The notes under the pieces are model-generated. The model made no database searches, was not told where the DNA came from, and saw only the letters and a list, made by a program, of their open reading frames with translations. Position numbers and translations under genes: made by a program. Source: Thermoanaerobaculum aquaticum (GTDB lineage Bacteria; Acidobacteriota; UBA4820). From it: a DNA stretch of 57,488 bases. The stretch spans positions 1 to 57,488 of the forward strand of contig DYJZ01000002.1 of assembly GCA_020722885.1 (NCBI GenBank), read 5' to 3'. Positions 1 through 57,488 of the stretch are shown here, one piece after another (position 1 is the stretch's first letter; each line of letters begins with the position of its first letter).

Positions 1-115
1 GCTTCTGGAGTGACCGTCCCGCCGAGGTTACAGAGGGTGTAACTCTGGAAGCCCCATCCCTGCTACATCAGAGAGCGTAGTGACAAGCCCATTTTCCGCG
101 CCTGTAACCATCAGA
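1..115. other. GC-rich structured non-coding segment cut by the window edge (unidentified RNA or repeat)
   Basis: Much GC-richer than the surroundings. GAGGTTACA (24-32) pairs with TGTAACTC (38-45). The same GGTTACA (26-32) can instead pair perfectly with TGTAACC (103-109). No ORF. Confidence 0.3.
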
Positions 116-334
116 AAAATAAGCACTTGTCAAACACAACTGTAGAAGATGGGTCTGATAAGGTGTTAGCAAAAGAGGTTAGAATGAAAAAATTCTCTGG
201 GTATGCTAATTTTTTTAGTTCCTGTTTTTACACATAAGGAGTCTTTTTGTTGAACTTTATGGAATCATCCTCAAAAAATTGCACCACTACTTGGAAAGTG
301 GCAATAAATCTTTATACACTTTGGGATAGAGAAT

Positions 335-1441
335 TTAATTTTCTTGATAATTTTCTTTTATTTTCATATAGATATCTTCAAGGGTTCCATTTTGAATAGC
401 ATTTCTAATTTCTTTCATTAAATTTAGATAAAAAGTAATATTGTGAATCGTTGCAAGAATAATATAGGTAGGGTCCTTAACTCTGAAAAGATGATTTAAG
501 TACCCTTTTGAAAGATTTTTGCAAGTATAGCAGTTACATTGATCGTCAAGTGAAGAGAAATCCTCCTTAAACTCCGCTCTTTTGATTGTAATCTTGCCCT
601 TTGAAGTAAATAACTGTCCATTTCTCGCATTTCTTGTTGGAAGAACACAGTCAAATAAGTCGTATCCCCATAAGACACCTTCTACTAAATCAAGTGGCTT
701 TCCAACTCCCATCAGGTATTTAGGCTTATCTTCCGGAAGAAGTTCCGCAGTAAATGAAGCAGTTTTTCTAAAAGATTCTTTTTCTTCACCAACACAAAAA
801 CCTCCAGCAGCATATCCGTCAAAACCGATATCTATAAGCTCTTTTGCAGAGAGTTCTCTTAGATTCTCAAATACTCCACCCTGAACTATCCCAAAAATAG
901 AAATATCTTTATTTTTCAAAGCTTTTTTGCACCTCAAAGCCCATCTTGTTGTTCTTTTTACAGCATATTCTTGCTCTTTCTTCGAGGAGTTTCCCGGAGA
1001 AAGATGGTCAAGGACCATTGCAATATCCACTCCAAGCTCTTCCTGGATTTTTATTGCCAATTCCGGGGTCAAATTGATTTTCTGGCCATCAATAGGTGAA
1101 CTAAACTTTATTCCTTCTTCTGTAATTTTTTTCAGGGGAGCAAGAGAAAAAGCCTGAAAACCCCCAGAATCGGTTAAAATTGGCTTTTCCCAGCCGATAA
1201 ACTTGTGAATTCCACCAAGTTTTTCAATCGTTTTTGATGAAGGCCTGAGGTAGAGGTGAAATGTATTACATAAAATTATTTGAGCACCTGCTTCTTCAAG
1301 TAGCGGTACAGAAATCCCTTTAACCGCTCCTTTTGAACCAACTGGCATAAAATTGGGAGTTTCAATCACACCCCTTTTTGTTACTATTTTCCCGGTTCTG
1401 CTTTTTCCCAATTTTTTCAAGATTTCAAAACTTAACGCCAA
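335..1441 (-). CDS. tgt: queuine tRNA-ribosyltransferase (tRNA-guanine transglycosylase)
   Basis: 368-aa ORF with the LTDSGGFQ motif and a C-x-C-x2-C...H zinc site (DDQCNCYTCKNLSKGYLNHL). Confidence 0.93.
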   Translation of the reverse strand: MALSFEILKKLGKSRTGKIVTKRGVIETPNFMPVGSKGAVKGISVPLLEEAGAQIILCNTFHLYLRPSSKTIEKLGGIHKFIGWEKPILTDSGGFQAFSLAPLKKITEEGIKFSSPIDGQKINLTPELAIKIQEELGVDIAMVLDHLSPGNSSKKEQEYAVKRTTRWALRCKKALKNKDISIFGIVQGGVFENLRELSAKELIDIGFDGYAAGGFCVGEEKESFRKTASFTAELLPEDKPKYLMGVGKPLDLVEGVLWGYDLFDCVLPTRNARNGQLFTSKGKITIKRAEFKEDFSSLDDQCNCYTCKNLSKGYLNHLFRVKDPTYIILATIHNITFYLNLMKEIRNAIQNGTLEDIYMKIKENYQEN

Positions 1442-1563
1442 CAGAAATTCCCTTCGTAATAATTTGGAAACAACCCATTAAAAAATTCCTGAGCAACTAT
1501 TTTACACCAATTATATTCCTAAAAGAGAATATAAAAAAACAGCTTTTCTAATGAACCACTAAA

Positions 1564-1758
1564 TTATTCTTCAGGTTTCTTGAATACAAGAATGTACCTA
1601 CAATTCCATGAGTTGAAGGTCATTGCAGCAAGTTCCCAGCCTTCTTTTCCCAATTCCAGACAAATATCTTTTATCACTTTTTTCCTTGTAAAAGCAAACC
1701 TTAAGGGAAATAGACCAACGACTTCCACACGGTAAACCCATTGTTTTCTTCTGCCAAT
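1564..1758 (-). CDS. small DUF4177-like protein with a non-canonical (ATT) or unresolved start
   Basis: Absent from the ORF track. The frame is open from TAG at 1780-1782 to TAA at 1564-1566. From ATT 1758, which lies 4 nt after AAAGGAGG, it reads MGRRKQWVYRVEVVGLFPLRFAFTRKKVIKDICLELGKEGWELAAMTFNSWNCRYILVFKKPEE. The W-x-Y-[KR]-V ... LGKEGWEL ... FKKP pattern recalls DUF4177 proteins (from memory). GTG at 1728 is an alternative start. Confidence 0.45.
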   Translation of the reverse strand: MGRRKQWVYRVEVVGLFPLRFAFTRKKVIKDICLELGKEGWELAAMTFNSWNCRYILVFKKPEE

Positions 1759-1847
1759 TCTTCCTCCTTTAATAAAATACTATCACATTTTAAATCCAAC
1801 AGTAAAGACTTTTCAATACTTTCTTTTAGACAGTCTCATAACTTATA

Positions 1848-2157
1848 ATAATGTCCTTACTTAAACTAATTAGAAATGTTCTTAAAAATGGCAGTGGAAA
1901 AACCGCAAAAAGATTAAATAACTTTTGCAAACCTCCATTGAACCACCCCTCTAAGGCTTTCCGTTTCGGCTTTGTGAGCAAGAGGGAGATTGCTTCGCAA
2001 GACAAGGCTGCGAAGAAGCACTCGCAATGACAGGCTACTTCTACTCGCAATGACACGGTCAGTGAGCACTCGCAACGGAGTATTTCTAAATAGTCCTGAC
2101 ATTTTTCCTCTTGACTTCTTAGATGGTTCTGTCAAAATTTGTTTTGGACAGAGTGAT
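1848..2157 (+). repeat. modular intergenic repeat, modules M2+M3(+extra unit)+M4 (MITE-like)
   Basis: Collinear with 52346-52636 apart from a ~25-nt extra CTCGCAATGACA unit (2035-2058). The ends form a degenerate inverted repeat: AATGTCC..TTAGAAATG on the left and CATTTCTAAATAGTCCTGACA on the right. Confidence 0.8.
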
Positions 2158-2388
2158 ACTGAAAGAAAAACAAAAATCGGTTTGCTTAAAAGCCATTAAA
2201 ACATCATCTCCGACAATTTTTATTTTAATATAACAAATTTTTTAAAGGCTACATCTTTAAGCATTATAGTTATTTTCCACTTTCGCTATAAACACCCTCT
2301 TTTAAGGTTTTAAAGAAGTTTACTTTATTAAGTTATTAGAGGTAAACTTAAAGTCCCCTAAATTTTATAAAATATTATATAATATCCT

Positions 2389-3150
2389 ATGATTATAAAT
2401 TTTTACAAAAATTGTCCTTTTGAAGTCACAGAATCTACAATAAAAGAACTTTTAGAACTTTACGAGAAGGGGAAAACACTTTCAGAAGGAAGGGGAACTT
2501 CAAAAGTAATTGATTATAAAGAGAAAAAATATATTTTAAAAAAAGAAGTAAGAGGGGGGTTTTCTTCTTTAATTCTTCCTGATAATTTTTTCTCCATTTC
2601 CCCTTTTTATAAGGAAATTGAAATCAACAATGTTATGAAAAAAAATGGGTTGACAATTCCAATATCCCTCCGTTTCGGTAAAAAATACAATATCCTATGT
2701 GAGATCTATACCCTCACACAATTTTTTGAAGATTGCCTTTCTTTAAAACAGCTGGCTTTAAATGACCCTCTCGATAAAAAGAGAGTGGCTTCAGCCGGAA
2801 ACTATATTGCAAAAATGCACAAATTGGGGCTTTACCATTCTGACCTCAACCTCGGAAATATCATTTTCTCAAAAGAGGCAACATTTATAATAGATTTTAA
2901 AAACTCCTATTTCTATAAAGCGCCACTTGATAAAAAGCTTTCAAAGAGAAATCTTTTTCGTATATTTCAATCATACTTAAAGGAAACAATTAAAGCCGGA
3001 AAGAAATTAAACGAAGAGTTTTTTGAATTTTTGATTGAGGGTTATTTTAATGAAAGAGGAGATGAATGGGTAAAAAGATTATCCTCACAAAATCTCTATC
3101 TGGAAATAAAGAAAATTATTTACAAAATCAGGTTCAGATTTCAGATTTAA
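2389..3150 (+). CDS. lipopolysaccharide (Kdo/WaaP-type) kinase family protein
   Basis: 253-aa ORF. The catalytic-loop-like HSDLNLGNIIF followed by IIDF is typical of Kdo/LPS-core kinases. Confidence 0.6.
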   Translation: MIINFYKNCPFEVTESTIKELLELYEKGKTLSEGRGTSKVIDYKEKKYILKKEVRGGFSSLILPDNFFSISPFYKEIEINNVMKKNGLTIPISLRFGKKYNILCEIYTLTQFFEDCLSLKQLALNDPLDKKRVASAGNYIAKMHKLGLYHSDLNLGNIIFSKEATFIIDFKNSYFYKAPLDKKLSKRNLFRIFQSYLKETIKAGKKLNEEFFEFLIEGYFNERGDEWVKRLSSQNLYLEIKKIIYKIRFRFQI

Positions 3151-4462
3151 CAATTAACTTTGAAAAATCTTTCCAGAATGAGGGATACGATTTATTTACA
3201 CATTCAGGATTTTTTAGCTTCGTTCCCCTCGCAAATGTTCCTATTAGAGCATAAGCCATTGCAAGTCTGTGGTCATCCATCGGGTCAAGAATCGTTCCTT
3301 TGTAATTGCTTGAAGGATAAATTTTTAAAACATCATTTGAAATAACACTTTTTCCTCCTATTTTATTTATTGTTTTTGCAATTTCCTCTGCTCTCGAACT
3401 CTCCTTTGTCTTTAACCTCGCGATTCCCTTAAAAATTGATTCCGAAGAACACTTAAGGGCTAAAACTGAAAGTGAGGGAAGAAGGTCAGGGCTGTCTTTT
3501 AAATCCACTTCAATTCCCTTTGCTGGTGAACCAGAAACTTCTATATAATTATTTTTCCATTTGACAGTTGCCCCCATTTTTTTAATTATTTTAAAAAATT
3601 TCTTATCGCTCTGAGAGCTTTTTCTTTCCAGACCAAAAACTCTCAACTTTCCACCTGTCACAAGTGCACCAGCACAAAAAATTGACGCCGATGAGAAGTC
3701 TTTTTCAACTTTGATTTCAGTTCCTTTTAGCTTTGATTTTTCAATATAAAACTTTTTTCCTTCTGACAGAATTTTACAACCAAACATTTTTAGTATCTCT
3801 TCTGTCATTTTAATATAGGGAAAAGAAACTCCTTTTGCAATCTTTACTTCACATTTCTTCTTTAAAAATGCAAGTAAGATTAAAATGCCAGAGGCAAATT
3901 GACTCGATGATTCATCCATAATTTCAATTTTATTTTGTTTAAAAATCCTTCCATCGATAGTGATGGGAAGCCTTCCTTTTTTATTTAGTTCACACACTTT
4001 CGCCCCAATCCTTCTCGCAGAATCTATGGAGGAGGAAAAATCCCTGTTTCTTAAATTCTTGTTTCCATCAATCACCCTTTTACCCTTAAGAAAAGAGAAA
4101 AGGGCAAGAAAAATTCTAACAATAAGTGCTGACCCTCTAACATAAAATTTTCCTTCCAAGATTTTATTTTCCCATTTTGATAAGAGAACATCATCACCAC
4201 AAACTTTTATTTCTCGCCATTTTTTTATAATATTCAAGGCGGATTTTACATCATCCGAGGAACCAATATTTCTTATTAAACTTTCATTTTCAGAAAGCGA
4301 AGCAATTATAATACTTCTTATAGCATAAGATTTAGAGGGAGGGGGAAAGTAATTTCCCTCTATTTTTACATCAAAAGGAATTGATTTTAATTTACTTATA
4401 CTTAAGTTCTTTCTGTTGCTCTCTTTCAAGGTCTCTCTTTTTAATGCTTTCTCTTTTGTCAT
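3134..4462 (-). CDS. aroA: 3-phosphoshikimate 1-carboxyvinyltransferase (EPSP synthase)
   Basis: Contains PPPSKSYAIRSIIIASL and DDHRLAMAYALIG motifs. Start is uncertain: the only standard starts are ATG 4462 and ATG 4495, and both overlap the smpB 3' end by 71-104 nt. Confidence 0.85.
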   Translation of the reverse strand: MTKEKALKRETLKESNRKNLSISKLKSIPFDVKIEGNYFPPPSKSYAIRSIIIASLSENESLIRNIGSSDDVKSALNIIKKWREIKVCGDDVLLSKWENKILEGKFYVRGSALIVRIFLALFSFLKGKRVIDGNKNLRNRDFSSSIDSARRIGAKVCELNKKGRLPITIDGRIFKQNKIEIMDESSSQFASGILILLAFLKKKCEVKIAKGVSFPYIKMTEEILKMFGCKILSEGKKFYIEKSKLKGTEIKVEKDFSSASIFCAGALVTGGKLRVFGLERKSSQSDKKFFKIIKKMGATVKWKNNYIEVSGSPAKGIEVDLKDSPDLLPSLSVLALKCSSESIFKGIARLKTKESSRAEEIAKTINKIGGKSVISNDVLKIYPSSNYKGTILDPMDDHRLAMAYALIGTFARGTKLKNPECVNKSYPSFWKDFSKLIVKSEI

Positions 4463-4856
4463 ACACCTTTTTGCCTTTGCAAAGGGCAATTTCAACCTTA
4501 ATTTTTCTGCCCTTTTGATAAAGTTTTAAAGGAATGAGTGTAAGCCCCTTTTCCTCACTTTTCCCCTTTAGACGTTTTAATTCAATCTTGTGCATAAGAA
4601 GTTTCCTTTTTCTCAAGGGATCTAATGGAGACAAACCTAAATGTGTGTGAAAAGAGTAAGGAGATATATGGCAGTTATACAGAAAAAGTTCCCCTTTTTC
4701 AAAAGCGGCGTAAGAATCTTTTATCTGGACTTTCCCTTCTCTAATTGATTTTACTTCAAAACCGTTTAAAACTATTCCTGCTTCGTAAGCGTCGAGAATT
4801 TCATAAAAATGGCGGGCAGCCCTGTTTGAAGCAAAAACTTTTTCTTCATCAGCCAT
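4392..4856 (-). CDS. smpB: SsrA-binding protein
   Basis: Typical SmpB sequence (NRAARHFYEI...GIVLNGFEVKS...) with a basic C-terminal tail. Start is taken at MADEEK (4856), which overlaps the upstream stop by only 8 nt. Confidence 0.9.
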   Translation of the reverse strand: MADEEKVFASNRAARHFYEILDAYEAGIVLNGFEVKSIREGKVQIKDSYAAFEKGELFLYNCHISPYSFHTHLGLSPLDPLRKRKLLMHKIELKRLKGKSEEKGLTLIPLKLYQKGRKIKVEIALCKGKKVYDKRESIKKRDLEREQQKELKYK

Positions 4857-5097
4857 TCTTTTTGTCCTTAATTTTTTCAAGATTTTTCATTACAGATTCT
4901 TTAAAAGAATCTGGCACATTCAAAAGAGGGATATTCTCAAGGCAGTCAATAAGTTTCTTCATTGCCTCATACTCTTTCCTGCACCTTTCGCACTCTTCAA
5001 GGTGGCGAGCAATTTCTTCATACTCATTGGCACTAAAATCGTTTTCAATAAATCGGGGTAAAAGTTCAACTATTTTTTTGCAAATCATACTGAACAC
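4849..5097 (-). CDS. putative zinc-finger (zf-HC2) anti-sigma factor
   Basis: 82 aa with an H-x3-C-x2-C motif (ARHLEECERC). Lies directly downstream of the ECF sigma gene. Confidence 0.65.
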   Translation of the reverse strand: MFSMICKKIVELLPRFIENDFSANEYEEIARHLEECERCRKEYEAMKKLIDCLENIPLLNVPDSFKESVMKNLEKIKDKKNG

Positions 5098-5132
5098 CTA
5101 TCTCTATGATACGAAAGAGAATAATTTTTGTT

Positions 5133-5705
5133 TCATTTTATTTTCTCAAGTTTTTTCATTAATTCCCTGCGAGCTCTGAAAATCTTATTTTTTACTGTTC
5201 CAACGGGAAGGTTAGTAATTTTTGCCATTTCTTCGTAAGAACGGAAATGGATATGTCTTAAGATTATTAACTCTCTACTTAAAGGTTCAAGAGAGGAAAT
5301 TGCTGAAAGAATTTCCTCTTCCACCATCTTTTTTTCAAGACATTCATGAGGATTCAATTCCGTTGATTCAATTTCAATTTTTTTCTCCTCGTTCTCATTC
5401 TCCTCGTCAATAGAATCAATTTTCGGTGTTCCTTTTCTTAAAAAATCTATCGCAAGGTTATTAGCAATCTTATAAATCCATGTTGAAAATTTGTAGTTGC
5501 TATCATACTGGTCAAGGTGAGAATAGACTTTAAGAAAAACTTCCTGACAGAGTTCAATTGCCTCCTCATAATTTCTCATAAGAGGAAACAGAAGGTTTAT
5601 TAGTCCCTTCTGATACCTTTCAACAATTAGAGAGAAAGCCTCTTTGTCACCTTTTCTGACTTTTTCAACTATTTCTATATCGGTTAAAAATTCCTGTTGT
5701 TTCAC
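5133..5705 (-). CDS. ECF-type RNA polymerase sigma-70 family factor
   Basis: Region 2 (FLKVYSHLDQYD, STWIYKIANNLAIDFLRK) and region 4 HTH (SYEEMAKITNLPVGTVKNKIFRARREL) are present. The N-terminal 48 codons of the tracked ORF look non-native, so GTG at 5705 is preferred. Confidence 0.85.
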   Translation of the reverse strand: MKQQEFLTDIEIVEKVRKGDKEAFSLIVERYQKGLINLLFPLMRNYEEAIELCQEVFLKVYSHLDQYDSNYKFSTWIYKIANNLAIDFLRKGTPKIDSIDEENENEEKKIEIESTELNPHECLEKKMVEEEILSAISSLEPLSRELIILRHIHFRSYEEMAKITNLPVGTVKNKIFRARRELMKKLEKIK

Positions 5706-5925
5706 AACTTCCTCAAAAATAAGATTATACTTCAAAATGAGATAAAGATAGAAATTATGAGGTGGTAATGTTGTACCGCCTCTTGACACAAATGTAAAAT
5801 AAATTACAATAAAGTTAAAAGAGAAACGATTGGTAATCAAATTTTTCAAACATTACGATATCAATCTCAGGTGTTAAGAATGGAGAGAAAATTATGAATC
5901 TGATTTTTTAATTGTACTTATAGCT

Positions 5926-6474
5926 GTGGTGCTTCTAATATTATTTTCTTATATTGCCCATCAGAAAAGAAAGAAGGAGGTAGTAGAAATTGTTTCAAGA
6001 GGTGGAATAGACTTATTAATTCAGCAACTAAAGGAAAAAGCAAATGAAGAAACGATAGAGGCTCCGGGAAAAACAAATGACCCAAGAGCTGCCGATGCTC
6101 TAATTGATTTTGTCAACTCAAAGGACATAAAAGATGAAGACGATAGTTATTTCTTTACACTGGGATTGAATGCTCTGGGTAAAATAGGAAATGACAGAGC
6201 AATTGATTTTCTGGTTTCCACGCTTGGTCTAAATAATGATATGTTTGTTCGTGATTATGCAGCCTGCGTATTACACAACATCGCTCATGAAAAGGGTATA
6301 AAGATTTTTAAAGCGGTAAAACCACTCGTTACACTTTTAGTGGATGCTAAAAATAGTAACTATCGGCTCGAATGGACGGAAGGGGCATTAAACGCAATAA
6401 CTGGAGAAAAATTTGGTAAAAACATTGATAAATGGGAAAAATATATTGCTGAAAATAGAGATAAATTGGAATAA
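5926..6474 (+). CDS. HEAT-repeat (PBS-lyase-like) protein with N-terminal hydrophobic segment
   Basis: Repeated NDPRAADALIDFV / GNDRAIDFLVSTL type motifs. GTG start is uncertain. Confidence 0.55.
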   Translation: MVLLILFSYIAHQKRKKEVVEIVSRGGIDLLIQQLKEKANEETIEAPGKTNDPRAADALIDFVNSKDIKDEDDSYFFTLGLNALGKIGNDRAIDFLVSTLGLNNDMFVRDYAACVLHNIAHEKGIKIFKAVKPLVTLLVDAKNSNYRLEWTEGALNAITGEKFGKNIDKWEKYIAENRDKLE

Positions 6475-6488
6475 CACTGCTTTCGAGG

Positions 6489-6715
6489 ATAATTTGAAAG
6501 CAGTAACGGAATCCTGAAAAATTAAGGATTCTGGACGGGTTTTAGGGAGGCTTGAAAACGAGGCTCACTGTTTTTATGCCTGTATATGTTATTATGCTGT
6601 CCAACTACTCCTCTAAAAGGTTCGGCTGATAGGTTTCGGGTTCAATGGGCGGTGTTTGAAAAAACCAGTCGAGCCATTCCCATAAGTTCCCTGTCAAAGA
6701 TATATGATAATGTCC
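6489..6715 (+). repeat. repeat module M1: 227-nt conserved structured-RNA candidate
   Basis: About 92% identical (manual alignment) to 52130-52355. Helices are 6509-6515/6525-6531, 6619-6624/6670-6675 and 6632-6636/6662-6666. Confidence 0.8.
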
Positions 6716-6768
6716 TAAAGCGATTTACTTTGAGGAATACACAAACGAAGTTATTTTACTTTGTTTGA

Positions 6769-6846
6769 AAAGAGGGAGATTGCTTCGTAAGAGAAGGCTC
6801 CGAAGATGGGCTCGCAATGACAGGTTACGTCTGCTCGCAATGACAC
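6769..6846 (+). repeat. REP-like hairpin unit M3 plus second CTCGCAATGACA unit
   Basis: AGATTGCTTCG-N-GGGCTCGCAATGACAGG, then a repeated GCTCGCAATGACAC. Same unit as at 1987, 52486 and 57325, and inverted at 17959. Confidence 0.75.
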
Positions 6847-6870
6847 TTATCAAACTTTTTCTTTTTAATT

Positions 6871-8151
6871 TTATTCATACCTCAAAGCCTCAATCGGGTC
6901 GAGGCGGGAAGCTTTGTATGCTGGATAGACACCAAAAACCGCTCCTGTTAAAGCGGCAAAAATCAGGCTTAAAAAGACGACCCAGATAGGAACATAAGCC
7001 GGCGGGAATGTTTCTGAAACGCTTTTTCTCAAAATAAAAACGATAAAATGTGCAAGACCCCATCCTGACACAAGCCCGATAACCCCTCCGAGGGTTGAAA
7101 GTGTAACCGATTCAAGAAGAAACTGGTAAAGAATATGTTTTCTCTTTGCCCCCACTGCCATTCTTATCCCTATTTCTCTTGTCCTTTCCGTAACCGACAC
7201 AAGCATTATGTTCATTATTCCTATACCACCAACAATCAGAGTTATTGAAACGATAGCAGTAACTACCATTGTTGAAATAGATGTAAACTGTTTTATTATT
7301 TTTCTCACCTGCTCAACGGTGAATATCCTGAAGTCGTCTTCCTGTCCGAATTTAAGTCCGTGTTTTCTTCTTAACGCAGTTGAAATTTTATCAACTGAAT
7401 CATCCATCCTTCTGGCATCTTTCACCTGAACAACCATAAAGACCTGATTGGCAACGGTTTGTCCATATTGCTGTATTCCAGTGGTTAAGGGGATGAAAAT
7501 AATGTCGTCCTGACTCTGCCCGAACGAACCGCCCTTTTTTTCCTGCACTCCAATTATTGTATAGGTTCCCCTACCGATTTGAATCTCTTCACCTACACAC
7601 TGGGGAGGAAGAGCAAGTTTGTCTATTATGTCCACACCTATTATGCAAACCTTTCTTCTCGTTGCCACATCGACATTTGAAATAAACCTTCCTTCATCAA
7701 GCCCGAGGTTGTTGACCGTTATATAACTTTCCGTTGTTCCTATTATTTGTGTAGAATCTTTTTTCCCTCTGTATGAAATCTGGTCAGTGCTCATTAAAAA
7801 GGGAGCAACATCTTTCACATCCGGTACATTTTCTTTTACATAAAGAGCATCATCGTATGTCATTTTGAGTCTTCTAATTCCTTCAACATGGCTTTTGAAC
7901 ATCTCGTAGTTCGGTCTGATGAACATCGTATCTGCGCCCATAGTTTCAAACTCTTTGAAAAACGAGGCAAATACCCCCTGTATTATTGAAAGAACCGTTA
8001 CTACAGCAAGGACTCCGATTATTATTCCAAGAACTGTAAGAAAAGAACGCATCTTACTTGCCATAATAGCCCTTAAAGAGACTTTAACAAGTTCAACAAA
8101 TGTCCCCCATAAACCGAATATTTCTTCTTTTTTTATCTGAGCCGAAGCCAT
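6871..8151 (-). CDS. MacB-type ABC transporter permease (FtsX family)
   Basis: 426 aa. N-terminal TM helix, large periplasmic domain and a C-terminal 3-TM FtsX-like domain. Forms an operon with the ATPase and HlyD-family genes. Confidence 0.85.
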   Translation of the reverse strand: MASAQIKKEEIFGLWGTFVELVKVSLRAIMASKMRSFLTVLGIIIGVLAVVTVLSIIQGVFASFFKEFETMGADTMFIRPNYEMFKSHVEGIRRLKMTYDDALYVKENVPDVKDVAPFLMSTDQISYRGKKDSTQIIGTTESYITVNNLGLDEGRFISNVDVATRRKVCIIGVDIIDKLALPPQCVGEEIQIGRGTYTIIGVQEKKGGSFGQSQDDIIFIPLTTGIQQYGQTVANQVFMVVQVKDARRMDDSVDKISTALRRKHGLKFGQEDDFRIFTVEQVRKIIKQFTSISTMVVTAIVSITLIVGGIGIMNIMLVSVTERTREIGIRMAVGAKRKHILYQFLLESVTLSTLGGVIGLVSGWGLAHFIVFILRKSVSETFPPAYVPIWVVFLSLIFAALTGAVFGVYPAYKASRLDPIEALRYE

Positions 8152-8160
8152 ATTTTTCCC

Positions 8161-8856
8161 CTAATTCTTCTTCATAAGTTCATCGGAGATTATCCTGCCA
8201 TCTTTAATCTTTATAAGCCGTTTTGCGTAGGCTGCGATGTCTGCCTCGTGGGTAACAAGAATTAGCGTATTGCCCATTTCATTAAGTTTTTTAAGAAGCT
8301 CCATAATTCTCTGAGATGTTAAACTGTCAAGGTTTCCGGTTGGTTCGTCAGCCATAATCAAAGAGGGCTTGTTGACAAGAGCCCTTGCTATAGCTATCTG
8401 CTGTCTCTGCCCTCCAGAAAGTTGATTGGGAAGGTGGTGGGCGTGATTCTCAAGTTGCAGAAAAGAGATCACATCCATTGCCTTTCTTCTTCTTTCTGAA
8501 GGTGGAATTTTTGCGTAAATAAGTGGCAATTCAACATTTTCAAGTGCGTTTGCTCTCGGAAGAAGATAAAAACTTTGAAAAATGAAACCTATTTTTTTAT
8601 TTCTCAATTCTGCAAGCTGGTCACTTGAGAGAGTATGAACAGGTGTCCCTTCAAGAAGATAGCTTCCCGATGTCGGAGTGTCAAGGCATCCGAGAAGGTG
8701 TAAAAGCGTTGATTTGCCAGAACCAGAAGCCCCCATAATCGCCACAAATTCGCCCTTTTCAACTTTAAGGTCAATCCCCTTAAGTGCGTTAAAAACACCA
8801 GCAGACCCCATCGGATAATCTTTTTTGAGATTGCTTACTTCTATTAGAGCCGCCAT
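8161..8856 (-). CDS. ABC transporter ATP-binding protein (MacB/LolD type)
   Basis: Walker [10 protein letters not shown], signature [15 protein letters not shown], Walker [13 protein letters not shown]. Confidence 0.93.
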
Positions 8857-10070
8857 TATGAAACTTCAACCTTTATTTCGTTTCCCTCTTTTTTCCCGTT
8901 AGCCAATTTCCTAATTTTAACTTTATCACCCTCTTTTAAGGTTTTAAATATTCTGTAAGGTCCAGTGATGACTTCTTCTCCCTCATTAAGACCTGAAATT
9001 ATCTCTATGTTGATATCGTCAGCAAGCCCTGTTTTGACTTCGCATTTTTTAACTTTTCCTTTTTCAACTTTCAGACAAAAATATTGTTGTTCTCCATTTT
9101 TAATCTCTGACTTTACTGCACCAATTGGAATTTTCAGGACTCCCTTCCTCTCTTCTGCGTAAAGTTTTGCCCTTGTTGTCATTCCCGGTTTCAAATCTTT
9201 ATCAGGATTTGTAATAGCAATTTTCACTTTGAACTGCCTTATGTTTGTCTGAAGCCCTGACGAAGATTGCTGGGCAGAAGCACCAATCTCTATCACTTTT
9301 CCGTCGTATTTTTTTCCTCCAAGGGCATCTATTATTACAGTCGCCTTCTGTCCCATCTTGAGTTTCTGAAAATCTGCTTCGTCAACCTGGACTTCGGTTA
9401 TAATTTCAGAGAGGTCGGAAACAATCAAAATAACTGTTCCTGCAAAATTCATAGTCCCCATTATTGCAGTTTCGCCCTCTTTTGCGTTTAAAGTTGTAAT
9501 TACTCCGTCTATTGGAGAGCGCAATGTTGTTTTTGCAAGATAATCTTTAGCCCTTTCAAGTGTTGCCTTAGCCTGAGCCACTCTCGTTTTTGCCTCTCTG
9601 TTTTGAAGGATTGCCTGATCGTAGATAAGTTTTGCATTCTCGAGTTGATCGTCAGAAAAAATTTTATCCTGATGAAGTTTTAACGCTCTTTCATAGTCCC
9701 TTTTTCTCTGGGCAAGATTGACTTCCGATTCGTCGAGAGCAACAAGGGCAGCATCAAAAGATGCTTTTGCAGAAGAAACATCCCTTTCGTAAGTATCCGG
9801 ATTTATCTGAACAAGCAGGTCTCCTTTTTTTACACTATCTCCCTCTTTGAATGGAAGGGAGATAATTTCGCCCATGACCTGAGATTGAATGTTGACTGCC
9901 ACTTTTGCCGCAACCAGACCATCCGCATTCACAGTAGGACTAATATCTCCTTTTTCTACTTTTGTTGTTTCAACTTCAATTGGACTTTGAGATTTTCTGA
10001 AAATTGAGACTACCACAATAAAAGTAATCAAAACTGCAAGCCCGACAAAAATTATTGTTTTCTTTTTCAC
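8856..10070 (-). CDS. efflux transporter periplasmic adaptor (HlyD/MacA family)
   Basis: 404 aa. Signal anchor, coiled-coil hairpin region and beta-barrel C-terminus typical of membrane fusion proteins. Confidence 0.85.
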   Translation of the reverse strand: MKKKTIIFVGLAVLITFIVVVSIFRKSQSPIEVETTKVEKGDISPTVNADGLVAAKVAVNIQSQVMGEIISLPFKEGDSVKKGDLLVQINPDTYERDVSSAKASFDAALVALDESEVNLAQRKRDYERALKLHQDKIFSDDQLENAKLIYDQAILQNREAKTRVAQAKATLERAKDYLAKTTLRSPIDGVITTLNAKEGETAIMGTMNFAGTVILIVSDLSEIITEVQVDEADFQKLKMGQKATVIIDALGGKKYDGKVIEIGASAQQSSSGLQTNIRQFKVKIAITNPDKDLKPGMTTRAKLYAEERKGVLKIPIGAVKSEIKNGEQQYFCLKVEKGKVKKCEVKTGLADDINIEIISGLNEGEEVITGPYRIFKTLKEGDKVKIRKLANGKKEGNEIKVEVS

Positions 10071-10079
10071 AAAATCCCC

Positions 10080-10859
10080 CTATTGAAGAAAAAAGGCTAT
10101 CCAGACGGTTTTTAAAACAACCTTTGCACCGTAAAGGGAAAAAACTATTATTGCTGAAAAGTTCTGGCTCAATTTTGATATTGCTGCAAGCCCCAAAGTT
10201 ATAAGAATTAGATTCCATATTGCAAAAACATCAATTGCTGACAGCAAGGAAAACATAACTGGTGAAAGATTTTCATTACCAATTATTGCTCCAAGATTGG
10301 TAAGCAAAATCTCCTGAGGATTTAAAAGTTCATCCGGAGCTTTCACAAGCATTATGGGAATTGATATTATCTGGGCTATGCAGGTTGTCAGTTCAGCCCA
10401 GTAAACCACATACAATGTTTTAATGAATGATATTTCTCCTCCTAACGCAAGAAAGCATAGATAATAAACAAGAGAGGCGAGAAGGAGCCACACAAGAATG
10501 AAAATTGGGACGGTTATAGATTGTAAAAAACTGCTTTTCTCTTTAAAGTCGTTAACCGCTTTGTCTATCTGCTCTTGCGACATCTGGGAAGAAAATTTGC
10601 TGTGTCTGAACTGTTCCCTCATGAAACTCTCTCTATCAATCCTTTCAAAGAAAACATAAGTAGAAAAAAATGTTGAAAGGGAAAGAAGGCAGATCGGGAA
10701 AAAAAACCAGATTTTTTTCTCAACCAGAACTGGAAAAATTCCGGTCGGCTCGATGAAAAATTTTAGAACTGCATTTAAAAAACCAATTTCCTCTTTTTCA
10801 TTTTCTTTTTTTTCTGTAACTTCCACATTTTCCCTTTCTTCATCCATTTTCTTCTCCAC
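10080..10859 (-). CDS. Yip1-domain-like polytopic membrane protein
   Basis: 259 aa. Acidic N-terminus followed by about 5 TM segments. Family assignment rests on architecture only. Confidence 0.45.
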   Translation of the reverse strand: MEKKMDEERENVEVTEKKENEKEEIGFLNAVLKFFIEPTGIFPVLVEKKIWFFFPICLLSLSTFFSTYVFFERIDRESFMREQFRHSKFSSQMSQEQIDKAVNDFKEKSSFLQSITVPIFILVWLLLASLVYYLCFLALGGEISFIKTLYVVYWAELTTCIAQIISIPIMLVKAPDELLNPQEILLTNLGAIIGNENLSPVMFSLLSAIDVFAIWNLILITLGLAAISKLSQNFSAIIVFSLYGAKVVLKTVWIAFFLQ

Positions 10860-10861
10860 CT

Positions 10862-12400
10862 TTAGTTTGAATCGGTTTCAAGCTCTATTCCTCTGAAATT
10901 GAGGTAACTGCCCTTTGCTCTTTCAAAGACAGAAAGCGCAAGCTGGTAATCTATTTTGGCTTTTAAGAGAGTTATTTCGGCAGAAAGAACATCGTTTTGA
11001 TAGGAAAGGACATTAAAGGAAGTTGACAGGCCGTTATCGTATTTCTTCTTTTCTGACTGTAATTTTTCCTCCTGCAGTTTAAGATTTGCCTCTGCTGCTT
11101 TTATTCTCTTTTCTGTATTAAGAAGATTTCTAAATGAGTTTCTCACTTCACTTATTATGCTTTGTCTTGTTTTTTCAAGGACAATTCCGGCTTCGTTTTC
11201 AATAAGACGGTAATTCTGGTAAAGGTATTTTTGTGATCTATTTCCGATGGGAAAGGCAAAAGATAAACCAATAGACCATGATTTGTAATCCCTCTCTCTG
11301 ACCATATCCCATGCGTCGTTAAAACTCTCATCTACAAAGTAATTTGTTCCCTGTTTGTAGTAATCCCCGGCTGACCCAGCGTAACTCATTGAACTTTCAA
11401 GGTTCAAAGAGGGAAGCAGGTTAATTTTTGCGGTTTTTGTATCAATTTTTGTTTTCTCAAGATTTGACTTAAGTTCCTTTATTTCCTCTCTATTTTCAAT
11501 TGCTTCCTCAATGGACTGCTCTTCATTATAACTTTTGCCATCAACAAGAGGATAATCTGTTGGAACTATAGATTTGTTCCATTCTGGACTTTCTCTGGTT
11601 ATTCCCAGAAGCACTTTCAAAATATCCTCTGAATTTATTAAAAGGCTCTCTGCTGAAATTAATTCCTCCTCTCTCTGAGCCACCTGTGCATCTGCAGAAA
11701 TCTGTTCGACCGGGGCAAGCGTGCCAACAGAGATTCTTGCGGCGGTCTCTTTTTGAAACTCCTTCGCAAGTTTAAGAGCTTTTTGTGTAACTTTATACTG
11801 TTCTGTTGCATAGACAAGGTTCCAGTAAGCATTTTCTACATCAATTAGCGAATTTCTCACCATTTTCCTGAAAGTATAATTTGCCGCTTCTCTGTTAAGT
11901 TTTGCTTTGAGTATGGTTGCATTAGTGTTTGTATAGCCAAAGCCCTTTAAAAGAGGAAGTGAGGTGTAGAAAGAAAAATTTGATGAGTAGGTTGGATTGA
12001 AAAAAGAATACTTTGAATTAGTACTTGCCCTTGTGTTTGTAAAGCTCAGGGAAAAAGTCTGTCCCCAGGGAGTAAGCTGGTTCAATCCAAAATTGTATTT
12101 ATCCTGCCTCGACTGGTAAAGGGTGAACGCTGAAGCTCCAACCTGAAGAAGACTCGTGGTTGGCTGGCGATTAACTGAAGCTCCCCAATCGAAGGTTAAT
12201 TGAGGGTCATAAATTCCTTTTGCACTTTTAAGAGTTATCTCACTCATTTTGTAGTCAATTTTGCTAATGTTTATATCAAAATTATTTTTAAGCGCATAAG
12301 AGAGAGCATCCTGAAGAGAAAGTTTAAGTTTTCCCTCCTCCTGAGAAAAGTATGCAAATGAAGCACAAAGAGCAATAAAAGCAATTATGATTCTTTTCAT
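10862..12400 (-). CDS. TolC-family outer membrane efflux protein
   Basis: 512 aa. Signal peptide and a duplicated OEP-type repeat structure. First gene of the efflux operon. Confidence 0.85.
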   Translation of the reverse strand: MKRIIIAFIALCASFAYFSQEEGKLKLSLQDALSYALKNNFDINISKIDYKMSEITLKSAKGIYDPQLTFDWGASVNRQPTTSLLQVGASAFTLYQSRQDKYNFGLNQLTPWGQTFSLSFTNTRASTNSKYSFFNPTYSSNFSFYTSLPLLKGFGYTNTNATILKAKLNREAANYTFRKMVRNSLIDVENAYWNLVYATEQYKVTQKALKLAKEFQKETAARISVGTLAPVEQISADAQVAQREEELISAESLLINSEDILKVLLGITRESPEWNKSIVPTDYPLVDGKSYNEEQSIEEAIENREEIKELKSNLEKTKIDTKTAKINLLPSLNLESSMSYAGSAGDYYKQGTNYFVDESFNDAWDMVRERDYKSWSIGLSFAFPIGNRSQKYLYQNYRLIENEAGIVLEKTRQSIISEVRNSFRNLLNTEKRIKAAEANLKLQEEKLQSEKKKYDNGLSTSFNVLSYQNDVLSAEITLLKAKIDYQLALSVFERAKGSYLNFRGIELETDSN

Positions 12401-12523
12401 TACAAACCTCCTAAGAAAACTATTACGAATTTGACTTCAAAAGGTTTAGCTTCTTAAATTTAATATTTCAATTTTGAAACAATTGGGCAAAAATCCACTA
12501 TTTTTAAACCTTGCAAATAAGGA

Positions 12524-13246
12524 TTGATTATTATAAAATTCCACTATATGAGAAAGGAAGATGCTTTTAATCAAAGGTCAGAAATCAAAGGCAGGCTCAT
12601 CGTTGTTGAAGGAACAGACGGTTCTGGTAAATCAACACAGGCGCACCTTTTATATGAATGGCTCTTGGGGCTAAATTATAAAGTCTTTTTCAGCGAATGG
12701 AATTCATCTGAAATAGTAAAGGGAGCAACAAGAAAAGGGAAAAAAAGGCAGGCTCTTACTCGTACAACATTCAGCCTTATTCACGCCACAGACTTTGCTG
12801 ACAGGTATGAGAGACAGATTCTGCCTATGCTTAAAGCGGGATATATTGTTATTTGCGACAGGTATATTTTTACCGCTTTTGCAAGGGATAGCGTTAGAGG
12901 ATGTAATCTTGAGTGGTTAAAAAAACTTTACAGTTTTGCAATAATACCCCACATAACCTTTTTTTACAGGGTTCCTCTTGAGGTTGCCTGCGAAAGAATT
13001 TTATCTGGAAGGCCGCAGCTCAAATACTTTGAAGCTGGTATGGATCTTAATCTCTCTCAAGATATAGTTGAAAGTTTTAAGATTTTTCAGGGAAAAATCC
13101 TTAGAACCTATCTTTCTTTATCGAGACAATATAAGTTCACAACAATTGACGGCACAAAGGATGTCCATTATCAGCAAACCCTTGCAAGAAAAATTATGGA
13201 AGAGAAAATAGACCTTTCACGATTCAGGAAAAGGGGAGCAGTATGA
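12524..13246 (+). CDS. thymidylate kinase-like P-loop kinase, paralog 1
   Basis: Walker A VVEGTDGSGKSTQ and a DRY motif (ICDRYIFT). Alternative ATG start at 12548. Confidence 0.75.
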   Translation: MIIIKFHYMRKEDAFNQRSEIKGRLIVVEGTDGSGKSTQAHLLYEWLLGLNYKVFFSEWNSSEIVKGATRKGKKRQALTRTTFSLIHATDFADRYERQILPMLKAGYIVICDRYIFTAFARDSVRGCNLEWLKKLYSFAIIPHITFFYRVPLEVACERILSGRPQLKYFEAGMDLNLSQDIVESFKIFQGKILRTYLSLSRQYKFTTIDGTKDVHYQQTLARKIMEEKIDLSRFRKRGAV

Positions 13247-13929
13247 AACAATTCTTAAAAAACCCCCTTCCTACTGTCAGGCCAGAAGAACTAAAAGGAA
13301 AGTTGATAGTTATAGAAGGGCCAGATTCTTCAGGAAGGTCAACTCAAATTGAACTTCTTACAAAATGGCTTGAATTAAAAGGCTATCCGGTAGTTTGTAC
13401 AGGGCTAAAAAGAAGCATTCTTGTCGCAAATGAGCTTGAACTTGCCCTTAAGGGAAATGTCCTCAGCCCGAGGACTCTTACACTTTTTTACGCAACTGAT
13501 TTTTACGACCAACTTGAAAATGTCATTATTCCTTCGCTAAGGGCTGGATTTATAGTACTTGCAGACAGGTACATCTATACTCTAATGGCGAGGGCTATAA
13601 TAAGAGGGGCAGAAAGGGAATGGATAGAAGCTATTTATGAAATGGCTATAATCCCCGATCTTGTTCTTTATCTTTCTGTTTCACCTTCAGTTCTTGTGGA
13701 GAGAACTTTTCAGGCTCACCAGCAGCTGGACTACTGGGAATCTGGTATGGACCTCGGATTTTCAAAAGATTGGTTCACAAGTTTCTTGAAATACCAGAGA
13801 AAAATGAGGCTTGAATTCAAGAAAATGGAGAAAAAATTTCAATTTGAAATAGTCAATGCAAACAGAACACCCAAAAGTGTTGATAGGGATTTAAAGGCAA
13901 GAATTGCGAGGGTTCTAAATGGTTCTTGA
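13243..13929 (+). CDS. thymidylate kinase-like protein, paralog 2 (Walker A Lys replaced by Arg)
   Basis: IEGPDSSGRSTQ where GKS/T is expected. DRY is retained (LADRYIYT). ATGA start/stop overlap with paralog 1. Confidence 0.7.
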   Translation: MKQFLKNPLPTVRPEELKGKLIVIEGPDSSGRSTQIELLTKWLELKGYPVVCTGLKRSILVANELELALKGNVLSPRTLTLFYATDFYDQLENVIIPSLRAGFIVLADRYIYTLMARAIIRGAEREWIEAIYEMAIIPDLVLYLSVSPSVLVERTFQAHQQLDYWESGMDLGFSKDWFTSFLKYQRKMRLEFKKMEKKFQFEIVNANRTPKSVDRDLKARIARVLNGS

Positions 13930-14260
13930 AAATAAGAAAAAATCTGGCGGGAAAAGTGTGGAAAAGAAAATTAAAAGAAAGGATAGTCTCCTTAAAAAAC
14001 AGTTTTTGAATTCTATTAAGAAACTTGAATTTTTTTTCGATGAGGTTCTGGATAATCATAAAAGGAAAATTCTTGCAAATTTTTCAGTCCTGAAAAATAT
14101 TCCAGACTTAAATTCATACAGAGATAAAGAAAAAATAAGAGAATTTATTATAAAAATTGATTTAATCAAGATAAAGCCAAAAAAAGGAAGAGCAAAAGAC
14201 ATTGAAAAAATTGAAAAGATTTTAAAAGAAGCGGTGTCTCTTTTCCCGGAAGAAACTTGA
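13919..14260 (+). CDS. hypothetical Lys-rich protein
   Basis: 113 aa with no recognisable motif. Overlaps both neighbours by 11 nt and 4 nt, which suggests translational coupling. Confidence 0.5.
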   Translation: MVLENKKKSGGKSVEKKIKRKDSLLKKQFLNSIKKLEFFFDEVLDNHKRKILANFSVLKNIPDLNSYRDKEKIREFIIKIDLIKIKPKKGRAKDIEKIEKILKEAVSLFPEET

Positions 14261-14937
14261 AATTGCTTTACGCATTAGTTTCAGACATTCATGCAAATTA
14301 TTTTGCCCTCGAATCTGCTATTGGAGTCATAAAAAAAAGAAAAGCAGATAAAATACTTGTTGCAGGGGATATTTGTGGAAAAGGGCCAAACCCTTTCGAT
14401 GTTCTTGAAATTTTAAAATCTTCTAAGTGCATAGCTGTAAAAGGCAATTCTGATATTAAGTTTCTTTCATCAAGGATAGCAAAGGAATCTCTCTCTTCAA
14501 GGCAAAAAAAACTGATTAAATGGTTGGCTTCACTTCCTGCTATTTCGCTTGTGGATGAAAAAATTTTACTTTGCCACGGAAGTCCCCTTAATATTACCGA
14601 CTACATTTACCCGAGCATTACAAAAGGGGCACTATTAAAAAAAATAAGTGGGTACGAGAGCAAAACCAGAATTGTTGCTACAGGACATTCCCATATACCT
14701 TTTGTAAAGAGAATAGGCAAAATCCTTGTAGTGAATGGAGGAAGCGTTGGTAAGCCAATTGATGGCGATCCTCGAGGCTCGCTTGCATTTATAAGAGCAG
14801 ATGGAAATAGTTTAAAAGGAGAAATAGTCAGATTTGACTATAACATCGAAGCTCTCGTCAACATTTTAAGAAAAATGGATTACAGCAAAAAAACAATTGA
14901 CTCATACAAAAAAGGCTTGAGAAATGGTAGAGGTTAG
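14257..14937 (+). CDS. metallophosphoesterase (YfcE/MJ0936-like)
   Basis: Motifs SDIHAN, GDICGKG, GNSD, CHGSP and GHSH in canonical order. TTG start. Confidence 0.8.
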   Translation: MKLLYALVSDIHANYFALESAIGVIKKRKADKILVAGDICGKGPNPFDVLEILKSSKCIAVKGNSDIKFLSSRIAKESLSSRQKKLIKWLASLPAISLVDEKILLCHGSPLNITDYIYPSITKGALLKKISGYESKTRIVATGHSHIPFVKRIGKILVVNGGSVGKPIDGDPRGSLAFIRADGNSLKGEIVRFDYNIEALVNILRKMDYSKKTIDSYKKGLRNGRG

Positions 14938-16429
14938 TCCGAAAAAGCCAAAAAGAAATTTTTTCCTGAAAAGCAGTTTTCTTCTTCTCGATAACAATTT
15001 GAAAAGAAAAAGTATCGAAGTTGTTAAAAGAAGTGCATCTTTTATTAAAATTGTCTTTTTTGACACTCCAAAGTTTGAATTTACCAAAAAAGAAATATTC
15101 ATTTATGAAAAGAAAAAAACAAATCACAACGCTTATTATATAGATTTTAAAAGAGGAAAGAAAAGGATTGAGAAAAGTGATGCTGTTTTCAAAACAATTT
15201 TCCCATTCCTTGTAATTGAAGCCAGGAGCAAGCCTACCTTTTTTAAGATTTCTCCTGAAAGAAAAATTAGAGGGAATTTATATTTTGATGTTAGCCTCAA
15301 AAATCCTATTGCCGAAACTGAAACAAAATTTCCAGATTTCATAGAAGCAGATTTCTTAGTATCGGAAAAGGAAGTAACACCTTTTACCTCCCTGGGAATT
15401 TTCCTTAAAGAGAATTTTTCTCAGAAGTTTGAAGAATTGAAAATTCCTTTCGTGTTAGACGAGGAAAAAGCTGATTTGAAAGTAGGAAAGGAGGATTTGA
15501 CCGCAACTGCTCTATCAAAGTCTCTTTTAAAACAAATTTTAAAAATTGAAGGATATTTAAGTGGTGTAATAAAGAACCACGACCCGGAATATATTCACGA
15601 AATGAGAGTTGCTCTGAGAAAGGCAAGGAGTTACCTTACCATTTTCCCGGAAATTTTTGGACCAAAAAAATCAAAACTTTTGAGCATAGAATTATCTTCT
15701 TATGCTTTAGACCTTGCCAGATTGAGAGACCTTGATGTTTTTGAAAATCATCTGCAATCTTTTTGTAAAGAGATAGGTTCAGAGGGCAAAGAAAAAGAGG
15801 TCATTAAATTTGTTCAAGAAATCAAAAAAGATGAAATTGAAATTGTTCAACGGGTTTTTGCCTCTGCAAAATTTAAAAAGCTTGTTTCGAGGTTAAAAAA
15901 CTCTTTCAGGAAAAGTGAGGCAAGAAATTTTCACGGCAGAAAATTGTTCTGTGAAAGTGCAAAAGAGAAATTTGGTTTGTTGAAAACCGAAATTAAAAAA
16001 CGAACCAAGAAATTTAGAACAAAAGGTACCCCAGACTTACTTCACAAAGTGCGAATTTCTTTCAAAAAATTGAGATATCTTTTTGAAATATCAGAATGTT
16101 TTTGGAAAAAAGATCAAGCAAAAATGAAAAAAATTTTATCTGAAATGCAGGACTGCCTCGGTTACCATCAGGATTTATTAATTGCAGAAAATAATCTTTT
16201 AAATTTTTCAAAAAAAAGTGACGACAAAGAGGCTCTTTTGCTTTGCGGTGCTCTCATTCACCTTATTTATGAAAAAAAAGAGAAAGAAATCAAAAAATTT
16301 GCTAAAATCTATAGGGAGTTTGAAAAAATAGAAATTCCCGATTTTTGCAAAGGAGGGAGAAATGAAAGCGGTAGTTCTGGGAGCGGGCAGAGTCGGAAGT
16401 GCAATAGCAAGAGACCTCTACCTCGATAA
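14924..16429 (+). CDS. CHAD domain protein with N-terminal CYTH-like domain lacking ExExK
   Basis: CHAD-type helices HEMRVALRKARSYL and VRISFKKLRYLFE. The N-terminal ~200 aa has a CYTH-like pattern (FFDTPKFEF, LYFDVSL) but no ExExK signature. Confidence 0.7.
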   Translation: MVEVSPKKPKRNFFLKSSFLLLDNNLKRKSIEVVKRSASFIKIVFFDTPKFEFTKKEIFIYEKKKTNHNAYYIDFKRGKKRIEKSDAVFKTIFPFLVIEARSKPTFFKISPERKIRGNLYFDVSLKNPIAETETKFPDFIEADFLVSEKEVTPFTSLGIFLKENFSQKFEELKIPFVLDEEKADLKVGKEDLTATALSKSLLKQILKIEGYLSGVIKNHDPEYIHEMRVALRKARSYLTIFPEIFGPKKSKLLSIELSSYALDLARLRDLDVFENHLQSFCKEIGSEGKEKEVIKFVQEIKKDEIEIVQRVFASAKFKKLVSRLKNSFRKSEARNFHGRKLFCESAKEKFGLLKTEIKKRTKKFRTKGTPDLLHKVRISFKKLRYLFEISECFWKKDQAKMKKILSEMQDCLGYHQDLLIAENNLLNFSKKSDDKEALLLCGALIHLIYEKKEKEIKKFAKIYREFEKIEIPDFCKGGRNESGSSGSGQSRKCNSKRPLPR

Positions 16430-17489
16430 AGATTTAACAGTTGAAGTCGCTGATTGTTCTCAAAAAGCGCTTGATTTCCTCAAAGAAAAAGGAATCAAGA
16501 CAAAGAAGTGTGACCTAAGTTCAAAACAGGAGATTAAAAAAATAGTTAATGATGCAGATATAGTCATTGGTGCACTTCCAGGCTTTATGGGATATGAGTG
16601 TGTAAAAAATGTAATTTCCTTTAAAAAGGATATAGTAGACATCTCCTTCTTTCCAGAAGACCCTTTTCTTCTTGAAGAAGAAGCTAAAAAAAACAGGGTC
16701 ACCTGCATAGTTGATGCAGGAATAGCACCGGGCTGTAGTAACCTGATTGCAGGAAGAATGATGAAAATCCTCGATGAGATAGACTCTTTAATGATTTATG
16801 TGGGCGGTCTTCCTTTAGAAAGAAAATGGCCCTATGAATACAAAGCTCCCTTTTCTCCAATCGATGTAATAGAAGAATACACGAGACCTGCAAGGGTCGT
16901 AAGGTTCGGTAAGGTGGTTACTATGGAAGCTTTAAGTGAAAGTGAGTTAATAAATTTTAATGGTGTAGGAACTCTTGAAGCATTTAATACCGATGGATTG
17001 AGAACACTTCTTAAAACCGTCAAAGCAAAAAATATGGCTGAAAAAACATTAAGGTATCCTGGACATATTGATAAAATTAAAGTTTTAAGGGAAACGGGAT
17101 TTTTCTCAAAGCAAAAAGTCGAAATAAATGGAAAAGAAATAGTACCGCTTGCTTTGACCTCAAAACTTCTTTTCCCACTCTGGAGCTTTGGTGAGGGAGA
17201 AGAAGATATAACTCTACTCAGAATTGAAATAAAAGGAAAAATTAACAATAAAAACGCAAATTACAGGTTTGAACTTTTTGATAAAATGGATACAGAAAAA
17301 GGAATTTCATCTATGGCAAGAACTACCGGTTACACCGCGACGGCTATAGCAAGGTTAATCCTCAGCAAAAGATTTAGAGAAAAAGGAGTTTTCCCTCCAG
17401 AATTCATAGGCAAAGACATAAACAATTACCTGTTTGTTATGAAGGAACTTGGATCGAGGGGGGTAGTTTTTAAGGAAATAACAAATTAA
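16362..17489 (+). CDS. saccharopine dehydrogenase-like NAD(P)-binding oxidoreductase
   Basis: Rossmann motif VVLGAGRVGSAIARDL. Length and C-terminal domain fit the saccharopine/carboxynorspermidine dehydrogenase family. Overlaps the preceding ORF by 68 nt. Confidence 0.65.
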   Translation: MKAVVLGAGRVGSAIARDLYLDKDLTVEVADCSQKALDFLKEKGIKTKKCDLSSKQEIKKIVNDADIVIGALPGFMGYECVKNVISFKKDIVDISFFPEDPFLLEEEAKKNRVTCIVDAGIAPGCSNLIAGRMMKILDEIDSLMIYVGGLPLERKWPYEYKAPFSPIDVIEEYTRPARVVRFGKVVTMEALSESELINFNGVGTLEAFNTDGLRTLLKTVKAKNMAEKTLRYPGHIDKIKVLRETGFFSKQKVEINGKEIVPLALTSKLLFPLWSFGEGEEDITLLRIEIKGKINNKNANYRFELFDKMDTEKGISSMARTTGYTATAIARLILSKRFREKGVFPPEFIGKDINNYLFVMKELGSRGVVFKEITN

Positions 17490-17493
17490 AATT

Positions 17494-17527
17494 AAAAAAA
17501 GGGGCGCTGATGCGCCCCATTTTTTTA
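17494..17527. terminator. bidirectional rho-independent terminator
   Basis: AAAAAAA-GGGGCGC-TGAT-GCGCCCC-ATTTTTTT, lying between two convergent genes. Confidence 0.85.
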
Positions 17528-17758
17528 TTCTCCATCGTCGCCTATAGCTTCTGTGGGGCACGAACTTTTTGCATCTTCCATAAGCTGGGTTTCCTCAGGG
17601 GTTGAGGGTTGCTTTTTCACATAGGCGTGAGACGAATCATCGTTCATTGCGAAAAAATCTGGTGCAATAGAAACACACGAATCGCAAGCAATACAGTTTT
17701 CATCAACATACCATTTTCCCGGAACATTTTCTGTAACTTTTAAACTCTTGTCTGCCAT
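17525..17758 (-). CDS. small ferredoxin (single Fe-S cluster type)
   Basis: CIACDSCVSIAP...SCPTEAI. Start at MADKSL is preceded by AAGGAGG. The longer tracked ORF would run into the promoter. Confidence 0.8.
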   Translation of the reverse strand: MADKSLKVTENVPGKWYVDENCIACDSCVSIAPDFFAMNDDSSHAYVKKQPSTPEETQLMEDAKSSCPTEAIGDDGE

Positions 17759-17804
17759 AAAATCCTCCTTAAAGTAATTCTTTCCGCTATTCGCAAAGAG
17801 TAAT

Positions 17805-17833
17805 AATATAACCTTGCAAAGAAAAGTTGTCAA
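17805..17833 (-). promoter_or_regulatory. sigma-70-type promoter of the ferredoxin gene
   Basis: On the minus strand TTGACA-17 nt-TATATT, about 40 nt upstream of the start codon. Confidence 0.5.
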
Positions 17834-17910
17834 GTATTTGTAGAAGTCAATAACATACTGGATTTTTTAAAGGAGGTAGGAGATGATAAGTGGGGAGTGG
17901 TAAGAAAAAA

Positions 17911-17959
17911 CGCAGTCTTTGCGAGCACTTCTACGCAGCATCTTCCTGCGAAGCAATCT
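17911..17959 (-). repeat. REP-like hairpin unit M3, inverted copy
   Basis: The reverse complement reads AGATTGCTTCGCAGGAAGATGCTGCGTAGAAGTGCTCGCAAAGACTGCG. Confidence 0.7.
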
Positions 17960-17989
17960 TTCTTTTTTTTGACAGGTTCTACTAAGTTA

Positions 17990-18295
17990 GCCTTCGAGGG
18001 CTAAACAAACGAATCCGTCTTCCTTTTTGCCCCATCTTTCGCAGCAGCAATTCACAAACCGCCCTGTTTAAACAAATGCCCTTTGCGTAGATGTTTATCC
18101 CTGCCTGAAGTCGGTTTTCACTTTACGGGTGCAAGGAGGGGGGTGCTTCGTCGTCACCGCCCACCCTTCAAGCATAGCAATTAAGGATATTTAGGCTGAA
18201 GCTACCGCCGATTTTGACCAACTCCTTATCGCTGCATGCCATTTTGACCTACTTTTAGAAAACCTTAATGGGAAAAAAAGAAAGGATGGTAGTAG
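17990..18295. ncRNA. candidate structured non-coding RNA / repeat-associated GC-rich segment
   Basis: About 300 nt with no ORF, clearly GC-richer than its flanks. Local helices include CTTCAAGC/GCTGAAG and GGTG-N9-CACC. A G6 tract is present. Confidence 0.3.
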
Positions 18296-18307
18296 GTTTT
18301 GAAAGAG

Positions 18308-18897
18308 CTAATTTCTTTCCTCAAAAGTCTTTTCTATCTCCTGCTTGGTCACTTTTCTGATGTCAAAGCCGACTTTCGATGCAAGGTCCTGGTAAAAAGC
18401 CTCATCCTGATATTCGTGTTTTCCTTGCATTTCCCTCATAATCTCATAAAGTTTTTCTTTGCCCAGTTTTTTTCAAAGAAAATGAAGATACCTAAAGACG
18501 CATTATATCCATCAGATATTCTTTTCCAGGCGGTGATTTTCTCATCTTTGCTCATCTTTTTAGATTTTTTTGTTAAATCATAAGATTCAATAGGTGGCGA
18601 AAAAGAAGTGAAAACATATTCTCTTATTTTATCATCGCATAAGGCTTCTATTGCCTTTGCCTTATCTAAATATGAGTCTTTACAGCGTATGCCAACAGTA
18701 CACTCAGCAACGGTATACTCAGTATAGCAGGCGCACCCCTCTTCAAACCATCCGGTGGAACAAATTGACATTCTGCTTCGCATAGCGGGATAGTCTAAAA
18801 GAGAATGCATAAGCTCGTGTGCTTCAGTAAATATTTCACAAAGGATTGTTTCAGTCGCGTCATCGGACGAGTTTTTATCAATGAGAACAAGAGAGGT
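18308..18897 (-). pseudogene. decayed peptidase-MA-like (HExxH) metalloprotease gene
   Basis: TEAHELMH ... GWFEEGCACY (HExxH plus a downstream EG-x-A-x-Y) lies only ~27 codons after an in-frame TAA. The C-terminal part continues in another frame after an A7 run near 18467-18473. Confidence 0.5.
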
Positions 18898-18959
18898 CTC
18901 CGTTTAGGATGATAGGTCAACATATTTATATCTTTCCGGCTTTTTTTCGAAAGAGAGTA

Positions 18960-19280
18960 TTATAAGTTGAAAGTTTCTTTTGGAAATTTTTTTTGCATCA
19001 TTTTCTCCTCAATGGTGATCATCTGATAATACGCTTCTTTGATCTTTTCAAGATCAAAAGAAACATCACCTGAGGAAAGGATTTTCAGCGTTATATCTTC
19101 TATAATTATGCCGGAATAGATTTCTGAACATCTTTTCGAAATATGGTTATTGATATTTACGGTGGGTCCTTTTGCTTCCATGTTTCCACCACTAATAAAT
19201 CTTAAAGAACAATCGTAGAAAAAGAGGATAAATCCGACTGTTATTAGACAAATTAGAGAACGTGTCCGTTTCATCATCAT
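18960..19280 (-). CDS. hypothetical protein with N-terminal signal/anchor (possibly the N-terminal fragment of the decayed protease gene)
   Basis: 106-aa ORF with a hydrophobic N-terminus, MMMKRTRSLICLITVGFILFF. Contains an A8 run. Confidence 0.3.
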   Translation of the reverse strand: MMMKRTRSLICLITVGFILFFYDCSLRFISGGNMEAKGPTVNINNHISKRCSEIYSGIIIEDITLKILSSGDVSFDLEKIKEAYYQMITIEEKMMQKKFPKETFNL

Positions 19281-19599
19281 CTCCTTTTAAGAAGTGAAAA
19301 GAGCCATTCGCTCGTACAAATTGTAATGGCGCGGGAGAAATGCGCAATTTTTGTTTAGATCTCATTAAATCGAGAATCTGCTTTATTCAAAGTTTGCTGC
19401 AGTTAAGTCCCTGTCACTGACTATAACCGTGACAAACGTCTCTGCTTCGCTTCTAAGTTCTTCGCTTCACTTCTTTCTTTGGCTTTTGGCGGAGGTTTTT
19501 GGAAAGTTTCTAACTTCCATTGCTTTGAAATTGTGTGTAATTGGCACTTTTCTGGGGGGGGTAAAATAAAAGAAAATGCCTTCAGCAAAGAACCTTCAA

Positions 19600-19770
19600 T
19601 TTTTTTAACAGCAACCAAAAAATTCACCAAAAACCCTCCACTCTAATAATATGCAAAAAAAATGTTTGTCAATCACATCCTTTGACTACCGCGACCATGA
19701 AAGGCTAAGGTCAGGAAAAGTAAAGAAACAGGGCTGTGGAAGCAATTCCCACAGCCTCTACTAATTTTTC
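19600..19770 (+). repeat. decayed copy of the 43.6-kb repeat variant
   Basis: AAAGGCTAAGGTCAGGAAAAGTAAAGAAACAGGGCTGTGGAAGCAATTCCCACAGCCTCTACTAA parallels 43716-43822. Includes an 8-bp hairpin, GGCTGTGG (19732-19739) with CCACAGCC (19749-19756). Confidence 0.6.
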
Positions 19771-19927
19771 TTTCATTGATAGCATAAATAAGTTTTTTTC
19801 GCTCCTTTTTCACCCTCAGAAAAGTCTTATGTGTTTCTGAACTTTTGCACCTGAAATGGCAAAGTACTTATCTAATTGAATGTTGACATAAGTTTTTTTT
19901 TAATCTATTATTAAGTTTGGGGAAAGA

Positions 19928-21736
19928 ATGACTAACTTGAGGGAGGAAATGAAAAAGTATATTCTTGCAGTTTACGACAAGGAAATACCAAGACTTCTGC
20001 TTCCACCGAGCTGGGAGCTCATTCAATTGGAAGATTATTCAAAAGGGATGAAGCATATTGCTTCTTATTGCCCATATTTTCTTGTGCTTAAAAGTAACAT
20101 CAAAAATGAGAAAGCAACAGACTTTTTAAAAGAGGTAGAACAGAGATTTGGAGTTATTCCTCCATCTGTAATTCTTGATTTACAAAAAGAAGAAGAATTA
20201 AATACAGAAGAGAAAGCGTCCCTCGGAATTGTGGCAGGTTTTATGAAAGAATCAAGTTTTAAGACAATTATGAAGGAAATCGAGCCACTTCTTAAGGAAC
20301 CTCCTCTTCCGAGGATGAACATTCTTGAGTTTATTGCAACCTTAATGAATGAAAAAATGAGCGGGATATATCAATTCCAGATTTCTTCTTCCCGTTTCGA
20401 AATTATTTCCAGAGAAGGAAAAATTGAATGTATTGTGGATGAGGTTTTTCGAAATACCTACAGAGACCTGCTTTCTCAGGGAGGTCTCGAACTTCCTCCA
20501 ATTGAAACTAATATTATTAAAGACATCTTTAATATTGATGCCAGAGGGTATATTTACCTGGACAAAATCAAAGCCATCAAAGAATTCGCTATTGAAAAGA
20601 CCTTATCAGAATTTCCGCTTGATCAAAATTACAAATTTGTCAAAACTTCTGATGAATATCCATTAGGGAATACTATCGGAATTGAATGCAGTGAAATCTT
20701 GAGAAAACTCTCAACAAAAATTCCTCTGCAAACATTGGAAATTCTGAAAAAGTGCTCTTTTAAAAAATCCGTTTTGCTCGAAGAACTTACAAAATGCGTT
20801 CCTCTTTTTCCGGAAGAGGGATATCTTCTTCATATACTTGAGGGCGAACTATCTTTTAATGAAATTAAAACAATATTAGGTACTGATGAGCCAGCTCTTT
20901 TACAAAAACTTTATTTTCTTTTTATTCTTGGTTTTCTTTCAACCAATCCCGGTGGAGGAATTCCACCACGAATAAAGTATCTTAAAGAAGGAATTCTTTC
21001 AAGAGAAAAATTAATTTCCTCACAATCATTATCCATCGAGCAGTTTGCCCAGACACTTCAAATACCTGGTTTAAGTCCATACAGGGTTTTAGGTATTGAT
21101 GAAAAATCAACTCTGGTGGAAGCAATTGATGCTTTCAGAAATCTTGAACATCTTTTTAGACCGGAAGAATTAGACATTTTCGTTCAAAAAAAATATTCAA
21201 AACACCTGACTTTTATAAGAAGTAAGCTGACTGAAGCAATCCTCCTTATTGAATCTTTTCACTTCAATGGAAAACATAAACAGCAGGAAGCTGCTGTTTC
21301 AAAAATGGAAAAGATTGAAAGAACGGGAAGCGGAAAAACAGAATCCCAGAAGATTGAAGAAGGAAGAAAAAAGGAAGCAGAGCGCCTTTTCTTAATAGCA
21401 AAAGAATATTTTGAAACAGACCATATCTATGAGGCTGGACAGTATCTTAAAACAGCTTTGATTTACGATCCATTCTCTGCCCCCTGCAGACATCTTCTTG
21501 CTTTAACATACCTTAAGATGAAAGACATGAAATCAAAATATATGGCTGAAAGGGAATTAAAGCTTGCAATCGAAAATGACCCCTGGACTGCAAAATATAT
21601 ACTTGACCTTGCCCGTCTATACATTGAAGTAGATATGCCAAACAGAGCAAAATCCCTCTTAGAACAAGCGCAGAGAATAGACCCCACCAATCCCGAAATA
21701 AAAACTGTTAAAGACCTTCTCAAAAAAACCAACTAA
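19928..21736 (+). CDS. hypothetical multidomain protein with degenerate J-like segment and C-terminal TPR repeats
   Basis: 602 aa. SPYRVLGIDEKSTLVEAIDAFRNLEHLFRPE resembles a J domain but has no HPD. The C-terminal ~130 aa is TPR-like. Confidence 0.6.
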   Translation: MTNLREEMKKYILAVYDKEIPRLLLPPSWELIQLEDYSKGMKHIASYCPYFLVLKSNIKNEKATDFLKEVEQRFGVIPPSVILDLQKEEELNTEEKASLGIVAGFMKESSFKTIMKEIEPLLKEPPLPRMNILEFIATLMNEKMSGIYQFQISSSRFEIISREGKIECIVDEVFRNTYRDLLSQGGLELPPIETNIIKDIFNIDARGYIYLDKIKAIKEFAIEKTLSEFPLDQNYKFVKTSDEYPLGNTIGIECSEILRKLSTKIPLQTLEILKKCSFKKSVLLEELTKCVPLFPEEGYLLHILEGELSFNEIKTILGTDEPALLQKLYFLFILGFLSTNPGGGIPPRIKYLKEGILSREKLISSQSLSIEQFAQTLQIPGLSPYRVLGIDEKSTLVEAIDAFRNLEHLFRPEELDIFVQKKYSKHLTFIRSKLTEAILLIESFHFNGKHKQQEAAVSKMEKIERTGSGKTESQKIEEGRKKEAERLFLIAKEYFETDHIYEAGQYLKTALIYDPFSAPCRHLLALTYLKMKDMKSKYMAERELKLAIENDPWTAKYILDLARLYIEVDMPNRAKSLLEQAQRIDPTNPEIKTVKDLLKKTN

Positions 21737-21806
21737 TTCTTTTTGTTAAAATTGAATTGAATTAAAAATAACAAAAATTTGTTTTTTGATTTTAAGGAGT
21801 TTAATA

Positions 21807-22676
21807 ATGAAACAAATCGATTATTCAAAAAAAATAGCCTCATATCAGAAAAAAGAAATTACAGAACATTATATTTATAAAAAACTGGCTGAATATCAAA
21901 AAGATCAAAACAACAAGAAAATTCTTAATGAGATTTCAAGCGACGAACTTCGACACTACAATGTCTGGAAAGAAATCACAAAAAAGGATTTTGGAGCGTC
22001 AAAAATAAAAATTTTTCTCTTTTTGTTTATTTGCAAAATTTTCGGGCTAACTTTTGGCATTAAGTTCCTTGAAAAGGGGGAAGCAGAAGCAGAAAACCAG
22101 TACAGGTTAATAGTTGAAAAATTCCCACAATCAAGAAAAATTATTGAAGAAGAAAACAAACACGAAGAAGAACTTATAAAAATGATAGATGAAGAGAGAT
22201 TAAAATATGTTGGTTCCGTGGTTTTGGGATTAAATGACGCTCTTGTCGAGTTGACAGGCAGTCTTGCAGGTTTGACTTTTGCACTTCAAAATTCTTTAAT
22301 TGTTGCAGTTTCTGGACTGATTGTCGGTATATCAGCCTCACTTTCGATGTCGGCATCTGAATACTTGTCAACAAAGGCAGAAGAAAACGAAAAAAATCCT
22401 TTAAAATCTTCTATTTACACCGGTTTTGCCTATATTGCAACTGTATCATTGCTTGTTCTCCCTTTCTTTATTTTTTTAAGTCCATTTATTGCTTTATTTG
22501 TTTCAATTTTAATTGCCATATTTATCATCGCTTTTTTCAATTTTTATTTGGCTATGGCTAAAGATAGGCCCTTTTTTAAACCTTTTTTTGAGATGATTTT
22601 GATAAGTTTGTCGGTTGCGTCAATAAGTTTTGGAATAGGATACATCGCGCGCCTTCTTATTGGAGTGGAAATTTAG
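21807..22676 (+). CDS. VIT1/CCC1-family iron transporter with N-terminal ferritin-like domain
   Basis: GLNDALVELTGSLAGL and C-terminal TM helices. N-terminal ELRHYNVW / ENKHEEEL pairs. ATG 21807 follows AAGGAG. Confidence 0.7.
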   Translation: MKQIDYSKKIASYQKKEITEHYIYKKLAEYQKDQNNKKILNEISSDELRHYNVWKEITKKDFGASKIKIFLFLFICKIFGLTFGIKFLEKGEAEAENQYRLIVEKFPQSRKIIEEENKHEEELIKMIDEERLKYVGSVVLGLNDALVELTGSLAGLTFALQNSLIVAVSGLIVGISASLSMSASEYLSTKAEENEKNPLKSSIYTGFAYIATVSLLVLPFFIFLSPFIALFVSILIAIFIIAFFNFYLAMAKDRPFFKPFFEMILISLSVASISFGIGYIARLLIGVEI

Positions 22677-22686
22677 AAACAATCTT

Positions 22687-23991
22687 TTATGTTTCTTTTC
22701 TTTTCTTCCACAAATCCAGCCATTCTTTTATTTTCTTTTCATAGCCCGTTTCTTTTGGATGGTAGTATTTCCTGTTTTTGAGTTGTAGGGGAAGACATTC
22801 CATTTTTGCTATCCCCTGCTCCTCACTATGAGCATAGATGTAACCTTCTCCATATCCAGCTTCTTCCATTAGTTTTGTTGGAGCATTTCTTAAGTGTAAG
22901 GGAACAGGATACCTCTTTCCCTCTTTTAAATCTTTTTTCACCTCTGAAGCGGCGACATAAAGAGAGTTTGATTTGGGAGAGGCACAGAGATAAACAACGG
23001 TTTGTGCAAGAGCCAAATCGCATTCAGGCATACCGAGAAAATCAACCGCATCTTTTGCCGAAAGCGCAAGCCGCAAAGCAACGGGATCAGCGTTTCCAAT
23101 ATCCTCTATGGCGACTCTGACAAGTCTCCTTGCAATATATAAAGGGTCTTCTCCACCTTCAAGCATTCTGTAAAGATAGTACAATGCGGCATCAGGATCT
23201 GAATTTCTAATAGATTTGTGCAAAGCGCTTATTAAATTGTAGTGCTCTTCGCCACTTCTGTCATAAACTATCTTGCTTTTGGAAAGCCATTTCACAATGG
23301 AGGGGGGATCAATTCCCATTCCTTCGGGGTAGTGGAGAACAAAAGATTCGAGAGCATTTAATGCAAACCTGGCATCGCCTGCCGAAATGTCCGCAAATGT
23401 CTCGAGCAAACCTGCTTTTATTTTTGTTTCTGCTTTTTCTTTTATTTTTCTGTCATTCTTAATAGCATTTTCAAGAATTTTTACAATAGATTCTTTTGAA
23501 AGCAAGGGAATCACTATTACCTGGCATCTGCTTAAAAGGGCTTCTGTCAAATGGAAAGATGGATTTTCAGTAGTTGTTCCAAGAAGAATTACAGATCCTT
23601 CTTCAAGATAGGGAAGAAAAGCATCCTGTTGAGCCCTGTTGTACCTGTGTATTTCGTCTATAAAGAGTAAAGTGCTTCTTCCCTCTTCCTGCCATCTCCT
23701 TTTTGCCCTTATCATTACCTCTTTTACTTCTTTTATTGAAGAAAGAACTGCAGAAATTGAAGAAAAGAAATTTCTTGTTCTTTTTGAAATAATTTTTGCA
23801 ATTGTAGTTTTTCCACTTCCAGCAGGTCCCCATAGAATGGAAGATGTCAAAGAATCACTTATTATCTGAGCACCAAAGGGAGTATTTTCCCCTATAACTT
23901 CATTAAGTCCGATAAGTTCATTTAAATTAAAAGGCCTGACCCTCTCTGAAAGAGGGACAGGCCCTTTTGAACCTGAAAAAAGTTCTGTCAT
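22687..23991 (-). CDS. rarA: replication-associated recombination protein A (AAA+ ATPase)
   Basis: Walker A GPAGSGKTT, Walker B LFIDEIHR, and a conserved MgsA C-terminal domain. Confidence 0.9.
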   Translation of the reverse strand: MTELFSGSKGPVPLSERVRPFNLNELIGLNEVIGENTPFGAQIISDSLTSSILWGPAGSGKTTIAKIISKRTRNFFSSISAVLSSIKEVKEVMIRAKRRWQEEGRSTLLFIDEIHRYNRAQQDAFLPYLEEGSVILLGTTTENPSFHLTEALLSRCQVIVIPLLSKESIVKILENAIKNDRKIKEKAETKIKAGLLETFADISAGDARFALNALESFVLHYPEGMGIDPPSIVKWLSKSKIVYDRSGEEHYNLISALHKSIRNSDPDAALYYLYRMLEGGEDPLYIARRLVRVAIEDIGNADPVALRLALSAKDAVDFLGMPECDLALAQTVVYLCASPKSNSLYVAASEVKKDLKEGKRYPVPLHLRNAPTKLMEEAGYGEGYIYAHSEEQGIAKMECLPLQLKNRKYYHPKETGYEKKIKEWLDLWKKRKET

Positions 23992-24003
23992 TTTAAAAAC
24001 TGC

Positions 24004-24594
24004 TTATTTTTCTTCATCCTTGGCTTCCGAAGGAGTTTCAGACTTATTTATTTCTTCAGTACTCCTTTTTTCTTCAACCTCAGCCGGGGCTGTTTCCTGT
24101 TTACTTTCTTCACTGGATTCGGGAGTTACTTCCTTTTTCTTTTCTTCCTCTTTTGCTGAAGCTACCTCTTTTTGTTCTGCGGCTTCAATTTTCTCCTTTT
24201 TCTTAGCTTTTTTCTTTGACTTATCTTCAAACTTTGGCTCGCGGCCAACCAGTTCAATTATCGCTTCCTCCGCGCTGTCTCCCCTTCTGAAACCTGCCTT
24301 GATTATTCTTGTGTATCCCCCGGGTCTTTGAGCGTTTAGAGGCCCGATTGTGGCAAAAAGTTTTTTTAACGCCTCTGGATCCTGGATATCCTTTGCCACT
24401 AACCTTCTTGCATGAAGAGTGTCTTTTTTTGCAAGTGTTATAAGTTTTTCGACAAATCTTCTAACTTCTTTCGCCTTGGCAACTGTGGTCTTTATCCTGT
24501 CCTTTTTGATCAAACTGATTGTTTGATTTCTTAGTAGTGCCAATCTGTGTTCTGATGTTCTTCCAAGTTTTCTGTGGTCTATGTTATGGCGCAT
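24004..24594 (-). CDS. rplQ: 50S ribosomal protein L17 with ~75-aa Lys/Glu-rich C-terminal extension
   Basis: N-terminal MRHNIDHRKLGRTSEHRLALLRN. Last gene of the alpha operon. Confidence 0.93.
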   Translation of the reverse strand: MRHNIDHRKLGRTSEHRLALLRNQTISLIKKDRIKTTVAKAKEVRRFVEKLITLAKKDTLHARRLVAKDIQDPEALKKLFATIGPLNAQRPGGYTRIIKAGFRRGDSAEEAIIELVGREPKFEDKSKKKAKKKEKIEAAEQKEVASAKEEEKKKEVTPESSEESKQETAPAEVEEKRSTEEINKSETPSEAKDEEK

Positions 24595-24605
24595 TTTTCA
24601 ACCTC

Positions 24606-25574
24606 TTAAACTTTCATTCCAAGAGTAAGATTTAACTTTTCAAGAAAATCATTTATTTCCGCAAGGGCTTTCTGTCCTATATTTCTGCCTTTCATAATAT
24701 CATTTTCGGTCATTTTGACAAGGTCCCTGACAGTTTTAACTTCCAATTCCTCAAGAGCGTTTAAAACTCTTTTGCTTAATTCTTGTTCGGCAATTTTAAG
24801 AGAAAGAACTTTGTTTAAATCTGTTTTTGGCTTTTTCTGTTTTAATAACTGCTCTTCCGTTTCAACAGGGGAGAGAACTTGTTCGCCGATTTTTCCGAAA
24901 AGTGAAAGATGGTCTGAAAGAAGTTCAGACGCTGTTTTCAAGGCATCCTTTGGATTAATGGTTCCTTTGGTCCATATTTCTATCTTTAATTTATCGTAAT
25001 CTGTTGATTCTCCAACTCTTGTCTGGGTAACCTCAAAATTAACTTTCGTTACAGGATTGTAGATGGCATCAACTGGAACAAAGAGTGGATCGTCCGTCTT
25101 GTTGAGCTCTGAAGGAATATATCCTCTTCCATTTTTTACAATCATTTTCATATCAAGGGAACCCTCTTCGTTTATTGTCGCAATATGGTGATCCTTGTTA
25201 ATTATTTCTATATTTGCATCATGCTGAATGTCTCCCGCTTTCAGATCGGAAGGTCCTTTAACTTTGAGTTTTATTATTTGTGGCTCATCGTTTCTATTGA
25301 TCAAGTGTATTCCTTTAAGGTTGAGAATGATGTCTGTAACATCCTCCTTTACACCAGGAATAGAAGTAAATTCGTGAAGAACTCCGTTAATCTGCACGGC
25401 TGTTATAGCACTTCCTTCAATCGAAGAAAGTAGAACTCTTCTTAATGCGTTTCCCAGTGTTGTTCCCCATCCTCTTTCAAGCGGCTGCAAAACAAACTCT
25501 CCGTAAGTGTCGGTAAGAGTCTTCATATTGCATTCAACAGCATTGGGCTTAATAAGTGGCTGTGTCATCTGCAT
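24606..25574 (-). CDS. rpoA: DNA-directed RNA polymerase subunit alpha
   Basis: 322 aa with conserved N- and C-terminal domains. Operon position between rpsD and rplQ. Confidence 0.95.
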   Translation of the reverse strand: MQMTQPLIKPNAVECNMKTLTDTYGEFVLQPLERGWGTTLGNALRRVLLSSIEGSAITAVQINGVLHEFTSIPGVKEDVTDIILNLKGIHLINRNDEPQIIKLKVKGPSDLKAGDIQHDANIEIINKDHHIATINEEGSLDMKMIVKNGRGYIPSELNKTDDPLFVPVDAIYNPVTKVNFEVTQTRVGESTDYDKLKIEIWTKGTINPKDALKTASELLSDHLSLFGKIGEQVLSPVETEEQLLKQKKPKTDLNKVLSLKIAEQELSKRVLNALEELEVKTVRDLVKMTENDIMKGRNIGQKALAEINDFLEKLNLTLGMKV

Positions 25575-25600
25575 TCCTTTCCTTGAATTAACAAATTCAA

Positions 25601-26227
25601 TTACTTCGAGTAAAGTTCAACAATAAGCTGCTCGTTAATCGGATAGAGTATGTCGCTTCTCTTAGGCTCTCTCAAAACTTTTCCTTTTAAATTGTCAGAA
25701 TCAAGCTCAAGCCATTCAGGAATTCCTCTGCCTTTTGCCGAACTAAGTGCCTGTTCAACAAATGTGTTTTTTGCTGCTTTAGGAGTTATAGTAATCAAAT
25801 CAGCTGGCTTTACCTGATAATTCGGGACATCAACTTTTTTACCGTTGACAAGGACAGCGCCGTGTGAAACCAGTTGTCTTGCCTGAGGACGCGATGTTGA
25901 AAAACCAAGTCGGTAAACAACATTGTCAAGTCTTCTTTCCAGAAGTGTCAAAAGAATTTCACCCGTAATACCTTTTTTCAAGGAGGCTTTTTTGAAGTAG
26001 TTTCTAAACTGTCTTTCAAGAATTCCGTAAATCCTTTTAACTTTCTGTTTTTCTCTTAGTTGAGCCCCATAGCCAATAACTCTGCCTCTTCTCTTTCCAT
26101 GTTGACCGGGAGGAACATTTCTTTTTTCAAGGGCACATTTTTCTTTGAAGCACCGATCTCCCTTCAGGAAAAGCTTTTCGCCTTCTCGGCGGCACAGACG
26201 ACATACTGATTGATGATATCTTGCCAA
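25601..26227 (-). CDS. rpsD: 30S ribosomal protein S4
   Basis: [17 protein letters not shown]-terminus and operon position. Confidence 0.95.
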
Positions 26228-26243
26228 GTGAACCTCCTTTTAC

Positions 26244-26636
26244 TTATACTCTTCTTCTTTTTGGGGGACGACAACCGTTGTGAGGTATTGGAGTTATGTC
26301 CCTGAGCGACCTGATTCTTATACCGGAAGCCTGTATAGCCCTTATGGCAGATTCCCTTCCGCTCCCCGGTCCCTGAATATATATATCCGCTTCTCTCATC
26401 CCATTTTCAAGTGCCTTGTCTACAGCGTTCTTGGCTGCCACCTGAGCTGCAAAGGGTGTACCTTTTTTAGTTCCTTTAAATCCCGAACCACCGGCTGTTG
26501 CCCAGCAGATCGTTCCGCCTTCAAGGTCTGTAACTGTAACTATGGTGTTGTTGAAAGAAGCGCTAATGTAAATTCTTCCCTGAGGAATATTTTTCTTCTC
26601 TTTTTTAGGCGCTCTTTTTACTGAGGGTTTTGCCAT
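26244..26636 (-). CDS. rpsK: 30S ribosomal protein S11
   Basis: Sequence and operon position. Confidence 0.95.
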
Positions 26637-26656
26637 TTTGTCTCCTTCCTCCTATA

Positions 26657-27034
26657 TTACTTCGTAACTTTCTTCTTGCCCGCAATAGCTCTTCTGGGAC
26701 CCTTGTGGGTTCGTGCATTTGTGTGAGTTCTCTGCCCCCTGACAGGAAGCCCGGCTTTATGCCTTAAACCCCTGTAGCACTGAATATCCATAAGCCTTCT
26801 GATGTCAATTTGAATTTTCTTCCGCAAATCACCTTCCACTTCCCCACCTTCCTGAATAGCTTTTCTTATTTTGCTTACCTGCTCTTCGGTTAGATCCTTC
26901 ACTCTAATGTCTGGATCGACCCCGGCAATTTTTAGAATTTCATTCGATCTGGCTCTTCCTATTCCGAAAATATAGGTCAAGCCTATCTCAATCCTTTTGT
27001 TAAGTGGTAAATCAACACCTGCTATTCTCGCCAC
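26657..27034 (-). CDS. rpsM: 30S ribosomal protein S13
   Basis: [11 protein letters not shown]-terminus and operon position. Confidence 0.95.
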
Positions 27035-27046
27035 TTTTTCACCTCC

Positions 27047-27160
27047 CTAACCTTGACGCTGCTTGTGTTTAGGGTTTTCACAGATTACTCTGATTACCCC
27101 TTTTCTTTTAACTATCTTGCATTTGGAACAGATTTTTTTTACTGACGCTCTTACTTTCAT
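27047..27160 (-). CDS. rpmJ: 50S ribosomal protein L36 (zinc form)
   Basis: Below the ORF-track size cutoff. Manual translation gives [37 protein letters not shown]. Lies between infA and rpsM. Confidence 0.9.
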
Positions 27161-27171
27161 TTTAGACTCCG

Positions 27172-27393
27172 TTAATTTTTAAACCTATAAACAATTCTTC
27201 CTCTATTTAAATCGTATGGGGAAAGTTCCACAAGAATCTGGTCTCCAGGAAGTATTCTTATGTAATTCTTCCTCATTTTTCCAGATATGTGAGCAAGGAC
27301 CCTGTGTCCGTTTTCCAGTTCAACTCTGAACATAGCATTCGGGAGGGCTTCTTTTACAACAGCTTTCATCTGGATAACATCGTCCTTACTCAT
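27172..27393 (-). CDS. infA: translation initiation factor IF-1
   Basis: 73-aa S1-like fold sequence, [25 protein letters not shown]. Confidence 0.95.
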
Positions 27394-28142
27394 AAATTAG
27401 AAACTCCCAAAACAATCGGTCCATCTTCTACCACTGCAACACTATACTCAAAATGTGCCGACCTTTCTCCATCTTTTGTTTTCACTGTCCATCCGTCCTT
27501 TTCAATAAGAACTTCGCTACTACCGGCATTTACCATCGGCTCTATAGCAAGTACCATTCCACATTTTATTGGATAGGTTGGTTTTTCGGTGTAAAAGTTT
27601 GGAACTTGAGGCTCCTCGTGCAAATTCTTTCCAATTCCATGTCCAACAAAGTCTCTTACCACAGAAAAACCATTTTTTACAACATAATCTTCTATTGCTT
27701 TTGAAATGTCAGATATTTTTGCCCCTTCTTTTACCTGTTTAATTCCTGCTTCAAGGGATTTCTTTGTTACATTTATAAGTTTTTCGTCTTCTAAAGCAAT
27801 TTCCCCGACAGGGCAGGTTCTTGCGGCATCTCCGTAGTATCCTTGATAAAGAACTCCAAAATCAAGAGAAACAATGTCCCCTTCTTTAAGCACTCTATCT
27901 GAAGGAATTCCGTGAACAACCTCATCATTGACCGATACACATAGCGAGGCTGGATAGCCGTGATAATTCTTAAAAGCAGGAATCCCCCCTTCTTTAACAG
28001 TAATATCTTCTGAAATTCGGTCAAGTTCTTTTGTTCTGACTCCTGGCCTTATCCTCTCCTCAAGAACATCAAGAACTTTGAGAACAATCTGGTTAGCCCT
28101 GTTCATAATTTTAATCTCTTCCCTGCTCTTCAAATAAATCAA
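27390..28142 (-). CDS. map: type I methionine aminopeptidase
   Basis: 250 aa with conserved metal-ligand regions. Lies between adk and infA. Confidence 0.93.
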
Positions 28143-28792
28143 TTCAACTTCTCCAGCACTTTTTCTAAAATCTCCTCCGGTGCTCCTGTGCCCTCTATTT
28201 TTAAAAATTTGGCACTTTTAGAAAAAAAATCAAGCACTGGCTCCGTCTTCTGATGATAAACAAGAAGTCTCTGTCTGACCGTATTCTCCTTGTCGTCGTC
28301 TCTCAAAATAAGGTCTGTTCCACAGCTGTCACATTTATTATCATTTTTTGGAGGATTCGTTATTAGATTGAAAACCATTCCACACTCAGGACAGGACCTT
28401 CTGTTTTTTAACCTTTTAACAATTTCATCATCTGAAACTGATATTTCAAGAACGATGACATCTTTGAAAATGTTCTTTTCTGAAAGAATCTCTTTAAGAG
28501 TTTCAGATTGGCTGATGTTTCTCGGGTAACCGTCAAGCAAAAATCCTTCCTGGCAGTCTTCCTCGTTAAGTCGTTCTCTAATTATTTTCTCAAGGAGTAA
28601 ATCGGAGACAAGCTCTCCCCTTTCCATAACTTGCTTTACTTCTCTTGATAAAGGAGTTTCTTTTTTAACAGATTCTCTCAAAATATCCCCTGTGGATATA
28701 TGCGGAATTTTAAGCTTTTCAGAAATCATTTTTGCCTGCGTTCCCTTGCCAGCTCCCGGTGGCCCAAGGAGAACTATGAATCTGCTCCTCAT
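28139..28792 (-). CDS. adk: adenylate kinase (4-Cys zinc lid)
   Basis: GPPGAGKGTQ. Lid CPECG...CDSCG. Confidence 0.95.
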   Translation of the reverse strand: MRSRFIVLLGPPGAGKGTQAKMISEKLKIPHISTGDILRESVKKETPLSREVKQVMERGELVSDLLLEKIIRERLNEEDCQEGFLLDGYPRNISQSETLKEILSEKNIFKDVIVLEISVSDDEIVKRLKNRRSCPECGMVFNLITNPPKNDNKCDSCGTDLILRDDDKENTVRQRLLVYHQKTEPVLDFFSKSAKFLKIEGTGAPEEILEKVLEKLN

Positions 28793-30195
28793 CCTCTTCT
28801 ACCTCTAATCCTTGTTCTCTTCGAAAAACCTTCGTAATGTCTCATTATAAGTTGAGATTCCACCTGCTGGATCGTATCCATTGCAACTCCAACAACAATA
28901 AGCAGAGAAGTCCCACCAAAATAGAACTGAACTTTGAATCCGTTAAGAATCCAGTCAAGGTGCATGGTCTTAAAAGATGATTCTATGTAGCTTCCTATTC
29001 CCCACAAATGATGAAGCGGTAGACCGCTCATCAGTACAACAGGCAGAATTGCCACTATAATCAAATAGAGACATCCGGCAAAAATTAGTTTTGTAAGGGT
29101 TTTGTATAGATATTCTGCAGTATTTTTCCCGGGCCTTATCCCGGGTATAAATCCACCATATTTCTTTAAATTGTCAGCAAGTTCGTCCGGATTAAAAACA
29201 ATACTCATATAAAAATAGGTAAAGATTACAATCAAAACCGCATACAGAAACAGATATGTGAGTGTTCCATAACTTAAATATTCGGAAAGTACCTTTACTG
29301 CGGCAAATTTCTCAAGAGCCGGCAGTTGAAGAATTGTTGCAGGAAGTCCCAGAAGAGAAACCGCAAAAATAATTGAAATAACTCCGACAGGATTAAGTTT
29401 TAACGGGAAATATACCGATTGTCCCCCCATCATTTTATTTCCAACCATTCTTTTGGCATATTGAACCGGGATTCTTCTCTGCGCTCTCTCGAAATAAACT
29501 ATGAATGCAACAACCGCAACCATAAATACGAGAAGGACAAGGATCGCAAGAATTGATATATTGCCCTGACTCCACTGTTCGAAGGTTTTTATTATTGCTG
29601 GAATTAGTCCTACGACAATCCCTGCAAAAATCATTAGTGAAATTCCGTTCCCAATTCCTCTTGCAGTTATCTGTTCTCCAAGCCACATTATAAATGTAGC
29701 ACCTGCTGTTAAAATTATCACAACAGAAATGTGATACCAGATATTTGGATTTGCAACTACACGAATACCGCCTGGACTGACAAGGTTTTTAACCCAGTAT
29801 GATATTCCGAGAGATTGAACCACACAAATAAAAATTGTAGCGTATCTTGTATATTGGTTGATTTTCTTTCTTCCTTCTGCTCCTCCCTCTTTTTGCAGTT
29901 TGGCAAGGTATGGCCAGACAACAACCAGAAGAGAAAAAATGATCTGAGCAGTTATGTACGGCATAATACCGAGAGCAAAAATTGTACATCTTGCAAACGC
30001 TCCACCCGAAAAAATGTTCCAGAAGCCGAGTATTCCCGAAGCATACTGTTTGAAAAACTCTTGAAGGGCAAGAGCGTTAACACCCGGTGTCGGTATTTGA
30101 GCCCCTATTCTGTAAACCATCAGCATCAGAAAAGTAAAAATTACTCTTTTTCTTAAATCAGGAATTTTAAATATGTTCTGGAAAGCTTCTATCAC
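28789..30195 (-). CDS. secY: preprotein translocase subunit SecY
   Basis: 468-aa polytopic protein at the spc operon position. Confidence 0.95.
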   Translation of the reverse strand: MIEAFQNIFKIPDLRKRVIFTFLMLMVYRIGAQIPTPGVNALALQEFFKQYASGILGFWNIFSGGAFARCTIFALGIMPYITAQIIFSLLVVVWPYLAKLQKEGGAEGRKKINQYTRYATIFICVVQSLGISYWVKNLVSPGGIRVVANPNIWYHISVVIILTAGATFIMWLGEQITARGIGNGISLMIFAGIVVGLIPAIIKTFEQWSQGNISILAILVLLVFMVAVVAFIVYFERAQRRIPVQYAKRMVGNKMMGGQSVYFPLKLNPVGVISIIFAVSLLGLPATILQLPALEKFAAVKVLSEYLSYGTLTYLFLYAVLIVIFTYFYMSIVFNPDELADNLKKYGGFIPGIRPGKNTAEYLYKTLTKLIFAGCLYLIIVAILPVVLMSGLPLHHLWGIGSYIESSFKTMHLDWILNGFKVQFYFGGTSLLIVVGVAMDTIQQVESQLIMRHYEGFSKRTRIRGRRG

Positions 30196-30198
30196 TTG

Positions 30199-30654
30199 TT
30201 ATTCTCCCTTTTTCACCTGTTCCGCTTTTCCACCAACTTTTTGAATCGCCTCTGCTGCTGATTTTGAAAAAGCGTCAACATACAAAGTAAAAGACTTTTT
30301 TATCCCGCCTTTTAAGAGAATTTTTACCGGTTTTTTTGTATCTTTTATCAAGCCAACCTCTTTGAGTGCTTTTTTATCAATCACTGCACCTGATTCAAAT
30401 AACCTGTCAAGATTCCCTGTATTGACTATTTGCCACTCTTTTTTAAATATATTTGTAAAACCTCTCTTAGGAAGTCTTCTTTGAAGTGGCATCTGCCCAC
30501 CTTCAAAACCCGGATGAATACTGAATCCTGACCTCGATTTCTGGCCGTTCTGGCCCCTGCAGGAAGTTTTACCATGCCCTGAGCCTGGCCCTCTGCCCAC
30601 TCTCTTTGGCTTTTTAACGGAACCTTTGCTGGGTTTGAGTTCACTCAGAAACAT
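30199..30654 (-). CDS. rplO: 50S ribosomal protein L15
   Basis: Start at MFLSELKPSKGS...KRVGRG. The longer tracked ORF adds 7 codons. Confidence 0.92.
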   Translation of the reverse strand: MFLSELKPSKGSVKKPKRVGRGPGSGHGKTSCRGQNGQKSRSGFSIHPGFEGGQMPLQRRLPKRGFTNIFKKEWQIVNTGNLDRLFESGAVIDKKALKEVGLIKDTKKPVKILLKGGIKKSFTLYVDAFSKSAAEAIQKVGGKAEQVKKGE

Positions 30655-30862
30655 TTTTCTCTCCAATCTCTTCAACTTTAAGAAGATGTTTTGCTTTAAA
30701 TATCATTCCTCTGATTTCCGGACAGTCAGGGTATGTTCTTTTTCTGTTTAGTTTTCTTAATCCCATACTCCAGACCACTTTCCTTATCTTTTCGGTTTCA
30801 GGTTTTCCGATCAGAGTAACTGTAAGCTTATTTTCATTCTTGGGTTTCTTTCTGCCAGCCAT
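30641..30862 (-). CDS. rpmD: 50S ribosomal protein L30
   Basis: Position between rpsE and rplO. Contains LTVTLIGKPETEKIRKVVWSMGLRKL. Confidence 0.88.
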   Translation of the reverse strand: MAGRKKPKNENKLTVTLIGKPETEKIRKVVWSMGLRKLNRKRTYPDCPEIRGMIFKAKHLLKVEEIGEKNVSE

Positions 30863-30865
30863 TTT

Positions 30866-31369
30866 TTACCTCACTATCTCTTCAACTGTTTTTCCCCTTT
30901 TGAAAGCCATATTCTCAGTGTTCTGAAGCCGTTTCAAACCGTTGAGTGCAGCTTTTACAACATTCTGTGGATTATTTGTCCCGAGACATTTTGTGAGAAT
31001 ATCTCTTATTCCAGCTGCCTCCATAACTGCCCTGACTGCTCCACCTGCTATTACTCCTGTTCCTTTGGAGGCAGGTCTTAAAACAACTTTGCTTGAACCG
31101 AAATGACCAACAATCGGGTGGGGAATGGTTGTCTCCTTGAGAGATACTGAAACAAGATTTTTCTTTGCCTTCTCCGTAGCCTTTGCAACCGCAAGAGGTA
31201 CTTCTCTCGCTTTGCCCAGTCCATAGCCAATTCTGCCATGCCCATCGCCAGCAACAACAAGGGCAGAAAAGGAAAAATTCTTTCCTCCTTTAACAACTTT
31301 TGTCACTCTCCTGACTGAAACAACCTGTTCCTGAATTTCATATTCCTGTTCTTCAAATTTCTGAACCAT
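30866..31369 (-). CDS. rpsE: 30S ribosomal protein S5
   Basis: Sequence and operon position. Confidence 0.95.
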
Positions 31370-31380
31370 TCGTCACCCTC

Positions 31381-31755
31381 TTAATTTAAAAGACCTGATT
31401 TGCGAATGCTGTCAGCAACCGCTTTTATTTTTCCATGATACAGATAACCTGCTCTGTCAAAAACAACTTTGCTGATTCCTTTTTCCTTAAGTCTTTCTGC
31501 TATCAGCTGACCAAGTTTTTCGGCAAATTTAAGGTTCTTCCTGGCTGTCCCTTTTTCTTTGGCAAAATCTTTTTCTACTGAAGAGGCAGAAGCCAGAGTT
31601 TTGCCTTCCTCATCATCGATTGCCTGAATGTAGAGAAACTTGTTGCTTTTATAAACACAGATCCTGGGAGTATCTGAAGTTCCAAACAGTTTTTTTCTTA
31701 TTCGCGTCTTTCGCCACAATCTTCTTTCATTTGAACTAAAATGTCTGTGATTCAT
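31381..31755 (-). CDS. rplR: 50S ribosomal protein L18
   Basis: Sequence and operon position. Confidence 0.93.
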   Translation of the reverse strand: MNHRHFSSNERRLWRKTRIRKKLFGTSDTPRICVYKSNKFLYIQAIDDEEGKTLASASSVEKDFAKEKGTARKNLKFAEKLGQLIAERLKEKGISKVVFDRAGYLYHGKIKAVADSIRKSGLLN

Positions 31756-31766
31756 TTATCACTCCC

Positions 31767-32303
31767 TTACTTCGCCTGTTTTCCGGCTTTTCTAATAAGT
31801 TTTTCGCCAGTAAAAATAATTCCTTTGCCCTTGTAGGGGTCTGGTTTTTTGTAATGTCTTATTATTGAAGCTATTTGTCCAACCAATTCCCTGTCTGCCC
31901 CTTCAACGACAATGTGTGTTCCCTTGTCAATTGATATCTTTATTCCATCAGGAATTGCAAGCTCAATTGGATGAGAGTAGCCAATGTTAAATACCGCCTT
32001 TTTTCCTTCAACCTGAGCCTTAAATCCCACTCCAACTATATCAAGCTCCTTCTTGAATCCCTTCTCCACGCCTGAAACAGCATTATATAGCAATTGACGG
32101 GTTAATCCGTGAAGTGACTTTTGCTGCGCTGAATCGTTGCTCCTTTTTACAACTATCTGGTTTTCTTCAACTTTGCAATCTATTCCTTTTGGAATAGGTA
32201 TTTTTACTTTACCTATAGGCCCCTCAATAATCGCCATTTCAGACGAAATGTTTACTTTCACTTTAGGGGAAAAAGGAATTGGTAGTTTACCTATTCTTGA
32301 CAT
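31767..32303 (-). CDS. rplF: 50S ribosomal protein L6
   Basis: MSRIGKLPIP N-terminus. Confidence 0.95.
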   Translation of the reverse strand: MSRIGKLPIPFSPKVKVNISSEMAIIEGPIGKVKIPIPKGIDCKVEENQIVVKRSNDSAQQKSLHGLTRQLLYNAVSGVEKGFKKELDIVGVGFKAQVEGKKAVFNIGYSHPIELAIPDGIKISIDKGTHIVVEGADRELVGQIASIIRHYKKPDPYKGKGIIFTGEKLIRKAGKQAK

Positions 32304-32313
32304 TTTTTTCTCC

Positions 32314-32709
32314 TTACCAAACTTTCAGAAGCACTTCGCCACCAACGTTTTGCTCTATGGCCTGCTTGTCAGTCAAAATGCCTCTGCTGGTGGAAATTAT
32401 TGCAATTCCAAGTCCATTCAAGACGGGTTCCATCTCGTCCTTTCTTTTGTAAAGTCTTCTTCCTGGACGGGATACCTTTTCAATTCCTTCTATGCAAGGC
32501 TTTCCGGAAGGAAGGTATTTCAAATCTATATTTAAAACTCCCTGCTTGTCATCGTCCACTTCCTTAAAGTTTTGAATATAGCCTTCTTCTTTTAAGATTT
32601 TGCAAATTTCTATCTTTATTTTTGACGAAGGCACCTCAACAGAATTCTTTCTTGCGGCAAGCCCGTTTCTTATTCTGGTCAACATATCTGAAATGGGATC
32701 TGTCATCAT
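32314..32709 (-). CDS. rpsH: 30S ribosomal protein S8
   Basis: TDPISDMLTRIRNG motif. Confidence 0.95.
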   Translation of the reverse strand: MMTDPISDMLTRIRNGLAARKNSVEVPSSKIKIEICKILKEEGYIQNFKEVDDDKQGVLNIDLKYLPSGKPCIEGIEKVSRPGRRLYKRKDEMEPVLNGLGIAIISTSRGILTDKQAIEQNVGGEVLLKVW

Positions 32710-32725
32710 CTCAACTTTCCTCCAT

Positions 32726-32911
32726 CTACCAGGAAGCTTTCGTCACACCTGGAAGCTGCCCCTGCAAAGCAAGCTCTCTAAGGCATAATCTACATAAAGC
32801 AAATTTCCTGTAGTATCCTCTCGGTCTTCCACACCTTCTGCATCTGTTTCTGTAACGGATCTCAAATTTGGGTTTTTTTACCATTTTTGCAAACATTTTG
32901 ACGCTAGCCAT
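32726..32911 (-). CDS. rpsN: 30S ribosomal protein S14 type Z (zinc-binding, 61 aa)
   Basis: CRRCGRPRG...CRLC. Start taken at MASVKMFAK. Confidence 0.9.
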
Positions 32912-32921
32912 ATACTCTCCT

Positions 32922-33479
32922 TTACTTCCTAAAAGGCATACCAAAACCCTTTAGCAGGGCTTTTGCTTCCATATCCGTTTTTGCGCTTGTGCAAAATGTT
33001 ATATTCATTCCCATCGCTCTCGTAACTTTGTTATAATCAACTTCAGGGAATATCAACTGATCTTTTACTCCGATAGTGTAATTACCTCGTCCGTCAAAAG
33101 ATCTATCAGGAACACCCTTAAAGTCTCTCATTCTTGGAATGGCAAGAGAAATGAACCTGTCAAGGAAATCATACATCCTTGACCCCCTCAGCGTTACACA
33201 GGCAGCAATGGGAACCCCTTTGCGCAGTTTGAAGTTACTTATCGATTTCTTTGACCTTCTTATAGCCGCTTTCTGACCTGACAGTGCAGTCAATGTCGCT
33301 ATTGCTTCATCCAGCAGTTTATGATCGTTTTTTGCTTCTCCAATACCTAAGTTGATGCTTATCTTTTTAAGTTTTGGAATCTGCATTACATTTTTGTAGC
33401 CAAACTCTTTCTTAAGGTCGTTTGTTATCTCATTCTGATAGAATTCAAAAAGTCTTGGAACATATTTCTTTGTTGCCAT
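32922..33479 (-). CDS. rplE: 50S ribosomal protein L5
   Basis: Sequence and operon position. Confidence 0.95.
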
Positions 33480-33481
33480 CT

Positions 33482-33811
33482 TTACGCTCCCTTAACCAGC
33501 GCTGCACCGCACTTCTTGCAAACTCTCATCTTCTTTCCTTTATCGCCAATTTGTGATTTTATGGAAGTTGGATTCTGGCAGTCTGAGCAGAAAAGTTTTA
33601 CTTTGCAAAAAGGAAGAGGTGCCTCTTTTTCAAGGATACCACCTTTAATGTTCTTTTGAGGAATTGGTCTTGTGTGTCTTTTAACAAAATTACAGTTTTC
33701 AACCAAAATGGTCCCCTTTTTGCGGTTCACACTTAGGACTCTTCCTTTTTTCCCTTTGTCTCTTCCCGATATTACTACCACCACATCGTTCTTCTTAATA
33801 GTAAGAGCCAT
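33482..33811 (-). CDS. rplX: 50S ribosomal protein L24 (with CxxC...CxxC ribbon)
   Basis: KOW motif VVVISGRDKGKKGRV. CSDC...CKKC. Confidence 0.93.
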   Translation of the reverse strand: MALTIKKNDVVVVISGRDKGKKGRVLSVNRKKGTILVENCNFVKRHTRPIPQKNIKGGILEKEAPLPFCKVKLFCSDCQNPTSIKSQIGDKGKKMRVCKKCGAALVKGA

Positions 33812-33820
33812 TCATTCCTC

Positions 33821-34192
33821 CTAAAGAACTTCCGGAGCAAGAGAGATTATTTTCATAAATTTTTTCTCCCTTAATTCTCTCGCAACGGGACCGAAAACTC
33901 TTGTCCCTATTGGTTCTCCCTTATCGTCAATAAGCACTGCCGCATTATCGTCGAATCTTATGTAAGAACCATCTTTTCTTCTCGTCTCTTTTCTCACTCT
34001 TACGATCACGGCTTTTACAACTTTCCCTTTCTTTGTATTGCTTTGTGGGATCGCCTCCTTTACGGAGCATGTTACAATATCTCCAAGTCCCGCATACTTC
34101 TTGGCTGTTGACCCGCCTTTCAATCTAATGCAGGCAATTTTTTTTGCCCCTGAATTGTCCGCAACTGTCAAAATACTCCTCATCTGTATCAT
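33821..34192 (-). CDS. rplN: 50S ribosomal protein L14
   Basis: [18 protein letters not shown]-terminus. Confidence 0.95.
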
Positions 34193-34211
34193 TTGAGCCT
34201 CCTAAACGGGA

Positions 34212-34475
34212 CTATTTAGCCTTTTCAATTATTTCCTTGACAGCCCATCTCTTGAATTTGCTGATGGGTCTTGTTTCAATTATCTTTACTTTGTCTCCAA
34301 CTTTACATTCATTCTTTTCATCATGAGCCTTGAATTTCGAAGTGCGGCTTATGACTTTGCCATAAGTTGGATGAAAAAGCCTTCTTTTAACTGCTACTAC
34401 AACCGTCTTGTTCATTTTGTCGGAAACAACAACTCCAACTTTTGTCTGTCGTCTAGAGGTCTTTTTACTTTCCAT
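34212..34475 (-). CDS. rpsQ: 30S ribosomal protein S17
   Basis: Start at [21 protein letters not shown]. The tracked ORF extends a further 9 codons into rpmC. Confidence 0.9.
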
Positions 34476-34695
34476 TTTGAGCTCCTGCTCTTTCCTTTTC
34501 AATGATCACGGTTTTTACCCTTGCGAGCCCTTTTTTGTATGCTCTGATGATATTATGGTTTGTTATCTGCCCCGCAACAAGCTGAAACCTTAACTTTACA
34601 AGCTGCTCTTTTAATTCTTTTTCCTCGTGTTTTAACTGATCAATTGTAAATTCTCTTATCTTTTTAGTGTCTTTAAGTTCTTCCAGTTTCATCAT
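34465..34695 (-). CDS. rpmC: 50S ribosomal protein L29
   Basis: Sequence and operon position. Confidence 0.92.
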
Positions 34696-35117
34696 TGTAG
34701 CAACTCCTGCTCTCTTCTGGAGACTATTTTAGTCTTTATGGGAAGTTTATGAGCGGCAAGGGTGAAGGCTTCTGCCGCTGTTTCCACAGAAACTCCTTCG
34801 AGTTCAAAAAGGATTCTGCCCGGCTTTACAACAGCAACCCATCCTTCAACATTTCCTTTTCCTTTACCCATTCTGGTTTCAAGAGGTTTTTTGGTGTAGG
34901 GTTTGTCTGGAAATATTCTTATCCACAGTTTGCCGTTTCTTTTGATGAACCTGTTTATAGCAATACGCCCCGCCTCTATCTGTCTGCTTGTTATCCAGGC
35001 GGGCTCAAGCGCCATAAGGCCAAAATCACCAAAACTGACAAACTGCCCTCTTGTGGCTGTACCTTTCCTTCTGCCTCTCTGTTGTTTCCTGTATTTGACT
35101 TTTTTGGGCATTAACAT
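34692..35117 (-). CDS. rplP: 50S ribosomal protein L16
   Basis: [17 protein letters not shown]-terminus. Confidence 0.95.
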
Positions 35118-35129
35118 TGGAATTCTCCT

Positions 35130-35762
35130 TTATTGCTTGCTAATCTTTTCACCCTTGAAAATCCAGACTTTTATTCCTATGGTTCCATAAGTGGTGAAAG
35201 CTTCTGAAAAACCATAATCAATATCACTTCTTAAAGTTTGAAGTGGCAATCTTCCATCAAGATACCATTCGGATCTCGCTATTTCTGCACCGTTGAGTCT
35301 TCCTGAGATTTTTATTTTAATCCCGAGGGCTCCCGCCTTTCTTGAAACTTCCATTGCTCTTTTCATTGCCCTCCTGAAGGAAACCCTCTTGACGATTTGC
35401 ATCGCTATTCCATCTGCTACAAGCTGGGCATCTATTTCAGGTCTGTGAATTTCTTCTGTTTTTATGTAAACTTCTTTATCAGTTCTTTTCTGCAGATCTT
35501 CCTTGAGTTTGTCTATCTCCGCCCCTTTTTTGCCTATTATGATTCCAGGGCGGCTTGTATAAAGATATATCGTAAGTTTTTTCCCCGCTCTTTCAAGTTC
35601 AATTCTGGAAACTCCAGCATGCTGAAACCTCTTTTTGAGTTCGTTGCGCAATTTGAGGTCTTTATGCAGTTGCTCCTTGTAATTTTTTCTTGCAAACCAT
35701 TTTGATTCCCATTCTTTGTTGAAACCCAGCCTGAAACCTACAGGATGAACTTTTTGACCCAA
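35130..35762 (-). CDS. rpsC: 30S ribosomal protein S3
   Basis: TTG start at 35762 gives (M)[12 protein letters not shown] and is preceded by GGGAGGTG. The upstream 14 codons of the tracked ORF are not S3-like. Confidence 0.93.
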
Positions 35763-35803
35763 TTGACACCTCCCGAAATACCAATTATTATAAAATTCAT
35801 GCA

Positions 35804-36160
35804 TCAGCTCCTTTTCTCTTCCTCAAGGGCTATTGTTATATGACTCTGCCTTCTTACAAATCTGAACGCTCTTCCCAATGATGCGGGCATTGTCCTTTTC
35901 CTTGTTCTCAAAGATGCCATATCAACTATCACATCTTTTACCTTAAGAGCATCAATATCAACCTGCTGGGCAGATGGTATGCTCTGAGCATTTGCAACTG
36001 CGTCGTGAAGAAGGGATTCTAAGGTCTTTGCCACTTTTTTTCTTGTAAAACTGAGTATGGCTACAGCATCGCCAACCTTTTTTCCCTTTATAAGATCCGC
36101 AACAAGCCTCGCCTTTTGTGGTGAGGTGCTGACATATTTTGCTTTCGCTTTGAAAATCAT
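35804..36160 (-). CDS. rplV: 50S ribosomal protein L22
   Basis: Sequence and operon position. Confidence 0.95.
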
Positions 36161-36169
36161 TCAAACCTC

Positions 36170-36469
36170 CTACTTCTTGGCAGGCGGTGCAGCAGGAGCA
36201 GTTTCTTTTCTGGCACCTGTGTGACCTTTAAAAGTTCTTGTCGGTGCAAATTCGCCAAGTCTGTGCCCGACCATATTTTCTGTTATGAAGACCGGAACGA
36301 ATTTTCTTCCGTTGTGTACTGCTATTGTATGATTCAACATTTCTGGAACAATCATAGATCTTCTGCTCCAGGTCTTGATAACCTGCTTTTTCCCTTCCTC
36401 ATTCATCCTGGAAATTTTTTCCATTAGATGTGAATCAACAAAAGGGCCTTTTTTAAGTGACCTTGACAT
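36170..36469 (-). CDS. rpsS: 30S ribosomal protein S19
   Basis: [13 protein letters not shown]-terminus. Confidence 0.95.
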
Positions 36470-37290
36470 TACGCTCTCCTTTTAAGAATAAACCTTTGCG
36501 TTCTCTTGTTGTTTCTTGTCTTGTATCCCTTCGTGGGCTGTCCCCAGGGCGTTACCGGGTGCCTTCCGCCTTTAGTTTTTCCTTCTCCTCCACCGTGAGG
36601 ATGGTCAACTGGATTCATCGCTGTTCCTCTAACTTTTGGTCTTCTTCCCAAATGTCTTGTTCTGCCAGCCTTGCCCAGAACAATGTTTTTATGCTCAATG
36701 TTTCCAACCATACCCACTGTGGCATAGCACTCTATATTAATCTGCCTCATCTCTCCTGAGGGCATTCTTACAATGGCCAAATGTCCTTCTTTAGCCATAA
36801 GCTGAGCTGCTGTTCCCGCACTTCTCGCTATCTGTCCGCCCTTTCCAGAGGTCAGTTCTATGTTGTGAATCAATGTCCCAACTGGAATTCTCTTAAGGGG
36901 AAGGCAGTTCCCAACCTGAATATCAACATTCGGGCCTGAAACCACTGTGGAACCCACATTCAATCCGTCAGGAGCAAGGATGTATCTCTTTTCTCCATCA
37001 GCATAATTAAGAAGTGCAATTCGGCAGGTTCTATTGGGATCGTACTCTATTGCTGCCACTTTGGCAACTATTTCGTGTTTATCTCTTTTAAAATCTATTA
37101 CCCTGTAGTGTCTTTTATGTCCTCCACCCCTTCTCCGGACAGTTATGTGCCCGTCGTTGTTGCGGCAGGATATTCTCTTCTTGGGCTCTAAAAGAGATTT
37201 TTCAGGTTTTTTCTTGGTGATTTCCTCAAATGTTGAGTTTGTTATATACCTTCTTGACGGAGTGTACGGTTTGTATGTTTTTATAGCCAT
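36469..37290 (-). CDS. rplB: 50S ribosomal protein L2
   Basis: 273 aa, contains [18 protein letters not shown]. Confidence 0.95.
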
Positions 37291-37300
37291 AGTCTATACC

Positions 37301-37594
37301 TTAAAGTCCTTCAAAATATTCAACTGGTTTTTGTCCTTTTTTAAGCCTGACATAAGCCTTTTTGGTATCAGGCCTTTTCCCTTCATAACGGCCGAGCCTC
37401 TTCCTTTTTCCCATTTGATTTATCGTTCTAACTTCAGCAACTTTTGTTTTAAAAAGTTGTTCGACCGCTTTAGCAATTTCAATTTTGCCAGCATCCACAG
37501 AAACTTCAAAGGCAAGTGTGCCTGTTTTTTCTTTAGCAATTAGATTCTTTTCTGTAAGAAGAGGTCTGATAATAATTTTAGAAGGAGATTTCAT
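37301..37594 (-). CDS. rplW: 50S ribosomal protein L23
   Basis: Sequence and operon position. Confidence 0.93.
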   Translation of the reverse strand: MKSPSKIIIRPLLTEKNLIAKEKTGTLAFEVSVDAGKIEIAKAVEQLFKTKVAEVRTINQMGKRKRLGRYEGKRPDTKKAYVRLKKGQKPVEYFEGL

Positions 37595-38226
37595 GACTGT
37601 AAACCCTCCGAAAGTTTTGCGATGGCTTTCTCTGTAATGACCACTTTTCCGAATTTCGCAAGATTGTAAGGGTTTATTTCGTTGACGCCGACGATTTCTA
37701 CTCCTGGAACATTTCTGCTTGCAAGAATAAGATTCTTACTAACATTTTCGTCAACGAAAAGAGTGGTTTTTGAGTCTTCCATCAGCTTTCCGTAATTCTC
37801 TAAAAATGCTCTGGTTCTGGCAGTTTCCAAGCTCAAGTCATTTATTACAAGAAGACTGCCCCTTCTGATTCTTTCCGAAAGAATTGATTTTATGGCAAGT
37901 TTTTTCACCTTTTTGGGAATTGTGTAAGAATACTCTCTGGGTTTTGGACCAAAAACAATTCCTCCGTGGTACCAGAGAGGAGACCTGATTTCTCCCATTC
38001 TTGCCCTGCCTGTATGTTTTTGTTTCCATAGCTTTTTGCCTGAACCGCTGACCTCATCCCTTCTTTTTGTTGAATGAGTGCCGAGCCTCTGGTTGGCGAG
38101 ATAGCATTTTACGGCTTCATAAATCACATCAGGCCTGTATTCAGAACCAAACACCTCTTCCGGAAGGTCTATCTCTTTTTCTTTTGCCAAACTGTTATTC
38201 AATACTTCAAGTGTAGGCATGACCAT
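37591..38226 (-). CDS. rplD: 50S ribosomal protein L4
   Basis: Sequence and operon position. Confidence 0.95.
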   Translation of the reverse strand: MVMPTLEVLNNSLAKEKEIDLPEEVFGSEYRPDVIYEAVKCYLANQRLGTHSTKRRDEVSGSGKKLWKQKHTGRARMGEIRSPLWYHGGIVFGPKPREYSYTIPKKVKKLAIKSILSERIRRGSLLVINDLSLETARTRAFLENYGKLMEDSKTTLFVDENVSKNLILASRNVPGVEIVGVNEINPYNLAKFGKVVITEKAIAKLSEGLQS

Positions 38227-38232
38227 TTCTCC

Positions 38233-38856
38233 CTATTGTCCGGAAACTACTACAAGTCCGTTTCTCGGACCAGGCACTGCGCCTTTAACAAGCAACAGAC
38301 TGTTTTTCGTATCTATCCTGACAATTTTCAAATTTGTTACGGTAACTCTTTTTCCGCCCATTCTTCCACCCATTCTTGTTCCTTTAAAGACCCGTGAAGG
38401 GTACGAAGAGGCTCCAATAGAGCCAGGAGCGCGATGGAACATTGAGCCATGCGTTGCCGCACCGCCTCTAAAACCGTGCCTGAAGACAACGCCCTGAAAC
38501 CCTTTGCCTTTAGAAGTGCCAACAACATCCACTTTTTCAACACCTTCAAAGTTTTCGAGACTAATATGACTGCCGACGGTTAAAGTGGAAATTTCACCTC
38601 TAATTTCCCTTATAAAACTTGCAGACCCTGCACCAGAAGCTTTTAAATGTCCCATAAGGGGTTTATTAACCTTCTTCTTTTTTTCCGGCTCTATGAGTCC
38701 AATTTGAAGAGCATCATAGCCGTCCTTTTCTTTGGTTTTCTTTTGAAGAACAAGACACGGTCCGGCTTTGATAACAGTTACCGGAACAACTTCTCTTGTT
38801 TCGGGATCAAACACCTGACTGCATCCCATTTTTCGCCCCAGAATCCCGATTTTCAT
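38233..38856 (-). CDS. rplC: 50S ribosomal protein L3
   Basis: Sequence and operon position. Confidence 0.95.
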   Translation of the reverse strand: MKIGILGRKMGCSQVFDPETREVVPVTVIKAGPCLVLQKKTKEKDGYDALQIGLIEPEKKKKVNKPLMGHLKASGAGSASFIREIRGEISTLTVGSHISLENFEGVEKVDVVGTSKGKGFQGVVFRHGFRGGAATHGSMFHRAPGSIGASSYPSRVFKGTRMGGRMGGKRVTVTNLKIVRIDTKNSLLLVKGAVPGPRNGLVVVSGQ

Positions 38857-38935
38857 TTAAACCTCCTAAAGCATTGGTCGCCTGAAAGCGACATACTCGC
38901 AATATATTTAAAATAGGCAACTCTCATAAAACCAC

Positions 38936-39253
38936 CTATTTGTCAAAAGCCTTTATTTCAACATCAACACCAGGCGGTAAAGTCAACTTCTGCAAAGCAT
39001 CAACCGTCTGCGGGGTTGGGTCATAAATATCTAAAAGCCTTTTGTGGGTTCTTATTTCAAACTGCTCTCTTGACTTTTTGTCAACATGGGGAGAACGGTT
39101 TACAGTAAAAACAACCTTTTCTGTGGGAAGAGGAATAGGTCCTTTTACTCTTGCACCCGTTCTCTTCGCTGTGTCAACAATATCCTTTGTGGATTTGTCA
39201 AGAAGCCAATGATCGTAAGCCAAAAGGCGTATTCGGATTTTTTCGTTAAGCAT
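38936..39253 (-). CDS. rpsJ: 30S ribosomal protein S10
   Basis: [14 protein letters not shown] pattern. Lies 6 nt downstream of tuf. Confidence 0.95.
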
Positions 39254-39259
39254 TTGCTC

Positions 39260-40468
39260 CTACTCCAATATCTCCGTGATTGTTCCGGCGCCAACAGTTC
39301 TTCCGCCTTCACGGATAGCGAACCTGAGGCCTTTTTCAAGGGCGACCGGCTGGATAAGTGTTGCTGTTATTTCAGTGTTGTCTCCCGGCAGAACCATATC
39401 TCTTCCTTCCGGAAGTTCAACAGAGCCTGTGACATCGGTTGTTCTCATATAGAACTGCGGTCTGTATCCTTTAAAGAATGGGGTGTGCCTTCCCCCCTCT
39501 TCCTTTGTCAAAACATAAACTTCAGCCTTAAATTTTGTGTGAGGGGTTATTGTTCCGGGTTTTGCAACGACTTGACCGCGTTCAACTTCTTCTTTCTTTG
39601 TTCCTCTAAGTAGCAATCCTATATTGTCACCCGCCTGTCCCTGATCAAGAAGTTTTCTGAACATTTCGACACCAGTTATGACCGTTTTGAAAGTTGGCTT
39701 GAATCCGACAATTTCCATTTCTTCACCAACTTTGACTACTCCACGTTCAACTCTTCCTGTAACAACTGTTCCCCTGCCTGAGATTGAGAAAATATCCTCA
39801 ATGGGCATAAGAAATGGTTTGTCGATGTCTCTGACCGGTTCAGGAATGTATTTATCAAGAGCATCCATAAGTTCCTGAATGCATTTAGCGTCTTCATGGT
39901 CCGGGCTTGGAGCATTTAGCGCTTTCCAGGCAGAACCTCTGATTATTGGAATTTCATCTCCAGGGAACTGATATTTTTTGAGTAGGTCTCTAACTTCAAG
40001 TTCTACCAGATCCAAAATTTCCTTGTCATCAACTTTGTCACATTTGTTGAGGAAGACGATAATGTATGGAACCCCTACTTGTCTCGCTAGAAGGATGTGC
40101 TCTCTTGTCTGAGGCATAGGACCGTCTTCTGCGGAAACGACAAGAACTGCTCCGTCCATCTGTGCGGCGCCAGTGATCATGTTCTTTACATAGTCGGCGT
40201 GTCCCGGACAATCAACATGGGCGTAGTGCCTGTTTGCTGTCTGGTACTCAACATGGGAGGTGGCGATAGTCAAAATTTTTGTAGCGTCGCGTCTTCCATG
40301 CGCTTCTGAAGCTTTTGCAACTTCATCGTAGGAAACATACTTGCTCAATCCTTTTGCTTCCTGAACCTTTGTGATCGCCGCAGTTAAAGTGGTTTTCCCG
40401 TGGTCAACGTGACCAATTGTCCCCACATTCACATGGGGTTTACTACGAACAAACTTCTCCTTAGACAT
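39260..40468 (-). CDS. tuf: elongation factor Tu
   Basis: [18 protein letters not shown] and NKCD motifs. ATG 40468 follows AAGGAGG-5 nt. The tracked TTG 40486 is likely spurious. Confidence 0.97.
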
Positions 40469-40482
40469 ACTCGCCTCCTTGC

Positions 40483-42564
40483 TCAAATGCCCTGAATTCG
40501 GGCAACTATCAAATCTGTTACATTCTTTGGGGCTTGCTCATACCTGTCAAATTCCATGTTGTATGTTCCTCTACCCTGAGTTATAGAACGAAGTTCTGTT
40601 GCATAACCAAACATCTCTGAGAGCGGTACATAAGCATCAATAATCTGCAATTCCCCTCTTGTTTCAATATGGGTTATTTTTCCTCTTCTCGAGTTTAAAT
40701 TTCCAATAACATCACCCATATAATTCTCTGGAATGGTTACTTCTACTTTCATAATCGGTTCAAGCAAAACCGGATGCCCCTTCGAAGCAGCATCCTTAAA
40801 AGCCATCGAGGCAGCTATTTTAAAAGCCATTTCTGAAGAATCTACCTCATGATATGAACCGTCAACCAGCCTAATTTTTACATCTTTTACAGGGAAACCT
40901 GCCAGAGAACCAGTTTCAAGCGCCTCCTCGATACCTTTCTTGACTGCTGGAATATACTCCTTAGGTATAACTCCCTGAGTAATGGCATCTTCAAAAACAA
41001 AATCCTGACCTGAGGAAAGCGGCTCCACTTCAATTTTGACATGACCGTACTGCCCTTTTCCTCCTGTCTGCCTGATATATTTCCCTTCCCCGGTTGAGGG
41101 GGTAGTTAATGTTTCTTTGTAAGCGACCTGAGGTTTACCAACATTAGCAGAAACACCAAATTCTCTTGTAAGTCTATCAACAATAATCTCGAGATGAAGC
41201 TCCCCCATTCCCCTGATTAAAGTCTGGCCTGTTTCGTGGTCTATATGAACTCTAAATGTAGGGTCTTCTTTCATCAATTTTGCCAAAGCACCTGCAAGTT
41301 TATCCTGATCCGCTTTTGTTTTAGGCTCAATGGCAACAGAAATAACTGGATCAGGAAATTTCATTGATTCAAGAATGACAGGGTGATTTTTCTCACAAAG
41401 GGTCTCGCCGGTCGTAACATCTCTTAAGCCAACAACTGCGCCAATATCTCCAGCAAGAATTTCGCCAATTTCCTCTCTTTTGTTGGCATGCATTCTTAAA
41501 AGTCTACCAATTCTTTCGCTTCTTGATTTATTGGCATTATAAACACTTTTTCCAGTTTCAAGTTTTCCCGAATAGACTCTAACGAAAGCGAGCTGTCCAA
41601 CAAATGGATCTGTCATTATTTTAAAAACGAGTGCAACAAGCGGTTCCTCATCTTCTGGTTTGCATTCAACAACTTTCTCATCATTCGGATTTATTCCCTT
41701 TACAGGAGGTATATCAAGAGGCGAGGGAAGGAAATCTACAACTCCGTCAAGAAGCGGTTGAATGCCTTTGTTTTTGAAAGCCGCACCACAAAAAACTGGT
41801 GTGATTTTCATTGAAATTGTAAGTTTTCGCAAAGCCGCCTTTATCAGTTCTGGCTCAATCTGCTCTCCTGAAAGATATTTGCTCATAACTTCATCAGACT
41901 CTTCTGAGGCTGCTTCGATAAGAATTTCCCTGTAATGATTTGTTTTTTCTATTAAATCATCCTGGATCTCTTCTAACACATATTCTGCACCGAGAGTGTC
42001 GTCAAGCCACCTGATAGCCTTCATATTTACTAAATCTATGACTCCAGTAAAAGAGTCTTCTTTCCCGAGGGGAATGTTAAGCGGAACAGGTCTCGTCTTC
42101 AATCTATCCTTCATCATTGAGAGAACTCTGTCAAAGTCCGCTCCCTGTCTATCCATTTTGTTGACAAAAGCTATTCTCGGAACTTTATACCTGTCTGCCT
42201 GCCTCCACACAGTTTCTGACTGCGGTTCTACTCCACCTACAGCACAGAAAACCCCAACGGCTCCGTCAAGAACTCTCAAGGACCTTTCAACCTCAGCCGA
42301 AAAATCAATATGCCCTGGTGTGTCTATTATATTTATACTGCAATCTTTCCACCTGCAGGTTGTCGCTGCAGATGTTATGGTAATACCTCTCTCCTGCTCC
42401 TGGACCATCCAGTCCATTGTGGCTGTTCCATCATGAACTTCACCCATCTTATAGTTGACGCCGGTATAATAGAGTATTCTCTCCGTTGTCGTAGTTTTGC
42501 CTGCGTCAATGTGAGCCATAATGCCTATATTTCTTCTTCGTTCATAAGGAACTGTTCTTGCCAC
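40483..42564 (-). CDS. fusA: elongation factor G
   Basis: 693 aa. [17 protein letters not shown] and NKMD motifs. Confidence 0.97.
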
Positions 42565-42569
42565 TTACA

Positions 42570-43040
42570 CTACCACCTGTAATGCGCAAAAGCCTTGTTG
42601 GCTTCTGCCATTTTATGCGTATCATCTCTCTTTTTAATGGAATCACCTTTTCCGGCGTATGCATCAAGTAATTCAGCTGCCAGATTTTCCATCATGCTTT
42701 TCTCTTTCTTGTTTCTGGCATTTTCAATAATCCATCTGAGGGCAAGAGAAAGCTTCCTGTCAGGACGAACCTCTACCGGCACCTGATAAGTTGCTCCTCC
42801 CACTCTTCTGGATTTCACTTCTAAATTTGGTTTTACATTATCTATTGCTTTATTAAGAATTTTTATCGGGTCATCATTTGTTTTCTTTTTAATTATATCA
42901 AGGGCACCATAGACAATTTTTTCTGCAACTGCCTTTTTACCCTTCAAAAGTATTTTGTTAACTATAGTTGTTACCAAAGTTGAACCAAAAATTGGGTCCG
43001 GTTGAACCTCTCTTTTTGCAACATAAGATTTTCTTGGCAT
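42570..43040 (-). CDS. rpsG: 30S ribosomal protein S7
   Basis: Sequence and str-operon position. Confidence 0.95.
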
Positions 43041-43097
43041 CTAACATACTCCTTTAATTCAAATTATCAAAGAGCAATCAACCCCAAAAGGGCTAAC

Positions 43098-43472
43098 TTA
43101 AGACTTAGGCCTTTTTGCTCCGTACTTTGACCTTCCCTGTTTTCTTCCATCAACTCCGGTTGTGTCAAGTTTACCTCTGATGATATGGTATCTCACTCCC
43201 GGAAGATCCTTTACCCTGCCCCCTCTGATTAAAACAACCGAATGCTCCTGGAGATTGTGCCCTATTCCAGGTATGTATGATGTCACCTCCATACCGTTTG
43301 TCAGACGAACACGAGCAACTTTCCTTAAGGCAGAATTGGGCTTTTTGGGGGTCGTTGTATAAACACGTGTGCATACTCCCCTTTTCTGCGGGTTGCCTTG
43401 AAGAGCGGGGCTTTTGGTCTTGTAGTTGACCTGCTCTCTAACCTTGCGGACTAACTGATTAATTGTTGGCAA
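43098..43472 (-). CDS. rpsL: 30S ribosomal protein S12
   Basis: TTG start at 43472 gives (M)PTINQLVRK and is preceded by GAAGGAGG. The upstream part of the tracked ORF covers the promoter. Confidence 0.95.
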
Positions 43473-43523
43473 AACTCCTCCTTCAAAAATTAAAAAATTG
43501 CCTGTCTTACGACAAGCCTTATA

Positions 43524-43552
43524 ATAATATAACTTTTTTTTGCAATTGTCAA
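43524..43552 (-). promoter_or_regulatory. sigma-70-type promoter of the rpsL (str) operon
   Basis: Minus strand TTGACA-17 nt-TATTAT, about 45 nt upstream of the TTG start. Confidence 0.55.
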
Positions 43553-43577
43553 GTCTCTCTACAAGAAGTGTCATAAC

Positions 43578-43881
43578 TATATGATAATGTCCTTATTTAA
43601 ACTAATTAAAAATGTCCCCTAAAATGGAAGTGCGAAAGCCGTAAAAAGAATCAATAAGTCCTATAAGCCACCATTGACCACCCCTCAATATCTTTCCGTT
43701 TGGCTCCGGGAACAAAAGGTTAAGGAGTGGAAAATAAAGAAACAAGGCTAAAGAAATTGACGAACTGTGGAAAACTCTTGCATAGTTTCCCACAATTCCC
43801 ACAGCCTCTACTAACTAAACTTATAACAGGACATTTTTAGTTAGTTAATTTAGGGGACATTTCTAATAAATAGTCTTGACA
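43578..43881 (+). mobile_element. MITE-like repeat variant with 19-nt terminal inverted repeats
   Basis: ATTAAAAATGTCCCCTAAA (43605-43623) matches the reverse complement of 43849-43867 at 18 of 19 positions. Outer ends are homologous to the M2 left end (TATATGATAATGTCCTTA) and the M4 right end (CATTTCTAA..ATAGTCTTGACA). Confidence 0.65.
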
Positions 43882-43947
43882 AAGAGAATTTCCGGGCTTG
43901 AAATTTATTTACTAAAATAATACAATTCCCTTTTTTGGGAGGTAGAT

Positions 43948-45132
43948 ATGAACCATTATACTATCGTTACTATGCCAGGAGACGGCATAGGAAAAATCGT
44001 TCTTCCCGAAGCTGTAAAAGTACTTGAAAAAGCAGGACTTAAAGCAGATTATGTTAATGCAGATATTGGCTGGAATTTCTGGTGTAAAGAAGGAAATCCT
44101 CTTCCCGAAAGAACTATAGCCCTCATTGAAAAGTATAAAATTGGGCTTTTCGGTGCAATTACGAGCAAACCTAAAAAAGAGGCTGAAAAGGAATTAGACC
44201 CTCAACTGAAGGACAAAGGGTACACTTATTTCAGCCCGATAGTTTCAATGAGGCAGATGTTTAACCTTGACTTGTGTGTCAGACCTTGCAGGAGTTTCAA
44301 AGGAAATCCTTTGAACTTTGTCAAGAAAAATCCCGATGGTTCCCTTTTTGAGCCTGACATTGATGTGGTAATATTCAGACAGGGAACGGAAGGGTCCTAC
44401 TCGGGAGTCGAATGGACAAACCCACCGGTAGAGGTCCTGAACGCTTTTAAAACTCACCCAAAATTTAAGGCTTTTGTCAATGTTAAACCTGAAGATCTGG
44501 CAATTTCTTCAAGAATTGTCTCAAGAGAGGCAACAAGAAGGGTAATAAGGGAAGCATTTGAATACGCCAGAAAGTTTGGATATGAAAGCGTTACAGTTTC
44601 TGAAAAACCAAATGTCTTAAGAGAGACATCCGGAATGTTTGAAGAGGAAGCAAAAGAAATCAAAAAAGACTATCCGGAAATATCGCTCCGGTCAGTGAAT
44701 ATTGATGCAATAATGATGTGGCTCACAAAGAATCCTGAAGAGTACGGTGTTTTTGTCTGCGAAAACCTTTTCGGAGACATTCTTTCTGATGGTTTTGCTG
44801 GTCTTGTAGGTGGTCTCGGATTCGCCTGCTCAGGAAATATTGGGAAAAATTACGCTGTTTTTGAGCCTACACACGGTTCCGCCCCAAAATATGAAAAACT
44901 CGACCCTCCAATAGTAAATCCAATAGCCACGATTTTATCCGCGGCTATGCTTTGCGACCACATTGGAGAAAAAGAGATAGGAAACAAAATTATAGAAGCC
45001 GTTGCTAAGGTTATAAGCGAAGGGAAAGTAAGAACTTATGATATGCTAAGAATTCCTGGAGGCCCAAAATCAATTCAGATGGGAGCATCCTCAACATATG
45101 AAATGACAGGTGCTATTTTGAAAAAATTGTAA
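43948..45132 (+). CDS. isocitrate/isopropylmalate dehydrogenase family protein
   Basis: 394 aa with GDGIG near the N-terminus and an NLFGDILSD motif. Substrate is not assignable from the sequence. Confidence 0.8.
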   Translation: MNHYTIVTMPGDGIGKIVLPEAVKVLEKAGLKADYVNADIGWNFWCKEGNPLPERTIALIEKYKIGLFGAITSKPKKEAEKELDPQLKDKGYTYFSPIVSMRQMFNLDLCVRPCRSFKGNPLNFVKKNPDGSLFEPDIDVVIFRQGTEGSYSGVEWTNPPVEVLNAFKTHPKFKAFVNVKPEDLAISSRIVSREATRRVIREAFEYARKFGYESVTVSEKPNVLRETSGMFEEEAKEIKKDYPEISLRSVNIDAIMMWLTKNPEEYGVFVCENLFGDILSDGFAGLVGGLGFACSGNIGKNYAVFEPTHGSAPKYEKLDPPIVNPIATILSAAMLCDHIGEKEIGNKIIEAVAKVISEGKVRTYDMLRIPGGPKSIQMGASSTYEMTGAILKKL

Positions 45133-45187
45133 CCTCATTTATAATATTGCCTAATCCATTAGGTGTTGGATCATCGAGGAGGTGAAG

Positions 45188-46312
45188 ATGATAATCGGCG
45201 TTCCCAAAGAATGCAGTATGAAAAATGTTTGTGAGGAAGAGCGGGTCTCCCTTGTGCCTCCAGGTGTAAGAGAACTGGTTGAAGCTGGCTCTGAGGTTCT
45301 TGTCGAATCAGGAGCCGGTATGAACGCAGGCTTTCCCGACGAACTTTATGAAAAAGTTGGGGCAAAAATTATTTACTCAAGAGAAGAAATATTTGGAAGA
45401 AGCGATGCTATTGTAAAAGTCTCAAGACCGACACCCCAGGAAACCGATGTTATGCAAAATAAAGCTATGTTGCTTGCTTTCCTTCATCTTGCAGTCAGCG
45501 GTGAAAGTTACATTCAGCGGCTTGTTCGAAAAGAAATAACAGCAATAGGATATGAAACAATACAGGATAAAGATGGGTGTCTTCCAATTCTGAAGACCTC
45601 TTCAGAAATTGCTGCAAAAATGGCTCCACAGATTGCTGGCAAACTCCTTGAAACAACCTCAGGTGGATTGGGAATTCTTCTTGGAGGGGCTCCCGGGATC
45701 CCCCCCGCCGATGTTGTAATTATAGGAGGAGGAACTCTGGGGTATCACGCAGCAAGGGCTTTTTTGGGCTTGGGTTGTTCCGTTTATGTTCTTGATATCT
45801 CTCAAAAAGCACTTGAAAAAATCGATCAGGGACTTATGGGAAAGGTTACAACAGCTTTTGCAACAAAGGAAAATATTGAGAAATATGTCTCCTTCGCAGA
45901 AGTCTTAATAGGGGCAGTTTTGGTCCCCGGACAGGTTGCACCAATTGTGGTTACAAAAGAAATGGTTCAAAAAATGCGTAAGGGAACGGTTATCATAGAC
46001 TTTTCTTTTGACCAGGGTGGCTGCATAGAAACAACGAGGCTCCAGGGGCCATCAGGAGGAATTTTTGTGAGGGAGGGAGTTTTGCATTTTGCAGTCCCTA
46101 ACTGTCCTTCTTATGTTGCAAGAACATCCAGTTATGCTCTCACAAACTCTCTTCTTCCATATCTCCTTTCAATCCAGGAAAAAGGGATAAAAAGGGCTAT
46201 GAGGGAATGGAAAGACCTGCAGAGAGGATGCTATCTTTATGAAGGCAAAAATGTGAGCAGTTATCTGACTGAAAAACCCTTTGACCTTGAAAAACTCTTG
46301 GGGGAGGAATAA
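45188..46312 (+). CDS. ald: alanine dehydrogenase / PNT-family dehydrogenase
   Basis: MIIGVPKE...RVSLVPPGVRELVEAGSEVLVESGAG and an NAD motif IIGGGTLG. ATG 45188 lies 6 nt after GGAGG. Confidence 0.7.
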   Translation: MIIGVPKECSMKNVCEEERVSLVPPGVRELVEAGSEVLVESGAGMNAGFPDELYEKVGAKIIYSREEIFGRSDAIVKVSRPTPQETDVMQNKAMLLAFLHLAVSGESYIQRLVRKEITAIGYETIQDKDGCLPILKTSSEIAAKMAPQIAGKLLETTSGGLGILLGGAPGIPPADVVIIGGGTLGYHAARAFLGLGCSVYVLDISQKALEKIDQGLMGKVTTAFATKENIEKYVSFAEVLIGAVLVPGQVAPIVVTKEMVQKMRKGTVIIDFSFDQGGCIETTRLQGPSGGIFVREGVLHFAVPNCPSYVARTSSYALTNSLLPYLLSIQEKGIKRAMREWKDLQRGCYLYEGKNVSSYLTEKPFDLEKLLGEE

Positions 46313-47608
46313 ATGTCGTGGAGAGAAGATTACAAAAACAAGTTAAGGTCTGCAGAGGAAGCGGTTCAAGCGGTTATGTCAGGTGACAATGTCTATCTCG
46401 GAGGCAACGCAGCAGTTCCAGTTGCAATAATGAAAGCCCTATCTCAGCGAGCAAACGAGCTAACAAATGTCACTTTAAACCATGTGCTTCTTTTTGGGGA
46501 AGACCCCTTTTCAAGAGAAGGAATGGAAAAAGCTTTTAAACACAATTCTTTTTTTGTTGGAGAAAGCGACAGAGAGTCCGTCAATGACGGAAGGTCTTCC
46601 TATGTTCCCATTCACCTCCATATGATACCGACATCAATAAGAAGTGGTGTTACAAAAGTTGCTGTTGCAATTGTTCAATGTTCTCCTCCCGATGATCATG
46701 GCTTTATGAGTCTTGGGCTTGAAGTTCTTGCAAACAAAGCTGCTGTTGAAGTTGCAAAAACGGTTATCATTCAGGTCAATAAACAGATGCCAAGAGTTTT
46801 AGGAGATACTTTCATACATGTTTCAAAAGCAACTTATATAGTAGAAACAGATGAACCACTTATTGAACTTTCGCTTAAACCTCCAACTGAAGTTGAAAGA
46901 AGAATAGGCTCTTTCATTGCAAATATGATACCGGATGGTGCCACACTTCAACTCGGGATCGGGGGAATTCCCGATGCTATTCTTTCATTTCTAAGAGGCA
47001 AAAAAGATCTGGGAATTCACACTGAAATGATTTCCGATGGGATTATGAAAGCCCTTGAAAATGGAATAATTACCGGGGTAAAAAAGACTCTACATCCAGG
47101 TAAGGTTGTGGGAACATTTATACTCGGCTCGAAATCACTATATGAAATGGCTAACGATAACCTGCTTCTTGAACTTCACCCTGTTGACTACACCAATGAC
47201 CCTTTTGTTATAGCAAAAAATGACAATATGGTTTCTGTCAATTGCGCAATTGAAATTGATCTTACAGGACAGGTTTGCTCAGATTCTATAGGAACATATA
47301 TTTACAGTGGTTTTGGTGGCCAGCTTGATTTTATACGAGGGGCTGCTGCAAGCAGGGGAGGAAAACCAATCATCGCTCTTCCATCAACGGCAAAAAATGA
47401 TTCAGTTTCAAGAATAGTTCCAAAACTGAAGGAAGGTTCAGGAGTTGTCACGACAAGGGCTGATGTTCACTATGTAGTTACTGAATACGGTGTTGCTGAA
47501 CTATGCGGAAAAAATTTGCAGCAAAGGGCAAAGGCTTTGATAAAAATAGCCCATCCAAACTTCCGTGAACTTTTAGAGAAAGAGGCTAAAGCAAGACATC
47601 TTATTTAG
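46313..47608 (+). CDS. acetyl-CoA hydrolase/transferase family protein (4-hydroxybutyrate CoA-transferase-like)
   Basis: 431 aa. LQLGIGGIPDA, EIDLTGQV and GFGGQLDF motifs. Confidence 0.8.
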   Translation: MSWREDYKNKLRSAEEAVQAVMSGDNVYLGGNAAVPVAIMKALSQRANELTNVTLNHVLLFGEDPFSREGMEKAFKHNSFFVGESDRESVNDGRSSYVPIHLHMIPTSIRSGVTKVAVAIVQCSPPDDHGFMSLGLEVLANKAAVEVAKTVIIQVNKQMPRVLGDTFIHVSKATYIVETDEPLIELSLKPPTEVERRIGSFIANMIPDGATLQLGIGGIPDAILSFLRGKKDLGIHTEMISDGIMKALENGIITGVKKTLHPGKVVGTFILGSKSLYEMANDNLLLELHPVDYTNDPFVIAKNDNMVSVNCAIEIDLTGQVCSDSIGTYIYSGFGGQLDFIRGAAASRGGKPIIALPSTAKNDSVSRIVPKLKEGSGVVTTRADVHYVVTEYGVAELCGKNLQQRAKALIKIAHPNFRELLEKEAKARHLI

Positions 47609-47676
47609 CACTAACCATTTCTTTTAATTGGGCTTAGGAATTAAGATACCAGAAACCAAAATTGTTTAAATACCAA

Positions 47677-48969
47677 TCAAATGCTTTTTGGCAGGAAAAA
47701 AGTAAATTTTGCATACCTGTCAACTTCAGAAACAGCATTTATCCAGCCTTTATGCTGAGTAATAATCCACCATGTTATGTACAATCCCAATCCTGTTCCT
47801 TTTATTCCGAGAGCTTTCGTCGTTTCAAGGCGTGAAAATTTCCTGAAAAGCTTTGCTCTCGCTTCCTCCGTAAAACCTTCACCTTCGTTTTTGACACTCA
47901 CATAAGCCCCATCGCCTTTAAAATCGATAAGCAATTCAATTTTTCCCCCTTCACGCCCGTATTGCGCACCGTTTCCAAGAAGATTTATGAGGACTATCTT
48001 TATAAGATTCGGGTCTAAAGAGAGAGGATATGGCTTACCTTCAATTTTCTGTTCAAAAACCATTTTTTTCTGTTCAATTTGCGGCATTGCAATTGCCACC
48101 GTTTCTTTGACAATTTCTTCAATAAAGTCAACATTGTCTTTGATGTTTATTTGCAGTCTTCCCTGCTCAATTCTTGAAAGATCGAGATAGTTTCTTACAA
48201 GTCCAAGAAGATACTCCGCCTTTGAAACCATTTTAGTCACAATCTCTTTCTGCTGCTGCGGCATTTCTCCCAGAAATCCTTGTTCAAGGAGTCTTCCCTG
48301 AGTTATCAAAGAAGCAATGGGATTTTTTATTTCGTGGCTTACAAAATTTAGAAGTTCCTTGTAGGAGTCTAAAGCTTTTTGAAGTTCTTCAATGTAATAG
48401 GCTTTTTCAAAAGCAAATGAAAGAGTATCTTTAAGTTCATTCAGGATTTTAAGTTCCCTTTCGCCATAGGCATTGGGATATGTTGAGTTAAAAAAGAGAA
48501 AACCAAGAGGCTTTTTCTCGGAATAGAGGGGAGTTATCATACTTGACCTTAATCCCTCTTTTAAAAGCATTTCTGTGGAAATACTATTTCTTCTCTGAAG
48601 TTTATAAGTTACAAGATCCTGGATTACTCGCGAACTTCGAGAAACCATAACTTTTTCGAGGGATGTCATCGCAATATCAAGCGAATATTCCTCTTTCATA
48701 TAAATAGTCTGATATTTGGTTCTCACAAATTTACAAACAACTCTTTTTCCATCCTCTTCAAGAAAAGCCAGCGCCATTCTGTCAAAAGAAAGAATGTCCC
48801 CAAAAGTCCAGAAAACAGTTTCGAGAATTTCGCTTAGTGAGTTTCCCCTTAAAACCCTTTCTTTTACAGTAAAAAGAAGTTCCTTTTCAGATTCCTCGTA
48901 AGATTTCTTCAAGGTAGAAGGAAATGGAAAATCAGATGAAGATCTGTCTTCCTTTTCGTCATTCCCCAT
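47677..48969 (-). CDS. cytoplasmic GAF-domain sensor histidine kinase
   Basis: H-box FVSHEIKNPIASL, N-box LLGNGAQY, G-box GTGLGLY. No TM segments and no adjacent response regulator. Confidence 0.85.
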   Translation of the reverse strand: MGNDEKEDRSSSDFPFPSTLKKSYEESEKELLFTVKERVLRGNSLSEILETVFWTFGDILSFDRMALAFLEEDGKRVVCKFVRTKYQTIYMKEEYSLDIAMTSLEKVMVSRSSRVIQDLVTYKLQRRNSISTEMLLKEGLRSSMITPLYSEKKPLGFLFFNSTYPNAYGERELKILNELKDTLSFAFEKAYYIEELQKALDSYKELLNFVSHEIKNPIASLITQGRLLEQGFLGEMPQQQKEIVTKMVSKAEYLLGLVRNYLDLSRIEQGRLQINIKDNVDFIEEIVKETVAIAMPQIEQKKMVFEQKIEGKPYPLSLDPNLIKIVLINLLGNGAQYGREGGKIELLIDFKGDGAYVSVKNEGEGFTEEARAKLFRKFSRLETTKALGIKGTGLGLYITWWIITQHKGWINAVSEVDRYAKFTFFLPKSI

Positions 48970-48977
48970 ATTTTCCC

Positions 48978-49661
48978 CTATTGAAAAGGTTCTTTAATAT
49001 TTACTCCGCTTCTTTTAATCTTTACTCCTTTGGGAATTTTCACTTCAAAAATTTTATCCTCAAGTTCGGGGTTAATGGTCCAATTTTTAAATTCAAATCT
49101 GACCCTGTCTCCTTCGGTTTCAGATAATTCTATTTTCTGGATTGTCAATGCTTCTTCGTCAATCCAGAAATCAAGCGAAGAAATTTTCTTCTGAAGGGAT
49201 TTTTTCTTGGGATAAAAAGTAATGTGAACTATTTTTTCATTTTCCATTTCTGTCTCAAAGTCAAATTTTTTCTCGAGTTCCTTAAAGGGAAGTTGAGCCC
49301 CCATATACTTCATGATTTTTGTCTGATATCTTTCGACATCCTGAACATATGCCTCTTTTTTTTTCGGATTGTAAACTAAAAGTTCACCTTTTTTTACAAG
49401 GTAATAAAGTTTTTCGGGAGACTCATAAAGATAAAGAGCTTTATCAGGTTTTTTTATATAAATTGTCCCCTTCAAAACTTCTGGCGATTTAAGCATCTTG
49501 AAATCGTTAGCCTGGATAAATGAAACTTTTATAGTTTGTATCTTTTCCTGAAATTTTTGTATTTTTTCGAGGATTTCCCTTGTGTCTTTTTTTCCGCTGT
49601 CCAAACTCAGGCAAAAAAGAGGAATTAAAAAAAGATAAATAACTCTGCAAATTTTAACCAT
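48978..49661 (-). CDS. LolA-like outer-membrane lipoprotein carrier family protein
   Basis: 227 aa with a signal peptide. Pattern typical of LolA-fold proteins (VSFIQ...LKGTIYIKKPDK...). Confidence 0.55.
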   Translation of the reverse strand: MVKICRVIYLFLIPLFCLSLDSGKKDTREILEKIQKFQEKIQTIKVSFIQANDFKMLKSPEVLKGTIYIKKPDKALYLYESPEKLYYLVKKGELLVYNPKKKEAYVQDVERYQTKIMKYMGAQLPFKELEKKFDFETEMENEKIVHITFYPKKKSLQKKISSLDFWIDEEALTIQKIELSETEGDRVRFEFKNWTINPELEDKIFEVKIPKGVKIKRSGVNIKEPFQ

Positions 49662-51195
49662 GCCTGAAATGTCTCCTTCCTGTAAAAATCATAGCCATAT
49701 CATATCTATTGGCGGCTTCAATTACTTCTTTATCTCTTATACTTCCGCCCGGCTGAATAACAGCGGTTATTCCACCTTTTCCCAATTCTTCTATACCATC
49801 AGGAAAAGGGAAAAAAGCATCCGAGGCCGCAACGCAACCTTTTGTATCTTTGTATGCTTTCATTCTGCTTATCTTTACCGAATCAACCCTGCTCATCTGA
49901 CCAGCACCAACTCCAACTGTGCCATTTTTGTCACAAATAACTATTGCATTTGATTTGACATGTTTACAAATAACATAGGCTAATTCGAGAGCTTCCATTT
50001 CTTCTTTAGTGGGTTCTCTCTTTGTGACCACTTTCCTCTCTCTGTCATCTAAAAAAGTGTCACTTTCCTGAACAAGAAGACCACCCGCAACCCTTTTGTA
50101 GTTTAATCCTTCAAAGAACTTTTGTTCTGCAATTGAGATAACTCTTAAATTCTTCTTTTTTGAAAAAACCTCAAGGGCATCATTTTCAAATTGAGGCGCT
50201 ATTACCACTTCAAGAAATATCTCCGAAAGCGAAAGAGCTGTTTCTCTGTCAACAGGAACATTAAAAGCAACGATTCCACCAAATGCGGAAAGAGGATCGG
50301 TCTCCTTCGCCCTCAAAAAAGCTTTCAAGGGGCTTTCGCCAATACCAACCCCGCATGGATTTGTGTGCTTGATTACTGCCGAAGCTGGTTCTGGCAAATC
50401 CAGAACAATGCCATAAGCAGCATCAATATCAACTATATTGTTATAGGAAAGTTCTTTTCCCTGATGTTTAATAAGATTTCCCAGATATCTTTCTTCATCC
50501 TTATAAAAAGCAGCTTTTTGATGGGGATTTTCTCCATATCTCAAATCCTCCACCTTCCTGAAAAAGAGGGGTATAAAAGGCGGGAAATCAGAAACATCCT
50601 CTGAAACAATGTGGGAAAGTTTTAAGGCAATTGCCGAATCGTATCTTGCCGTAACCTCAAATGCCTTTGCGGCAAGTTTCAGTCTCGTTTTGTAATCTAT
50701 TCCACCGTTTTTCTTAATCTGGTCCATAAGCAAAAAATAATCCTGTGGGTCAACAACGACGCACACAGACTCAAAATTTTTTGCAGCTGCCCTTACCATA
50801 GAAGGGCCACCAATATCAATCTTTTCAATAAGTTCTTCAAATGTTGCTGTTTTTATTTTTGCGGTTTCTTCAAAGGGATAAAAATTGACCACTATTAGAT
50901 CAATTGGTGCTCCACCCAATTCGCCGAGAGAGGCAAGGTCTTCTTCTGTCCTTCTTGCTAAAATGCCCCCGAAAACTTTAGGGTGAAGCGTTTTCAATCT
51001 TCCCTGCATCACCTCTTTCATTCCCGTAAAATCACTGACCTCTTTTACAGGAATACCTTCAAATTTAAGAGTTCTGGCTGTTCCACCGGTCGAAATAATT
51101 TCTATCTTTTTTGAGGACAAGAAGCGGGCTAAAGGAACAAGATTCTCCTTGTTTGAAACTGAAATAATCGCTCTGTGGACTTCAAGCTTTTTCAT
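49654..51195 (-). CDS. purH: bifunctional AICAR transformylase / IMP cyclohydrolase
   Basis: 513 aa. N-terminal MGS-like domain (RAIISVSNK) and a conserved C-terminal end, TGRRHFRH. Confidence 0.95.
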   Translation of the reverse strand: MKKLEVHRAIISVSNKENLVPLARFLSSKKIEIISTGGTARTLKFEGIPVKEVSDFTGMKEVMQGRLKTLHPKVFGGILARRTEEDLASLGELGGAPIDLIVVNFYPFEETAKIKTATFEELIEKIDIGGPSMVRAAAKNFESVCVVVDPQDYFLLMDQIKKNGGIDYKTRLKLAAKAFEVTARYDSAIALKLSHIVSEDVSDFPPFIPLFFRKVEDLRYGENPHQKAAFYKDEERYLGNLIKHQGKELSYNNIVDIDAAYGIVLDLPEPASAVIKHTNPCGVGIGESPLKAFLRAKETDPLSAFGGIVAFNVPVDRETALSLSEIFLEVVIAPQFENDALEVFSKKKNLRVISIAEQKFFEGLNYKRVAGGLLVQESDTFLDDRERKVVTKREPTKEEMEALELAYVICKHVKSNAIVICDKNGTVGVGAGQMSRVDSVKISRMKAYKDTKGCVAASDAFFPFPDGIEELGKGGITAVIQPGGSIRDKEVIEAANRYDMAMIFTGRRHFRHG

Positions 51196-51983
51196 TTCGA
51201 TTTCCCCTTTTTTTCAAGAAACGGGGTTCCTTTTATATCCCCATCCATTTTTTTCCAGACCTCAAACCAGATTTTAGCTGCATCAGAAACACTCCTTGAA
51301 AGTATTCTCTGAGCAGCCCCGAAGGCATTTGACTTGTCGTCAAAACTTTTTGATGAAACTTTTATCCCTTCCGGGTAGTAACAGAAAAGTATAGAATCAA
51401 CATATCTTTTAAAATCTTCTTTCCTTTTCTGAAAATACCTGTAGAAAGGATTTTCAAGAGGTGGATTTTCATACCCGTCAAAAGTGAGGATCAATCTATA
51501 TATTTTGGTTTCGATGTATTTTTCATAATCTTCTCTTATTTCGACCACTCTCTCTTCATTTGTTTCTCTTAAAGGATCGTCAAGAAGAAAAACATAGCCT
51601 GCTATTCTTCCAAATTTGTTTGCAATAATCTCAAAAGAAGGTTGTCTTGCCGCAATAACGGGAAGCTCGTTAAATTCGTTCTCAAGTTTTGTGCAAATCG
51701 CCTCAGCTGTTGAATTGAAATCAATTTCAAGAACTTCAGTCGCTCCGGCAACAACCTCTCTTTTATAAACGCTTAAAAATCCTTTTAAAGATGGTGAAGA
51801 AAGCCATATGCACGAATCTATCATCTTTTCAATAGTAGCTTCCTGATAAGCAAAAAATGAAAAAGAAAATGTTAGAAAGGAGAAGATCATTATTGTCAAC
51901 CTGTTAAACCTTTTTAAAATTTCAACCAAACTAATACCTCCCAAACATATAAATTTAAAGTCAGGCTGGTGCAAACCATGCAA
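51192..51983 (-). CDS. hypothetical secreted/anchored protein
   Basis: No recognised motif. Likely starts at MIFSFLTFSFSFFA (51890). 4-nt overlap with purH. Confidence 0.5.
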   Translation of the reverse strand: MHGLHQPDFKFICLGGISLVEILKRFNRLTIMIFSFLTFSFSFFAYQEATIEKMIDSCIWLSSPSLKGFLSVYKREVVAGATEVLEIDFNSTAEAICTKLENEFNELPVIAARQPSFEIIANKFGRIAGYVFLLDDPLRETNEERVVEIREDYEKYIETKIYRLILTFDGYENPPLENPFYRYFQKRKEDFKRYVDSILFCYYPEGIKVSSKSFDDKSNAFGAAQRILSRSVSDAAKIWFEVWKKMDGDIKGTPFLEKKGKSK

Positions 51984-52129
51984 CTAAACTCAGCCTTTGC
52001 TATTATACCAGATTTTTTAGTAGTCAAGGATCTTTATGAAATTCTCACTTAAAAATTTATTCCTATAAAAACCATTTCATCACTTACGAGTTTTCTATAA
52101 ACTTTTATAAAAAACCACTGCTGTCCAAA

Positions 52130-52355
52130 ATAATTTGAAAGCTGAAACGGAATCCTGAAAAATTGAGGGTTCTGGACGGGTTTTAGGGAGGCTTGAAAAC
52201 GAGGCTCACTGTTTTTATGCCTGTATATGTCATTATGCTCTCCAATTAGTTCTCAAAAGGCTCGGCTGATAGGTTTCGGGTTCAATGGGCGGTGTTTGAA
52301 AAAACCTGTCGAGCCATTCCATAAGTCCTTTGTCAAAGCTATATGATAATGTCCT
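52130..52355 (+). repeat. repeat module M1 (second copy)
   Basis: Matches 6489-6715. Helices at 52150-52156/52166-52172 and 52259-52264/52310-52315. Confidence 0.8.
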
Positions 52356-52636
52356 TACTTAAACTAATTAGAAATGTTCTTAAAAAATGGCAAAAGAAAA
52401 ACCGCAAAAAGATTAAATAATTTTTGCAAACCTCCATTGAACCACCCCTCTAAGGCTTTCCGTTTCAGCTTTGTGAGTAAGAGGGAGATTGCATCGCCTG
52501 AGGAGGATTCGAAAGAGCACTCGCAATGACAGGGTTAGTGAGCACTCGCAACGGAGCATTTCTAAATAGTCTTGACATTTTTCCCCTTGACTTCTTAGAT
52601 GGTTCTGTCAAAATTTATTTTGGACAGATGTGATAA
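52346..52636 (+). repeat. repeat modules M2+M3+M4 (MITE-like), contiguous with M1
   Basis: Collinear with 1848-2157. Confidence 0.8.
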
Positions 52637-52726
52637 AAAACTATTCTTAAAAAAATCCCACTTGACATTCCTTTTGATTATAAAAAAAATGGTATATAAT
52701 TTCTTTTCTGGAAAGGAGAGGAGAAA

Positions 52727-53011
52727 ATGACCAAAACAGAAATGATTAAAAAACTTGCCGAAAAAACGGGCGTTCCTAAAAAAGAGGTAAAGAAAATAAT
52801 TGAAACTCTCTTCAGACCCGGAAAAGGCATCATCTCTATAACATTAAAGCAGGGAGATAAAATCACAATTTCTGGATTTGGAACTTTTTATCGTAGAGAA
52901 AGAAGCGAAAGAACCGCAAGAAATCCCAAAAATGGAAAGCAGGTTTCAGTTCCAAAGAGGCTTTACCCTGCTTTTAAACCTGCAAAAACTTTAAAAGATT
53001 CTTTCAAATAG
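52727..53011 (+). CDS. hup: HU-family DNA-binding protein
   Basis: 94 aa. GFGTFYRRERSERTARNPKNG arm motif. GGAGAGGAG RBS. Confidence 0.93.
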   Translation: MTKTEMIKKLAEKTGVPKKEVKKIIETLFRPGKGIISITLKQGDKITISGFGTFYRRERSERTARNPKNGKQVSVPKRLYPAFKPAKTLKDSFK

Positions 53012-53036
53012 GAACTTTTGAAATATTTATTTTTAT

Positions 53037-53111
53037 GGGCGATTAACTCAGCGGAAGAGTACTACCTTCACACGGTAGGAGTCACAGGTTCAAATCCTGT
53101 ATCGCCCACCA
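53037..53111 (+). tRNA. tRNA-Val (anticodon CAC), CCA encoded
   Basis: Manual cloverleaf. Acceptor GGGCGAT/ATCGCCC, D stem ACTC/GAGT, anticodon stem CTACC/GGTAG with loop TTCACAC, T arm ACAGG-TTCAAAT-CCTGT, then ACCA. Confidence 0.93.
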
Positions 53112-53124
53112 TTTGAGTTTTTTA

Positions 53125-53613
53125 ATGTCTTATAGGACGATAACTTTATGTGGATTTATGGGTGCTGGTAAAACAACCGTGGGAAGGATTCTGGCGAAAC
53201 GGCTCCATCTTCCTTTCAAAGACACCGACGAAATAATAGAAGAATCAGAAGGGATGAGCATTCCTGAAATTTTCCAGAAAAAAGGTGAGAACCATTTCAG
53301 GAATATTGAACTAACCGTTATACTTTCAACACCTAAAGATGGCGAACGGGTAATGGCTGTTGGCGGAGGAGGGTTTAACGAGAAAACCATTCCTTTTTTA
53401 AAAAGTATTGGTCCTACGATTTTTCTTGACCTTTCTTTTGAGGAGGTAAAAAGAAGAACCTCCACAGGCAAAAAGCGCCCTCTTATGGAAAATTCCAACC
53501 TTTTCGGGCTTTTCATAAAAAGAAAATCTCTCTATTTGAGGGCTCATCACACGGTATGGACAGAATCTTTGACGGTCGATGAGGTTGTTGAAACCATATT
53601 AAGACTGGTATAA
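53125..53613 (+). CDS. aroK: shikimate kinase
   Basis: GFMGAGKTTVGR and FKDTDEIIE motifs. ATG 53125 is preferred over TTG 53113, which abuts the tRNA. Confidence 0.88.
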   Translation: MSYRTITLCGFMGAGKTTVGRILAKRLHLPFKDTDEIIEESEGMSIPEIFQKKGENHFRNIELTVILSTPKDGERVMAVGGGGFNEKTIPFLKSIGPTIFLDLSFEEVKRRTSTGKKRPLMENSNLFGLFIKRKSLYLRAHHTVWTESLTVDEVVETILRLV

Positions 53614-53636
53614 TGGCTTTTTTGATAAGGTGATAA

Positions 53637-54389
53637 GTGGCAAAACGAAAAAGATATTTGATAATTTCTGACATCCACTCAAACGAAGAGGCGTTCTTTG
53701 CTGTTTTAAGAACAATTGCAAGAAGAAGGTATGAAGCGATTCTTTGTCTTGGGGACATTATCGGATACGGGGCTAGTCCTAATAAAGTTACTACAAAGGT
53801 CAGAAAATTGCCAGGCCTTAAAATAATAAGAGGCAATCACGACAAAGTGATGGCGAACGAGTCCCATATGGCAAATTTCAACAATTCAGCTAAAACTGCC
53901 ATTATGTGGACAAAAACAATCCTCAACAGGGAAAATCTGGAATATATCTCTTCCCTTCCAAAAGGTCCTCTTGAAATTGAAAAAGGATTGATTATCTGTC
54001 ACGGGTCTCCTTTCGACGAAGATTATTACCTCTTTTCAGAGTTTGATGCCTATCAAGTTTTCGAAAGAAGAGATTTCAATATATGCTTTTTTGGGCACAC
54101 TCATTTCCCCTGCATTTTTGTTCAGACAAATTCAGGAATAATTTTCAAGAATTTGAGAGGAGATTACCACGAAGAAATTTTAAAGAAAGAGTACAGATAC
54201 CTCATTAATCCAGGCTCCATAGGCCAGCCGAGAGACAGAAATCCTCAGGCATCTTTTGCTGAATATTACCCTGAAACCAGAAGGTTTGTATTAAGAAGAA
54301 TCCCTTATGATATTGAAAAAGCGGCTCAGAAAATAATTAAGGCGAAGCTTCCTGAAAATCTTGCCAACAGATTGAGGTTGGGAACATGA
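53637..54389 (+). CDS. metallophosphoesterase (second YfcE/MJ0936-like paralog)
   Basis: SDIHSN, GDIIGYG, GNHD, CHGSP and GHTH motifs. GTG start. Confidence 0.8.
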   Translation: MAKRKRYLIISDIHSNEEAFFAVLRTIARRRYEAILCLGDIIGYGASPNKVTTKVRKLPGLKIIRGNHDKVMANESHMANFNNSAKTAIMWTKTILNRENLEYISSLPKGPLEIEKGLIICHGSPFDEDYYLFSEFDAYQVFERRDFNICFFGHTHFPCIFVQTNSGIIFKNLRGDYHEEILKKEYRYLINPGSIGQPRDRNPQASFAEYYPETRRFVLRRIPYDIEKAAQKIIKAKLPENLANRLRLGT

Positions 54390-54646
54390 GTTTAGGTTTG
54401 AACCAGAATGTCGAAATAAATGGAGAGACTTACCACATTCAAATTGAAGACAAAGAAAAAGCAAAGTTTCTTGAAGTGAGAGTATATATTGAAGGAAGGA
54501 TAATTTTCCAGAAACGCCATTCATACGAGCATCTTCTTATGGACAAAGGGGGGGGAGAAAATTCACAGAGCGCTGTTCAAGAAGAACTAAAAAGACTCTT
54601 CTGTCTCACAAAAGCTGCTATTGAAAGAGGGAAAATCGCGAAATAG
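54386..54646 (+). CDS. hypothetical small protein
   Basis: 86 aa. 4-nt overlap with the preceding phosphoesterase gene. No motif recognised. Confidence 0.45.
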   Translation: MSLGLNQNVEINGETYHIQIEDKEKAKFLEVRVYIEGRIIFQKRHSYEHLLMDKGGGENSQSAVQEELKRLFCLTKAAIERGKIAK

Positions 54647-54718
54647 AATTTTTCTGGTCATTCCTTTTTTAGCCCTGCTTTAGTTAAATTATGGTAAAAT
54701 CTTTTCTGGGAGATTCTT

Positions 54719-55375
54719 ATGAAGAATGTTGGTATATTGATTTCTGGCAGAGGCTCAAATATGGTTTCTCTTTTGCGCTCGATGAAAGATGAAAACCATC
54801 CCTGCCTTCCGAGGATTGTAATTTCAAATGTAAAAGATGCATCAGGGCTCCAAAAAGCAAAAGAGTTCGGGGTAAAAACTGTGGTTATAGATCATAAAGA
54901 ATCAAAGACAAGGGAAGAGCATGACAAAAAGATTATAGATGCTTTAAATAAAGAAAATGTTGACATAGTTTGCCTTGCCGGTTATATGAGGCTTCTTTCT
55001 TCTCTTTTTGTCCAGAATTTTAAAAATAGAATTTTGAACATTCATCCCGCACTTCTGCCCTCTTTTCCGGGACTTAATGTTCAAAAAAAGGCTATTGACC
55101 ACGGTGTCAGATTTTCTGGTTGTACCGTTCACATTGTTGACGAATTGTGCGACCATGGACTAATTCTCCTTCAGGCAGTAGTTCCCATTTTTCCTGATGA
55201 CACAGAAGAAACGCTCTCTCAAAGAATCTTGCATTTCGAACACAAGATATACCCTCTTGCTCTGAGACTTTTTGCTGAAAACAAATTTGAAATAGAAGAA
55301 AAGAGAGCAATTCTTAAAATAACCAATAAGGAATATGAAAATCTTGTTAAAAATCTTATGTGGAACGGTGAGTAG
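54719..55375 (+). CDS. purN: phosphoribosylglycinamide formyltransferase
   Basis: [21 protein letters not shown] and HIVDE motifs. Confidence 0.93.
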
Positions 55376-55377
55376 AA

Positions 55378-56601
55378 ATGAATTATGATATCGAAAGAGA
55401 CTTTGCAATTCTTACAAAAGGCTCAGTCAATCTTGTTGACGAAGAACTTCTAAAAAAGAAACTCAAAAGAAGTTATGAGAAAAACACCCCATTAATAGTA
55501 AAAGCGGGTTTTGACCCCTCTGCACCCGATCTTCATCTTGGACACACAGTAGTATTAAGAAAGATGAAGGCTTTTCAGGATCTTAATCACACTGTAGTTT
55601 TTGTAATAGGCGATTTTACTGGAATGATAGGAGACCCAACCGGTAAGAATGCAACACGACCTCAACTTACAAGAGAGGAGGTTGAACAAAACGCCGAAAC
55701 TTACAAAAAGCAGGTTTTCAAGATTCTTGACCCGCAAAAAACTATTGTAAGATTTAATTCTGAATGGCTTTCAAATCTTGGTGCTGAAGGTTTTATACGT
55801 CTTGCCGGGAAATACACAGTTGCGAGAATGCTTGAAAGGGAAGACTTCAAGAAAAGATTCAAGGAGGAAAGACCAATACATATCCACGAATTCCTCTATC
55901 CTCTTGCTCAGGCTTACGATTCTGTTGCCCTAAAGGCAGATGTTGAGCTGGGTGGTTCGGATCAACTTTTCAATCTTCTTGTTGGAAGAGAAATCCAGCG
56001 TGAATATGGCCAGGAGGAGCAGGTGGTTTTGACAATGCCTCTACTTGAAGGAACGGACGGCGTTGAGAAAATGTCAAAATCCCTCGGAAATTACATAGGA
56101 ATAAACGAAAACCCCAATGACATTTTCGGAAAAATTATGAGCATTTCAGACGCACTTATGTGGAAATATTACCTTTTGTGCACAGATTACCCCCTCAAAG
56201 AAATAGAAGCGATGAAAGAAAAAGTAGAGAATGGACTCCTCCATCCTATGGAAGCAAAGAAAAATCTTGGAGAAACCATAGTCAGATACTACCATGGTGA
56301 GAGCGCTTCAAAGGAGGCAAGACTTCATTTTGAAACGGTCTTTTCGAGGAAAGAAATACCAGAAGATATCGAAGAAATAAGAATAAAAAGAGGAGAACCC
56401 ATTCCTTTTCCGAAATTTCTCCTTGAACACCAACTTGTCAAATCCACATCAGAAGGAAGGCGGCTAATAGAACAGGGTGGAATTTCTCTGAACGGAAAAA
56501 AAGTAGAGGGAATACATTCAAACTTTCCGCTTAACGAAAGTGGGGAAAAAATTTTGAAAGTCGGGAAACTCAAACTAAAAAAAATAGTTGTGGAGGATTA
56601 A
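55378..56601 (+). CDS. tyrS: tyrosine--tRNA ligase
   Basis: HLGH and KMSKS motifs with a C-terminal S4-like domain. Confidence 0.95.
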
Positions 56602-56602
56602 A

Positions 56603-56857
56603 ATGGCATTAACATCCTTTTTTCTCCTGTTCGGTACTATTGGCCTCCCGGAACTCCTGATAATTCTTTTAATACTTCTTTTGATTTTTGGCGCATCGAG
56701 ATTGCCTCAACTTGGAGGAGCCCTCGGCAGAACAGTAAAAAGTTTCAAAGAAGGAATGAAAGAGGCAGAGAAGCCCTCTCTCAAATGTCCCCAATGTGGT
56801 TATGAAACCAAAGAAGAAGCAGACTTCTGTCAAAAATGCGGCAAAAAACTAAAGTAA
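56603..56857 (+). CDS. tatA: TatA/E-family translocase subunit fused to a C-terminal zinc ribbon
   Basis: GLPELLIILLILLLIFGASRLPQLGGALGRTVKSFKEG followed by CPQCG-x11-CQKCG. ATG 56603 follows GGAGGA. Confidence 0.8.
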   Translation: MALTSFFLLFGTIGLPELLIILLILLLIFGASRLPQLGGALGRTVKSFKEGMKEAEKPSLKCPQCGYETKEEADFCQKCGKKLK

Positions 56858-57246
56858 AAGAGAAATTTTCTGCTTATTATTGGATTTTTATTTCATCTGG
56901 TTATCTTCTTATTTCGATTCTACTTATCTTTCATCTTGTAAACTATTTTTTTAGACTCTATGAAATTTACAATATTCTTCCGACCTATAAAACAGAAATA
57001 TGGCAGGAAATTTTTATTCTTATTGGTGCTCCTGTAACTTTAATTTTTTCCCTTATTTTATCTTTTAAGTTTCCAAAATGTTGCGGGGCACTTCTTCTAC
57101 TCGGTTCGGCACTGATTTCAACAGGAATTGCCTTCGAGAGCGGATATTACTTAAGAACCTATCTCCTTAAAATGGCACTTATTGGTTTACCCCAGATTCT
57201 TGCAGCCATCTTCTTTTTTAAGTCAAGAAAGCACTGGAGCAATTAG
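56836..57246 (+). CDS. hypothetical integral membrane protein
   Basis: 136 aa with 4 predicted hydrophobic helices. Overlaps tatA by 22 nt. Confidence 0.5.
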   Translation: MRQKTKVKEKFSAYYWIFISSGYLLISILLIFHLVNYFFRLYEIYNILPTYKTEIWQEIFILIGAPVTLIFSLILSFKFPKCCGALLLLGSALISTGIAFESGYYLRTYLLKMALIGLPQILAAIFFFKSRKHWSN

Positions 57247-57324
57247 CATATCTCTCTAAAACAACACGATTCTCTGGCACTTCTACGAAAGATAAATCAA
57301 AAAGGAAGTAACCATCTCTGTGGA

Positions 57325-57421
57325 AGATTGCTTCGCAAGCGAAGGCTTCGAAGGAGCACTCGCAATGACAGCACTCGAGTTGACGGGTAAGGCATCGGAG
57401 CATTTCTAAATAGTTTTGACA
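57325..57421 (+). repeat. partial repeat: M3 hairpin unit plus M4 fragment
   Basis: AGATTGCTTCGCAAGCGAAGGCTTCGAAGGAGCACTCGCAATGACAG ... GGAGCATTTCTAAATAGTTTTGACA. Confidence 0.75.
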
Positions 57422-57438
57422 AATTATCGACATAGCTC

Positions 57439-57467
57439 TTGACAGGAGGATGATGGTTATCTACAAT
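57439..57467 (+). promoter_or_regulatory. near-consensus sigma-70 promoter driving a gene beyond the window end
   Basis: TTGACA-17 nt-TACAAT. A GGAGGAG RBS at 57481-57487 follows. Confidence 0.6.
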
Positions 57468-57488
57468 TGGATCTTAATGTGGAGGAGT

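Follow-up and report, generated by a model that had tools for sequence, protein, structure and literature searches.

The locus and its repeats

What is the half-kilobase of non-coding DNA that lies upstream of the HU gene, and why do pieces of it turn up in other intergenic regions of the same stretch? A sequence-only reading had divided positions 52130-52636 into four modules, M1 to M4, and had hesitated between a non-autonomous mobile element and a reusable RNA or regulatory cassette. The answer that we favor, with a probability of about 0.85, is that positions 52116-52632 are a 517-bp MITE with a second MITE nested inside it, of which decayed copies lie in six other spacers. The window, that is, the whole stretch of 57,488 nucleotides that was analyzed, is a core-gene stretch with a ribosomal protein operon, EF-G, purH, HU, and tRNA-Val. 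The closest annotated homologues of its genes are labelled Acidobacteria or Acidobacteriota, and over the region, two further assemblies of the species (L001 and L002) show 99.9% identity.

In a sensitive blastn search of positions 52051-52730 against the window, the strongest matches joined 52111-52355 to 6470-6716 (90.7% over 247 nt, E 5e-85), 52342-52635 to 1844-2158 (85.5% over 317 nt, E 4e-84), and 52331-52465 to 43569-43701 (77% over 135 nt, E 2e-24). Weaker matches joined 52483-52577 to 57322-57421 (75%, E 1.5e-13) and 52479-52533 to 6770-6824 (E 2.5e-8), and an inverted match was found at 17909-17966 (E 4.5e-4). A separate repeat search of the window returned the same repeats, and the existence of recurring non-coding repeats was thus borne out by both searches. 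The longest ORF in 52100-52650 has 51 aa, in agreement with the claim that no credible ORF is present, and tblastn and blastx of the window gave no transposase similarity, neither an autonomous copy nor a remnant, as expected from the claim that no transposase gene accompanies the repeats. At least seven intergenic regions had been proposed; the sites listed for them fall into six spacers, and an unlisted fragment at 19700-19765 supplies a seventh. Altogether, the repeats amount to about 1.75 kb of 57.5 kb, which is 3% of the window.

The composite spans 52116-52632 and not the limits first given to it. The four modules do recur, but they are not independent and their borders are partly artificial; what had looked like shuffled modules is better read as two nested elements that later suffered truncation and internal deletion. 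The apparent overlap of M1 and M2 (52331-52355) is the left terminal repeat of the inner element, and M4 consists of the inner right terminal repeat (to 52577) plus the outer right arm (52578-52632). The features, as we interpret them, are as follows.

52107-52115, no strand: left 9-bp target-site duplication ATAAAAAAC, read directly; the same 9-mer stands at the other end
52116-52141, + strand: left terminal inverted repeat of the outer MITE, CACTGCTGTCCAAAATAATTTGAAAG; aligns with the reverse complement of 52605-52632
52116-52330, + strand: left arm of the outer MITE (M1); 90.7% identity to the 6470-6716 copy
52331-52577, + strand: inner MITE of 247 bp (M2, M3, and the first half of M4), with ISNCY/IS1202-family ends
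52331-52379, + strand: inner left inverted repeat with subterminal repeat, TGTCAAAGCTATATGATAATGTCC ... TAGAAATGTTC (motif scan); 80-82% identical to positions 1-49 of IS_L139 and IS_L131
52486-52530, + strand: M3 hairpin unit, AGATTGCATCG ... CTCGCAATGAC (motif scan); belongs to a cross-phylum hairpin family
52553-52577, + strand: inner right inverted repeat, GGAGCATTTCTAAATAGTCTTGACA; matches the IRR of L139, L144, and L132, and is also found at 2101, 43881, and 57421 (motif scan)
52578-52632, + strand: outer MITE, right arm, with the right terminal inverted repeat (52605-52632) at its end; 95% identity to 2102-2152
52633-52641, no strand: right 9-bp target-site duplication ATAAAAAAC
1834-2155, + strand: second copy, made of inner MITE (1834-2101) and outer right arm (2102-2155); left end degenerate (TCTCA), an extra CTCGCAATGAC half-unit, outer left arm missing
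6475-6846, + strand: third copy, decayed (blastn, motif scan, alignment of copies); outer left arm (6475-6691) followed by 25 nt left over from the inner left repeat (6692-6716), an unrelated stretch of 53 nt, and M3 with a half-unit (6770-6846)
17909-17966, - strand: solo inverted M3 with no insertion-sequence ends nearby (blastn, repeat search, motif scan)
19700-19765, + strand: 3' non-coding fragment of an insertion sequence; aligns with 43715-43815 minus an internal deletion and has the exact 15-mer TTCCCACAGCCTCTA in common with the 43569-43881 copy (motif scan)
43569-43881, + strand: clean 313-bp inner MITE without M3 and without outer arms; the 5' end of an insertion sequence joined to its 3' end
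57318-57421, + strand: 5'-truncated inner MITE, made of M3 and the right inverted repeat

The outer element

The outer element is bounded by imperfect terminal inverted repeats (TIRs) of 26-28 bp, CACTGCTGTCCAAAATAATTTGAAAG on the left and CACATCTGTCCAAAATAAATTTTGACAG on the right (reverse complement of 52605-52632), which align with 22 of 26 identities and a 2-nt gap. Their score was 16.5 against 10.6 +/- 1.5 for shuffled sequences, and one shuffle in 300 scored higher, reaching 20. Directly outside both ends stands the perfect 9-bp direct repeat; the background rate of exact flanking 9-mers in the window is about 2e-5 for each combination of position and spacing. The TIRs and the 9-bp duplication indicate that the composite is a 517-bp unit that was inserted as a whole, and the empty site obtained from it in silico reads ...CTTTTATAAAAAACTATTCTT.... 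The homology with the copy at 6470 begins a few nucleotides upstream of the TIR, at 52111.

One complete copy of the outer element is present in the window, and its M1 part occurs in two copies only, so that calling M1 part of a family has a slender basis. M1 and the second half of M4 had no match outside the species among the fetched loci and the plasmid, viral, and metagenome contigs. Likewise, a 23-mer of M1 had no exact match in metagenome or viral contigs, a 26-mer of the M2 junction had none in genome contigs, the outer TIR had none in viral contigs, and the composite had none among plasmids in distant mode. Autonomous copies had been suggested as a check on the mobile-element option: transposase-bearing elements with the inner ends were found in other contigs, but no transposase-bearing parent with the outer ends was found in the contigs searched. 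We also considered M1 as a decayed transposase or as an inverted M2; blastx, tblastx, and local alignments stayed within noise.

The junction of M1 with the inner left end is retained at 6475-6716 and that of the inner right end with the right arm at 1834-2155, and therefore the nesting would predate both copies.

The inner element and its transposase-bearing relatives

The ends of the inner element, TGTCAWAACTATATGATAATGTCC...TAGAAATGTYC on the left and GGAGCATTTCTAAATAGTCTTGACA on the right, are inverted repeats of each other, as became apparent when the copies were read side by side: M2 and M4 begin as inverted copies of one another. In a metagenome scan, 21 contigs had the left-end motif. 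The inner ends match the IRL and IRR of autonomous copies in contigs L132, L139, L144, and L131, whose right end is ...GGACATTTCTATTTAGTCTTGACA in oriented contig reads. Autonomous elements with the same ends were present in L129, L131, L132, L139, and L144, and a partial one in the relative L124 (neighboring gene with 81% protein identity), where an ORF begins about 95 nt beyond the same left end and the contig then stops. Many of the metagenome contigs break off 100-120 nt past the start of the left end, as is usual for repeats. The full autonomous elements are about 1.45-1.76 kb long and consist of the left end, a leader of about 100 nt, an ORF of 420-442 aa, a 3' non-coding part, and the right end. 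The motif GGACATTTCTA is repeated subterminally at both ends of the complete elements, full copies begin with TGTCA and finish with TGACA, and the flanks vary between autonomous copies right up to TGTCA. In addition, a 137-bp MITE with identical ends was found in L137 and L138.

The sequence-only reading could match no known family; for M2 and M4, the ends turned out to be those of ISNCY/IS1202-family insertion sequences. The L132 ORF scored 388.9 bits on NCBIfam NF033594, "ISNCY family transposase" (cut-off 250), a match that applies to the autonomous relatives, as none of the window copies encodes a transposase. Its protein contains the Pfam domains HTH_32 and rve, shares 37-38% identity with annotated ISNCY transposases of Klebsiella plasmids, and shows a D..DD..D..E pattern with Q at +7 (QMDGS, IDDAT, YTDYND, and GRVERENGTLQ). 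The IS1202 family, formerly the IS1202 group of ISNCY, comprises the subgroups IS1202, ISTde1, and ISAba32, and is characterized by termini that start with TGT, a pair of additional D residues between the first and second D of the DDE triad, and Q at +7 after E; the ISTde1 subgroup has been reported from Acidobacteria (10.1101/2022.12.17.520857), the phylum with which the closest annotated homologues of the window are also labelled. The autonomous relatives resemble this family in the NF033594 match, the N-terminal HTH followed by an rve-type DDE domain, the D/Q motif, the TGT termini, and a length of about 1.5-1.8 kb. They differ from it in a transposase only about 38% identical to ISKpn21-like proteins and in direct repeats of 0-3 bp, and the copies of the window differ in carrying no transposase.

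Direct repeats of IS1202-family members are 5-6, 15-17, or 27-28 bp long, and members without repeats exist (10.1101/2022.12.17.520857). Among seven elements checked, which took in those at 1834, 43569, and 52331 and elements in L137, L139, and L141, no target duplication of such a length was found, only adjacent repeats of 0-3 bp. A perfect target duplication, of 9 bp, was seen at the outer element and no clear one at the inner ones. A long duplication at the 1834 copy was set aside, as 1821-1833 and 2139-2151 bear only a loose resemblance.

How the inner element was derived is best seen in the clean copy at 43569-43881, which matches positions 1-57, 1420-1455, and 1478-1552 of IS_L132; it joins the 5' end to the 3' end of that insertion sequence and is therefore a classic internal-deletion MITE. 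The elements at 52331-52577 and 1834-2101 have the ends and the M2 body in common with 43569-43881; in both, M3 occupies the place that the 3' hairpin of the insertion sequence itself holds in 43569-43881. Thus, the inner element at 52331-52577 would be an internal-deletion derivative of an ISNCY/IS1202-family insertion sequence, which retained the TIRs and the subterminal GGACATTTCTA-type repeats, likely transposase-binding sites, and whose interior holds one M3 unit, a hairpin also found alone. As the transposase gene was lost, the element would move only if a full-length copy elsewhere supplied the DDE transposase.

Relatives without the copies, and other explanations

The 313-bp copy at 43569-43881 is missing from contig L155, which has an Iso_dh of 99% identity, and the left breakpoint falls exactly at TGTCA. 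The rpsL-Iso_dh spacer measures 224 bp in L155 and 475 bp in the window, and the L155 flanks around the missing element are 96.6-98.6% identical to the window. As the element replaces 61 nt of L155, this is neither a simple insertion nor a clean empty site. Upstream of HU, the spacer is 744 bp long here as compared with 92 bp in L156 (HU 87%) and 43 bp in L157 (HU 73%), and only its last 55 nt or so are conserved in relatives. A look-up of a second strain at the HU site gave the same genome only. In about 150 kb of distinct sequence from genus-level relatives, neither the modules nor the M3 motif were found, except for the insertion-sequence end in L124. The gene neighbors on the far side differ in every relative, and the element-bearing spacers therefore coincide with synteny breaks. 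The mobile-element option of the sequence-only reading is thus supported by the TIRs, the 9-bp target duplication, and the autonomous partner of the inner element, and also by the absence at one site in a close contig and the absence from relatives.

Could the modules instead be a promoter or regulatory cassette under selection, whose outward -35 box, TTGACA, at the inner right end acts on the downstream gene? All four right ends (2101, 43881, 52577, and 57421) face the start of the next + strand gene; at 43881, TTGACA is found 17 nt upstream of TGAAAT (L155 has TTTCTA there), and the outer right arm holds the near-palindrome CTGTCAAAATTTATTTTGGACAG and a promoter-like site, TTGACT-16-CAAAAT. 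However, as three of the four sites lie in divergent spacers, a right end of either orientation would point at a gene there, and the best promoter-like sites are native ones downstream of the inserts. For Iso_dh, this is TTGAAA-17-TACAAT at 43898-43926, flagged unchanged in the insert-free L155; for HU, it is a TTGACA-17 site from 52662, and the 55 nt or so before the HU start codon are conserved in L156 too. The cassette is absent from relatives, and several of its copies are truncated. An outward -35 box in a terminal repeat is, moreover, a common by-product of insertion-sequence ends, and we consider a selected cassette improbable. The scan did not report the hybrid promoter TTGACA/TGAAAT at 43881, downstream of which there is a better native site.

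In our view, the terminal TTGACA is a property of the insertion sequence. Circle-forming insertion sequences acquire junction promoters from abutted ends, and abutment of the inner ends would put TTGACA 14 + n nt from GATAAT in the left end. Circles have been reported for ISKpn21 (10.1101/2022.12.17.520857).

It is very unlikely that M1, M2, or both are structured small RNA genes and the repeats paralogous RNA genes. Copy differences in several local stems of M1 are accommodated as G-U or G-C (five one-sided changes, none of them pair-breaking), and 52138-52152 forms a 15-nt perfect inverted repeat with 52458-52472; the longer inverted similarity of M1 and M2 is, however, within noise. M1 folds no better than shuffled sequence (z-scores -0.83 on the + strand and -0.25 on the - strand), none of 64 predicted pairs showed a compensatory change in a two-copy alifold of M1, and no terminator-like site was found, which counts against the regulatory cassette as well. 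M1 and M2 also occur separately from each other, both are missing from relatives, and the first 60 nt or so of M2 coincide with the left end and leader that precede a transposase gene. The Rfam comparison that had been proposed gave no family at the gathering threshold in the region: the whole window gave tRNA-Val only, the best match of the region at E up to 10 reached 16.7 bits against a threshold of 46, and nothing was found in 17800-19930 or in eight hairpin-rich loci.

Segmental duplication or recombination of an intergenic segment, with ends that are coincidental, is also very unlikely. In its favor, the M1/inner and inner/right-arm junctions are common to several sites, as in a copied segment, the partial copies have no recognizable second end, and the copy-bearing spacers are synteny breakpoints with respect to relatives. 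Against it, the full copy has TIRs and is flanked by the perfect 9-bp duplication, transposase-bearing elements in unrelated contigs have exactly the inner ends although their flanks differ, and the left breakpoint in the comparison with L155 coincides with an element end.

Proposed history and known kin

According to the nested-MITE reading, the outer element would have inserted upstream of the HU promoter region, duplicating 9 bp of target (ATAAAAAAC). Copies of the nested unit probably arose at no fewer than two other sites, near 1834 and 6475, and parts of them were lost later; the inner element may also have moved alone, to 43569 and 57318. The repeats would then be ordinary selfish DNA, passengers with no selected function in the host, mobilized in trans, and no new RNA or regulatory system.

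Derivation of MITEs from insertion sequences by internal deletion is familiar from the Correia/NEMIS elements of Neisseria, RUP of Streptococcus pneumoniae, and the IS630- and IS5-derived elements of cyanobacteria. Like known MITEs, the elements described here are 137-517 bp long and non-coding, have TIRs matching a full-length insertion sequence, and occur in several intergenic copies, with nesting, truncation, and presence or absence between close contigs. Unlike them, the inner copies have no clear target duplication, and the outer element has no known parent. We know of no MITE for the ISNCY/IS1202 family, to which the inner element would add a non-autonomous branch. The locus would also illustrate a MITE that is carried within another MITE and moved as one unit.

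On this reading, the repeats that make up about 3% of a core-gene window are MITE debris, to be masked and kept out of ORF and RNA annotation. Other assemblies of the species break at them, with contigs that stop inside the repeats: L150 stops at window position 1877, within the 1834-2155 copy, and L003 starts near 52606. As the repeats occupy spacers at synteny breakpoints, they could promote rearrangements in this little-known, uncultured lineage. The locus is, then, two nested MITEs, the inner one assignable to the IS1202/ISNCY family, and M3 is its only unusual part.

The M3 hairpin family

M3 had been described as a recurring hairpin unit. The unit does recur, but in the window, it is a weak hairpin, with DNA fold z-scores from +0.45 to -1.35. 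In a collection with one genome per species, the M3 arms AGATTGCTTCG...CTCGCAATGAC, 5-35 nt apart, were found in at least 120 stretches from many phyla. The matches listed include isolates of Pedobacter, Chryseobacterium, Hymenobacter, Sporomusa, and Chloroflexus, and MAGs labelled Patescibacteria, Omnitrophota, Planctomycetota, and Atribacterota. In the loci examined, there were 192 distinct instances with a common 5-bp base stem, ATTGC/GCAAT. All nine double changes in this stem were compensatory (T-A to C-G; these are counts of instances and not of independent events), and 22 single mismatches and three G-U pairs also occurred among the 192 instances. The inner stem is freely variable and clearly stable in about a third. 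Neither Rfam nor the literature offered a counterpart: no Rfam family corresponded to M3, no paper containing its sequence was found, and a literature search by repeat sequence and encoded peptides gave no relevant paper.

The REP/BIME elements and REPINs of proteobacteria are mobilized by RAYT transposases, whose genes are usually single-copy and need not adjoin REPs. M3 resembles these elements in being a short, imperfect, intergenic palindrome with clusters of alternating orientation (L007, L062, and L083). Like them, it shows no bias relative to the gene strand (25 against 31 in the loci examined) and is commoner in convergent than in divergent spacers (21 against 8). However, each REP sequence is confined to one species or genus, whereas identical 11-mers form the M3 arms in many phyla; besides, no recurrent Y1 transposase or other gene family is adjacent to M3, and the GTAG 5' motif is lacking. 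All-against-all clustering of ORFs within 600 nt of M3 in 120 loci gave no recurrent family, and a GIY-YIG gene was rejected as partner, being near the hairpins in only two of the 120 loci.

We treat M3 as a REP-like passenger of wide conservation. It is possible, although we would not bet on it, that M3 is an undescribed hairpin family with 11-nt arms preserved letter for letter across many phyla and more than mere MITE debris. If this were true, either a conserved trans-acting partner would recognize the M3 arms or M3 would be an exceptionally promiscuous mobile hairpin, of which the MITE family spread one unit around this genome. The cross-phylum hairpin is the only broader lead of this work, and if undescribed, it merits a census of its own. 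As for a link between M3 and IS1202-type ends elsewhere, they came together in two of 120 loci, a number that chance would explain; an M3-type unit, in the opposite orientation, lies in the 3' non-coding part of the autonomous copy in L139.

Distribution of the M3 hairpin

The M3 hairpin unit, defined by conserved 11-nt arms, was located at the following positions in the window:

1987-2031, M3 unit
6777-6821, M3 unit
17915-17959, (-) strand, solo M3 unit
52486-52530, M3 unit
57325-57369, M3 unit

The arms AGATTGCTTCG...CTCGCAATGAC were found in at least 120 stretches (loci L004-L123) from many bacterial phyla, isolates among them. The base stem of 5 bp is maintained via compensatory changes, and the inner stem varies freely. 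We found no Rfam family for M3, no paper on the hairpin in the literature, and no gene linked to it across the 120 loci.

Small GIY-YIG nuclease genes lie a few nucleotides from M3-type hairpins at 2 of these loci, and a further one was seen in a relative:

L066 297-584, GIY-YIG nuclease gene beside an M3-type hairpin
L027 5075-5365, GIY-YIG nuclease gene beside an M3-type hairpin
L151 617-925, GIY-YIG nuclease gene in the spacer upstream of Iso_dh, hairpin absent

This is too infrequent for an association to be claimed.

An M3-type hairpin, GTCATTGCGAGGGAGTGAAACGACCGAAGCAATCTC, was also observed in a full-length IS1202-family copy on a metagenome contig (L139, oriented, ~1600-1640). It follows the stop codon of the transposase and precedes the element's right end, and its orientation is opposite to that in the MITEs of the window; this suggests that the hairpin was captured independently by the copy, or itself inserted into it.

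Element-bearing spacers and assembly breaks

Two element-bearing spacers were compared with those of relatives (L124, L126, L127, L151, L152, L154, L156, and L157):

43473-43947, element-bearing spacer
51984-52726, element-bearing spacer

The far-side gene differs in each relative examined, and therefore both spacers coincide with synteny breakpoints, which may reflect rearrangement mediated by the repeats.

Contigs of independent assemblies end within these repeats; the break usually falls 100-120 nt inside the left end of the insertion sequence:

L150 (same species), end at window 1877
L003 (same species), start at about window 52606
many of the metagenome contigs L129-L149

These elements fragment short-read assemblies of this lineage.

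In the close contig L155, 61 nt (673-733) are replaced in the window by the 313-bp MITE. Within this segment lie a promoter-like sequence, TTGACC-16-GAGAAT, and a palindrome without mismatches, GTGATTTTATCAAAATCAC; it may be an operator and second promoter of Iso_dh, lost by the window's strain.

The solo M3 adjoins a ~340-nt non-coding stretch (17960-18300) with G+C above its surroundings and no Rfam match, followed at 18299-19280 by short ORFs that overlap one another, occur on both strands and resemble decayed genes. The spacer as a whole (17.5-19.9 kb) looks like a collection of sequence debris, which also includes this fragment:

19700-19765, insertion-sequence 3' fragment
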